Shown here in pieces: positions 1 through 64,000 of a DNA stretch of 64,000 bases. The notes below the pieces were generated by a model, which was not told where the DNA came from, searched no databases, and saw only the letters and a list, made by a program, of their open reading frames with translations. Where the stretch lies: assembly GCA_951406725.2 (NCBI GenBank), contig OX597817.1:171740001-171804000 (forward strand). Direction: 5' to 3'. The stretch is from Octopus vulgaris. Lineage: Eukaryota. Positions within the stretch are counted from its first letter, which is position 1. Each line of letters begins with the position of its first letter. A program made the translations under genes and the position numbers.

Positions 1-581
1 TAAAAACAATCTGACTATCTATCAGTAGTGAGGAATGCAAGGAGTAACAGAACCATGATATATTCAGCAGCATTCAGCCTGATGGTTGGCAATGTGGCAT
101 ACATTTCAAGCAATCTGCACTCACTAAGAATCCTCAACTCTGATTGGTTAATAAACCATAAAGTACAAGAATGCAACTGTCTCGAGTATTAGCTGTGATG
201 CTGACTAACCGACTAAATTATTTACAATAAAAAAGTACGTGACTGCATATGTCTTGAGTAAATATCAAGTAGAGATCTTGGTGTTCTTAGAGGCCTGGTG
301 TTTGGATCCAGCCTAGTCTCAGGGATCCCAGGAGATGAGATAGAAATTCTCCACTTGGCAGAATGTTAGTCTATAACAGATAACATTCCGAGATGGGCTG
401 GCAACTATTCATACTGACAACAGTTATGCAAACTGAAACTTGCAGAGCTGAACGTGCCAAAAATACAAAAGGAAAAAAAAAGGGGAAAAAGAAAAACAAA
501 GCTCTAATAAACATTGAAATCCTGCTGTGAACTTGAACTCAAAATCTCTGAGTTGGTAGTCCAATGGTGTATCCACTGTGC

Positions 582-861
582 CAGTGGTTCCTAAACTTCA
601 TCAGGCTGCTGCCTCTTTGGCACTCGAGCCACAGTCATAACACCCCCTCCCACTCACCATTACAAATATCGACCCCTTTCTGAAGTGAACTCAAAACAGA
701 CTAAACTTAACCTGATTTACCCATTATTTTGTTGTTTTTTACAGCCATTGTCCCCTTTTGGCCACCCCATTATTGCCCCACTTTTCATCAATATGCTCTT
801 GGACCTTTCCAACGTCCCCAGGGAGGTGAGAGGACAGTACCACCCACTTTGGGAACCACTG
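582..861. mobile_element. Non-autonomous hAT-type DNA transposon (MITE)
   Basis: TIRs CAGTGGTTCCTAAA / TTTGGGAACCACTG; 8-bp TSD CACTGTGC (574-581) vs CACTATGC (862-869), 7/8 match. An 8-bp TSD with CAGTGG ends is typical of hAT/Charlie elements. Confidence 0.8.
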
Positions 862-884
862 CACTATGCTGTTTTGCTTATAAA

Positions 885-1335
885 GTTGTTAGTTTTGTTT
901 AGCTCCAGGTCAGCCCTGATCAAAGACACACCAGCCATGACCATCCAATCTTTTATTTAGACACAATGTATTTTAAACTAGGTCATCCAATGTGTCCTTT
1001 TGTTTTCAAAAAATCAAAAGGATGTGAAGTGGCACAGATTTAGCTGCTATTTCTATCAAGTCAAGTAACCAAGTAGACATTCTTTCATTGACTTTGTCTG
1101 CTTTAGCAGTTGTTGCTGTTGTTGTTTCAATCCTGATTGAGCAAATCTAACATCAAAAGCTTTGAAGCCATCACAGTCTAGTATTTTATTTCATTTATTT
1201 ATTTATTTATTTTTGCAATCAGCATCCATCAAGAATCACACAATCTAAAGTTCTTTGTCTTTTAAGAGAAATTTAAAGAGACAGTTTCTATTTCTAGCAA
1301 GTTGAACAACTTCATAGAGGCCTCCTTATTTGAAG
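885..1335 (-). mobile_element. Two tandem degenerate copies of an old retroposon 3' tail
   Basis: Both halves share TTGTTGTTT..CCTGAT..CCAGCCATGAC..ATTTCTAGCAAGT. Related fragments at about 21640-21765, 34660-34720 and 45800-45860. Confidence 0.5.
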
Positions 1336-1583
1336 TGGTTGACTGCTTATCCATTGTTCTGAGTCATCTAAGACAGTATTTCAAATGGACATTTGTGTAT
1401 ACATTTCTATTCAGACACTAACAACTCTGATGATTATTGTGAAGATTAAACTATTTCTCTCTCTATATATCTCTCTATATATATTTATATACTGTGTGGA
1501 AAGCAATCACTTCAATCTCTGACAAAATGTTTAATATTTTGTTAAAATTTCTGTGTCTTTCTTACTTTATTTATTTATATATA

Positions 1584-1968
1584 CTAGCAGTATTGCCTGG
1601 CGTTGCTTGGGTTTGTTTCGACCCTTTAGAATTGGAATTTTTGAAAAGTAAAAATTGTGCATTATGCAGCTTGTTATTTTCATTAAGTGCACATTTTACT
1701 GCTTGAAATACACCAAAAAATGGCGACACAGCAGTAAAAAAATCGTAAAAAATAGGAATTTTCATAGAAAAAAAGCACCTTTTTTATGTAAATAATTTTT
1801 GGTGTTAACATGGTTCCGATTTGAATTTTATCTTCTACGGAATGAAGAGCAAGCCTTCTTCTATCATACTTTCAATTTTGGTCAACATGCACAGCAGGGT
1901 CTCGGAGGAGATAGTGTTAGTTGAAGGCTACCAAACCTGCCACACACAGACAACTTCAGCTTTATATA
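1584..1968 (-). mobile_element. Non-autonomous Helitron
   Basis: Minus-strand 3' end CTAG|T at 1584 with a GC-rich subterminal hairpin remnant (GCCTGGCGTTGCTTGGG); 5' end TATATAAAGCTGAAGTTGTCTGTGTG. Ends are homologous to the element at 37630-38070. Confidence 0.75.
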
Positions 1969-2582
1969 TATATATATTTATATACTGTGTGGAAAGCACT
2001 CACTTCAATCTCTGATAAAATGTTTAATATTTTGTTACATTTTTTTCTCTCTGTCTTTCTTCCTTTCTTTATTTATTTATCTATTTATTTATCTATTTAT
2101 TTATTTATTTATTCAAGAAGCAATCCATGTAAAGGCATAAAAATATGTAAAATATAGACATATGGAAACATTATTTCCATACGAATATAAACATGATTTA
2201 AATTACAATTTCATGGAATAGCAAATAAGCTATTTAAAAGAATAAACTAAATTTTCGCTATTAAGAGTAAATAGTCACTTGAAATGTTGATGTTATCATC
2301 CAGTCCCACCCTGCACCACCTTCAATAGAATTTAAACAAAATGACATTTGTTTTGGGGTGGGGGTGGGGGTGAGGTAGGAGCAAGAATTAATTGAAATGG
2401 AAAAGAAGGCTGTTAAGAGGTCAATGGGTCAACCGTTTCTTGTTTTGCATTGGTAATGGAAATTCTGCAGGTTTATGTCAACAGCAGATTTCAATGTTGT
2501 TCTAAAATGGTCTGCTATAGTCTAAAGGTACCGGAGGAGATTTATTGTAATAAAAGAGCAACCTGTCAGACACATGAGGAAC

Positions 2583-2676
2583 GGTGATGATGGTGATGAT
2601 GATATGACGATGATGTGATGAAGATGTTGATGATAATGATGATGACAATGATGATAATGATGATATGATAATGATG

Positions 2677-2709
<33 letters not shown>

Positions 2710-2748
2710 GTGATGATAGTGATGATGATGACAACAACGACGATGATT
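2583..2748. repeat. Degenerate (GAT)n microsatellite
   Basis: Read directly from sequence. Confidence 0.9.
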
Positions 2749-2929
2749 GACTTTGAGTGCTAGGGTGTTGCACTTGTGATTGCAAGATCACAGTTTAGAT
2801 CCCTGGACCAGTCAGTGCATTGTGCTTTTGTCACCCAGATGTGTGTTGTTGCAAATTGCCTTTATGCTGGTAATTTCATTGCTGTAGATTCTCCATGAAT
2901 CACATCACAGTAAATATATTGTTTCCACC

Positions 2930-3292
2930 ACAAGGCCCAGTCCTTGCCACAGTACAGTGGCTTGTGTGCCTCTACTTTGAGAACAATGCCAGCAGATTGC
3001 AAGCTCCTTGTAGGGTCTCCCAAGATAGACAGGTTCAAGGATAGAGGCCAGACTAATAAGGACCACCTCTTCCCAGAAGTGAAAACGGGTTTGTGTAGGG
3101 CCAGCACCTCTACTTAGAAAAAGGTTAAGTTACAGAAGAATCAATAAGAATTCAGAACCAACAAGACTTGGGAGTGGAGGGCCTTCCCACACAGAAGCAT
3201 GAAATTGGAAGGACAGTTATTTTGAGAATAGTGGGAAAAAGTCGTTGATGGCCGGACACTCCACAGGGAATGAAGTGAATCAAGTAAATAAA
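2930..3292 (+). mobile_element. RTE-derived non-autonomous element (5'UTR joined to a short 3' end)
   Basis: CCTTGCC..GGCTTGTGTGCCTC..GTAGGGTCTCCCAAGATAGACAGGT..GAGGCCAGACTAA resembles RTE/Expander/BovB 5'UTRs. The end GTTGATGGCC..CTCCACAGGGAATGAAG..CAAGTAA resembles RTE 3' ends. Confidence 0.55.
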
Positions 3293-4139
3293 TACATTGC
3301 TTGTAATTTCATCAGAAAGTGATTCCATTGTGAGCCAAGTTATCATCAGTAAATTTATCCTCGTACCGAATACATACTCAATATATTCCTTGACATGCTT
3401 TTTATCGACAGTATAAATACATCAGTAAACATTATTTCAAATTTTTATTCACAGGGTAAATGTGTCACGTTTCATTAGCAATGAAGAAAAAAAAAAAAAG
3501 TACTTCAAAAACAAAAGAAAACAAAAAGTTACAGAATTTTCTCAAAATCTGCATGAAAAAAGTCTCATTTCAAAGTTACTTTTCGAAATAAAATCACAAA
3601 AGAATTCAGTAAAAAAAATTTCACAATTTTAAATTGAAGAAGAAAAGAAATATTTTAAAAGAAAGTAAAAAAGGAGCAATGCCTCTTAAATAATCCAGTA
3701 TTTCACCATCCATTTTGATATTCTTTGATGATGCAGTAAATTCTCAATGCACCACATTTATATTTCTTTTCGTGATCTTCAATTTCTACAGCAGCAATAT
3801 AGTGTTTGATTATTTCTCCATTTTACTTGATTTTTTTTTTTTTTTCAAGATTTTCAAAATTTACCAGATTGTACAATGGAACTTTCGTCTTTGAATTTTA
3901 TACAATTAATGAAATGCAACATATTTATTCTGTGAGTAAAAACTTTAGATTATTTTTCAGGATGTATTTACTCCACTGAAAAAATTGCATGACCATAAAG
4001 TTGTCAATGATATATTTGACACAATGATAAATTTACACATAGAATAAAGGCTCACAATATAATTACCTTACAATGAAGCTATAAGCAATATATTTACTGC
4101 TATGTAATTACTAGTGATAAATTTAGTTACTGAGGTATG

Positions 4140-4415
4140 TCATGAGCCCTAGAACCCATAAGAGCAGAGCTCAACCCAGTTTCGGTAGCACTTAAGTGAT
4201 TGAGGTTATAACATTCCTCTCTGAGGAATGGTCTGTTTCAAGGTTAATATCCCAGCTATGGCTGGAACTCATTTACAGCTAAGCAGACTCAATGGAGCAA
4301 CATGAAATAAAGTGACTTGCTCAAGAACATAATACAATGCCTGGTCTCAGAATCAAAATTATGATCTTACAATAATGAGTACAACACCCTAATTACTAGG
4401 TTACATGTTTTTCAC
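4140..4415 (-). mobile_element. SINE family C (tRNA head + CORE-like domain), degenerate
   Basis: GGAGCAACATGAAATAAAGTGACTTGCTCAAGAACA matches the other family C copies. Confidence 0.7.
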
Positions 4416-4592
4416 ACAGTAATAAATTTACTACAATGAATTTACAGTGAACCAGCTAAAAAGGGCCAGCTTGATACCAATGTCACTAGCAGTAATTGTT
4501 ATGTTTCTCCTATCTAAGTATTGCACCACTATACTGTAGACAAGCATGTTATGCATATGTCAACCCTGCCTGACTTTTCTCCTCACCCATAA

Positions 4593-4692
4593 TCATCATC
4601 ATCATCGTTCAACGTCTGCTTTCCATGCTAGCATGGGTTGGACGGTTTGACTGAGGGCTGGCGAATCAGATGGCTGCACCAGGCTCCAGTCT
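4593..4692 (-). mobile_element. RTE LINE 3'UTR fragment (family E)
   Basis: CATCATCGTTCAACGTCTGCTTTCCATGCTAGCATGGGTTGGACGG, homologous to 28505-28835 and 42851-43095. Confidence 0.75.
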
Positions 4693-4823
4693 TGAAATAT
4701 TACTCCTGTTAAGGAAGAATACATCATGCTACACACTGGCCAAAGTTCTTTCAAACTTTTCTTTTGAAGGAATATGGAAAAACCCTCTGATTTCTGAAAT
4801 TTGGAGAAATGTCACTTACCCCT

Positions 4824-4932
4824 TGACTCTTTCTTATGACTCTTTCTTATGACTCTTTCTACAAGCCAGGAGACACCCTCCTTCCAGACATACTCCTTCG
4901 AGACACCCTCCTTCGAGACAAACCCCTTCCAC
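4824..4932. repeat. Two adjacent short tandem repeats (13-bp TGACTCTTTCTTA x3; about 15-bp GACACCCTCCTTC(C/G)A x4)
   Basis: Read directly from sequence. Confidence 0.85.
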
Positions 4933-5234
4933 TCTTTTTCTTTTCACTGAAGCTGACTCTTATTAAACACATCTCTATGGCTCATGATTCAAGCAAAAAC
5001 TCAGTTGCTGTTTTAGTGATTTTGCTGTTTTACCTTTTTATCTGCATCTCAGATTGTAGCTGTTTTTTTATTATATATTCATTTAATTGTAATATTTTCT
5101 AATTTTCTGCCGTGAGCTCATTAACATACACATGTGCAGCTCTATTCATGTGGCAAGTTTTCTGCAGCTGGATGCCCTTCTTGCTGCCATGCCATTAAGC
5201 AAAATGCTGAGTGGCATTTCTTCAGGCACTTTAC

Positions 5235-5630
5235 ATTTAATTCACATCCTACTGAGATCAACTTTGTCTTTCATTCTTCCAAGGGTGATAAAATAGAGTA
5301 CCAGCCAAAAACTGGTGAGAGAGAGGGGGGGGTCAGTGTAATCAACTTGCCCTCTTGTCTCAAAATTACTGGCTTGAGCCAAAATTTGAAAGCACTATTA
5401 TTACCCAAGGGTGGTGGCTCGGCAGAATTGTTTGAGCATCAGAAAAATAGCTTTGCAGTATCTGTTCTGGCTCTCTTTATGTTCTGAGTTCATATCTTGG
5501 TAAGGTTAAATTTGCCTTTCGTCTCTTTGGAGTCAATAAAATAAAGTAACAGACAAGTACTAGAATCAATGGTAGCAGCTAACTCCCCCCCCCCCTTATC
5601 ATTGTTGACTAAATCAGAAACAAATATTAT
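5235..5630 (+). mobile_element. Two tandem degenerate SINE family D copies
   Basis: Two matches to the motif GAGGTCAACTTTGCCTTTCATCC..GATAAAATAAGTACCAG. Confidence 0.65.
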
Positions 5631-6334
5631 TGAATAGATCTGGATTTTAGTAAGCTTAGCACTGCTCTTCTCATAAATAAAGAACACGGCAACCATATTT
5701 ACTTGTTTATGTTATTGTTGCTGTTGTTTGATATAGTTTTGTTTTATTTAATTTTATCGTTTTTGTTTTGGTGGTTCTTTATTTTCGTTTTTGCTCTCTC
5801 TCTTTTGTTATCGAAATTGCTGTTGCTGATGATGCAAAGATATCAGCATAGGATCTCCCAGCATGAAAGATTGAAATAATGTTTGAGTGAGATTTATGTG
5901 ATATTCTTATTGTTAACTTTGAAGTGTTCAGGTTAAAGAAGGAGAAAAAAAAAAAAAGAGAAAAACAATGAGAAAAGGAAAATAAAATAAAAAAAAAACG
6001 AAACAAATTTATGTACAACAAGGACAGAGAATTATGTAATTTTAATGATATGCATGGAATTTCTTGCAAGTTTGAGGAAATAAAGTAAAGGTGTAAATAA
6101 CACATGAAATAGGATGAACATGTTCCTTTCCAAATGCTTAAGCTGAACCATCGCTGATTAACCTTTCATGGCAATCACATGTTCTTGGCTAAGACAGATT
6201 AGGTTTTCCTTTTTCAGAGTTAGGAACATATTTCAGCCCTCAAACTTGCTCTTAATTTTATACAGTGAATCAACATATAGAGTTCGTTATTGCTCATATA
6301 TTAGGAATGAATGTATTCACAATGTTCTTCCTGT

Positions 6335-6612
6335 GGAGGCGCAATGGCCCAGTGGTTAGGGCAGTGGACTCGCGGTCGGAGGATCGTGGTTTTGATTCCC
6401 AGACCGGGCGTTGTGTGTGTTTATTGAGTGAAAACACCTAAAGCTCCACGAGGCTCCGGCAGGGGGTGGTGGCAACCCCTGTTGTACTCTTTTGCCCCAA
6501 CTTTCTCTCACTCTTTCTTCCTGTTTCTTGAGTAATGCTGCGATGGACTGGCGTCCCATCCAGCTGCGGGGGGGGGGACACATACGCCATAGAAACCGGG
6601 TAACGGGGCCCA
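6335..6612 (+). mobile_element. SINE family B (tRNA-derived head) with V-domain-like tail
   Basis: A box TGGCCCAGTGG, B-box-like GGTTTTGATTCCC; body shared with 27399-27787; tail GCGATGGACTGGCGTCCCATCCAG. Confidence 0.85.
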
Positions 6613-7149
6613 TAAATAAAATGCTCTTCTTCTACATTCTTGATGTGATTAAAAGGTGATTCTGGGCTGCAATTTCTACAAAATTTAACAACCATGTAGA
6701 AGTTCTCTTGTTAGGGATTAACAGATTTCTGAGATATTAGGATACTAAAAGCAGGCTGAGAAATCAGTGAGTCACATTTTATTGAGAGTTTTGAGTGGTG
6801 TCCAAGATGCCCAGCTCTCAAATGGCTCAGTTTATTAAGCTGTAAATAGCTGCCAATCTCAGCCAAGATTATACCCAATAGTCTTAAAAAAGCAGAAAGA
6901 TATTTTGATGATGTTATCCAAGACAGAACTAATGAATGAAGTTATGGATTCTTATGGCTGGGAGGTAAAAACTGATCAGTAAGTACAGCCTAGAAATATA
7001 TACATGCACACACACACACACACACACAGACGCACACACACACACACACATTACATTACATATATGCACACACACTTACACATATATAAACACACACACA
7101 CACACATACAAATAGGAAAGAGAGAGAGAAAGAGAAAGAGGGAGAAAAC

Positions 7150-7262
7150 TAGATAGATAGACAGACAGACAGACAGATAGACAGACAGACAGATAGGTTG
7201 GCAGGCAGAGAGAAATGTAGGTAGGCAGATAGACAGATAGATAGATAGATGAATAGACAGAC

Positions 7263-7341
<79 letters not shown>

Positions 7342-7410
7342 AATAGATAGCTAGCTAGCTAGATAGAGAGAGAGAGAGAGTGAGAGAGTGAGAGAGTGAG
7401 AGATAGGTAG
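7150..7410. repeat. (GATA)n/(GACA)n/(GA)n compound microsatellite
   Basis: Read directly from sequence. Confidence 0.95.
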
Positions 7411-8135
7411 ATGGATAGATGAACAATCAGACAGGTGTATAATTAAACATTTGTTTTAGGTGACATTCAGGCCAAAAGCTTTAATGGAAGATAAATAAAT
7501 AAAGATGGAATAAATTCCTCCAAAGAATATATAGATTTGAAGGATATTTCTATTGTTTGCTCAATTGTTAGAGTAGAAAGAAAAGAATAAATATCTTCAA
7601 CTTTGTCTGTAGTCTGATATTTGGTAACTCAGTGCTTGTCTTCTTAGACCAAGCAACAAGCAATAGACAAGCATACAAAAGAGAAAGGTGGAGAGGGGGA
7701 GAATTAGAAGGTGGGGGTGGAGATTTTGTATAGAGAATGTAAGACAGCTTTAAATGTGGAGAGCAATACTGGAAGTGGAAGATCTTTTATTTTATTTTAT
7801 TTCATTTATATTTCTTTGAATTCTAAAGATCAAAAGCATTTTGATATAAATCAGATCTCTTAAAGCTTGCAGGTGTACTTTGTAACACTGTGCTTGAATT
7901 CTTCGAAATTAAGCAAAAAATTCCATAGCATTGCTTATTACTCTGCTTTAATGCCAAGTTTATTTGTGTCTGGAACTTATGATTAGAGTCATTTTTATAC
8001 CCCTTATTTGTTTTTTTTTCTTTTAAAAAGGCTCGGACACTTAATTATTCCTTGTTCAAATTTCAGATCATGAAACTAATGAAGTATTTGCTGATGCTGT
8101 TGTTGTTGTTGTTGAAAATCAGATTAGCACAGATA

Positions 8136-8500
8136 GGGATAAACCTTTAATTCTTTCTACTATAGATACAAGAACTGAAATTTTGAGAGAGGGGGAAGAC
8201 TCAATTACATCGACCCTAGTGTTCAACTGGTATCTATTGGGTTGTCCGGAAAGGTCGATAAATACTTGCCATTACATTTTTATCAACCAAATATGAACCT
8301 TTGTGTTGCACAATGTGTCTCAATCTTTCCTTTAACTTGAAAATACCCTCTTCCCAGAATTGAGGTGCCTGGGAGGGTAAGTCGAAAGGTAAACTACTAT
8401 AAAATCGGCATGAACTTTCCAGACAACCCAATATTTTACTGACTCCAAAAAGGTGAAAGGCAAAGTTGACCTTCACAGCAAAAACAAATGCCCCTAGGCA
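8136..8500 (-). mobile_element. SINE family D interrupted by a mariner element
   Basis: Removing 8237-8433 restores the family D consensus ACTGGTA..TATTTTA.TGAC.CC.AAAGG.TGAAAGGCAAAGTTGACC. Confidence 0.75.
8237..8431 (-). mobile_element. Internally deleted mariner transposon
   Basis: TIRs TTGGGTTGTCCGGAAAG / CTTTCCAGACAACCCAA (1 mismatch) and TA TSDs at 8235-36 and 8432-33. Minus strand encodes a mariner-like transposase C-terminus, FWEEGIFKLKERLRHIVQHKGSY. Confidence 0.9.
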
Positions 8501-8639
8501 TTTTGTTCGGTTTCCTAATGATTCTGCTAGTTTGCCATATTTTAGAGGTAAACCTATTTTGGAAATCATTTTAGTATGGACAAATCTTATTTTTCTTTTC
8601 TTTTTCTGAGGCTGTGAACGTCCTTTTACCACATGCTAA

Positions 8640-8684
<45 letters not shown>

Positions 8685-9414
8685 GATCATAAGAAGCACG
8701 TGATTTGTGGACACATATGTAGTGAGGCATTAAAATATTTATAAATCCCATCCATGGATTATTATTATCCAGCTTCCATGAAAATATATCCAATCACCAA
8801 GGGGAAAACTTTACCTTGCTTGGAAGCAACAGGCAAGGATTAGAGACAGGAAGGGCATCCAACTGCAGAGAAACCTGCTTTAAAGAATTCCATTCCACGG
8901 GAAACATGGTAGTTTGGTTAAGTGGACATTAAAACAACAGCAATGATGATGACAATGATGATGATGGCAACGATGACGACAGACAGTGATGACGATGCTG
9001 ACAATGGTGATGGTGATGAAACACCATATAAAGAGGCTGCCTTTTTGCGATATTCTCTTCCTTTAGCTTCCCAGTCAATCTATGCCAGTCTTAAATCTGT
9101 GACCTGTACCACACACACACACACACACACACACTTCACTTTTACTCGTTGATGTCTTCATTAAACATCTGACTAACCTTATTGACTTTAAAGCAGATAT
9201 AATGTTCTGTGGGTGATTCACATCATAAGAAATTCAGATGGTTGTTTTTTTTTTTGTTTGTTTTTGGTTCTATCTTTTTGTAGGAGCATATATTTATAGC
9301 AAGAAAATGTGAAGAATTTACTGCGATGAGCAAAATATATGTTGAAGTATCACTGTTATTATATTAATGTGTTACGTGTAGTAAGTGTGCTTGTTTGGCA
9401 GTAGCGCTGCTTTG

Positions 9415-9643
9415 ACTCTTTACTCTTTTACTCTTTTACTTGTTTCAGTCATTTGACTGCGGCCATGCTGGAGCACCGCCTTTAGTTGAGCAACTCGACC
9501 CCGGGACTTATTCTTTTGTAAGCCCAGTACTTATTCTATCGGTCTCTTTTGCCGAACCGCTAAGTAACGGGGACATAAACACACCAGCATCAGTTGTCAA
9601 GCAATGCTAGGGGACAAACACAGACACATAAACACACACACGC

Positions 9644-9674
<31 letters not shown>

Positions 9675-9845
9675 CATATATACGACGGGCTTCTTTCAGT
9701 TTCCGTCTACCAAATCCACTCACAAGGCTTTGGTCGGCCCGAGGCTATAGTAGAAGACACTTGCCCAAGGTGCCACGCAGTGGGACTGAACCCGGAACCA
9801 TGTGGTTGGTAGACAAGCTACTTACCACACAGCCACTCCTGTGCC
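9415..9845 (-). mobile_element. SINE family A, full length (tRNA head, CORE-like domain, internal TA/TG microsatellite, GAGTAAAA tail)
   Basis: A box TGGCTGTGTGG, B box GGTTCAGTCCC, CORE-like ACCTTGGGCAAGT; near-identical to the copies at 11635, 31419 and 44585. Confidence 0.92.
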
Positions 9846-10294
9846 TTACTGTTAAGACTTATATGATGCATTTGAAAGGGTGTTCAACTTCAAGTTAATA
9901 CCAGAAGAATGGAATGAGGGGGCAACGATGACATTACAGGGCTCTGGAAACATACTCCAGTTGAACTTCAAACAAACTGCAAAGGGTCAGGATAGGTTAG
10001 AGACTGCCTACAAAGAGCGGGGGTTAAAATATGAATGGGCCACCACTACTACTACCACTACTCCCACCATTTCCATCGTCATCCTCCTCCTTCTCATCAT
10101 AATCATCAACAAACATCCATTTTCCAAATTGGCTGCAGTCGGAAAGTTCACCAATATCTGAGAGGCTGGAAGACTGTGGTAGACTCCACAATCTACTTCG
10201 GAATGGTTTCTACAGCCAGATGTACTTCCTAACACCAACTACTTTACTAAATGTGCTAAATGCTTTATTTTTTTTTTTATGTTGTTGTCATATG

Positions 10295-10818
10295 AGCACT
10301 AGAAAGGGTATGGCCTGGTCAGCCTGTAGTGACATGCATAAGATCTGGTCATCAAATCTAAGTAGAGACTTCAAACTTGAAATATTCAAAGCCACAGTCG
10401 AACCAATTCTACTATATGGCTCAGAAACCTGGACGTTATCAAAGAAGCTTGAGAGGCGGTTGGATGGAACCTACACTCGCCTCCTTATGAGAGCTCAAAA
10501 TCTCTCGTGGAAGCGCCATCCAACCAAAATGCAAATATATGGGAAACTACCACCTGTGTCATCTCTTGTCAAAGGTAGGAGAGTCCAGTTTGCTGGACAT
10601 TGTTGTAGAGCTGAAAAAGAAGTAATTTCTACTCTTCTCCTCTGGAATCCATCTACTCGCAATACCAGAGAGTGCATACTCTCCTACCCTGATGTAATCT
10701 CCAGGGATACAGGCATCCAGCAACAGGACCTCCGTAATGCCATGATGGACCGTGAAGTCTGGCGTAGCATGGTAAATTCCATTGTCTCGACTACGGTCGA
10801 ACAATGATGATGATGATG
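10295..10818 (+). mobile_element. RTE-clade LINE, 5'-truncated ORF2 C-terminus with (TGA)n tail
   Basis: ORF 10220-10807 contains VEPILLYGSETWTL...QFAGHC...DREVWRSMV, characteristic of the post-RT region of RTE elements. Second copy at 51868-52367. Confidence 0.9.
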
Positions 10819-10988
10819 TGATTGCTTTGCAAATAAGATTAAAGGCCTAAAAGGGCACCTATTACCAAAGGAAACTAGAAGAGAAAGGTATATACATTAC
10901 TTACATTCGACAGATATTTGTCCTCATCTTGTTTGTTATCTTGGGGAAATTTTGAACCTGGGTTCTCATTCCCAAGGTATTTTTTGAT

Positions 10989-10992
10989 GTTG

Positions 10993-11050
<58 letters not shown>

Positions 11051-11062
11051 CATTATTATTGT
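10989..11062. repeat. (TTA)n microsatellite
   Basis: Read directly from sequence. Confidence 0.95.
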
Positions 11063-11159
11063 TCGGAATCTCGAGTTTGGTAGCCCGCACTCTTAACCAC
11101 AATGCCATAAGCCCGTGGGCAATTATGGAGTGAATTTTAGGGCTTATAAATCTTATATT

Positions 11160-11389
11160 TTTCTATCCTTCCTTAATATCGGTTTCTATATGCTGCTTGT
11201 ATCTGCATTCGGTCTGCTTAGGAGGTTATTGTGTCCTAGCATGTGTGCTGCTTTTTATAGTTTCCGTATTTTCCAGTGGTGTTCTCAGTCTATTATTTTA
11301 ACGTCATCCCACAGGGAAAGGTGGTCTCCATTTTTCCTTACCTGATCAGCTATACCTGATTTATCAATATCTCCTCATGTCGCAGCTTT
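11160..11389 (-). pseudogene. Penelope-like element GIY-YIG endonuclease C-terminal relic
   Basis: Manual translation gives KAAT*GDIDKSGIADQVRKNGDHLSLWDDVKIID*EHHWKIRKL*KAAHMLGHNNLLSRPNADTSSI*KPIL, matching the PLE pattern S.IA.H...H...WD.VKIID.E..W..RK.KEA.H. Four in-frame stops. Confidence 0.8.
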
Positions 11390-11634
11390 ATATATAGTGA
11401 GAGTGTACAATGATTCTAGGTGGGGCAATGACAAAGAGTAAAGATTGATGAGAGGAACAGATTTTTCCAGCATTCAGTTCTCACCTCAGCACTTTCTTTA
11501 TTGAGCAACTGCAATGCTCAGTTCCTCAATTACTCTTTGATCAACAAATTCAAACTTAGTCTTGGAATTAGCAACCTTTTGACCAAGATCAACACTCAAA
11601 CTTCGAATCACTTCCTCTTTGATTTACTTCAATA

Positions 11635-11796
11635 GGCGCAGAAGTGGCTGTGTGGTAAGTAGCTTGCTTACCAACCACATGGTTCCGGGTTCAGTGCCAC
11701 TGCGTGGCATCTTGGGCAAGTGTCTTCTGCTATAGCCTCGGGCTGACCAAAGCCTTGTGAGTGGATTTGGTAGACGGAAACTAAAAGAATCCCATC

Positions 11797-11872
<76 letters not shown>

Positions 11873-12080
11873 ATGTTTGTGTGTCTGTGTTTGTCCCCCT
11901 AGCATTGCTTGACAACCGGTCCTGGTGTTTTTATGTCCCCGTAACTTAGTGGTTCAGAAAAAGACTGATAGAATAAGTACTAGGCTTACAAAGAATAAGT
12001 CCTGGGGTTGATTTGCTCGACTAAAAGGCGGTGCTCCAGCATGGCCGCAGTTAAATGACTGAAACAAGTAAATGAGTAAA
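11635..12080 (+). mobile_element. SINE family A, full length
   Basis: Same head, body and tail as 9415-9845, with a longer internal (TA)n(TG)n. Confidence 0.92.
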
Positions 12081-12664
12081 TACTTAATCCTCACACCAAC
12101 AACATATTGATCTACTTCTTCATCCCCAATCCCCTGGGTCTCAGATTGGTAATACCTTGACATTCTTATATACCTGATCTTCAGGTCAGGTTAACAATCC
12201 TCAGACTGACACTCAACTAGCAACTACCATATCTAACCAACCAAACTCGCATCAACTCAGCATCCTTAGCTCTTGTCATCATCTTTTCTCATCACATGTC
12301 AGTGGTAACCTAAATATTTTAAGATGCATAATTGCTAAAAAGAAAAAGAATATATATATAACAAAATAACATACATAAATAAAAAGTGAGAGCAAAAAAC
12401 AAAAAAAATATGTAATTAGCAGGCTTTACTGAAATTCTTGGTCTGGAAACAACCAATAACAGAACTCAGAGTTTTCAGTTTAGTAGATGTTGCTGGGATG
12501 ATGGGGGTGGTTACAAAAATAGTATTACTGACAAACAGCACCTGAGTAGTCAGTCAGCTAGTGAAGAGTAAGAAGTGAAGTCTGAGAATGGTATATGAAG
12601 ACACCCTGGTTGTCTACACATACAAGTATTCACATAAACAACACATACAGATGTAAAAGGATAT

Positions 12665-12701
<37 letters not shown>

Positions 12702-13149
12702 GATAAAACCCTGATCTGTCTTGCACAGCAAATGAACATAACACAATGACATATGTCCACCGTCTACCCCACCCCATATAAATATTTATCAGCAACTGCA
12801 CCCCCTCCCTTGTAAATTATTCTGTACATTCACTTACACCCCCATTGTCTCTAACCATCTGTCACACTCCTCTAATACTCTTGTGAACTTATCCACCACC
12901 CCTAATCCTGATCCTTTATCTGAATTCTCTCTTATACTCACTTTCTTGTACCTCTTATATATTGTCACCAACATCTCTATCCCCTTTTCAATTATTTCCG
13001 CACGTCCTTATATAATACAGAATGCAAAACACCAGTGCTTGTTCCTCTATTGTACATTAACCTCTCAATATCTGGCATAAAAGCCACTACCCACCTCTTC
13101 TACTACAACCCCATTGCATTGTGGCAGGGGGTTCTTTCTTTTCTATCTT

Positions 13150-13345
13150 GTGCCAGTGTCATGGAAAAAGCATCAAGTACATTCGGTAAAGTGGTTGGCT
13201 TTAGGAAGGGCATCAAGACATAGAAACCATACAAAAGAAAAGACTGGAGCTCAATGCAATCCCTCAGCTCACTGGATTCTGTCAAGAAAGCCACCGACCC
13301 ATGCCAGCATGGAAAAACAAATGTTAAATGATAATGAAAATGATA
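13150..13345 (+). mobile_element. RTE 3'UTR fragment (family E), degenerate
   Basis: GTGGTTGGCTTTAGGAAGGGCATC..CCATGCCAGCATGGAAAA..AATGATAATG. Confidence 0.7.
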
Positions 13346-13769
13346 ATACACACACACACAGATAGATAGATGGATAGATATAGATATATATAGATATATA
13401 TATAGATATATATTTATATATCTGTGTGTGTGTATGTGTGTGTGTGTATACACACACACACACACACATACACTCATATATATATATATAGTGGTGGGGG
13501 CGACGAACACAAACAGAAATACACACACATATCTATCTATCTAACTAGAAAAAAAAAAAGGGATTTAAAAATCCTGGCAGATATCAATAGACCACTTAAT
13601 ATTAAAAGAATTGGGTTAATAATATTCAACCAACAGACACCAGCAAAGGTAGGTAAATCCTCATACATCTCAGGTAAATCCAAATATCCTTTGGCACAAT
13701 TTCAAGAATTTCAGAGTGACAACAAAAAATATGCATAGAGAGACTTTTATCTTTATTATAGATCGCACC

Positions 13770-14585
<816 letters not shown>

Positions 14586-15008
14586 TCTTTCTCTTTTTAA
14601 TTTGGAGTAAATTTTGACCAGACTCCAACTTTGGAGCAAGGTTGTGAAGGAAAGTATCTTGATTTAACTCTCATCCTCTAAATCTTCAGAAGGTCTCGCA
14701 GATTTTTAAAGTTCCAGATATGATATCTGGGACTATACATACTAATGTATGTATGTATGTATGTATGTATGCAAGCATACATACGCATGTACATATGTAT
14801 GTATCTTTTTCTCCCTTGCTCTCTCTCTCTCAAAAGAGATAGATAGATAGATAGATAGTTAAGCCCAGGTGTGAGCATGAACTGTTGGCTCCCCTGTGTG
14901 TATACATTTGTGAGTGTGTGTATGTGCATGCACGCATGTGTCTGTGTACATAAATGCATGCATGCATGCATGAGTGAGAGCATGTGCAAATCTCATCTCT
15001 TGTTCTGA

Positions 15009-15052
<44 letters not shown>

Positions 15053-15488
15053 CACATAAGCACCTATCAACCAATCTCTTTACCTCACTACAGATTTCTC
15101 ATATTTCTTGGAACATGAACACTAAACAAATAAATGAAATACAGAAAAATAATAATAATAATAATAAAATAGCCAAAAAAATATATATATAAAGAAGAAA
15201 GACACACAAAAAAAAACCAACAACATACGAACATTAAAACAAGTGTCAAAGGAGAAAAAAATGTAAAAAACAAACACTAACAAATAACAAAACAAAACAA
15301 ACAACACCTAATGATATGAAATCTATCTAGCTTTGGTACTGGAATTTCACAGAAGTCTCTTGTTTTATATAAAGTTCTACCCTTCACCTGACTGTTCTGT
15401 TTTACTATTCCCTTCTCTCTCTCCTACTTTCATTTCCCCCTCTCTGTCGCTTTCTCTCATTCCCCATCTCTCTCTCTCTCTCTCTCTC

Positions 15489-15523
<35 letters not shown>

Positions 15524-15679
15524 CTCACATTCTTTCTCTTTGTATATGTGTGTTATACATATATTTCCATAACTTACATTCTCTCTCTCTTCACATGAAT
15601 TTAATATATGTATATCTATCTATCTATATACCATAACTTATATTGTCTCTCTCTTTTCATATTCTTTTATTCTATATAT

Positions 15680-15721
<42 letters not shown>

Positions 15722-15808
15722 TGTATATATATATTGTGGCTCACATTCTCTTTCTATCTAGGTAGTTGTGTAATTCTACATTTGTGTCTTACTCTCACTT
15801 TTGTTCAG

Positions 15809-15876
<68 letters not shown>

Positions 15877-16711
15877 ATCATCTTTTGGTCTTTTATTCTA
15901 GTAAAACAGCAAACAACCAAGCCCTACCTTTACTTCCCTTCGGCTCTCCCCCTTTTTTTTTCTTCTATCTCCCTTACTTGAAACACCAGGTTCTTTTTTC
16001 TCTTCCTCTCTAAACTCCTGTTGCCTTTTTATTTCATCCCCTCCATTTCATCATCTTCTATTCTCATTCAATGCTTTCATCAATACACTTTCTTATTTTC
16101 CCTGTTTCCCTGTCCCCTTCTCTAAGCTCCTGTTTTTTTTCTTCTCTTTCACCTTTGCCCCACTTGCCTTCACTCTCCACTTCATCTTACTCCTCTACTT
16201 CTCTTCCTCTCCCTCTTCCCTACTTATACTTACTGCCTCATCTCACTCTCCCAGTCCAGTATCACCAACTTCAGCACCTAGTCATTTTTTCTTCTGGGAT
16301 CCTTCATTACTGCATACTAACTCCTTTTCATTATTCCAATTGCATCACACAGAAACCTCTATACATACACACAGGCACAGGCATGGCTATTCTATTAAAA
16401 AGTTTGCCACTGTGTGGCACCTTGTAAAAATGTCTCCTACTACAGCCCCAGAACAACCAAATCCTTATGAGCAGATAAATGAGTGTGAGTTGGCATTTGT
16501 GCTCTCCAAAACTCATGAGCTACATGTAGTGATGTTGGTGTCTTCTGCTGGCTTTGTACCTTCAAAGACGTAAAATAGGAGATCCCTTTCATGAAAAACA
16601 AGTGAGGGTTATTGATGGGAAGAATATTCATTTGTAAAACAATACCTCAATAATACATTCATTTAACCAATGCCATCATAGAAAGCAGGGGTAAAAACTA
16701 ATGAACATATA

Positions 16712-17113
16712 TGTGGTTGGGTGGTAAGAAGCTTGCTTCCCAACCACATGGTTCCATGTTCAGTCCCACTGCATGGCACATTGGGCAAATGTCTTCAACT
16801 ATAGCCTCAAGCTGACCAAAGCCTTGTGAGTAGATTTGGTAGTGAGAAACTGAAAGAAGCCTGATGTATCTATCTATCTGTCTGTCTGTATGCATGTATG
16901 TATGTGTATATCTTTGTGTGTGTCTCTTTGTGCCTGTGTTTGACCCCCAATCACTGCTCTTGACAACTGGTGTTGGTTTGTTTATGTCCCTGAAACTTAG
17001 CAGTTCAGCAAACAAGAAGAGAAAGAATTAAAACTGATAGGCTTAAAAAATAAGTCCCGGGGTCGATTTGTTCGAGTAAAAATCCTTCAAGTCATGACCA
17101 AAACAAGTAAAAG
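16712..17113 (+). mobile_element. SINE family A, diverged
   Basis: Head, body and tail motifs all present. Confidence 0.85.
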
Positions 17114-18134
17114 ATTATATACATATTTATTGAAAAAAATTTATTGAATGGAGAAGGTAAAATCCAGGTTATATATACTTCCTTACTAACAGAACCTCAG
17201 AAGTATTAATTTTATTCCCATACACAGCAACTCCAATGGTGAACTCCAAAAACGAATTTTTCCAGCTTATTAAACCTTGATATGAGTAAAACTTACAACG
17301 GTCTATGTCAATAAACCACTATAGTTTCTAAAAGTTGTTTTTTTTATACTTTCTATGAACTGCTTGAAGCTTACTAACTTCCTACACCTTGAATGTTCAT
17401 TCTTATCTTTACATATATTATATATAATATTAAATATGAATAGATGTACAGCAAAATACTTTGATACTTTATTTCATATATTATTAAAAAAATATAACAA
17501 AAGTGCCTGTAATTGAATATGGGTAACATGCATGATTGTATTCACAAGGGATGGCTTTAATCTAACCACATTCAATAATCTCTACAATCACCTTTCCTTA
17601 TGGCCATCCAGCATTCCCTCTCCATCAGGTCATTCATTATTGACACCCATTATCTCTCTCTTACCATCATTCATCTTTACTCCTCTCCATAATTTTCTCT
17701 CCCTCTCTCCCTCTCAATCTATCAATGTCCCTTTCTCATATTATTTCCTCCCCTATCACTTATTGTTGAAATATTTCATTCTTTTTTCCCCCACCACATT
17801 TATCCACTGCCATTATTTTTTTTATTTTTGTTCCTATCATGCTCTTCATGCTGCACTTATCCTTACTAGCAAACAACATGTTGTTGCCATCACTGTCTTT
17901 CTTATATTACTCCCTCCTATCACACTTTCTCCCACCATTCTGTCTCTTCTTTCACTCTGTTTTTTTTTTTGTCATCGTTCTGTTTTCTATTCAGCCCCTT
18001 GAGTAAATGGTGTATTTTTGGGGTCATTTAGGAAATATGACAATCTCTTTAGTGCTGGTGTCATGATAAAATGCTCTCAGTATACTTACTAAGGTAACTG
18101 AAACTAGGAAGAGTATTTAACCACAGAAACTATG

Positions 18135-18306
18135 CTGTATCAGCCTTTGCCTTACTCTTGGATAACATCGGTGGCATGATGAGGGGAGGCTGGTAGGCAT
18201 GGGCGACTGCTGGTCTTCTATAAACAACCTTGCCCAGACTTATGCTTCAGAGGGTAACTTTTTAGATGCAATCCCATGGTCATTCATGACACAGAAGGGG
18301 GTCTTT
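18135..18306 (+). mobile_element. SINE family C 3' half
   Basis: GCTGTATCAGCCTTTGCC..GGATAACATCGGTGGC, shared with 48032-48270 and 39860-40175. Confidence 0.75.
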
Positions 18307-18474
18307 AGTACCAATCCTCCAAAAGAGGACAGCCATACAGGGCAAATCAAATAACCTTACAAATTTCCTGATTGTTTTTCAAACCACAACCAGAACAGGT
18401 GCTTTGTTCCAAGCTTTGGATAATAGTAGCAGTAATAGTATGGGGGCATGCACTGTAACAGTGCATCACTGCAT

Positions 18475-18680
18475 CCACCATTTGTTGGTGATTCCAATGT
18501 TGTCTGAGGGAAAGGCAAAGGGGCCGATACAGCTTGGCACCAGTGACGTCGCAACTTATTTCCACAGCTGAGTGAACTGGAGCAACGTGAAATAAGTGTC
18601 ACAACATGCAGCCCAGTCTGAGAATCAAAGTCACAACCTCATGATTGTAAGCCCAATACACTAACCACTAAGCTATGCAC
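18475..18680 (-). mobile_element. SINE family C
   Basis: tRNA-like head and CORE-like region on the minus strand. Confidence 0.8.
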
Positions 18681-18988
18681 CTTAGTGGTTAGGGTATTTG
18701 GCTCATGATCATAAAGTCATGAGCTCAATTTCCAGCAATGCATTATGTCCTTGAGCAAGACACTTTATTTCACATTGCTCCAGTCTACTCAGCTGGCAAA
18801 ATGAGTAGTGTCTGTATTTCAAAGGTTCAGACTTGTCACATCCTGAGTCATGCTGAATCTCCCTGAGAACTACATTAAGAGTATGCAGGTCTGTGCAGTG
18901 CTCAGCCACTTGCACTTTTATTTCATGAGCAAGCTGTTCCATAGATCAGATCAACTGGAAACCTCATTGTCATGACAGACGGAGTACC

Positions 18989-18990
<2 letters not shown>
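18681..18990 (+). mobile_element. SINE family C head carrying the tail also seen on the family B copy at 27399-27787
   Basis: GTCCTTGAGCAAGACACTTTATTTCAC core followed by TGCTGAATCTCCCTGAGAACTAC..GTGCTCAGCCACTT; ends in (GTA)n. Confidence 0.8.
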
Positions 18991-19031
<41 letters not shown>

Positions 19032-19701
19032 CAGCTGTTTTGGACAGATTTTTTTATCAATGAATAATTTAGTTACCACATGAAAAAACCATTTCCTTCA
19101 GGTAAAATTTAAGATTTGGTTGGTCAAAAAATACTAAGTTATGGAATGTGGAAGAATGACACTCGCATTTTGGGATCAATGAAGAGAGAGATGAGAGTAT
19201 ATATATATATATATATATACATATGCACACACACACATGACTTTTCTTTCTTGGTTTGACTACCATCCGTGCAACATCTGTATTCCTTCCCATGTCTGTC
19301 ATCTCTTATGTCCCTGCCATAAGGCTTCACTTCCACACACGCCAGCTTAATTTAATTTGTCCTTAGTCGAAAGACACCTGTTGTTAATGTCCTGTCGCTT
19401 GCATTTGTATTTGTGTCACATTTCTCTGTTTTTTCCGTCCTTTTTTTTTGTATATATTTGCTGCTTTTCTCCAAGGAATCTAGAGCTCTTAGCTTAGTTT
19501 TTCCTTGGGGCTGGCCAGATTAGAGCAGTCTCAAGTATAACCAGCTGAAACTGCAAAGATAATCTGGAACTCGACTGATGAAAGAAAACTCCAAATGACA
19601 CATCCTTGGTTTTCTTCCTTGTCCTTTTTTGTATCACCTGACTGTCTGGATGTCTTGTTGTCACCTGTTGCATTCTTGTCCCATCTTTTGTTTTCTTATA
19701 C

Positions 19702-19766
<65 letters not shown>

Positions 19767-20432
19767 GAGAGAGAGGGAGAGAGAGAGAGATGTGTATACA
19801 TACATACATATATATACATATACATATATATATGCATATTTAAGTATGCTTATATATATATATAGATGTGTATACACACATACATATACATATATATATA
19901 TATATATGCATATTTAAGTATGTTTATATATATATATATATATATAAATAAATATATATATACATATATATATAAATACATATAAATACACTATCATATT
20001 TCCCTCAATCTCTGTTTGTCATACACATACCTATGCACACACGCATGTGCACACACATACACACACATACACACACAAACACACATACACATAAAAACCA
20101 TTTATCTCTCAAAGTATTTATCATTTCTTAAACAGTTAATTTCTAAAATACTCCATCATCCCTTTCTCATTCTTTCTCTCTCTCTCTCTCTTTCATTCTT
20201 TCTCTCTCTCACTTTCTTATACCCCTCTGTTTCTCTCCTACCCTCTCCCTTCCTTGAAATAAACCATCCCTGCACTTCACTTCTCTAAAATCTGCTCTCT
20301 CTCTCTCTCTCTCCTTCCAAACTTCTTATTTCTTATTTCTTCTCTCCATCATTTCTTTCTGTGTTTTCTCATCACCAGATGGTAAAAAGAAAAAAAAATT
20401 AAGATAGATATATAGACAGAAATAAAGGAGAA

Positions 20433-20492
<60 letters not shown>

Positions 20493-20686
20493 ACGATAGG
20501 TAGAAAGAAAGAGATAAAGAGACAGAGAGAAAGATGTAGATAGAGAGAAGAAAAAAAACAGATTGCAAGTATAACAAGCAAGCTAGCTATACTTAGAACT
20601 TCAGGTGAGAGCACTAGCAAGGTAAATCTAACTTCTGGAGAATGAAACAACTTAAAAGCTAATGTTAAGCCTTCAACCAATTCTAC

Positions 20687-20779
20687 CTCCTTCCCACCTC
20701 TTGACTGCCTCCTCCCCACCTCTTGACTGCCTCCTCCCCACCTCTTGACTGCCTCCTCCCCACCTCTTGACTGCCTCCT
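20687..20779. repeat. 22-bp minisatellite CCTCCTCCCCACCTCTTGACTG, about 4 copies
   Basis: Read directly from sequence. Confidence 0.95.
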
Positions 20780-20914
20780 ATGCTCACATCTTTACCAATT
20801 CATTTTTTTATATTTGGTCTGTTTTGTTTATGATTTTTGTTTCTCTTCTGGGTGCCTGCTTCTCTTATTACAAGGTAAAAAAGAAAATGAAACAAAAATG
20901 TGTGCATGCGTGTG

Positions 20915-20949
<35 letters not shown>

Positions 20950-21107
20950 GTGATGGGTTTTCAGAAATAGTAAAATAAATAAATAATACAAACCAATAAG
21001 CAAATGATGTAAAAATAACCAACGTGGGGTGCCAGCTACGAACTTACTCTGTAACTACATTTATGTCCATAACAGAGACAGCACCTAATATTTATGGTCA
21101 GCTTTTG

Positions 21108-21318
21108 GGCCGTGAGCTGGCAGAACAGTTAACCCATTGGGCAAAACAGAGGCTTTCTGTCTGTCTGTCTTTACGTTCTGAGTTCAAACGTTGCCGAGGT
21201 GAACTCTGCCTTTCATCCTTTCAGGATTGAAGACACGGGAGGGGGGGGTTTCGATGTAATCAACTTATCCCCCTCTGTCGAAACTGCTGGCTTTGTGCCA
21301 AAATTTGGAGCCAATATT
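21108..21318 (+). mobile_element. SINE family D
   Basis: GAGCTGGCAGAA..GTTCTGAGTTCAAA..GCCGAGGT..GCCTTTCATCCTTTC. Confidence 0.8.
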
Positions 21319-21859
21319 TATGGTCAGCTCACCAAAGTTGCACCACACCCGCTTGACACAAGATGAACCAACAAGGGAGGGAGGCCCCAGATCAGGCATT
21401 GGAAGCCGTTTCCAAAAGGAAGGCCCCACGTGAGACATGACAGAATGGCAATGCTGCTTCGAAAATTAAAGATAATTTTGCATTCAACATGCAATTCAAA
21501 AAGTCCCATTGGCTGCAGGTACCCCAGGACTGCTCTGGATGACCATTCAATTTGCTAGTTAAAGTAGCCTAATCTTCTGTAAGTCATACATTTGCTTGTG
21601 TCTTAGAATGAAACTAAAACAGACTAAAAGGGATATGCTAGGTGATGTGATTTTGGGTTCACAGCACATGGGGGGGGGGAAAAACGTGATGGCTATGGCT
21701 GGAATGTCTTGATCTTATTTCTACTTGATAAGTACTGACTGAGGGCTATGTAACAACAACAACAACAAAAGAAGTATAAAGAAACATTATATAATTATAT
21801 AATTGATTGTTTTTACATAGGCACAATGCCAGAATCTATTTATTATTATAATTATTGTT

Positions 21860-22045
21860 TGGCAGAACCAATAACACGCTGGACAAAATGCTTCACAGCA
21901 TTTGGTCGGTCTTTACATTCTGAGTCGAAATTGCACTGAAGTCAACTTTGACCTTGTGCCCTTTCAGGATCAATACAATAAGTTGAGCACCACCAGGGTT
22001 GATGTAACTGACTTGACCCCTCCCCAATAATACAAGCCCTTATTA
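21860..22045 (+). mobile_element. SINE family D, degenerate
   Basis: Same family D motifs, followed by a (TTA)n tail. Confidence 0.7.
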
Positions 22046-22071
22046 TAATTATTATTATTATTATTATTATT

Positions 22072-22528
22072 GAGTGAGAGAGCAGTTCATGCCATCAAAG
22101 TGACACTGGGGTAAAATATACGAAGCCCAATATACCCACCATGACTACCCATCTGATAAGGGTACACCGGGCACATGCATCACAACCATATGTGCGCGAC
22201 ATGGTGATCTCATATCAAGATAAACAGCACATGACCTTGCAGGTGGGGCCCAGTTAAAATTTTCTTCAGGTTGAGTAGCCCATCCCGCTCAAAAGGTCCC
22301 TGAATAAGGGTTGTTTAAGGATGTTGAAAGAACCACCCATGTTTCCAGAGGTGAATTATTCAAATTCCAAAGAATTCCTCTCAACACATGGCTATGATGC
22401 TCCCCCACTACTTCTGCTCGTGATCAGAGATATACATATCGTCAGCCACTAAGGGACATGCTCAACTGGTTAAGCTCAAACAACTGACAAACAAATCTGT
22501 GGTATTGAGCAGAATATTTGCTGTAGCC

Positions 22529-22530
<2 letters not shown>
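22072..22530 (-). mobile_element. Non-coding retroposon (family F) embedded in (TAA)n
   Basis: Flanked on both sides by (TTA)n. A homologous partial copy at 59675-59886 also ends in (AAT)n. Confidence 0.75.
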
Positions 22531-22585
<55 letters not shown>

Positions 22586-23269
22586 CATTATTATTGTTAG
22601 ATGGTTATAATTTAGATGAATGTATAGAGTACCAATATTTGATTAGTACTTTATTTTACTGAATCTGAAAAATCAAAGATCATGATGATGTGATTTGAAC
22701 TCAGATGTTACAGGATGTAATGAAATATAGTAAAGCATTTTGCCACTCACTCCCACTCTAATGGTTCAGACATTTGTCTTCTACCCCAAATACTATTCAT
22801 CTCCTACCCTCGCTCCAAGACTTTTGCCTTAATTGTGTGCACAACTAACAAGTAATTTGTCAGCTCATCAGTTCAAGTTACTTCACAGACCTAATGCTCA
22901 ATATAGAGTAAGTAAGCTGCACAAAAAAAATAAGACTTAAACCAAGTGATTCCCAAGCTGTTTATTTTCATCAATCAACTCAGCTCTTGATTTTGAGCTA
23001 AATGTTATTTTACTTTCACAAAGATCTTCTGTGCCACGTTAGTTTATTGGGCCTTTTTTCTTTTGTTTTCTTTCTCTCCCATTCAATAATATCTAATGTT
23101 CATATAATTCTAAATACCCACCTTAATTTGCTTGAATTTTGATAATTACCTCTAATAACTTAGGTTCATTTAACAGACCTTATTAATTTTTCTGTTACTG
23201 TTTTATTGCTGTTGTTTACATTAAGCCATATTTAATTGAAGATAATTAAATCCATAACGCAAATGCTTC

Positions 23270-23665
23270 AAAGATTCTCACTGAAAATTCTTGAATTAAA
23301 TGCATTACACAAAGTAGATCAACATGTACATAAAAAAATTTCTGAATTAAATGTGTTACAAAAATAGTTGAAAGAGTCTTTTGTAAAAACATTCCTGAAT
23401 TAAATGTGTTACACAAAATAGATCAATATTTACTTGTAAAAATTCCTAAATTAAATACATTACACAATATAGTTCAAAGAGTCTTGTGAAAAAAAAATTC
23501 CTGAATTAAATGTGTTACACAAAATAGATCAAATTTTACATATAAAAATTCTTGAATTAAACGTCTCACACAAAAATAGTTGAACAGATTCTCACGTAAA
23601 AATTCCTGAACTGAACATGTTACACAAAATAGCTCAACAGTGTCTCATGAAAAAAATTCCAGAGT
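23270..23665. repeat. About 53-bp AT-rich minisatellite, about 7.5 units
   Basis: AAATTCCTGAATTAAATGTGTTACACAAAATAG recurs near 23286, 23337, 23390, 23441, 23496, 23547 and 23601. Confidence 0.9.
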
Positions 23666-24464
23666 TACAATGGAACATTATATAACAAATTCAAAAATCA
23701 AATTTTTGTTTAATTATATAAAAACCAGTAGTCGCTGAATATACAAAACATTTTCTAATAAATTAATCTTTCTTTAATGAAACTGATAAGAAAAAGCAAT
23801 AATTTCTTTAGAAAAAGTAATAAAAGAAAGCAAAGATGGAAAAAGAGAATTTTTGTTAGAAATATTTATAACAGTTGAAATATTTCTGAAGTATATTAAG
23901 TTTTTCTTTTGTTTTCTTTTTTGTTTGCTTTTTTTTTAAACATGAGTTTGAAATACATATCAATAACAACAAGGAAAATAATTGTTAAGATTTCATTTGA
24001 AAGTTTCAAGTTAAAAAAAACTGGTAGACTTTTTAACTAAGAACAAAAGTGGGTACATCTTTTCAGGAAGGTAAGAAATTAGAAGTAGTAATGTAAAAAA
24101 AAACGTCATAGTTCGAAGACATTATTAGCAAGGTAATAAGGGAAAGTGAAATGAGATTCAACGAAGTATTACAAATCCACATCAAGTTAATGTTACTATA
24201 AAACAAAATAGACACAAAAAAAGACACCAAAAGAAAAAGGAAAAACCCACTAAAAAAAAAAAAACAATCCATAAGTCACTTTGTTCAGGAATAAGAGTAG
24301 AGTAGAATCCAAATGTTAAACCAGGTAATGAAACAGAATTAAAAATAATAATAATTAAAATAATAATAAAATTGATGTTATTTTTTTGAGGTTTTCTGGT
24401 TTGAGAGAAAGAGAAGAAGAGAGAAAGATGGAGAAAGGAGGAGAGGAAAATTATTATTCATTGT

Positions 24465-24592
24465 ATTGAGGTCAACTTTACCCATCATCTTTCAGAGAGA
24501 GGGAGAATCATTAAAATAATTAGTACCAGTGAAACACTGGAGTTAATTTAATCAACAAACTCCCTCTCCACTCAATTTTAAGCCTTGTGCCC
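24465..24592 (+). mobile_element. SINE family D 3' part running into the TAA array
   Basis: GAGGTCAACTTT..AGTACCAGT..CACTGG..GCCTTGTGCC. Confidence 0.7.
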
Positions 24593-26634
<2,042 letters not shown>

Positions 26635-26660
26635 AATAATAATAATAATGATAATAATAA

Positions 26661-26932
26661 CCCCAAAATGGCAGAAATTCAAGAGATAGTGCTCATGGGA
26701 ACTGCTCATATCCTATGCAAAATACTCTCTATGTAATCTCAAGGTTTAAAACAAACAATTTTTTATATTTATTTATTTATTAGACATTCACTAGTACAAC
26801 ATAAAAAAACCCCCCAAATATATGGCACACTAGGCATAACAACAACGTGAACTTCCAACCTGTTGTCTCTTGAGGTCTCTGGGTGACACTTGGAGCCAAC
26901 TTGTACAAACATAAAGCAAAAGTCAAACATAG
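26661..26932 (+). mobile_element. 3' end of a second Dong/R4-like family
   Basis: Encodes EIQEIVLMGTAHILCKILSM*, homologous to the LQKTALLGTARIL terminus, followed by a different 3'UTR. Flanked by (AAT)n. Confidence 0.75.
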
Positions 26933-26943
26933 AATAATAATAA

Positions 26944-27162
26944 TAATCCTTTCTACTAAAGGCACAAAGCCTGAAATTCAGGTGGGGAGGAGATTAATTG
27001 ATTACATTGACCCCAGTATTTCACTGGTACTTAATTTATTGACTCCAAAAGGATGAAAGGCAAAGTCGACCTCAGCAGAATTTGAACTCAGAATATAAAG
27101 ACAGATGAAATGCCGCTAAGCATTTTGCCTGGCATGCTAGCAATTCTGCCAGCTCACCGTCT
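26944..27162 (-). mobile_element. SINE family D, full length
   Basis: Reverse-complement homolog of the 46421-46635 copy. Confidence 0.9.
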
Positions 27163-27398
27163 CCAATAATAATAATGATGATGATGTTGATGCTAATGAT
27201 AATACAAATAATAACGTTAATTATAAGCTTGTTGTTTACTCAAGGGTGACAGTTAAGAGGAAATTTCAAGGACAAATTATGGAAATAAAAAAGTAAAAAA
27301 ATTAAACAAAAGACTATGTGTGTGTGTGCATGTGTGTATATACATATGTATATAAATATCAAGTATAACACGCACACACACAAATATATATAGTGTAT

Positions 27399-27787
27399 GG
27401 ATTGAAGCACTCTGTCGGTTACGACGACGAGGGTTCTGGCTGATCCGAATCAACGGAACAGCCTGCTCGTGAAATTAACGTGTAAGTGGCTGAGCACTCC
27501 ACAGACATGTGTGCCCTTAACGTAGTTCTCGGGGATATTCAGCATGACACAATGAGTGACAAGGCCGGCCCCTTGAAATACAGGTACAACAGAAACAGGA
27601 AGTAAGAGTGAGAGAAAGTTGTGGTGAAAGAGTACAGCAGGGATCACCACCATTCCCTGCCGGAGCCTCGTGGAGCTTTTAGGTGTTTTCGCTCAATAAA
27701 CACTCACAACGCCTGGTCTGGGTATCGAAACCGCGATCCTACGACCGCGAGTCTGCTGCCCTAACCACTGGGCCATTGCGCCTCAAC
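27399..27787 (-). mobile_element. SINE family B, full length, with 13-bp TSD
   Basis: tRNA-like head at 27720-27785; TSD ATATATAGTGTAT at 27386-27398 and 27788-27800. Confidence 0.93.
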
Positions 27788-28019
27788 ATATATAGTGTAT
27801 AGAATGAGTTACAATCCAAGCTGTGTTATCTGAGGAGTCACAGTTTAGGAGATCCTCTACACATTTTCTACTCATTCATAGCTTTTATAAATTTGTTGTA
27901 CATACTGTAGTATTATTATTATTATTAATAATAATATTTATATTCATAGTTTATTTCCTGTATTATTATGAAACATGTGTAACATGGGATTAAAAATATT
28001 CCAAATTTTCCAGTCTTTG

Positions 28020-28070
<51 letters not shown>

Positions 28071-28176
28071 ACACATACGCTCGCACGCACTCACACGTAT
28101 AGATAGATAAATGGACAGATAGGCTAGATGGGTAAATTTAGATATATATACACGCACACACAAATGAATACATATG

Positions 28177-28383
28177 TGAGGGGTGCTGAAAAGTTCCTGG
28201 CTTTGGGTAAAAGAAATATACAGGTGGATGAGTTAATAATGATTTTATTCAACAAATTCCCTTCTCAATTATTGTAGCAGTCATTCAGTTTTTCTAAGCC
28301 CTGAAAATGAACTCAGAAGATTGGGCCTCCCACCAGACCTTTCATGATATCCTTAAAACCAGGAACTCTTCAGTAACCCCTCA
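28177..28383. mobile_element. Mariner-type MITE
   Basis: Imperfect TIRs TGAGGGGTGCTGAAAAGTTCCTGG / CCAGGAACTCTTCAGTAACCCCTCA followed by TA. Confidence 0.8.
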
Positions 28384-28415
28384 TATACACATATGTGTGT
28401 ATGTGTGTGAGTGTG

Positions 28416-28452
<37 letters not shown>

Positions 28453-28504
28453 TTACAGTATTATATAGATATACATCAAAATAAAAATCAAATGGAAATT
28501 GTAG

Positions 28505-28835
28505 TCATGATACCTGTGCCGGTGGCACGTAAAAACCACCATCTGAACGTGGCTGATGCCAGCGCCACCCTAACTGGCTTCTGTGCCAGTGGCACATAAA
28601 AAGCACCAACCAATCATGGCTGTTTCCAGCTTCTTCTGGCCCCTGTGCCGGTGGCACATAAAAAGCACCCACTACACTCACGGAGTGGTTGGCATTAGGA
28701 AGGGCATCCAGTTGTAGAAACACTGCCAGACCAGACTGGAGCCTGGCGCAGCCTCCTGGCTTCCCAGACCCCGGTCGAACCATCCAACCCATGCTAGCAT
28801 GGAAAACAGACATTAAACGATGATGATGATGATGA
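28505..28835 (+). mobile_element. RTE 3'UTR (family E) with three internal TGTGCCGGTGGCAC.TAAAAAGCACC repeats and (GAT)n tail
   Basis: Homologous to the copies at 34148, 42851 and 47035; linked to an RTE ORF end at 54478-54710. Confidence 0.8.
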
Positions 28836-29369
28836 TACACATACACAAATATATCTACATATATAAACAAACAAAAACTATTATGAGAATTTTTGCAGGT
28901 AATTAATTCTATAAGAGTTTCCTTTTTGTGATATAACGTTACGTACTGTGATGTGATCATAATAACGAATCTATGAGTTCAGGAACAGCAAGAGGTGATA
29001 CAAATGAAATGCAGCTTACATGCTCAAGGTCACCACGGGTAAAGTGAACCTGAACATGTTCAAACTTCGTCAGACTTTGGTGGTGGTGATGGTGGTGATG
29101 TTTATATAGAGAGGAGGAAGGATTGAGAAAAAAGATGAGAGTGTATGGGGATGGGGGAAAGAGGTGCTGTTCTTCATTTCTTTGCTGAATGCGTTCAATG
29201 GCTTGAATAACTTGTTAATGCCAAATCCATAAACAAACTTTAAAAATGTAGGAAAGGAGGAAGAAGGTAAATGAAGGTGAGCCTTTGAGATGCAATTAGT
29301 GATGACGCTAGACTCGACATTTACAGACTCACCATCTGCTCTGCTCCACCTATCGGTACAAATTCGTAA

Positions 29370-29653
29370 TGACAATGATGATGCCAATGATGGCACTAAA
29401 GAAGACGGCGATGATGATGACAACGACGATGTAGACGATGATGACAATGGTGGTAGAGGTGGTGATGGTAGAGGTGGTGCTGGTGGTGTGATGATGGTGA
29501 TGATGATGACGATGATGATAGTGATGGTAACAATGGTGGTGATGGTATAGTGGTAGTTGTGGTGATGATGATGCTGATGATCATGATCATGATAATGATG
29601 ACAGTGACAGTGATGATGAGGCAGTGGTAGTGGTGGTGGTGGTGATGATGATG

Positions 29654-29685
<32 letters not shown>

Positions 29686-29712
29686 GATGGAATGATGAGG
29701 AATGCGGATGAT
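29370..29712. repeat. (GAT/GGT)n low-complexity tract
   Basis: Read directly from sequence. Confidence 0.9.
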
Positions 29713-31063
29713 CATTATCAAATAGTAGAGGAACTAACACAAACACACATACACACACACAACATGCTTCCACACAGTCTCCATGTACCAAATTCACTCA
29801 CAAGGCATTGGTTGACCCAGGCTATAGTAGAGGTCACTTGCCCAATGTGCCAAACAGTGGGACTGAACCTCAACCCACATGGTCGCAAAGTGAGATTCTT
29901 AATCATAAAGCCAAACCTGTACTTATCTATTTGAATATATACATCAGGTAACTTGTATGCATTACCTCAAATGCCTTGTTTCTTTAATGCCACGAGTTAC
30001 ACCCTTGGAAAGTTTTACACATATGTACAATCCCATTAATGGTTTGTAATTATAAATTCTTAATTAACCTTGTCCTTTTTAGTTTTGTGAAGCCCAGATT
30101 TTCAAGATTACTACTGAGTCAGTCAGTTACATAGCCAAATGCCACCCCAACCTAATTATATGGCATTGTAGCTTTGGTAGGAACAGAACTGAGCTCAATT
30201 CCTCTTTCTTTCTGTATCAATTTAGTTGATCAAGTAAGATATCAATTAGATACACATACTGCAACATGCAACAATTTGCTTACGCCATTCTATTTGAAAC
30301 GTATGTAGCTGATTAAATCATTGATAAATCTTCATTCTTGGTATCTTATATATATGTTATTTGCACTCTGTGTTCTATTAATATAAATATCTATACATCT
30401 ATACTTAAATATTCATTGTCTGAGAGTCATCACTATTTGCTTTCTCTCGTCTTACATGTATACACATACACATATTTTGTATTTCATGCCCAAACTGCTA
30501 TATTTGATATATCTAATTTATTCATCCACATAATTGCCCCCATATCTGTTCAACTTGATCCCTCTTATAGCCATTCTTTGCCCCATGGAATTAATCCCCT
30601 GTAAAGATATCGGAATCTAAGTTTGAATCATTTGAGCACAACTAAGTGTCTTCTATACTGAAAATCTCCAGATCTCATCTGTGGACTATATATATATATG
30701 CATAATATACAGAAAGAGAGAGAGAGAGAGAGAGTTATAGCCCATGTGTACTATCAACAGAGATGCGTATAAACAAGTATACATAGGTATATACAGAAAC
30801 AAATTAAAAAAATAAACGTCCTGTTAAAATCAGGTTGTAATATATATTGAGTATATATTAATGTATATATGTCAGTCATTTTGCCAGTGAGAATTAATTG
30901 GTGTAATTGATTATGTGTGTGATGTGTGTGTATACATGTTGGTGTTTTAATTCTTTATTTTGCTAAATTTTTTCTCCTGCTAGCCATGATAAAGTGCAAG
31001 AACATACATACTCATATGTGTGTATGTGTGTGTGTTTGTGCATATATATACATGTGCATATGC

Positions 31064-31096
<33 letters not shown>

Positions 31097-31217
31097 CACA
31101 CACACATACATATATATGTATATATATATATGTGTGTATGCATATATATTTATATATATGTGTAGATGCATATATGTGTGTGTGTGTGTACCCACACTCA
31201 CACATACATATATGCAG

Positions 31218-31255
<38 letters not shown>

Positions 31256-31418
31256 GTGTAATTAGAAGTTTAATGAGGCAATTAAATATAAATATTACAT
31301 CAGTAGCTTGTAATAGACCATCCATATATTCACTTCAGATACTGTCAAGTAAATAATATTTTTTTTATTTCATTCTATTTCATTCTATTTTTCATTCTAT
31401 TTTTCTGCCTCTCACATA

Positions 31419-31579
31419 GGCGCAGGAGTGGCTGTGTGGTAAGTAGCTTGCTAACCAACCACATGGTTCCGGGTTCAGTCCCACTGCGTGGCATCTTGGG
31501 CAAGTGTCTTCTGCTATAGCCCCGGGCCGACCAATGCCTTGTGAGTAGATTCGGTAGATGGAAACTGAAAGAAGCCTGT

Positions 31580-31614
<35 letters not shown>

Positions 31615-31853
31615 TTGTATATATATATATATGTATGTGTGTTTGTTTGTGTATCTGTGTTTGTCCCCCTAGCATTGCTTGACAACTGATGCTGGTGTGT
31701 TTATGTCCCCATTACTTAGCGGTTCGGCAAAAGAGACCGATAGAATAAGTACTGGGCTTACAAAAAGAATAAGTCCCGGGGTCGAGTTGCTCGATTAAAG
31801 GCGGTGCTCCAGCATGGCCGCAGTCAAATGACTGAAACAAGTAAAAAGAGTAA
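31419..31853 (+). mobile_element. SINE family A, full length
   Basis: Near-identical to 9415-9845. Confidence 0.93.
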
Positions 31854-32030
31854 TAATACCAAGCAGTGCAAGATGGCGGTGAAGCGACACTTTTCTAATA
31901 AATTATTAAAATGGATTTATCTTCAGGGCTCCATGCATTTCATGTTCTGTTTTCTAAATCTATCTCATATTCTTTCATTTATTCTATTTTGTTAATGCAT
32001 TTGCTTACAATAGAATGTTTTGCTTGTTGC

Positions 32031-32062
<32 letters not shown>

Positions 32063-32234
32063 CTTCTGGTTATTATTTTCTTCTAATAGTCTTGCATGGC
32101 ATTATTTGTTGTGATATTTGTAGAATTCTTTTGTACTTCATTCGAAGATGTGTGAAATCTGAATAATAGCCTCACTGGGTTTTTAAACCTATTTAGACTT
32201 TCACAAATCATTATCAAAATTCAAGCATCTGTGT

Positions 32235-32311
<77 letters not shown>

Positions 32312-33279
32312 ATATATATATATATATATGTATGTATATATGTATGTATGTATATACATGCACACATGTACTTATATATACAGAAAAAGAGAGGAGGCAT
32401 ACATACACACACACACACATATTGAAAGAGAGAGAGAGAGTTATAGATTTATATACATATATGTATTATATATTTATATATATGTATAAGTGTATATATA
32501 TCTATGTAAATGAATGCTAAATGATGATGAAGTTGATAATATGTGTGTACCAATATATATGTGTGCATATATATTATCATATATATATATATATATATAT
32601 ATATGTAGATAATATATGTATGACACTTATTCAAGGTATCATGCAGTGGGAGTGAACCCAAAACCACAGGATCAGAAAGCAGACTTCTTAACCACACACC
32701 CATGCCAGTGAATGCTTTGTAAAAAAAAAAAAAACAGATTTCATTAACATTAACGAGTTCAAATGCAAATCTGACTATAGTGCTGTTTACTCTTATCATT
32801 AATTTCTAAACATCTACATATTTATATTGTAATTATCAGCATATCCTCACTATATCTATAAAAGCCTTGTTTCATTTGTGGCATAAATTGAAGTATAATT
32901 TTTTTTCAGTGTTATACATGTAAATGTCTGTAAATGTAGATTCCAAATGGTTTTCTATAATAATGCCATTAAAATGAACGGGGAATTGTGTTATGGAATA
33001 TTAATAATATATGTTGTGCAAAATTTTGATAGCTTTGAAGTTATTATGTGAAATGTGAAAAGGAGGTTAGTTGGTGTAAAATATTTTCACATGTTACTGA
33101 GAACATTCAGTAATGTTTGTGATTTTTTGCCTTCTCTGATATGTTTGGCTTAACAACTTAACCAGATTTAACATGCTGCAACCATTGGCTCACGTGTACC
33201 ATGTTCCAAACATTATATACAAATATATAATCTATATATGTATATAATATGTGTATGTACATATAATGTATATATATAT

Positions 33280-33873
33280 TTTTTCTTCTTTTAGTTTCAG
33301 TCCGAGGACTGCGACCATGCTGAGGCATCACTGCTTGCTTTGCTACACTTTCACTAAACCTCCTCTGATGTGTGACATTTGGTGGACGAGGGAGTTTGAC
33401 GATGCTGCCCTTGTCTGTGTTTCTTGCCTTGAGGTAGGTTCATCCAAAACTCATGACAGAAGGAGATCTAGTCTTGTTTAGAAAACACCTATACCCACAC
33501 TATACAAGTCTCTCAGGTTTTGTGGAAGGATATTGAAGAGCTGTGGGCCCTTGAGGCCCAAGCTGATACAGTATCTGGTCCTTTATTCTGATCGCAATGT
33601 TGGGATTTTAGGTATTATGCAGTGGTGCTCTGTCCTGCTGTTTGTGTAACTGACAATGCGAAAGCTTGGTGCAAGATTTTCTAGGATTTTCCAACTGCAT
33701 ATTACAACATATCCTCCCCACCTTTGTCCTAGGGAGTAGAGTCTTAACTCTTTCAGTCTCTCCCAGTAGCTGACATGTCACATTGTGTTGATCTTCTTTC
33801 TGTAGTTTTGTTGGATCACCTTGAGTTCCATTGTTAATTTTACACTGTTTCGTGACCACAGTTGGGAGCAGTA
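33280..33873 (-). mobile_element. L2/Crack-like LINE 3' end (decayed ORF2 C-terminus + 3' tail)
   Basis: Manual translation: YCSQLWS..SYWERLKELRLYSL..WKILE..GPQLFNILPQNLRDL..LDEPTSRQETQTRAASSNSL, with in-frame stops. Confidence 0.85.
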
Positions 33874-34147
33874 TATCATATATTATATGTATGTATGTAG
33901 ATATTATATATATATTTAAATATATATTACATATCCATCCATCCATCCATCTCCATCTCTCTATCTATCTATCTATCTATCAATCTATCTATGCATAAGG
34001 CATGAAACTCAAGACAACAGATAAACATCCAATTGCAACAAATTTTTTACTCTGCGTGTATTGAACTCTCTTCTCCCATTTGTTTAACACATTTCAGCAT
34101 TCATTTACATCATACACAGCAACCTACCTACCTATATACATATATAA

Positions 34148-34309
34148 GCACCCACTACACTCACGGAGTGGTTGGCGTTAGGAAGGGCATCCAGCTGTAG
34201 AAACACTGCCAGATCAGACTGGGGCCTGGTGCAGCCTTCTGGCTTCCCAGATCCCCGGTCGAACCATCCAACCCATGGAGAACGGACGTTAAACGATGAG
34301 GATGATGAT
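34148..34309 (+). mobile_element. RTE 3'UTR fragment (family E)
   Basis: CACTCACGGAGTGGTTGGCGTTAGGAAGGGCATCCAGC..AAACGATGAGGATGAT. Confidence 0.85.
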
Positions 34310-34324
34310 ATATATAAATATATA

Positions 34325-34635
34325 GACGTAGGAGTGGCTGTGTGGTAACTAGATCGCTTATCAACCACATGGCTCTGGGTTCAGTCCCACTGCATAGCTC
34401 CTTGGGAAAGTGTTTTCTACTATAGCCTCAGGCTGACCAAAGCCTCGTGAGTGGATTTGGTAGACGGTAACTGAAAGAAGCCTGTCGTATATATGTATGT
34501 ATATATATATGTATGTGTGTATATATGTTTGTGTGTCTGTGCTTGTGCCTCCAACATTGCTCAACAACCGATGCTGGTGTGTTTACGTTCCTGTAGCTTA
34601 GCAGTTTGGCAAAAGACACCGATAGAATAAGTACT
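34325..34635 (+). mobile_element. SINE family A, 3'-truncated
   Basis: Head and body motifs present. Confidence 0.88.
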
Positions 34636-34830
34636 TTATCAACATGTCAACAAGACAATTAAAGGAGATTCAGCTGCTATTTCTACTAAGCTAAGAAATG
34701 TTATAGAAGCATATTTTCTCAGCTTGTCCCTTCCTATATTTTGTTAGAAGCTCTGACCTATAAAAGTTTAATTAAAATAACTCCTCCTCTGACAAATTAA
34801 TTACAAATAAAATGAAAGGTAACACAAAAT

Positions 34831-34871
<41 letters not shown>

Positions 34872-34898
34872 TAAATATATACATATGTGTGTGTGTTT

Positions 34899-34977
<79 letters not shown>

Positions 34978-35756
34978 CACTGCTAAATGATATAGAGATT
35001 GAAAATGTTGGTAAGATTAATTGGAAACTTAATGAAATATGCCAAGTGAGACAATATAACAAAGTATATCTTTAATATACCTCATATACTTGAAAAAAAC
35101 CAAATCAGTAATTAATCAACTTTTAATGAAACGTTCACGAAAAGTAATGTAAGTCATACACGTAAGAGAGATACTTAATGAAGCTTCTCTTTGCAAAACA
35201 CACACAAAAACACATACACCTCTCCACATATATATAATTATACATACATATAAATGTACACAGACATATACACATATGGGTGTGCCTGTATTGATATTAT
35301 ATATTATCCCTTGTGTACAGATAAGATACTTGCTGGTAGTAGTTGGCAGTGACATCAGTCCATCTTTGTGTTATGAAAGAAATAATGTTCCAGCCTTTAG
35401 CAAAATATTATTATAACAAGAAAGCATGGTTTGCTGTGTAAGTCTTTAATGAAGGCTCTTTGCATGCACTTCATTCCTGCAGTCCTTTAGTTCGTAAATA
35501 ATACAAGAAAAATATCCTCAAGCTTTCAGCTGATGAGGTGAAATCGCTACTAATTTTAGTAGCACACCTGGCTACCCATGTGGTGACCAGCTTCTCTGTG
35601 ACAATAAAAAAGTAAAGAGTATATTCTTACCATTCAATGTTATGTTATTGAACATTTTGTCAACATGCTAATGGTTAGCTAATTAAGTTGAAGACCAACT
35701 TAATGATGGGTTATTTTGCTAATTCTTCATTATTTTAAAAACTAACTGAAACAAAG

Positions 35757-36183
35757 GTGTAGCTGTGTAGGAAGAAGCTTACTTTCCAACCACATGGTTC
35801 TGGGTTCAGTCCCACTGCTTGGTACCTTGGGCAAGTGTCTTCTAACACAGCCTTGGGCCAACCAAAGCCTTGTGATTGGATTCGTTAGACAGAAACTGAA
35901 AGAAGCCCATCATATATATATATACATACAAATATATATGCATGTATATATGTGTGTGTGTCTTTGTGTCTGTGTTTGTACCCCCACCACTGCTCGAAAA
36001 GCAGTGTTGGTGTGTTTACATCTCTGTAAAATAGTGGTTTGGCAAGAGACCAATAAAATAAGTACTAGGCTTTAAAAGAAATAAGTCATGGGGTCGATTT
36101 ATCTGACTAAAAAACTTAAAGATTTTGCCCCAGCATAGCCGTAGTCAAATGACTGTAACAAGTAAAAGAATAAAGAATAGAAG
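35757..36183 (+). mobile_element. SINE family A, diverged
   Basis: Head, body and tail motifs present. Confidence 0.85.
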
Positions 36184-36819
36184 ACTAAAAGGCAGTGTAT
36201 TTCAACAGAAATATGGTAACAAAAAAGAGGTTAATGCTCTTTGTACATTGATCTGTATAATTAAATTCCACTGAAGTCAGCTTTACCTTTCATCCCTTTG
36301 AGATCGATAAAATAAGTACCAGTTGGACACTGGGGTCAATGTAATCAACTTTTCCCATCCCTAAAATTGCTGGGCTTATGCCAAAGTTTAAAACCATTTC
36401 TAAGTTGGTCTTCAGAACATAAATGAAAATGAAGTTTTGATGAGAGGTTTAAATTTAGAATGCTTTCTTTGAAACAGGATGCTTGTATCATGAAGCAAAG
36501 GAGTGTTCTCAGACAGGTTGGTATCAAAAAGGTTAAGGGAAAGTCATTATCCTAAAGCATTATTCTACGCAATTGAAACGTGATTCATTCTTCAAGCCAG
36601 TTCATCCCATCCTTACTGATTTTATTGATGACCAGCCTGCAGCTGACTCAACTCTGTCTCAGTTACTTCAGCTTTTTATGTATAGGAGGTAAAGACCAGT
36701 AGAACATCATAGATCAACGGAATTGATCCACGAAATCAAGCTCAACTGTCATCTACCACAATTAAATGAAATTAACAATTTATGGTATTAATACATTTAA
36801 AAAAAATATTTTTATATAA

Positions 36820-37064
36820 TCATTTCTTTATTGCCCATGGGGGAGGGGGCTAAACATAGAGGGGACAAACTAGGACAAAGGGATTAAATTGATTACAATG
36901 ACCTCAGTGCTCAACTGGTACTTATTTAATCAACCCTGAAAGGATGAAAGGCAAAGTTGACCTTGGCAGAATTTGAACTCAAAACGTAACAGCAGATGAA
37001 ATACCTATTTCTTTACTACCCACAAGGGGCTAAACACTGAGAGGACAAACAAGGACAGACAAAT
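36820..37064 (-). mobile_element. SINE family D variant with a duplicated alternative tail
   Basis: Family D core at 36890-37002; ATTTCTTTA..GGGGCTAAACA..GGACAAAC.AGGACA repeated at about 36822 and 37007. Confidence 0.7.
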
Positions 37065-37318
37065 GGATTCCCAGACTGGGCATTGTGAGTGTTTATTGAG
37101 CGAAAACACCTAAAGTTCCATGAGGCTCTGGCATGGGGTGGTGGCGATCCCTGCTGTACTCTTTCACCACAACTTTCTCTCACTCTTTCTTCTGTTGACC
37201 TGCTCACTTAGCCAGCATGGTGGCGTCGTTTGAAGGCCAAAACAATGCGAAACGCATTGTGACCAGCGATGTGTAGCAACATCTGATAGCCTGGTCAGTC
37301 ATGGTGATCACGGTGATA
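37065..37318 (+). mobile_element. SINE family B, 5'-truncated, third tail type
   Basis: GATTCCCAGACTGGGC..GAGCGAAAACACCTAAAG body followed by GCGAAACGCATTGTGACCAGCGATG. Confidence 0.82.
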
Positions 37319-37629
37319 TATATATATATTCAGTGCACAATAAACATACATTTATAAAAGAACAAAAGAAGGGCAATTATAGATGATATGCATATATAGT
37401 GTCTCATATAAATAAATTCCTACCATCTACAATAGTTTGTCCATCTTTTGTCTCATTATTAGTTGCTCAAGCTATGAATTTCTTATAGCCAGCTATTGTT
37501 CTGCAAGACTAATTTACCCTAATTAGGAAGTTGGTGTTTAAGAATCCAACCAGTCCAAGTACTAATTTGATGGGTACTTATCTATTCTATGCTTATATTT
37601 ACAACTTCCCAGAGTATTATATATATATA

Positions 37630-38070
37630 CTAGCAGCATAGCCCGGCGTTGCCTGGGTATGTAAGAGCCCCTAGTAGGCAACGACTAATCCCAATCTAGT
37701 CCTTTCCCTCTAGGGAACGAAGGCGCATGTGTAGGTTGCAATGTCTTCTCTTCACTTGAATACTTCTGTGTATACAATATTCCTAGCTGTCCCTTTGGGC
37801 GATAAAAAGGTCGAGTTGCATCCCCTAGACAGAAAATGTGTTGCATATAAAAAGCTTAGATTCTCGACCCCATGTCGAATTTATCGATTTTTTTTCAGAA
37901 CTGGGGGAACTTTTCAAAATTTTTGCTACGTTAGTTTTGAATTATGACATTGGGCTATGTGTGTGTCAAGTTTCATCAGAATCGGTTGAAAGCCGTGGTC
38001 AGGGTGAGGGTACAACCTGACAGTCACACAGACACACAGACAGACAAACTGCCGTTTATATAGAGAGAGA
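37630..38070 (-). mobile_element. Non-autonomous Helitron
   Basis: Minus strand begins A|TC (TCTCTCTCTATATAAACGGCAGTTTGTCTGTCTGTG), has a subterminal hairpin (CCCAGGCAACGCCGGG) and ends CTAG|T; no TSD. Confidence 0.85.
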
Positions 38071-38261
38071 TATATGTAAATATATGATGATGATGATGAT
38101 GATGATAATGATGATGCTATGTATATATTATTTTAAACTGTTTGATTCAGCTCCATGTGACAAAGTTTTGTGAGCTGCGAACAGAAACCTGTCTCTTTCA
38201 GGCTTAAGTTACTGAATATATATATCTGCACCATCAGATGCTCTTGAACCAGTTGTTAAGT

Positions 38262-38312
38262 ATCCCACCTTTGAGGAATTGATGGGAGATGTGTCGAAAC
38301 AATTGTTGGGAT
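38262..38312 (+). ncRNA. Degenerate type I hammerhead relic
   Basis: AUCCC-accu-UUGAGGA...C-GAAA-CAAUUG-UU/GGGAU: 5-bp stem I and palindromic stem III ACAAUUGU. Core and stem II are damaged. Confidence 0.45.
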
Positions 38313-39007
38313 TAATGAAAATTCCCGTCCCCTCATCTTCAATCTCACATTTACCATATACATATAGACATGCACGTGCACACACATACATATATATATA
38401 TACATATATGTACATACATATACACATATATATATATACATATATGTACATACATATACACATATATATATATACATACATATATGTACATACATATACA
38501 CATATATATATATACATACATATATATATATATACATACATACATACATACATACATACATACATACGTACAGCTCCAATTACTTAAAGTTTGGTTGGTA
38601 TACCACATGTCTACTTCAAGAGATATTTGGTAGCAGAGTGGAAAGAGTTTAAAAGAAATTGAAAAAGGGTTCCTAGGTATTTACAACCCTATGAAACAGT
38701 GCAGGGCTGTGGTTGGTTTTGCTATCATACCAATAACTGGTGTGTTGGTCTGTTAGCAAAGACAACTTGTGTGTTTGAACTTATCACTTGAGACTTCTGT
38801 ACATAGAAGCCCTTTTGAATTTCTTTTAAATTCTTTTAAGGTCTCTTTCTAAACACTTGATGAAGTGGACATGTCCTATGCCAGTGTATATTCAAGTAAT
38901 ATGGTACCGAGTAATGGTTGGGCATGGAGAAAAACAAAGGAGACACTGGAATACAGGGGTTGCTACATAAGAAGAAATGTATTGATATAGCTTTAGTCTA
39001 TATATAA

Positions 39008-39059
<52 letters not shown>

Positions 39060-39062
39060 ATG

Positions 39063-39094
<32 letters not shown>

Positions 39095-39165
39095 AAAGGG
39101 TTGGTGTTTTGTTCTGATGAGTAGTGTGTTAGTCATGTGTGTGTGCATGTGTGTGTGTGTGTGCA

Positions 39166-39219
<54 letters not shown>

Positions 39220-39620
39220 GTGTATGTGTGTTTTATATATGTGTGATCATTGATGTAGCATCGATTATGTATCTAACATGGATCACGAAACAGCTGTCAG
39301 CTAATGGAATAAACATCTATTCTCTCCCTTCACTTTTCTTATTTGATCAATGCAGAGATAGAGACAGACAGACAGACAGAAAGACAGACATAGATAGATA
39401 GGTAACAATAATGATATAGATATAGGTTGCATAGTCATTTGCACATAGTAAAGTCCTGGTCTGAAGCCTTATGATAGTGAGGACTTCACTAAAGTCACTC
39501 AATAATGTGCTAGCAAGGTGTTAAAGAGGACGGATTATGTATGTGAACATACATAAGTGTTTAAAAGAGAAAGAAAGAGAGAGCATGTACAGTATGTGTA
39601 AGTTGTGTTTTGTGTGTATG

Positions 39621-39654
<34 letters not shown>

Positions 39655-39859
39655 AAGCAACAAGACGGGTAAGGGTGATTAGGTTATGGTCTAGGGTTTA
39701 GGGGCGGGAGACCCCAGACCTTGGAAAAAAAAAATTTGGTTGTCTTGTTGTAGTCGAGGGCTCTTCATTGACGCCCAACACCACTGGGAGGTGGCCCTCG
39801 AACTCGCTGGAAATGGAGATCTCCAGGTCTAAATTCTTGGACAGCTGTGTGCATGTGTG

Positions 39860-40175
39860 TGTTGGTGTGTTTGTGCACTCAGTCATGAGGTATTGAGTTC
39901 AATTCCTGAACAGGGCTGTCTGTTGTGTCCTTGAGCAAGATACTTTATTTCATGTTGCTCCACTTCCCTCATCTGTAGAAATGAGTTGCAATGTCACAGG
40001 TGCCAAGCTGTATTAGCCTTTGGTTTTCTCTTCGAGAACAGAGGTGGCGCAGAGAGGAGAGGCTGGTGTGCATGGGCAACTGCTGGCCTTACATAAACAG
40101 CCTGACCCGAAATTGTAGAGTAACTTTCTAGGTACAATCCCATGGTCAGTCATGACTGAAGGGGTTCTTTACCCT
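39860..40175 (+). mobile_element. SINE family C
   Basis: GAGTTCAATTCC B box, GTCCTTGAGCAAGA CORE-like region and family C tail. Confidence 0.82.
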
Positions 40176-40226
40176 AAACCTTTACGTAGAGATAGAAAGA
40201 AAATAGAGACACAAAGATTATATTCA

Positions 40227-40384
40227 GCATGGCTGTGTGGTAAGATGCTTGCTTCCTAACCACATGGTTCTGGTCTCAATCCCATTGTGTGGCACCTTGG
40301 GTAAATGTTTTCTATTATAGCCTCAGGCTAAGCAAAGCCTGTGAGTGCATTTGATAGAATGGAATGGAAACTGAAAGAAGCTTG

Positions 40385-40430
<46 letters not shown>

Positions 40431-40668
40431 GTATGTGTGTGTGTCTTTGTGTCTGTGTTTCTCCACCCCCACCCCCCACCCAACCATTTGACAGCTCGTA
40501 ATGGCATGTTTAAGCCCTGTAACTTAGCGGTTCAGCAAAAGAACTGATAGGATAAGTACCAGGTGTAAAAAAAAAAAAAAACTGGGCTTCATTCATTCAA
40601 CTAAAAATCCTTCAAGGTGGTGCCCCAGCATGGCCACAGACTAATGGCTGAAACATGTAAAGAACATA
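40227..40668 (+). mobile_element. SINE family A, diverged
   Basis: Head, body and tail motifs present. Confidence 0.85.
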
Positions 40669-40890
40669 AGATGCTTGTGTGTGAATTCATGTAGATTATT
40701 GTGTAAAGAACATGTAGCCTGTGTGTGTGTGTGTGTGGATAGTGAGGAAATGTAAAGAGAAAGAAAGAGAGAAAGGAGATGTGTAAAGAGAGAGAGAGAG
40801 AGAAAGTGTGAGTAATGTGAGTGATGAAGATGGGTTGTAGAGAGATTGAGGAGAGAAATGAATAAGTATTCTAAGGAAAAACACCAATGT

Positions 40891-40989
40891 TAGAAATATG
40901 TACGTGTGTGTGTGTGTGTGTGTGTGTGAGAAATGTGTTTGGAAAACGGAAGAGTGCATGTGTAAGAGACTAGTGTAGAAAAACTAGTG

Positions 40990-41047
<58 letters not shown>

Positions 41048-41207
41048 AATGTGTGCAGAAAATGGAAGAGTGTGTGTATAAGAGACTAGTGTAGAAAGAC
41101 TAGTGTGTGTGTGTGTGTGTGTGGAGAAATGTGTGCGGAAAATGGAAGAGTGCATGTGAAAGAAATTAGTGTAGAAAGACTAGTGTGTGTGCGTGTGTGC
41201 GTGTGTG

Positions 41208-41240
<33 letters not shown>

Positions 41241-41245
41241 TTGTG
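40891..41245. repeat. Tandem repeat whose unit contains a variable (GT)n
   Basis: AGAAATGTGT..GAAAA.GGAAGAGTG..TAGTGTAGAAA.ACTAGTGTGT occurs three times, separated by (GT)n of different lengths. Confidence 0.9.
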
Positions 41246-41494
41246 GGTGAGTGGGTGTGAAGAAAGGATTAAAGGTAGACAAACAGATATTTGTCAGTAA
41301 AAACCAGTATTAAAGGAGGGAGGGGAGAGGGAGAGAGAGGAAGAAAGAAATGCACAATGTATGTGTGGAGAGAGAGAGAGATAGAGAGACAGAGAGAAAG
41401 AGAGATACATAGTGTGTGTGGAAAAAGACAGAGAATGTGAAAGAGATAGACAGAGTGTGTGGTGAGAGATAGAAAAAGATAGACAAAGTATATG

Positions 41495-41540
<46 letters not shown>

Positions 41541-41707
41541 CACCAAGTCTGTAGAGAGACAGAGAGAGGGTGAAGGAGAGTTCACTTGTATGTATAGTAG
41601 TGTATAAAGATTTGCGTGCGGAGGGGAAGAGAATGTGTGTGTGTTTGTGCAAACTGGTAAGATGATGTATTCAGGTATCTTAAAATAGATAGATAGATAG
41701 TTAGAGG

Positions 41708-41759
<52 letters not shown>

Positions 41760-41876
41760 GGGAGGGAGGGGTTGTGAGTAAAGAGAGAACACAGAAATTT
41801 GTGAGTTAAAAAAAATAACCCAATACAATAATAAAAAATAATATTAACAAGGAATGCAAATATAAATGACCAAATT

Positions 41877-41970
41877 ACATACCTGTCTTAGTAGCAGGTA
41901 ATAAACCAAAAGAGAAGATCAATCATTTTGAACTTACCTGTAATAGAAGAAAAGGTAAAATTAGAGAACA
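41877..41970 (-). promoter_or_regulatory. Candidate recursive splice site with 55-nt cryptic exon (41937 to 41883)
   Basis: Minus strand: CTAAT branch point, TTTTACCTTTTCTTCTATTA pyrimidine-rich tract, CAG|GTAAGT, then a second donor CAG|GTATGT 55 nt downstream. Confidence 0.55.
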
Positions 41971-42121
41971 TGTATAAGATGTTTGTACATATTGAATTTA
42001 TAAATACAGGTGACAAAGTTAATACATAATATTTATAAATGCACATGACATGATGTTATTATATAATCGGCGAACAGGTGAACACAGGTGTCCATATAAA
42101 AATAAATATGAATATATTCAC

Positions 42122-42530
42122 TAAGAAGCTTGCATCTCAACCACATGGTTCTGGATTCAGTACCATTGTATGGCACAAGTGTCTTCCACAATAGCCTCGG
42201 GCTGACCAAGTGGATTTGGTAGCCAGAAACTGAAAGAAGCTCGTTGTGTATATGTGTGTGTGTGTGAGTGTGTGTGTGAATATGTATATATGTATGTAGG
42301 TAGGCATTTGCATGTGTGTGTCTGTATTTGTCCCCACCACACTGCCATCACTTGACAACTGATGCTGGTGTGTTTATGTCCCCGTAACTTAGCAGTTCAG
42401 CAAAAGAGGCTAATTGAATAGGGACTAGGCTTACAAAGAATAAGTCCTCGGATTGATTTCTTCAACTAAAACCCTTTGAAGCAGTGCTCCAGCATGGCCG
42501 CAGTCAAATGACTGAAACAAGCAAAAGAAT
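42122..42530 (+). mobile_element. SINE family A
   Basis: Head (slightly truncated), body and tail motifs present. Confidence 0.85.
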
Positions 42531-42850
42531 GTATTCATATATATGAAGTGCCAATCTCTAATTGCGGAGGATGCACTCATGATTGCAAGATTGTGGTTTC
42601 AATTCCCAGACCGGGTGGTGTGTTGTGTTCTTGAGCAAAACACTTCACCTCCCGTTGCTCTACAATCACTTCAACACCTGACACCTGACATGCTGTGCAC
42701 CTGTCCAGACAACATTGATTTGATGGAGAGGGTGAGCAAATATATGGCACGAACATTCGACCACCATAAACGAATCATTTGTTCAGGTCGTTCGACAAAA
42801 ACTGAACCCTTCTATGTTGTCTTTGAAGGGAGAGTCCCTCCTCATCATAT

Positions 42851-43095
42851 ATCATCATCATCATTGTTTAACGTCCGTTTTCCATGCTGGCATGGGTTGG
42901 ACGGTTCGACCGGGGTCTGGGAACCCCGAAGGCTGCACCAGGCCAGTCTGATCTGGCAGTGTTTCTACAGCTGGATGCCCTTCCTAACACCAACCACTCC
43001 GTGAGCGTAGTCAGTGCTTTTTACGTGCCAGGGGAGGCTGGCATCGGCCACGTTCAGATGGTGCATTTTACATGCCACCGGCACAGGTATCACAA
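42851..43095 (-). mobile_element. RTE 3'UTR fragment (family E)
   Basis: Reverse-complement homolog of 28505-28835. Confidence 0.85.
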
Positions 43096-43589
43096 CTATA
43101 ATTTCCATTTGATATTTATTTTGATGTTGATGTTCTTGACTCAATATATGTAATGATTTTGCTTAGGAATATTAAAATACTTATACTTAAAAGTAAACCG
43201 TCAGGTGAGTACAGAGTGTAATATCAATTAATGAATGACAAAAGAACAAGGGTTACATAATCACTTTCATTAGCTTACAGTTGTTTCATTAGCTTAAACT
43301 TCATGTAAATGGCTCTGAAGAAGCTATAACATGTGACACGATCTCTTAGCACAGAGTGCAATGCTTCTTATGTAAACTAATAAAAATGATTACTTAACTG
43401 CAGGGGGTGGGGGAGGATTTTGTTTTTCCTGACTCTGAAGTTTTTTTTAACACTATATATCTTTTAAAAGGAGATTTCCCAGGTGAAAAAAACCCCACAG
43501 CTTCTGGCGTTTAAACAACACATGTACATAAAATATGTGATATTAACAATGTTTGCATTATAGAGCTGCTTCTAATAAATAATTTCAAT

Positions 43590-43596
43590 TTATACA

Positions 43597-43627
<31 letters not shown>

Positions 43628-43843
43628 GTACAGACACATATATGTATGTTATGTATTCAGATATTTATGTGTGTGCATATATATTATATATAGATAGCTA
43701 TAGATATATACTTATATATCTATATATATATATACACATACATTCATGTATATATATATATATATATGTGTACGCATACATATATATATACACACACACA
43801 CACATATATATATATACACATACATACAAATATATATACACAT

Positions 43844-43874
<31 letters not shown>

Positions 43875-43944
43875 CACATACATATCTATACATACATATA
43901 TATATACATACATCTATATATACATACATATATATATATACATC

Positions 43945-43994
<50 letters not shown>

Positions 43995-44106
43995 CCTATC
44001 TATCTATCTATATATATATATGTATATATATATTACATATATATACACACACATACGTACATATATATATGTGTTCACATACATATATATATATATACAT
44101 ATATAT
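43590..44106. repeat. (TA/CA/TACA)n compound microsatellite
   Basis: Read directly from sequence. Confidence 0.95.
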
Positions 44107-44584
44107 GAATTTACCATTTCTTTTCTTTTTGCCTAGACACAAAGAGTAAGCAAATGTTTGTGTCTGTGAGGACACTTACCATAAAATAAACAAGATGAAG
44201 TCATACAGGAAGCAAGAATGGTTCGATTGAAAACATAGGTCAGTATTTCTTTGAGGGAAATAATGAGAATTTAATATTAATGTCTTCCATAAGAAACTGC
44301 ATTGTTTTATTATTAAATTATAAAATGTTCTGTATGGTTTGGGCTTCTAGAAAACTTGGCTGAAACATAACTTCTGATAAGTCATATAAACATTTATTAC
44401 GCATTACACATGTGTAATAAATGTGGGACTCTATTTGTGGTAGTTTACACTTGTTAGGAATAGAAATAGCAACCAAATCTCCCTCCAAAAATACATTGCA
44501 CCCTATTTTTTTTTAACCCTTTTATTACTATGTTTCTGTTGAGACAAACACAAATGCAGAAACATACACACATACATACATATA

Positions 44585-44968
44585 GGAACAGGAGTGGCTG
44601 TGTGGTAAGTAGCTTGCTTACCAACCACATGGTTCCAGGTTCAGTCCCACTGCGTGGCACCTTGGGCTAGTACCTTCTACTATAGCCTTGGGCCAACCAA
44701 AGTCTTGTGAGTGGATTTGGTAGACAGAAACAGAAAGAAGCCTGTCGTGTGTGTATATGTATATATATATATGTTTCTGTGTTTGTTCCCCCAACATCGC
44801 TTGACAACAGATGCTGGTGTGTTTACGTCCCTCTAACTTAGCAGTTCAGCAAAAGAGACCGATAGAATAAGTACTGGGCTTATAAAGAATAAGTCCTGGG
44901 GTCGATTTGCTCGACTAAAGGTGGTGCTCCAGCATGGCCACAGTCAAATGACTGAAACAAGTAAAAGG
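44585..44968 (+). mobile_element. SINE family A, full length
   Basis: Head, body and tail motifs present. Confidence 0.92.
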
Positions 44969-45291
44969 GTATCCATACATACATACAGGCCTACATAAAT
45001 GTATACAGACATAGGTGCATGTTTTAGTACAAAACATCCACCCCCAACATATTGACAGATATGCAGTTCACACGTATTGGCATATTGGCATAAACAGTTA
45101 TTGGAACTAATATCTCCGTTATCACGTAGCTAATTAGTATTATTTATATGTTGTTTCGAGACTAATATTGAATTTTTATTGCATATTTATACATTTATGG
45201 CTGTTGCATATGAGAAATACGTGGGAGAATTTGTGTATCTTTACATGTGAAATAGAATAGATACGTTTATCTGTGATGTATCTTAATTTTC

Positions 45292-45712
45292 ATGTGTGTG
45301 TGTTAGTGTGTGTATGTGAATATGTGTGTGTGTGAGTGCGTGCGTGTGTGTGTGCATGGGGTTATATGTGAGTGTGAATGTGCGAGTGTGTATGTGTAAT
45401 TGTGTATGTATGTATGTGTGTGTGTGTGAGTGTGTGTGCATATACATGTGTTTGTGTTTGTGGATGTTTGTGTATGTGTGAGCATGTGCATGTATATGTG
45501 AATGTATGTATGTGGGTGTATGTCTATGTGTGTGTATGTCTGTGTATGTGCATCTATGTGAGTGTGTGTATATTTCTGTATGTATATGTTTGTGTATGAA
45601 TGTGTGTATATGGGGCTGTATATACATATGTGAGTGTTTGTGTATATATGTGTATATGTCTATGTGCATTTATGTGTATGTATCTGTGTAAGTGTATCTA
45701 TGAGTGTGTTTG
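45292..45712. repeat. Degenerate (TG/TA)n low-complexity tract
   Basis: Read directly from sequence. Confidence 0.92.
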
Positions 45713-46348
45713 TTACTTCTGAGTGAGTGCACATGAAGTTCAGTCAAGTATGAATGTGTGTGATAAAATTTTTTATTTATTCTAAAGAGTTATAGAAAAT
45801 CTAGTTGCTATTTCTAGCAGGTTGTATGACCTCACAACAGACAGATTTCCTTGTTGGCTTGTAGATTAATAGGATGAATTAATGTCAGAAATTTACTTAT
45901 AAAATCAAAATAAACTATAAAAAAAACTCTTAAAAACCAAAACAAAAACAAACAAAATAACATATTAAAACTATGTAAAATATAAAAATCTATTGATGTT
46001 ATTTAATTTGATTTTGCTGTCATCGTGTTTCTTTAGAAAGTTGTTCTTTACTTCAAACATAATTACAACTGAATTGTCAAAAAAAATGTTTGTTTTTCGC
46101 ACTCTCTGCCTACTCATCAACAAAATTCTCTCCTTTTTTAAAAAGAGCTATTCTAATCTGGAAAAATTTCCTTGACGGTTTCTTCACTCGACTATATCCA
46201 TACAAAAGTTGCGTCATCATTTAATCAGAAATGTTACTTAAATGTAAAAAAAAAAAAAATCTCTCTCCGCCAACATCATAGTGCTAAATAGTTCAGTGGA
46301 TGGTGGTAGTGATGATAGGAGAGTTTGTAAAAGAGATTCATAGTCAAC

Positions 46349-46397
<49 letters not shown>

Positions 46398-46420
46398 GTT
46401 ATTATTATTATTATTATTAA

Positions 46421-46635
46421 GGCAGTGAGCTGGTAGAGTTGTTAGCACACTGGGTGAAATGCTTATCGGTATTTCGTCTGCCACTACGTTCTAAGTTCAA
46501 ATTCTGCTAAGGTTGACTTTGCCTTTCATCCTTTCGTGGTCGATTAAATAAGTACCAGTTACGCACTAGGGTCGATATAATCGACTTAATCCCTCCCCCC
46601 AAATTTGAAACCTTGTGCTTCCATTATAAAGGATT
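46421..46635 (+). mobile_element. SINE family D, full length, between (TTA)n tracts
   Basis: GGCAGTGAGCTGGTAGA..AGTTCAAATTC..GACTTTGCCTTTCATCC..CCTTGTGC..GGATTATTATT. Confidence 0.9.
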
Positions 46636-46659
46636 ATTATTATAATTAATTATTATCAA

Positions 46660-46690
<31 letters not shown>

Positions 46691-46984
46691 TGTTACTTCT
46701 TTTAGTTTTTAAAAAGGCTTTTAGAGGTTCTCACTCATATCTATTTTTATGCTACATTCATGTGTGTGTGTGTGTGTGTGTGATTAAAATCATTAGCTGT
46801 ATATTTTGCATTGCATATACTTTTGCACATATTCAATTCTGTTATAAAACATTTATCGTAGACTTGTCATTAGTCTAAATACTCTAATTGTATCCATTAT
46901 TTATTTATTGTGTTCTCTTGTGATAGATATTACCTCATTTACAACTTTATAGAAACGTATTACACTCAAACATGTATGTCTCAA

Positions 46985-47160
46985 GGAGCCAGGGGCTGCT
47001 CCAGGCTCCAGTCTTATCTGGCAGTGTTTCTATAGGGCATCCAGCTGTAGAAACACTGCCAGATAAGACTGGAGCCTGGAGCAGCCCCTGGCTCCCCAGA
47101 CCCCGGTCGAACCATCCAACTCGTGCTAGCGCGGAAAACGGACATTAAACGATGATGATG

Positions 47161-47161
<1 letters not shown>
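46985..47161 (+). mobile_element. Family E fragment with a perfect 48-bp fold-back duplication at its 5' end
   Basis: 46985-47032 is the exact reverse complement of 47048-47095. Confidence 0.9.
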
Positions 47162-47400
<239 letters not shown>

Positions 47401-48031
47401 TGTAATTGTTGTTATTGTCTTAGTGTCCATTTTTCCATGCTTGCAAAAATATAAAAAATTACATAACACTTAATAGTTGTAGAGATTTTCTGTCTTAACA
47501 TGAGTTAGATGAATATATCATTGAGGCAACATATTATTTACAGCTGGGTGCTCTTCCTGTCACTAAGTCTTCTCTATGTTTCTTGTACTAGATGATTTGT
47601 TGACAGCGGTAATGACAGCAATGTCACCACTTATAGTTCATTGAGTTTTTTTAGAGATTCACAAAAGCAAACACACAAACACCCATCCAAATACATTCAT
47701 ATGTAGAAACATTCAACTATATAATATACAAAAGGTAATATATTAAACAAACAACAAGGGAACAAAAAATTATGTAATGACTTCATTAGCTTACAGCTGT
47801 TTCTCTGACAAAAAGCAATACACCCATAGCCAAGTTCCTGCGTATCATGTTATAGGTTTCATATATATCATTGCTATTATGCAAAAGTGTTGTAAGTCCA
47901 AAATGTTACTTTTTCAGAAAACAAAAAAATAGTTTCATCATTCTATAGCAAAACTGTTGTACTGCACTTTGACAATTTTTGGAATATTGACAGCTGGAGA
48001 TATAATAGTTTGACCAAAAGAACTGGCTATT

Positions 48032-48270
48032 GCAGTCATCCATGCATACCAGTCTCCTACTCTCCATGCCACCGATGTTATCCAAGGGAAAGGCAAAGGC
48101 TGATACAGCTTGGCACCAGTGACATTGCAATTCATTTCTACAGCTGAGTGAATTGGAGCAATGTAAAATAGAGTGTCTTGCTCTAGAATACAACACAGAA
48201 CCCGGTCCAGGAATTGAACTCACTACCTCATGATTGTGAGCCCGACACTCTAACCACTGAGCCATGCGCC
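48032..48270 (-). mobile_element. SINE family C
   Basis: tRNA-like head GGCGCATGGCTCAGTGGTTAGAG..GAGTTCAATTCC followed by a CORE-like region. Confidence 0.88.
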
Positions 48271-49716
48271 TTCACTATGTATGAGATTTTTCACTTTTCA
48301 TCTGGCAAATTAAGAGGCTATTGAATTCTTAAAGGACATTGCCATTCTCAAAGGTTTCCTTGAGGAACCAGAAATTATTATTGATCACAAAATCCTCTCA
48401 CAAAGTTTTGGTTAGCTTGGAGCTATAGTAGTTGTGGAAGTAGCAGAAGGCACTTGCCTTAGGTGTTAGGTAGTGGAACTAAACCCCAAATCACTTGTAT
48501 AGCAAACAAACATCTTAACCACACAGCCATGTCGGTGCCTTTCTGTATTCATGAAATAATATGAATTAGCTTCTCATTGGTTTTATGGTCACTATTTCCT
48601 TCTCTCTCTCTTTCTCTCTCTCACACTGTTCCCTTCTCTTCTGTGTACATATGTGTGTGTGTGTATGAGCAGAGAGAGAAAGAGAGAGGGGGGAGAAGGA
48701 GATAGAATATCACCTGTAATGGTATCATCTTCTAGTTCAACTGTCAGTTGACAAGTTAAAGATCACTTCTAACAACAGTCTTTAATAATGCTCAGTATTC
48801 TCTCTCTCTCTCTCTTTCTCTTTCTCTCTCTCTCTTTGTCTCTCTTTCTTTCTCTCACGCTCATATTTTCTCCATTATCAAACAGTCTGCAATATGAATT
48901 ATTTCTATGGTTCAACATCATAGGATATTAAGTTGTGTATTCAGATATTCTAAATTATTTCCCACAAGAGGACATAATTATTAAGCGACAAATAAAAAAA
49001 GACAAAAAGCAAAAATAAAATGAAAAAGGAAATATAAAAACAAAGAAAAGGCTAGTGGAATATAGAATGTGGACTGTGGAAGAGAAAATAATAGAAGCAA
49101 AATGAAAATTGAGAAATTAGAAGGCACAAAAATAAAACCATAAAAAGAACGAAAATTCATGAAAAAATTATCAATTCACCAAAAACAGAGTAACATAAAA
49201 TATGTATGATTGTATCTAAATGTTCTTTCATATTTCCATAATACTCCTAACTATACATGCATGTGCATGGACACACATGCACACACTCACACAACAACCT
49301 ACAAATGCATATATAATTACACACAGCTAAACACACATGTACACACAAATTCTAAGACGAACAATTACATACATATGCATGTAAAATCCCAATGAGAGAT
49401 ATACCATTTTTTTTTTGGAATCTCCTGATAATAAGAATATATTGTTGGAATCAATTCCATCTTAAGAGGCTATTGAATTCTTAAAGGACATCGCCATTCT
49501 CAAAGGCTTCCTCAAGGAACCAGAAATTATTATTGATCACAACTATACATCCCGGACGCCAGGAATCAATATGTAATTTTCATAACTTAAACTTCTTTTC
49601 TTGCCATCTTAAAACTTCCCCAAAAACAGAAAAACAGGCAGTGAACAAAGGGGAAATAATGAGTGAATAAATAAATAAATAAATGAAAAAAACAAAGCCA
49701 AAGTTTTATAGGATAT

Positions 49717-49777
<61 letters not shown>

Positions 49778-49812
49778 CCATCATCATCATCACCATCATC
49801 ACCATCATCATC

Positions 49813-49844
<32 letters not shown>

Positions 49845-49875
49845 CACCATCATCATCACCATCATCACCATCATC

Positions 49876-49906
<31 letters not shown>

Positions 49907-49913
49907 CCATCAC

Positions 49914-49947
<34 letters not shown>
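49717..49947. repeat. (CAT/CAC)n microsatellite
   Basis: Read directly from sequence; source of the poly-His and poly-Met ORFs. Confidence 0.96.
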
Positions 49948-50300
49948 GCACTGGATGCTTTTTTATGCGACACCAGTACGGGCGCTACATGTATGGCACC
50001 CACATGGGTGCTTTCTTTATACATGGAACTGGAACAAGTACTTTACATGTGGCACTTGCATGGGTGCTAAATATGTGGGAATAGCATGAGAGTTTTATAA
50101 GTGGCACCAGCCCAGGGAGCTTTATTATTGGAACCACCCCGGGTGCTTCATATGTGACACTGGCATGGAAGTTTTATATTTGGCTCCAGACAGTTGCTTT
50201 TCTACATGGCACAGACAGGGGTGCTTTTATGCGACACCAGCACTCGTGAGCCTGCAGGAGAAGGACCTCTTGGTTGACAGAGGGATGAGCCTACATATAA

Positions 50301-50398
<98 letters not shown>

Positions 50399-50487
50399 TA
50401 GAAAAATTTAGGAAAATCAGATTTAGGATTAAATCCAATTTATATATATCGACAATTCTTCAGGTGGACTTCAATAAGTCAGTTTCA

Positions 50488-50523
<36 letters not shown>

Positions 50524-50596
50524 TCTTTGTATACTTACTAACTGAACATAACAAATTCGTATGTCCCAGAGTTGAAAAATTATATGCCTTTAGCTT

Positions 50597-50660
50597 TAGA
50601 ATCTGACGAGCCATCCATGGGGCTAGGCCCTTTATGGATGTGAAACCATTGGTCACTCTA
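50597..50660 (+). ncRNA. Type I hammerhead ribozyme with canonical core
   Basis: UAGAAU-CUGACGA-G[C CAUCCAU G GGGC UAG GCCC UUU AUGGAUG]U-GAAA-CCAUUGG-UC/ACUCUA. Stem I 5/6 bp, long stem II, stem III ACC:GGU, GUC triplet with predicted cleavage after 50654; distal helix UAUGUCCCA (50560-68):UGGGACAUA (50664-72). Confidence 0.88.
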
Positions 50661-50734
50661 TGATGGGACATATACTTAACTGCAAATAAATACATTACTT
50701 CTCTATACTTTAGAGTATGCTTCTTTTTCATTGA

Positions 50735-50775
<41 letters not shown>

Positions 50776-50918
50776 AAATGGATAAATGAATTATCTTGTT
50801 ACGGATTATTCAAATTATAACCGATACCTGGGTAGCAAAAATCACAACAGAAAAATCACGGTTGAGGTTACGACCATGGGGTATCGCAACCGTGCCTTAG
50901 TGCGGATAATTGAAGTTT

Positions 50919-51106
50919 TATATATTTAGTGAGGGAAGAAATGGAGCTGAACGAAGATTTTACAAAATTCCTTTTTATTATTTTCTACACATTTTTGTAG
51001 GGAATTTGTAGGGAATTTGCAGCCTTTGAAACATGTGTAGAAAATAATAAAAAGGAATTTTGTAAAATCTTCGTTCAGCTCCATTTCTTCCCTCACTAAA
51101 TATATA
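50919..51106. repeat. Perfect 74-bp inverted repeat with 40-nt spacer
   Basis: 50919-50992 is the reverse complement of 51033-51106; TA runs at both outer ends. Confidence 0.93.
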
Positions 51107-51867
51107 TATATATTAGAAGCCAGTTAAGATCAACTCTGTCATTACTCAACATTTCATATAATCCCACATATACAAGATATGTGACTGTTATCTGTCTTTC
51201 CAATAAGTATAAGCTCTATTTCATGTACTGAGTGTATTTTCTCTTTTCTTCCATTTGTATGCGTATACACAATCACACACGCATATTTTTTCCATTCATT
51301 TCCATGTTCATTTTTTTTTTTTTGCATTCCAGAGTTCCTGAGTTCTAATAGCAGTCTAAGATCTGTTGTCATTGTCATCGTCGATGGATGACGATGATGA
51401 AGATGACGGATGACAATGACGGATGACAATGATGGCAGATGACAACGACAAACATAGTAATCTTTTTCCTCTGGAACACCACAGTTAACCCCTCTAGTAC
51501 CCAGTTTTTCTCCCAGCCCTACTGTACCTTTGCCACTTATGTACACACCCAAGTTAAATTACACAACCATTGTGCTTCTTACTCATCCAATGGAACAGGT
51601 TCATATCCAAGTCTTCAAAGATCCTCGGCATTCAACACCCATGTCTTCTCCCATACAAACGAGGACTCGATATACATCTCTATGTAATAATAGCTGATAT
51701 AAATGTTAGTTGGTTGGTTGATTCTGTAGTCTTGAATTATATTGTATAGAAACAGGGGGGAGGAAGAGTAAAAGGGGGACAGAGAATGTTAGCATACGAA
51801 AAATTAAAGCTGATAGAGTAATGCTGGAACTGACAAGCAGTGGGAGGATGGTGCTAAGGATGTAATG

Positions 51868-52367
51868 ACATGCATAAGATCTGGTCATCAAATCTGGTCA
51901 TCAAATCTAAGTAGAGACTTCAAACTTGAAATCTTCAAAGCCACAGTCGAACCAATTCTACTATATGGCTCAGAAACCTGGACGTTATCAAAGAAGCTTG
52001 AGAGGCGGTTGGATGGAACCTACACTCGCCTCCTTATGAGAGCTCAAAATTTCTCGTGGAAGCGCCATCCAACCAAAATGCAAATATATGGGAAACTACC
52101 ACCTGTGTCATCTCTTGTGAAAGGTAAGAGAGTCCAGTTTGCTGGACATTGTTGTAGAGATGAAAAAGAGGTAATTTCTACTCTTCTCCTCTGGAAGCAA
52201 TCTACTCGCAATACCAGAGGGTGCACACTCTCCTACCCTGATGTAATCTCCAGGGATACAGGCATCCAGCAACAGGACCTCTGTAATGCCATGATGGACT
52301 GTGAAGTCTGGCGTAGCATGGTAAATTCCATTGTCTCGACCACGGTCGAACAATGATGATGATGATG
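51868..52367 (+). mobile_element. RTE-clade LINE 3' fragment, second copy
   Basis: Differs from 10330-10818 by roughly a dozen substitutions counted by eye; short ATCTGGTCATCAA duplication at the 5' junction; (TGA)n tail. Confidence 0.92.
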
Positions 52368-53618
52368 CTAAGGATGATAATATATACCTAGTCCATGGCT
52401 GCCAAATATACACTCTCACACACACATGATCTTCTGTCCATCACACACACAGGGCTATGTTGTAGACTTATAAGTTCTTTACTTCTTCCTACCAACTGCT
52501 TATCAGGTTTATCCTTCTTTTTAAATTGTAGTTATATTTTGTTGTGTGTGTATGTATGAGTGTGATTGCATGTAAGTGTGTGTGTGTGTGAGCATGTGTG
52601 TGTGTGTGCATATATATGTATGTATATATGTATTTGTGACTGTTTACAAATGGTAGCAAAAACATTCTTCCAAAGTTACTTGTCATAACACTCTAGTATT
52701 ATCTAGGAGTAACACTCTAATATTGCATATATTTTAATAAAAAACATAAATAAATATATAATAAAATGTTGTATTTTGGTTTTGGAGTTCCCAACCAACA
52801 GATTCTTACTATATAAATCTTGATATGTAAAGAGAAGAAAGCAGTTGAATAATTTGGCAGAATTCAGCATATTTCTGTGAGATGAATGGCATTTCAAAGA
52901 AACAAAGATCAACTTGGTAACTTTTGCTATGAACAACTCATTTTTGAAAGCCCTTTTCTTATCCTCAGGTTTAGGATGTGGTGCATTTCATATCACATCT
53001 TAAAATAGCAAGGAACTATAGCTGTTTGAGGGTAGAATTTTTAAGCACTCAGAATTAGCAGGCCCTTATAGTAACGACAAAAATAGAAATTCCCTTATTG
53101 GCTGGCTCACTAAATCTATTATAAAGCTGAAGGTAATAACATGATTAAGACAAAAAAAAGAGAGAGAGAGAGAGAGAAACCCTCACTAAATCCTTCTTGC
53201 ATAGCTCAGTGATCAAGCAAAAAAACAAAAAAAAAACCCCAGAAAAAAGAAACCTAAAGCTACCTATAAAAAGCAGGTAACTTAAAGTATCAGTTTCTAA
53301 AAGTACCTATCACTTCCAAACACATACACACACACACATATACACTCACTCCTTACTCACATTCTTTAATCCCATCAAGCTAACCTAACAACAAATGCTA
53401 GGTAAGTAGAAAGTAGTAGAGTGGGTGGATAGAAAGATCAAGTGAGCTGCTCTTATAGCATTAGCATTTTATTTAGATATGAAAACTGTTTAGCCTGGAA
53501 CTGAAGATGCTGACAGTTCACAGATGCCAAATCTGGCCGAATGCCATTTCAGACAGGAGCAGCAGCACACATCTATCTATCTATCTATCCATCCATCCAC
53601 CCATACACCCACCCACCC

Positions 53619-53677
<59 letters not shown>

Positions 53678-53684
53678 CATCTAT

Positions 53685-53721
<37 letters not shown>

Positions 53722-53724
<3 letters not shown>

Positions 53725-53965
53725 CAAAACACATTAAAACAGAAACTGACCCTATAGGGTTCAAGAAGTCTTTGGACAGATTCCTTCAAGAAATCCCGGA
53801 TAAACCCCCTACACCCGGATATGTCTCTGTAAACAATAACTCTCTACTTGAGTGGGCCATAGTGCCCAAATTCTGACTTGAAAGACTTCACCAGGTGGTG
53901 CTATTAAGTTAGACATGGCCTGGGCCAATAATGGCCGAAACCTATCAAAGTATCAAAGTATCAAA
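53722..53965 (+). mobile_element. L2/Crack-like LINE extreme 3' end with (TATCAAAG)n tail
   Basis: FKKSLDRFLQEIPDKPPTPGY..NNSLLEW, homologous to the terminus of the 33280-33873 element; lies between TA runs. Confidence 0.8.
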
Positions 53966-54090
53966 TATATATATATATATATATATATACATACACATAT
54001 AAGATACACACACACACATATACTCACACATACATGCATGGACATACATATATTTATACATATATGCACAAATATATACATACACACACA

Positions 54091-54132
<42 letters not shown>

Positions 54133-54477
54133 CATATATACATATATATATAAGCATATATATATATAGTATAAGCATATATATTATATACAAATACACT
54201 TATATACATACATGCATACGTGCTCTTTACTTGTTTCAGTCATTTGACTTTTAATCCATTGGGTTCTCCTTGTGTGAGTTTGTATCTCATCTTTGTTAAT
54301 CATTTTATTCTTTGTCCATTCCATACCAACAGGGAAAATGGGCATAAAATGTTGATGATGATGTTGATATATAAATCAATGAATGTATGTATATATAAGT
54401 ATATGTACATGCCCCACACACACACATATATTTACACATGTAAATATGCATACATATATGAATACACACACACACGT

Positions 54478-54710
54478 AAAGCGTGGGATGAAGTGGTGAA
54501 AAAGTGTGTCCGGACACTGAGACTCACCAAAGAAATGACTTGGGACCATGAGATGTGGCGATTTGCTCCACTTGACAAGACATGTCAAGCTAAGTATAGG
54601 CTGGTTCTTTCAGGTGTTGGTACCACTTAAAAAACACCTGTACCAGTGCTGCATAAATGCATCCATGCTGGTAGCATGTAAAAAGCACAGAGTACACTCA
54701 GTTAAGGGCA
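54478..54710 (+). mobile_element. RTE ORF2 end joined to the family E 3'UTR start
   Basis: KAWDEVVKK..LRLTKEMTWDHEMWRFA, then GGTAGCATGTAAAAAGCAC..GTACACTC matching the family E repeats. Confidence 0.65.
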
Positions 54711-54820
54711 GCGATTGGAGTCTGGACAACTTTGCTAACCAGCTCCATTTCAAAACCATCCAACTCACATAAAGAATCTCACATAAAGAATCTTGCAAAC
54801 AAATCCCAAAACGAAATATA

Positions 54821-54856
<36 letters not shown>

Positions 54857-54859
<3 letters not shown>

Positions 54860-55031
54860 AGAATTCCCCCCCAAAAAACAAAAGATGAAGAAAGGTGGTG
54901 TAGAAAACAAACAGATGTATTAGTATAACACTCAGGAATTGAAAAAGTCTTTTACGTTTCGAGCCTACGCTCTTCCACAGAAAGGAACACAGAAAGAAAC
55001 AAGGAGAGAAAGAAAATGTGTAGTGGCTACC

Positions 55032-55035
<4 letters not shown>
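54857..55035 (-). mobile_element. Short TA-embedded element with hammerhead-like motif (54949-54984)
   Basis: CUUU-CUGUGGA-A-GAGC GUAG GCUC-GAAA-CG-UA/AAAG; (TA)n on both sides; homologous to 57575-57760 and 61712-61916. Confidence 0.72.
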
Positions 55036-55080
<45 letters not shown>

Positions 55081-55137
55081 GTGCACACTCACACACACAT
55101 ATACACCCATATGTATAAATGTACTTCTGCACACTTC

Positions 55138-55172
<35 letters not shown>

Positions 55173-55202
55173 TGTATGTATGTATGTATGTATGTATGTA
55201 TG

Positions 55203-55233
<31 letters not shown>

Positions 55234-55600
55234 TAGTATATACGTATATATATATATATTGATACCATTGCAGATGGGTACTTTTAGCTATAAATAGCAC
55301 ATATGAAGATATGTACTATACAAGTACATGGAAATGATACTGCAAAGTCTATGATAAAAGATAATTGTTAAAACAAACAGACACACACACACACACACAC
55401 ACACACACAGCCATCTGCATATACCCACGCACAAAATAAATAAACAAATTAACAACCTTAATAAGATGAAAATATGCACCATAATCTTTAGTTTGAACTT
55501 ATAGCTCAGCTTTATTACTCAGTGTGTTATATCAGTACAGGATGCAATCCGACATTCATGTCTTCAGAGAAAAAAGGAATCAGACTGCATCTCTAACGCT

Positions 55601-56056
55601 ATCATCATCATCATCATTATCACCATCATCATAATCTTTCACTTCATCATCATCATCATCATCATCATTATCACCATCATCATAATCTTTCACTTCATCA
55701 TCATCATCATCATTATCCATTTCTCCTCCTCCTCCTCCTCCTCCTCCTCATCATCATCGCCATTGTCATCATTATTACCATCCTCATTATTCTTGTCTTC
55801 ATCATCATCAACCTTTTCTCCTCCATCATCTTTATCATCCTCATCATTAGCCTCGTCCTCCTCCTTATCATCATCATCATCATTATCATTATCATCGTTA
55901 TCTTCATCCTCCTTGCCCTCATCATCCTCCTCCTCATCATCATCATCATTATCCTCTGCCTCTCCTCCTACTCCTCATCATTATCCTTTGCCTTTCCACC
56001 TCCTTCTCCTCCTCCTCCTCCTCATCATCATCATCATCATCACCACCACCACCACT
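55601..56056. repeat. (CAT/CCT)n low-complexity tract with an internal duplication of about 55 bp
   Basis: ATTATCACCATCATCATAATCTTTCACTTCATCATC occurs twice. Confidence 0.9.
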
Positions 56057-57096
56057 GCTTCAGGCCCCACTTTCCCATGTGTGCATGGGTCAGATGGAAT
56101 TTGTTGAGGCAGATCTTCAATGACCAGGTGTCCTTCCTGTCACCAATCTTCACCTGTTTCCAAGCAAAGGTAACACCTTCTCCATGGCTGGATAATGATT
56201 TCATGGAACATTGGAAGCGAAGAACATTGTTGACAGCCATCAGGACATGTCGAAACGAGCAGACACAAAATGCAGCACATGCATAAACAGACATCCAAAC
56301 GCTGCACATTATCGCAAATTAACACATGCGCTTTACAAGCATGCAGCGGATGCATATCTCTTCTCCATCGGAGCTGGCTTGGAGCTGAACAACAAGAGAT
56401 GAATGTTTGAAAGCTTCGTGTACACCAAGGACACTTTTACCTTCAGAAAAGGCACCAAGAAAATTCCACACCTACACACATACACGCATACACACAAACA
56501 CACACACACAATCATACACATGCTTACATATATACATACATATATATATACAAACATACTCATGCATTCAGACACACACACACACACACAAAGCCATCTG
56601 CAACAACAAACAGTAGGCCGATTGTTTCACCCAAGACAGAAATCCTGGACTTTTGTTGATAGGGCATGCGTTATAGATGACCTCTCATTAGAGAAAGAGG
56701 GTGGGTAGAGATAGAAAGAGAGAGAGAGAGAGAGAGAGAGATAGTGGGAGGGAGATGGAGAGGTAGAGAGAGTAAAAGAGAGAGAGGAATTTTTCAGGTT
56801 GCCATACGTATAATTTTAGCTATTAAGATTACATCAAAAGATAAACTGTAGGTCTCTGTAGATGTAAAACCGTCTGCAACCCTTTTCAATAGAACTGTTG
56901 TTGTGCCAACTGAGAGAAGATGGATGGTAGACAAATCTACATTCTATCTATGTATGTTGGTATGGAACTGTATGTGGGCTGGTGTGTGTGTGTGTGTGTG
57001 CGCATGCATATATATGTGTTCATATATATATATATAGATATGTATGTGTGTGTGTGTTCATATATATATATATATATACATATATATATACACACA

Positions 57097-57146
<50 letters not shown>

Positions 57147-57197
57147 TATATGCATATGTATATTTTTGAGTGAGTGTGTATGCATGTGCACACACAC

Positions 57198-57557
57198 GTG
57201 TAGCTGTGTGGTAACAAGTGCACTTCCCAACCACATGGCTCTGGGTTCGGTTTCACTGCATGGCACCTTGAGCAGTTGTCTTTTTGTGCTGACCAAAGTC
57301 TTGTGAGTGGATTCTGTAGACAGAAACTGAATGAAACTGGTTGTGTATATGTTTGTGGGTTCTGTTTCTGTGTTTCTCCCTGCTTCCCACACCATCTGAA
57401 AACTGCTGTTGATGTGTATCCATTCCTATGACTTAGAGGTTCAGCAAAAGATATCCATAGAAGAAGTACAGGATTTTAAAAAAACAATTTAGTACTAAGG
57501 TCAATTTGTTCAACTAAAATCCTTTTCTCTAATGACTGAAACAAGTATAAAGTAAAA
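57198..57557 (+). mobile_element. SINE family A, diverged
   Basis: Head, body and tail motifs present. Confidence 0.8.
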
Positions 57558-57574
57558 AATACACACACACACAC

Positions 57575-57760
57575 TTCAAATTTACAGAAAATTAGACAAA
57601 GACAGGTGAGGGTACAACAAGTAGGTGTAATAGTTTGATGCTTGAGAAGAATGGAAAAGTCTTTGATGCTTCGAGCCTACACTCTTTGACAGAAATGGTT
57701 GAGAGGTAAAAAATGGAGAGAGAGAGAAAAAAAAAAGGAGAAAGAAAAAAATGTGCTGGT
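57575..57760 (-). mobile_element. Decayed copy of the hammerhead-bearing short element (motif at 57661-57695)
   Basis: UUU-CUGUCAA-A-GAGU GUAG GCUC-GAAG-CA-UC/AAAG; flanks homologous to 54857-55035. Confidence 0.62.
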
Positions 57761-57789
57761 ATTAACAATTCAACATGTTGAAAAATATA

Positions 57790-58111
57790 AGGTCATGAAT
57801 GCCCTTGGAATTGCACTTAGAAGGGTCCCCTCTGAGGCACAAGTCCAGGCAATATTGTTAATGAAAGACCAGCAGTCATCCATGCATACTAGTCTCCTCT
57901 CTCTACATTCACTGATGTTGTCCAAGGGAAAGGCAAAGGCCAATATGGCTTGGTACCAATGATAGCATAATCCATTTCTACAGCTGAGTGAACTGGAGCA
58001 ACATGAAAATAAAGTGTCTTACTCAAGAACACAACACATGGCCTGGTCCGGGAACTGAACTCTCTACTTCGTGATTGTGTGTCTGACACTCTAAACACTG
58101 AGCCATGTGCC
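57790..58111 (-). mobile_element. SINE family C
   Basis: Homologous to 48032-48270. Confidence 0.85.
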
Positions 58112-58155
58112 TTCACCTGAAATGCTTACATGTATATGAATGTATGTACATATAT

Positions 58156-58511
58156 TCACTGAAGCTCCGGCGTTTGGCGACGGACTTGGTAAACACCCAC
58201 AAAGTTATCAACCACCTCACCAACAACAACACTGAACACCTTTTTGATCTCCATGTGTCTAACACACGTGGACATGCCTACAAAGTCAGAAAACAACACA
58301 GCTCCCATGACTTTCGGAAACATTTTTTCACGCTCAGAGTTGCTGAAGCATGGAATAAACTGCCTGCGTCAGTTGTTGACTGCCATGACTCTGCATCTTT
58401 TAAGGCCCTCATGCTTTCCGAAATCCGCCGAAACTACACCTGATTATATATACACTTTAGATGAGTAGTAGTGCACCTGAGCACTGTACACAATTATTAT
58501 TATTATTATTA
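58156..58511 (+). mobile_element. CR1-clade LINE 3' end with (TTA)n tail
   Basis: SLKLRRLATDL..TRGHAYKVRK..RKHFFTLRVAEAWNKLPASVV, the classic CR1 ORF2 C-terminus. Confidence 0.9.
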
Positions 58512-58521
58512 ACATGTGTGT

Positions 58522-58557
<36 letters not shown>

Positions 58558-59674
58558 GCACATTTACACATTTGATTCTCTCTCTGAATTCTATTATGCA
58601 TGAAAGAACTGCTTTCGATATAAACTTATTTACTTATAAATATGGTTATGAATTTAAGCTTTGTTTTAATACATACAAAACACAAGTATCATATGTATAC
58701 TGATATAATACATATGTATAATAATAATATTCATTGAATACTTAAGTATTATATGTATTTGGGGAATAAGAAGCAGAGAAAGTGAGACAGAGACAGAGAG
58801 AAATACAGTTTTGAATATAAAGATGCTTGTGCAAAATAGCAAAGAATATTCATTCATATATATATAATTCATAGAATGATACAATAAAATAAAGAACATC
58901 TATGTTGTAAATATAGTTTTGTTTGACTAATCATCGATGTATCTGTCTGTCTCTTTGCTTATCTTCCTGTCTGTTTCTCTGTCTGTCTGAATATCTATCA
59001 TGACAGCTAAAATTTCGAAGTCACTGTCAGCCAATCTCTTGTATAGTAGTTTAGTAAACACGTACTCCATAAACACGTATTCTGTAATCCTTCTGTTTAA
59101 TGTTAACGTGTTTTTATACGTAACTTGATATAAAAACAAACATTAGTGTGTTTATATATATACATACACACACACAGTTGTATTTGGGGTTTCTTTCAGT
59201 TTCTGTCTACCATATCTAACTACAAAACTTTCCTGGGCCCAGGGCTACAGTAAACGACCCTGAATGAAAATGTCACACCTGGATACACTTGATCGAGAAG
59301 CCAGCCTCCTAACTACGCAGTCATGCTTGTAAGCTATTGTTTAAATATCTTAATACATTTAACTTGACTTCCAAAACCAGTGATTGCTTGTTTCCCATGC
59401 GTGCCCTATTTTTCTATGAACGAACATATTTTATGAGTCAACACATCACATACAAGACAATGACTAAAAGAACCAATCTAAGGGACATAACTCTAAACTC
59501 CAAAGGGGCCGCTTTGTTTCTTTGCGCTGTTCCAATTCTGAGTAAAATTAAGGTTCTTTTTATCTTATTTATTTTTTTACACGACGTCTTTGCTTTCTGA
59601 TCTCCAGAGAATTGTTTCTGATTTAGGCCTGAGACCCACAATTCGGAGGTGAGTGGTGGGGTTGAGTTGATACC

Positions 59675-59886
59675 ATGGGCTACTCGACCTGAAGAAAATT
59701 CTAACTGGACCCCACCTGCAAGGTCATGCACTGTTTATCTTAATATGAAATCACCATGTCATGCACATATGATTGTGATGCATGTGCCTGGTGTACCCTT
59801 ATCAGACGGGTAGTCATGATGGGTATACTGGGCTTCGTATATTTTACCCCAGTGTCACTTTGATGGCATGCACTGCTCTCTCACTC
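59675..59886 (+). mobile_element. Family F partial copy ending in (AAT)n
   Basis: Reverse-complement homolog of 22072-22282. Confidence 0.8.
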
Positions 59887-59896
59887 AATAATAATG

Positions 59897-59931
<35 letters not shown>

Positions 59932-60924
59932 CATAATACCTTATTTAGAAACAGGTAAGACCAGGTGACATTTAAGGGCATTAAGCCATAAAAAATCTGC
60001 CTCAACAAATTCCATCTGACACATGCAAGCATGGAAGAAGAGATGTTAAAATGATGATGATGATGATGATGGTGATGATGATAATGATGATGTTAATGAC
60101 GACAAAGATGATGAGGATCTTCATCCTCCTCATTATCATCATCTCTTTCGTACATTGATACATTGGGGCGGTATTGTTGACTTCCTTTGATTGTACATGA
60201 GTTAATTCTGAGTAAGCTTTTTGAGGAATAAATGCTAAATTACTTCATCCGGCTAACACAATAACTTTAATTAATTAATCGAGACTTTAACCGGATCCAA
60301 GAGAGGTAAACTTTGTTGAACAATGCTGAACAAAAACTAAATATAGACAAGGGAGATAGACAAAGGCAAAGGGGCCAAAAAAGAAAAATCAAAAACAAAC
60401 AATATATAAACTATTAATAACTTCTTTTTTTTTTTTCAAAAGTGTTGATGTACCAGAGTATTAATTAATTAATTAAAATTAGAAATAATTAATGCAGAGA
60501 GGAGAAAGAATGGAAATTAAATAGAGGTCAGATAACGAATGTTATTAAAACACACACAAGAGCCGCCAGAAATCAGATAATAAATGTAAAGCCACAGTTT
60601 ATAAAGGAAGAGATGGAAAGAAACTAACAGCCAAGCGGCAATAAAAGGAAATGCTTGTGTTGTATGTGGAATTTCAATAGCAGCTAAAATAGTTTTATAT
60701 GTTTCCTGGTGGTCTCTTAGATGTGGGCACAGGCATGGCTATAGGCAGGTGGCTTCCCAGTTATGTGCTTCTAGGCTTCTTGGTTCAATCCCACTGCATG
60801 GCACCTTGCAAGTGTCTTTTATCATAACCCTGGGCCAACTAAAGCCTTGTAAGGTGGATTTGGAAACTGAAAGAAGCTCATCGTATGGACGTTAAATGAT
60901 GGTGATGATACATATATATATATA

Positions 60925-60995
<71 letters not shown>

Positions 60996-61008
60996 GTGTA
61001 TACATACA

Positions 61009-61211
61009 GGCGGTTAGCTGGCAGAAACTTTAGCATGCTGGGTGAAATGCTTAGCGGTATTTTGTCTGTCTTTATGTTCTGAGTTCAAATTCTGTCGAGG
61101 TTGACTTTGCCTTTCATACTTTTGGGGTCAATAAATTAAGTACCTGTTGCATACTGGGATTGATCTAATCGACTGACCCCTTCACTCCCCTTGTGCCTAG
61201 AGTAGAAAAGA

Positions 61212-61212
<1 letters not shown>
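61009..61212 (+). mobile_element. SINE family D, full length
   Basis: Homologous to 46421-46635. Confidence 0.9.
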
Positions 61213-61242
<30 letters not shown>

Positions 61243-61711
61243 ATGTGCGTGTGTATGATCATAATCATTATTTGATGTCCATGTTCCATGTGAATACAGG
61301 TTGGAGAGACAAAAGAAAAACTAAGCCAGACTCTTTCACCAAAACCCCTCAGCAAATTCAATGTTTCCTTTTATCTTCATCATCTTCAAATGTCCATCTT
61401 CTAAGGTGGCATCAGTTGAATCGTCTAAACATGAGCTGATAGGTTTGAGAGCTGCATCATGTTCTAATATCTGCTTTGGTATGGTTTTATGGTTTGATGC
61501 CCTTCCAAATGCTAATTATTTTGCAGAGTATATTGGATGCTTTTTTTTTTTGCAGCACCAGCACCAGTGAGTTTACCATGCAGCTGGCAAGACTAAGCTG
61601 CATTTGTTAGTGCATGGGGTTACAATAGAGAGAAAAGCAGCTTAATTTTGAGCTCGATGTTATTCTTGATAAATATAATTAATCTAACCATTATATATAT
61701 ATATATATATA

Positions 61712-61916
61712 GTTAATCCAAACATGAACAATGGGAAACTACAACAACATGAGGATGTGGAACAAGTATAGTGTTATTGGACGCTCAGGAAAAGGAAAGA
61801 AAGAAGGAGGATTTAACGTTTTGAGTGGAGCTCTTCGTCAGAAACGTAGAAAAAGGAAAGGTCCAAGGAAGGGAAGATGGGGAAAGAAAATCGCCAACGA
61901 TACACATGCAGTCACA
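61712..61916 (-). mobile_element. TA-adjacent short element with decayed hammerhead (61812-61844)
   Basis: UUU-CUGACGA-A-GAG CUCCA CUC-AAAA-CGU-UA/AA; G12 lost, consistent with CpG decay; flank similar to 54906-54940. Confidence 0.62.
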
Positions 61917-62521
61917 TATACACACATATATAAAGACAGACAAACAAATAGATAGACAGGCAGATAGATAGATAGATAGATTATGGAAGTAAAATCTCCA
62001 TAATCCTGATAAAGGCTTTGGAGATATTTATGTATTAAAGGGACACTAATCACAAAACTGGCCTTATGATCATAAGCGCACACACGTACACAGTGAGTTC
62101 TGCTCCATTTGCATCAATTCAGCATCACTAGGGATTGGCTACTTTACTTCTATGATCAATACAGAGCAAACGAAGAGCAAGAGTATTGATTATAATTGAT
62201 TAATTTAAAGGGACAGTTCTTAGGTTTGTTTATTTTGTTTTTTGCCATTAAGATGTTTGTAAAATCTTTCCCTGGATAAGTCTATCTGGTAAACTAATTT
62301 TGATATTTACATGAACTGAAGTTTCTGTAATTAAGTATATAGCCTCAAAAAATGCAAAATGTAAGGTGGGCTTGAATTTAAAAGCTATGATTACTAATCA
62401 GAAACTAGATATAGTAGAATAGCCTACTGATGTCAACACCTACAGCTGAACTCCTAGACTTATATTCTTTCTTTTATTTGGAAAGGGGAATATTTCCTGA
62501 AATATTATAGGATCATTAAAT

Positions 62522-62883
62522 AATGTGCCCTTTTAAAGCCTAGCCAGGCTCATGGGCCCGGTTTCCCGGTTTCTATGGCGTATGTTTCCCAGTTTCTATG
62601 GCCTGGTCCAGGAATCGAAACCACAATCTTACGATCATGACGCTGACACACTAACCACTAAGCCATGTGCCTCCACAAAATAAATGTGCCCTTTTAAAGC
62701 CTATCCAGGCTCATGGGCCTGGTTTCCTGGTTTCTATGGCATATGTGTTCCCCAGCTGGACAGGATGCCAGTCTATTGCAGCGTTACTCATTTTTGCCAG
62801 CTGAGTGGACAGGAGCAACGTGAAATGAAGTGTTTTGCTCAAGAACACAATGTGTCGCCCGGTCCAGGAATCGAAACCACAAT
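62522..62883 (-). mobile_element. Two tandem partial family C SINEs with V-domain-like tail
   Basis: AATGTGCCCTTTTAAAGCCTA..TTTCTATGGC repeated at 62522 and 62682; the tail matches that of 6335-6612. Confidence 0.82.
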
Positions 62884-63654
62884 TTTAAACTGGAGTAAAC
62901 ATAAAACGGACACACACAAAACATGCACATTTAAATATACACACACATACACATGGATTCTCCACAGTTTTCTTCAACCAAACATCATTCTCATGATATT
63001 GACTGCTTTAATTTTGTAATTAAAACACTTCCAACACAAATAACAATAACAACACCAACGATAACAAAAATGGCAAGAGTAATAATTACAATGGATTAAT
63101 TCTGATTTATGTGTGAATGATTACGACAGACTCTTCATGACAAGTAAAATGTATGGACACTTATTTTTGTCCTCACGTTAGAGTCAAGCGGTAGCAAGAA
63201 ACATCCAGACATCTTTTTGCTTGGATAAGAGTATCACGGCTGTTGTAGATTTGAACCTGGTACTGTATGTTAAGTTCCCATCCCACCCCATCCCCTACCC
63301 TCCTTTTGTACCCTCATGAACTTACCTGCCCGCTAACCCTGTCTAGACTTTTGTTCCACTTCACTTACATAAATACACCTTTATGTAACCTTTATGAAGG
63401 TTGCCTCAACATGTCTTCACCGCATTCTCTCTTTCCTTCCTCTTTCTTTTTCCAACTGGGGTAGAAACGTATCTCTTGAACTGCAAGACATCTGTTTCTG
63501 CCCCTCTACCACACTCTAACCTCTCATCATCTGGCATAAAGCCACCTCCCTCAATACTACTCTCCTCTCACTCAAAGGGGCTTGTCTTACAAGTTACTTG
63601 GTGAACTCATGGATGATGCTGTCACATAAAAATAATAATAAAAACCTCCATTCT

Positions 63655-63812
63655 ACTCTGTAAAGTGTTTGGCATTAGGAAGGGCATCCAACTGTAGAAA
63701 CCATGTCAAAGTAAACAGTAGAACTTGGTGCATTCTTCTGGCTTGCCAGCTCCTGTTAAATTGTCCAACCCATACCAGCATGGAAAGCAGACAATAAGGG
63801 ATGAAAATGATG
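63655..63812 (+). mobile_element. RTE 3'UTR fragment (family E), degenerate
   Basis: TGGCATTAGGAAGGGCATCCAACTGTAGAAACC..CCAGCATGGAAAGCAGAC. Confidence 0.75.
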
Positions 63813-64000
63813 GAGATGAGTGTACTTGCTGCCTATGGTAATGATAATGAGGTCCACTTGACAATGTTGAGTATTTACAGTTTGGTGAACTGCACCGTTT
63901 ACAGTGAATCTTTTTACATGAAGTGATGTGATTCAAAAATCACAAATACCTTGCTCAGCCAACTCACATCCTAAAAGTTTCGGTTAGCAGTGGCAGTAGC

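Follow-up and report, generated by a model that had tools for sequence, protein, structure and literature searches.

Closest described systems

Penelope-like elements (PLEs) of the Hydra clade are defined by a C-terminal endonuclease (EN) without CCHH, a CxCX5C linker and CxxC and CxH motifs around the conserved E and N, and they combine (TA)n targets with canonical hammerhead ribozymes, as described in the accessible parts of the defining paper (Craig et al., 2021, PMC8557442). Hammerheads in the pseudo-LTRs of metazoan PLEs have also been characterized: a single ribozyme gave no cleavage and dimers gave low cleavage (Cervera and de la Peña, 2014, PMC4209133). In the available portion of that work, these motifs have a long helix II of 7–8 bp, a small palindromic helix III and, at the bottom of stem II, an additional unpaired nucleotide, and they occur mostly as solo truncated copies, with some pairs lying close together on opposite strands. 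Animal non-LTR retrozymes likewise carry type I hammerheads in short units of low GC content (Cervera and de la Peña, 2020, PMC7229834; Li et al., 2026, 10.64898/2026.07.22.740005; both from the accessible text).

The locus described here lies within a 64-kb stretch (the window) of the 2.8-Gb, microsatellite-rich genome of Octopus vulgaris. It is very probably a truncated, decaying copy of a PLE with a type I hammerhead at its 3′ end, assigned to the Hydra clade by motif comparison; it probably entered a (TA)n run through target-primed reverse transcription, and its ribozyme is likely to be weak or inactive today. All the features listed above for metazoan PLE hammerheads recur in the octopus family, except that stem II is longer here and that a 6-bp stem I is followed by a partly conserved extension (55–69% paired). 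The family adds another octopus-type member to a clade already published with hammerheads.

The hammerhead motif

An earlier note had placed a near-canonical type I hammerhead at window positions 50560–50672 on the forward strand, and a base-by-base check found each of its elements in place. The core is complete, with CUGACGA (C3 to A9) at 50603–50609, GAAA (G12 to A15.1) at 50642–50645 and the GUC triplet at 50652–50654; C50654, 3′ of which cleavage is predicted, is taken to be C17 by standard hammerhead numbering. Stem I (50597–50602 with 50655–50660) has five of six pairs, A50601 standing against C50656 as an A·C mismatch at pair 1.2. The long stem II (50610–50641) amounts to about 12 bp with a 2-nt bulge and a 3-nt loop; the 7-bp and 4-bp helices claimed for it were seen at 50612–50618/50634–50640 and, as 4–5 bp, at 50619–50623/50627–50631. 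In folding of the window copy its outer helix has pair probabilities of 0.86–0.99, and its closing pair is G·U, whereas 24 of 49 subfamily copies have G–C there. Stem III has the expected 3 bp (50645–50647/50651–50653) within a 9-nt palindrome (50645–50653) whose central base is unpaired; it is weak as a hairpin (+0.4 kcal/mol) and stable as an intermolecular duplex (−8.9 kcal/mol). The z-score of the fold is −3.0.

The term near-canonical therefore holds for the core, but not for a stem II of about 12 bp instead of about 4, nor for a stem III that is a weak palindrome of dimer type. Compared with canonical type I hammerheads (the Schistosoma type and the Rfam families), the motif shares the CUGANGA/GAAA/GUC core and a 6-bp stem I, whereas stem II is three times longer and ends in a 3-nt loop, so that the usual contact between loops I and II is not evident, and there is no Rfam match.

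That last difference and the frequency of the loose core pattern (15 matches in the window against 9.5 expected, a count reached by 18 of 100 shuffles and thus not significant) are what could be said for a chance likeness to a hammerhead. When core and stems were combined in one descriptor, the hammerhead site was the sole match in the window and none of 100 dinucleotide-shuffled windows gave one, which bears out the view that such complementarity around an exact core is unlikely by chance. The stems also covary among relatives, as described below, and the position of the motif and the form of its stem III are those of the published hammerhead of Hydra-1_Obim, as far as its accessible description goes. 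Chance likeness is thus rejected, its probability being practically nil, and the hammerhead motif in the window is genuine.

Rfam gave no match in the window at gathering score, and relaxing the threshold to E ≤ 10 brought up no hammerhead family; the top matches were hairpin and microsatellite artefacts. The covariance-model hit that the earlier note had looked to is thus absent for Rfam. The miss does not refute the motif, because at E ≤ 1 the hammerheads of five other loci, from relatives and from a young intact family in the same genome, were missed too, and the test does not discriminate. A custom model (R1) matches the window site by construction, which is no evidence for it, and it did not match the young family. 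Since Rfam misses these hammerheads with their long stem II, they are undercounted.

A dispersed repeat truncated at its 5′ end

The hammerhead belongs to a stretch at 50522–50737 on the forward strand which, by the alignment of its relatives and their link to an open reading frame (ORF), is the 5′-truncated 3′ end (3′ UTR or pseudo-LTR region) of a Hydra-clade PLE. It is flanked by a (TA)n run of 14.5 copies at 50493–50521, part of the target microsatellite, and by an (AT)n run found by the repeat scan at 50737–50770, which the 3′ end of the family adjoins. Besides the window copy, at least 60 family matches at 73–94% identity were found, with the best 40 of 1166 candidates scored, and one 19-mer of the copy has 251 exact matches genome-wide against none for a control. 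The copies share a common 3′ end next to TA-type repeats, and their 5′ ends are staggered: of 30 loci, 14 reach at least 30 nt past the 5′ end of the window copy and six at least 250 nt. At 13 of 29 distinct places a divergent second copy lies 5′-to-5′ on the opposite strand. The window copy is solo, with neither an inverted nor a tandem partner, and no second hammerhead copy was found within the 64 kb.

The earlier note had seen a 215-bp unit in the size range of non-LTR retrozymes. A stretch bounded by two (TA)n runs does exist, but its 5′ edge is a point of truncation and not a unit boundary, because the 5′ ends are staggered, the 3′ end is common and there is no tandem array in the window. 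On the retrozyme reading, the stretch would be a monomer of about 215 nt of a non-autonomous element, replicated through circular RNA and inserted by PLE enzymes. Its size and low GC content do fit the units of 150–450 bp described in the accessible part of PMC7229834, solo monomers and an origin of retrozymes from PLEs figure in the available text of Li et al. (2026), and one locus (L058) has short same-strand partial duplications. What speaks against it is the absence of tandem units from the window and, genome-wide, of any exact two-copy pattern at a spacing of 198–228 nt, an exact-match search that decayed arrays can escape. Moreover, only one same-strand neighbour within 1 kb was found among the first 100 of the 251 19-mer sites listed, and where a non-coding unit of fixed length would be expected, the staggered 5′ ends run into an ORF of Penelope-like type. 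The family thus shares with animal non-LTR retrozymes, as the accessible parts of both papers present them, a type I hammerhead, the size range and low GC, but differs in having neither tandem units nor a fixed length and in being tied to a protein-coding element. The retrozyme reading of the window copy is largely refuted and is given only a slight probability.

Two small structures may be recorded beside these results. At L058 (1750–2510) the hammerhead fragments form a locally rearranged cluster, with the short same-strand duplications inside an inversion. Near the 3′ end of the window copy, a small hairpin at 50701–50715 is conserved in the family; in the accessible sequences of Hydra-2_Amil and Hydra-2_Ajap, inspection by eye showed similar hairpins at the 3′ end, and the hairpin is possibly a recognition signal for the reverse transcriptase (RT).

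Link to an RT/GIY-YIG reading frame, probably of the Hydra clade

Longer copies lead upstream into a broken ORF encoding an RT and a GIY-YIG EN, which is absent from the window copy. At locus L025 the family stretch is continued upstream by a GIY-YIG C-terminus, and RT or EN remnants are found upstream on the same strand in five of 30 loci. The reverse search with an EN piece, in which at least 150 matches were scored among 14,823 candidates, gave the same association: the hammerhead lies downstream on the same strand in nine of 19 other EN-matching loci, and one further locus has its 5′ part only. No full-length copy of the window-copy subfamily, and none reaching the N-terminus, was present among the loci found, and all copies seen are broken.

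The order of domains in longer relatives (L002/L055, L025/L054 and L051–L053) is RT followed by a C-terminal GIY-YIG EN. By-eye inspection of the translations shows that the EN lacks CCHH and has a CxxC motif ahead of the conserved E and a CxH motif following the conserved N. The CxCX5C linker is intact in the young family (L074), partial in L071 and L053 and degenerate in the subfamily of the window copy; the N-terminal RWK and DKT motifs are present in the young family. The remnant translations agree motif by motif, again by eye, with the rows of Hydra-1_Obim in the accessible part of the published alignment (Craig et al., 2021). On this comparison, the upstream ORF appears to belong to the Hydra clade, with Hydra-1_Obim from Octopus bimaculoides as its closest described relative. 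The Naiad clade had been the first candidate and was ruled out by the C-terminal EN together with the hammerhead.

The likeness to Hydra-1_Obim, taken from the accessible parts of PMC8557442, extends from the coding region to the 3′ end. The two share the order of RT and GIY-YIG domains, near-identical motifs in the RT thumb, linker and EN, the (TA)n target, a type I hammerhead about 100–135 nt from the 3′ end (the distance from C3 to the 3′ junction is 134 nt here) and a palindromic stem III of 4 bp with one central base (acca-a-tggt in Obim). On the other hand, the sequences of stems I and II differ, stem II has about 12 bp here against 7 in Obim, the cleavage triplet is GUC instead of GUU, and the EN of the octopus family described here contains a long low-complexity insert. 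Because of the differences in stems I and II, the window family is regarded as a sister of Hydra-1_Obim and not as the same family. In old Hydra families (L052, L071, L073 and L078), a long Ser/Asn/Thr-rich insert of low complexity separates the first half of the GIY-YIG motif from the second.

Neither Pfam nor PDB provided a label for the protein sequences. Pfam gave nothing significant for six remnant pieces and four longer ORFs, and the intact ORF of the young family had no relevant match among PDB sequences. The ESM Atlas returned unnamed clusters and, at lower rank, clusters in which some members have GIY-YIG or RVT_1, a lead only. A homologue search with the EN remnant gave two matches among 302 candidates, both of them proteins of O. 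bimaculoides.

Covariation and the ancestral ribozyme

Alignment A1 comprises 59 copies, with ten of 69 hammerhead matches omitted as truncated or rearranged. In it, 89% of the hammerhead cells are paired, against 35–47% for slid controls, and changes on both sides of a pair occur in stems I, II and III. Three pairs of stem I are changed on both sides in eight or nine sequences each, and the innermost pair of stem III in nine. Most of these compensatory changes go back to a single subfamily split and so represent few independent events. Measures based on pair counts did not beat shuffles (308/500 and 272/500), and for the decayed copies RNAalifold returned no consensus structure. The exact core, together with the way in which stems I and III have changed in compensation from one subfamily to the other, upholds the assignment to type I. 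This covariation also makes it likely that the ribozyme worked in the ancestor.

The innermost stem III pair can form only between two molecules, because the loop that it closes is a single nucleotide. Covariation that includes this palindromic pair points to cleavage as a dimer and offers support from natural sequences for the dimer mechanism proposed for such ribozymes, in agreement with Cervera and de la Peña (2014). A copy of the sister subfamily (L071) carries a direct repeat at its two termini, each with its own hammerhead. An active ancestor would have carried one ribozyme in each pseudo-LTR of a partial-tandem transcript. Two of these ribozymes would associate through their palindromic stems III, and cleavage 3′ of the NUH triplet would set free RNA of unit length. 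The GIY-YIG nuclease of the element would nick a (TA)n tract, where the RT would begin copying this RNA at its 3′ end. At the window site copying presumably ended after about 215 nt and left the copy with neither an ORF nor an element promoter.

A distal helix private to the window copy

The earlier note had also described a 9-bp distal helix closing a large internal loop that could dock with loop II. The helix itself is real on paper, with all nine pairs between the 5′ arm (50560–50568) and the 3′ arm (50664–50672) of Watson–Crick type, but this proposed docking partner of loop II is private to one copy: among 22 copies examined it is present only in the window copy, and the 21 relatives form one to six of the nine pairs (eight of 30 loci, which have no 5′ arm, were left out of this scoring). 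The 17-mer covering the 5′ arm and its flank is unique in the genome, and positions 50664 and 50665 of the 3′ arm carry bases other than those of most family members. The alternative found in the family is a weaker extension of stem I in a different register. The distal helix is the sole unusual trait of the window copy.

Four changes from the family majority raise the pairing from five to nine of nine, and all of them create pairs, an outcome unlikely to have arisen by independent point mutations. Each arm variant occurs elsewhere alone, the 3′ arm in L003 and L082 and the 5′ arm in L009, and no minor subfamily with both arms was found. The changes are clustered at 50559–50568 and 50664–50673, where an imperfect match in the family has become a perfect inverted repeat in the window copy only. 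As a guess, template switching at a quasi-palindrome may have made the helix without selection.

The same four changes, with the intact core, are what would favour the retention or re-tuning of a PLE remnant as a working solo ribozyme that cleaves a host transcript and is stabilized by a distal helix under selection. This reading is nevertheless very unlikely, since intact cores occur in the family at the rate expected by chance (see below), a mismatch lies next to the core, the arm variants occur singly and template switching could build the helix without selection, and no host exon is evident among the ORFs of the window. A stronger form of the idea, in which domestication would be under way, with the private helix of 9–11 bp locking stem I, the 12-bp stem II docking in a non-canonical way and a host transcript being cut, is slightly less probable still. 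Should monomeric activity within a host RNA be found for this copy, it would offer a tractable example of how a ribozyme is domesticated.

Decay and present activity

The preferred reading, a decaying PLE remnant, is in line with the state of the family. Compared with the majority base in each alignment column of 29 relatives, the window copy has 24 differences in 207 positions, the mean pairwise identity within the subfamily is 77%, and the decay looks neutral. Of 49 copies, 15 have kept the core intact, against 14.0 expected if the columns were independent; core losses affect G8 in 15 and G12 in 14 of the 49, mostly at CpG sites. At this chance rate, the intact core of the window copy does not indicate selection. 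Seven of 49 copies retain the core together with every scored pair of stems I and III, and the window copy is not among them, because it has A at position 50601, where 43 of 49 relatives have G, giving the A·C mismatch at pair 1.2. According to a review, a mismatch at the adjacent pair 1.1 (not 1.2) causes at least a 500-fold loss.

In the predicted ensemble of the window copy, the first pair of stem I is open and stem III is formed in less than 10%. The cost of adopting the hammerhead fold is 7.3 kcal/mol for the window copy, mostly 4–14 for other copies and 5.6 for the young family; every copy pays at least 4 kcal/mol, and constrained folding of this kind does not rank activity. Nor did fold modelling set the window copy apart from the young family or from copies with better pairing. 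To judge from its sequence, the window copy probably self-cleaves weakly or not at all at present. Its earlier description as potentially active is weakly supported, and it is likely an ordinary fossil and not a new ribozyme system. Contigs of two sequencing runs guessed to be RNA contain 52 and 31 family pieces at 80% likeness; none of these contigs spans the stretch in the window, and they carry no information on strand, ends or locus.

A young Hydra family and other repeats

The young Hydra family in the same genome has open frames of 717 aa and is present as 2.59-kb partial tandems and inversions that are more than 99.8% identical, and it displays the architecture in which such hammerheads would act. 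Its own hammerhead (L074:3670–3740, L075, L076 and L077) is of type I and has U4C in all 13 copies listed, 12 of them distinct. In the accessible text of an earlier study, U4C reduces activity in vitro, yet can suffice in vivo (PMC3088659). That such a core variant is fixed in a family of seemingly recent age is worth attention.

Further repeats were seen in the window. A near-perfect inverted repeat of 168 nt (50929–51096), of foldback or MITE-like type, lies 200 nt downstream of the hammerhead stretch and accounts for a spurious Rfam match to AEV_CRE. Two 482-bp copies (10337–10818 and 51886–52367) are 96.9% identical and presumably encode the C-terminus of a LINE-type RT. An interspersed SINE-like repeat of about 430 bp has at least eight copies (9410–9846, 11632–12080, 16692–17091, 31416–31853, 35736–36191, 40227–40661, 42122–42528 and 44564–44971), and an (AAT)n array of about 447 units occupies 24593–25932.
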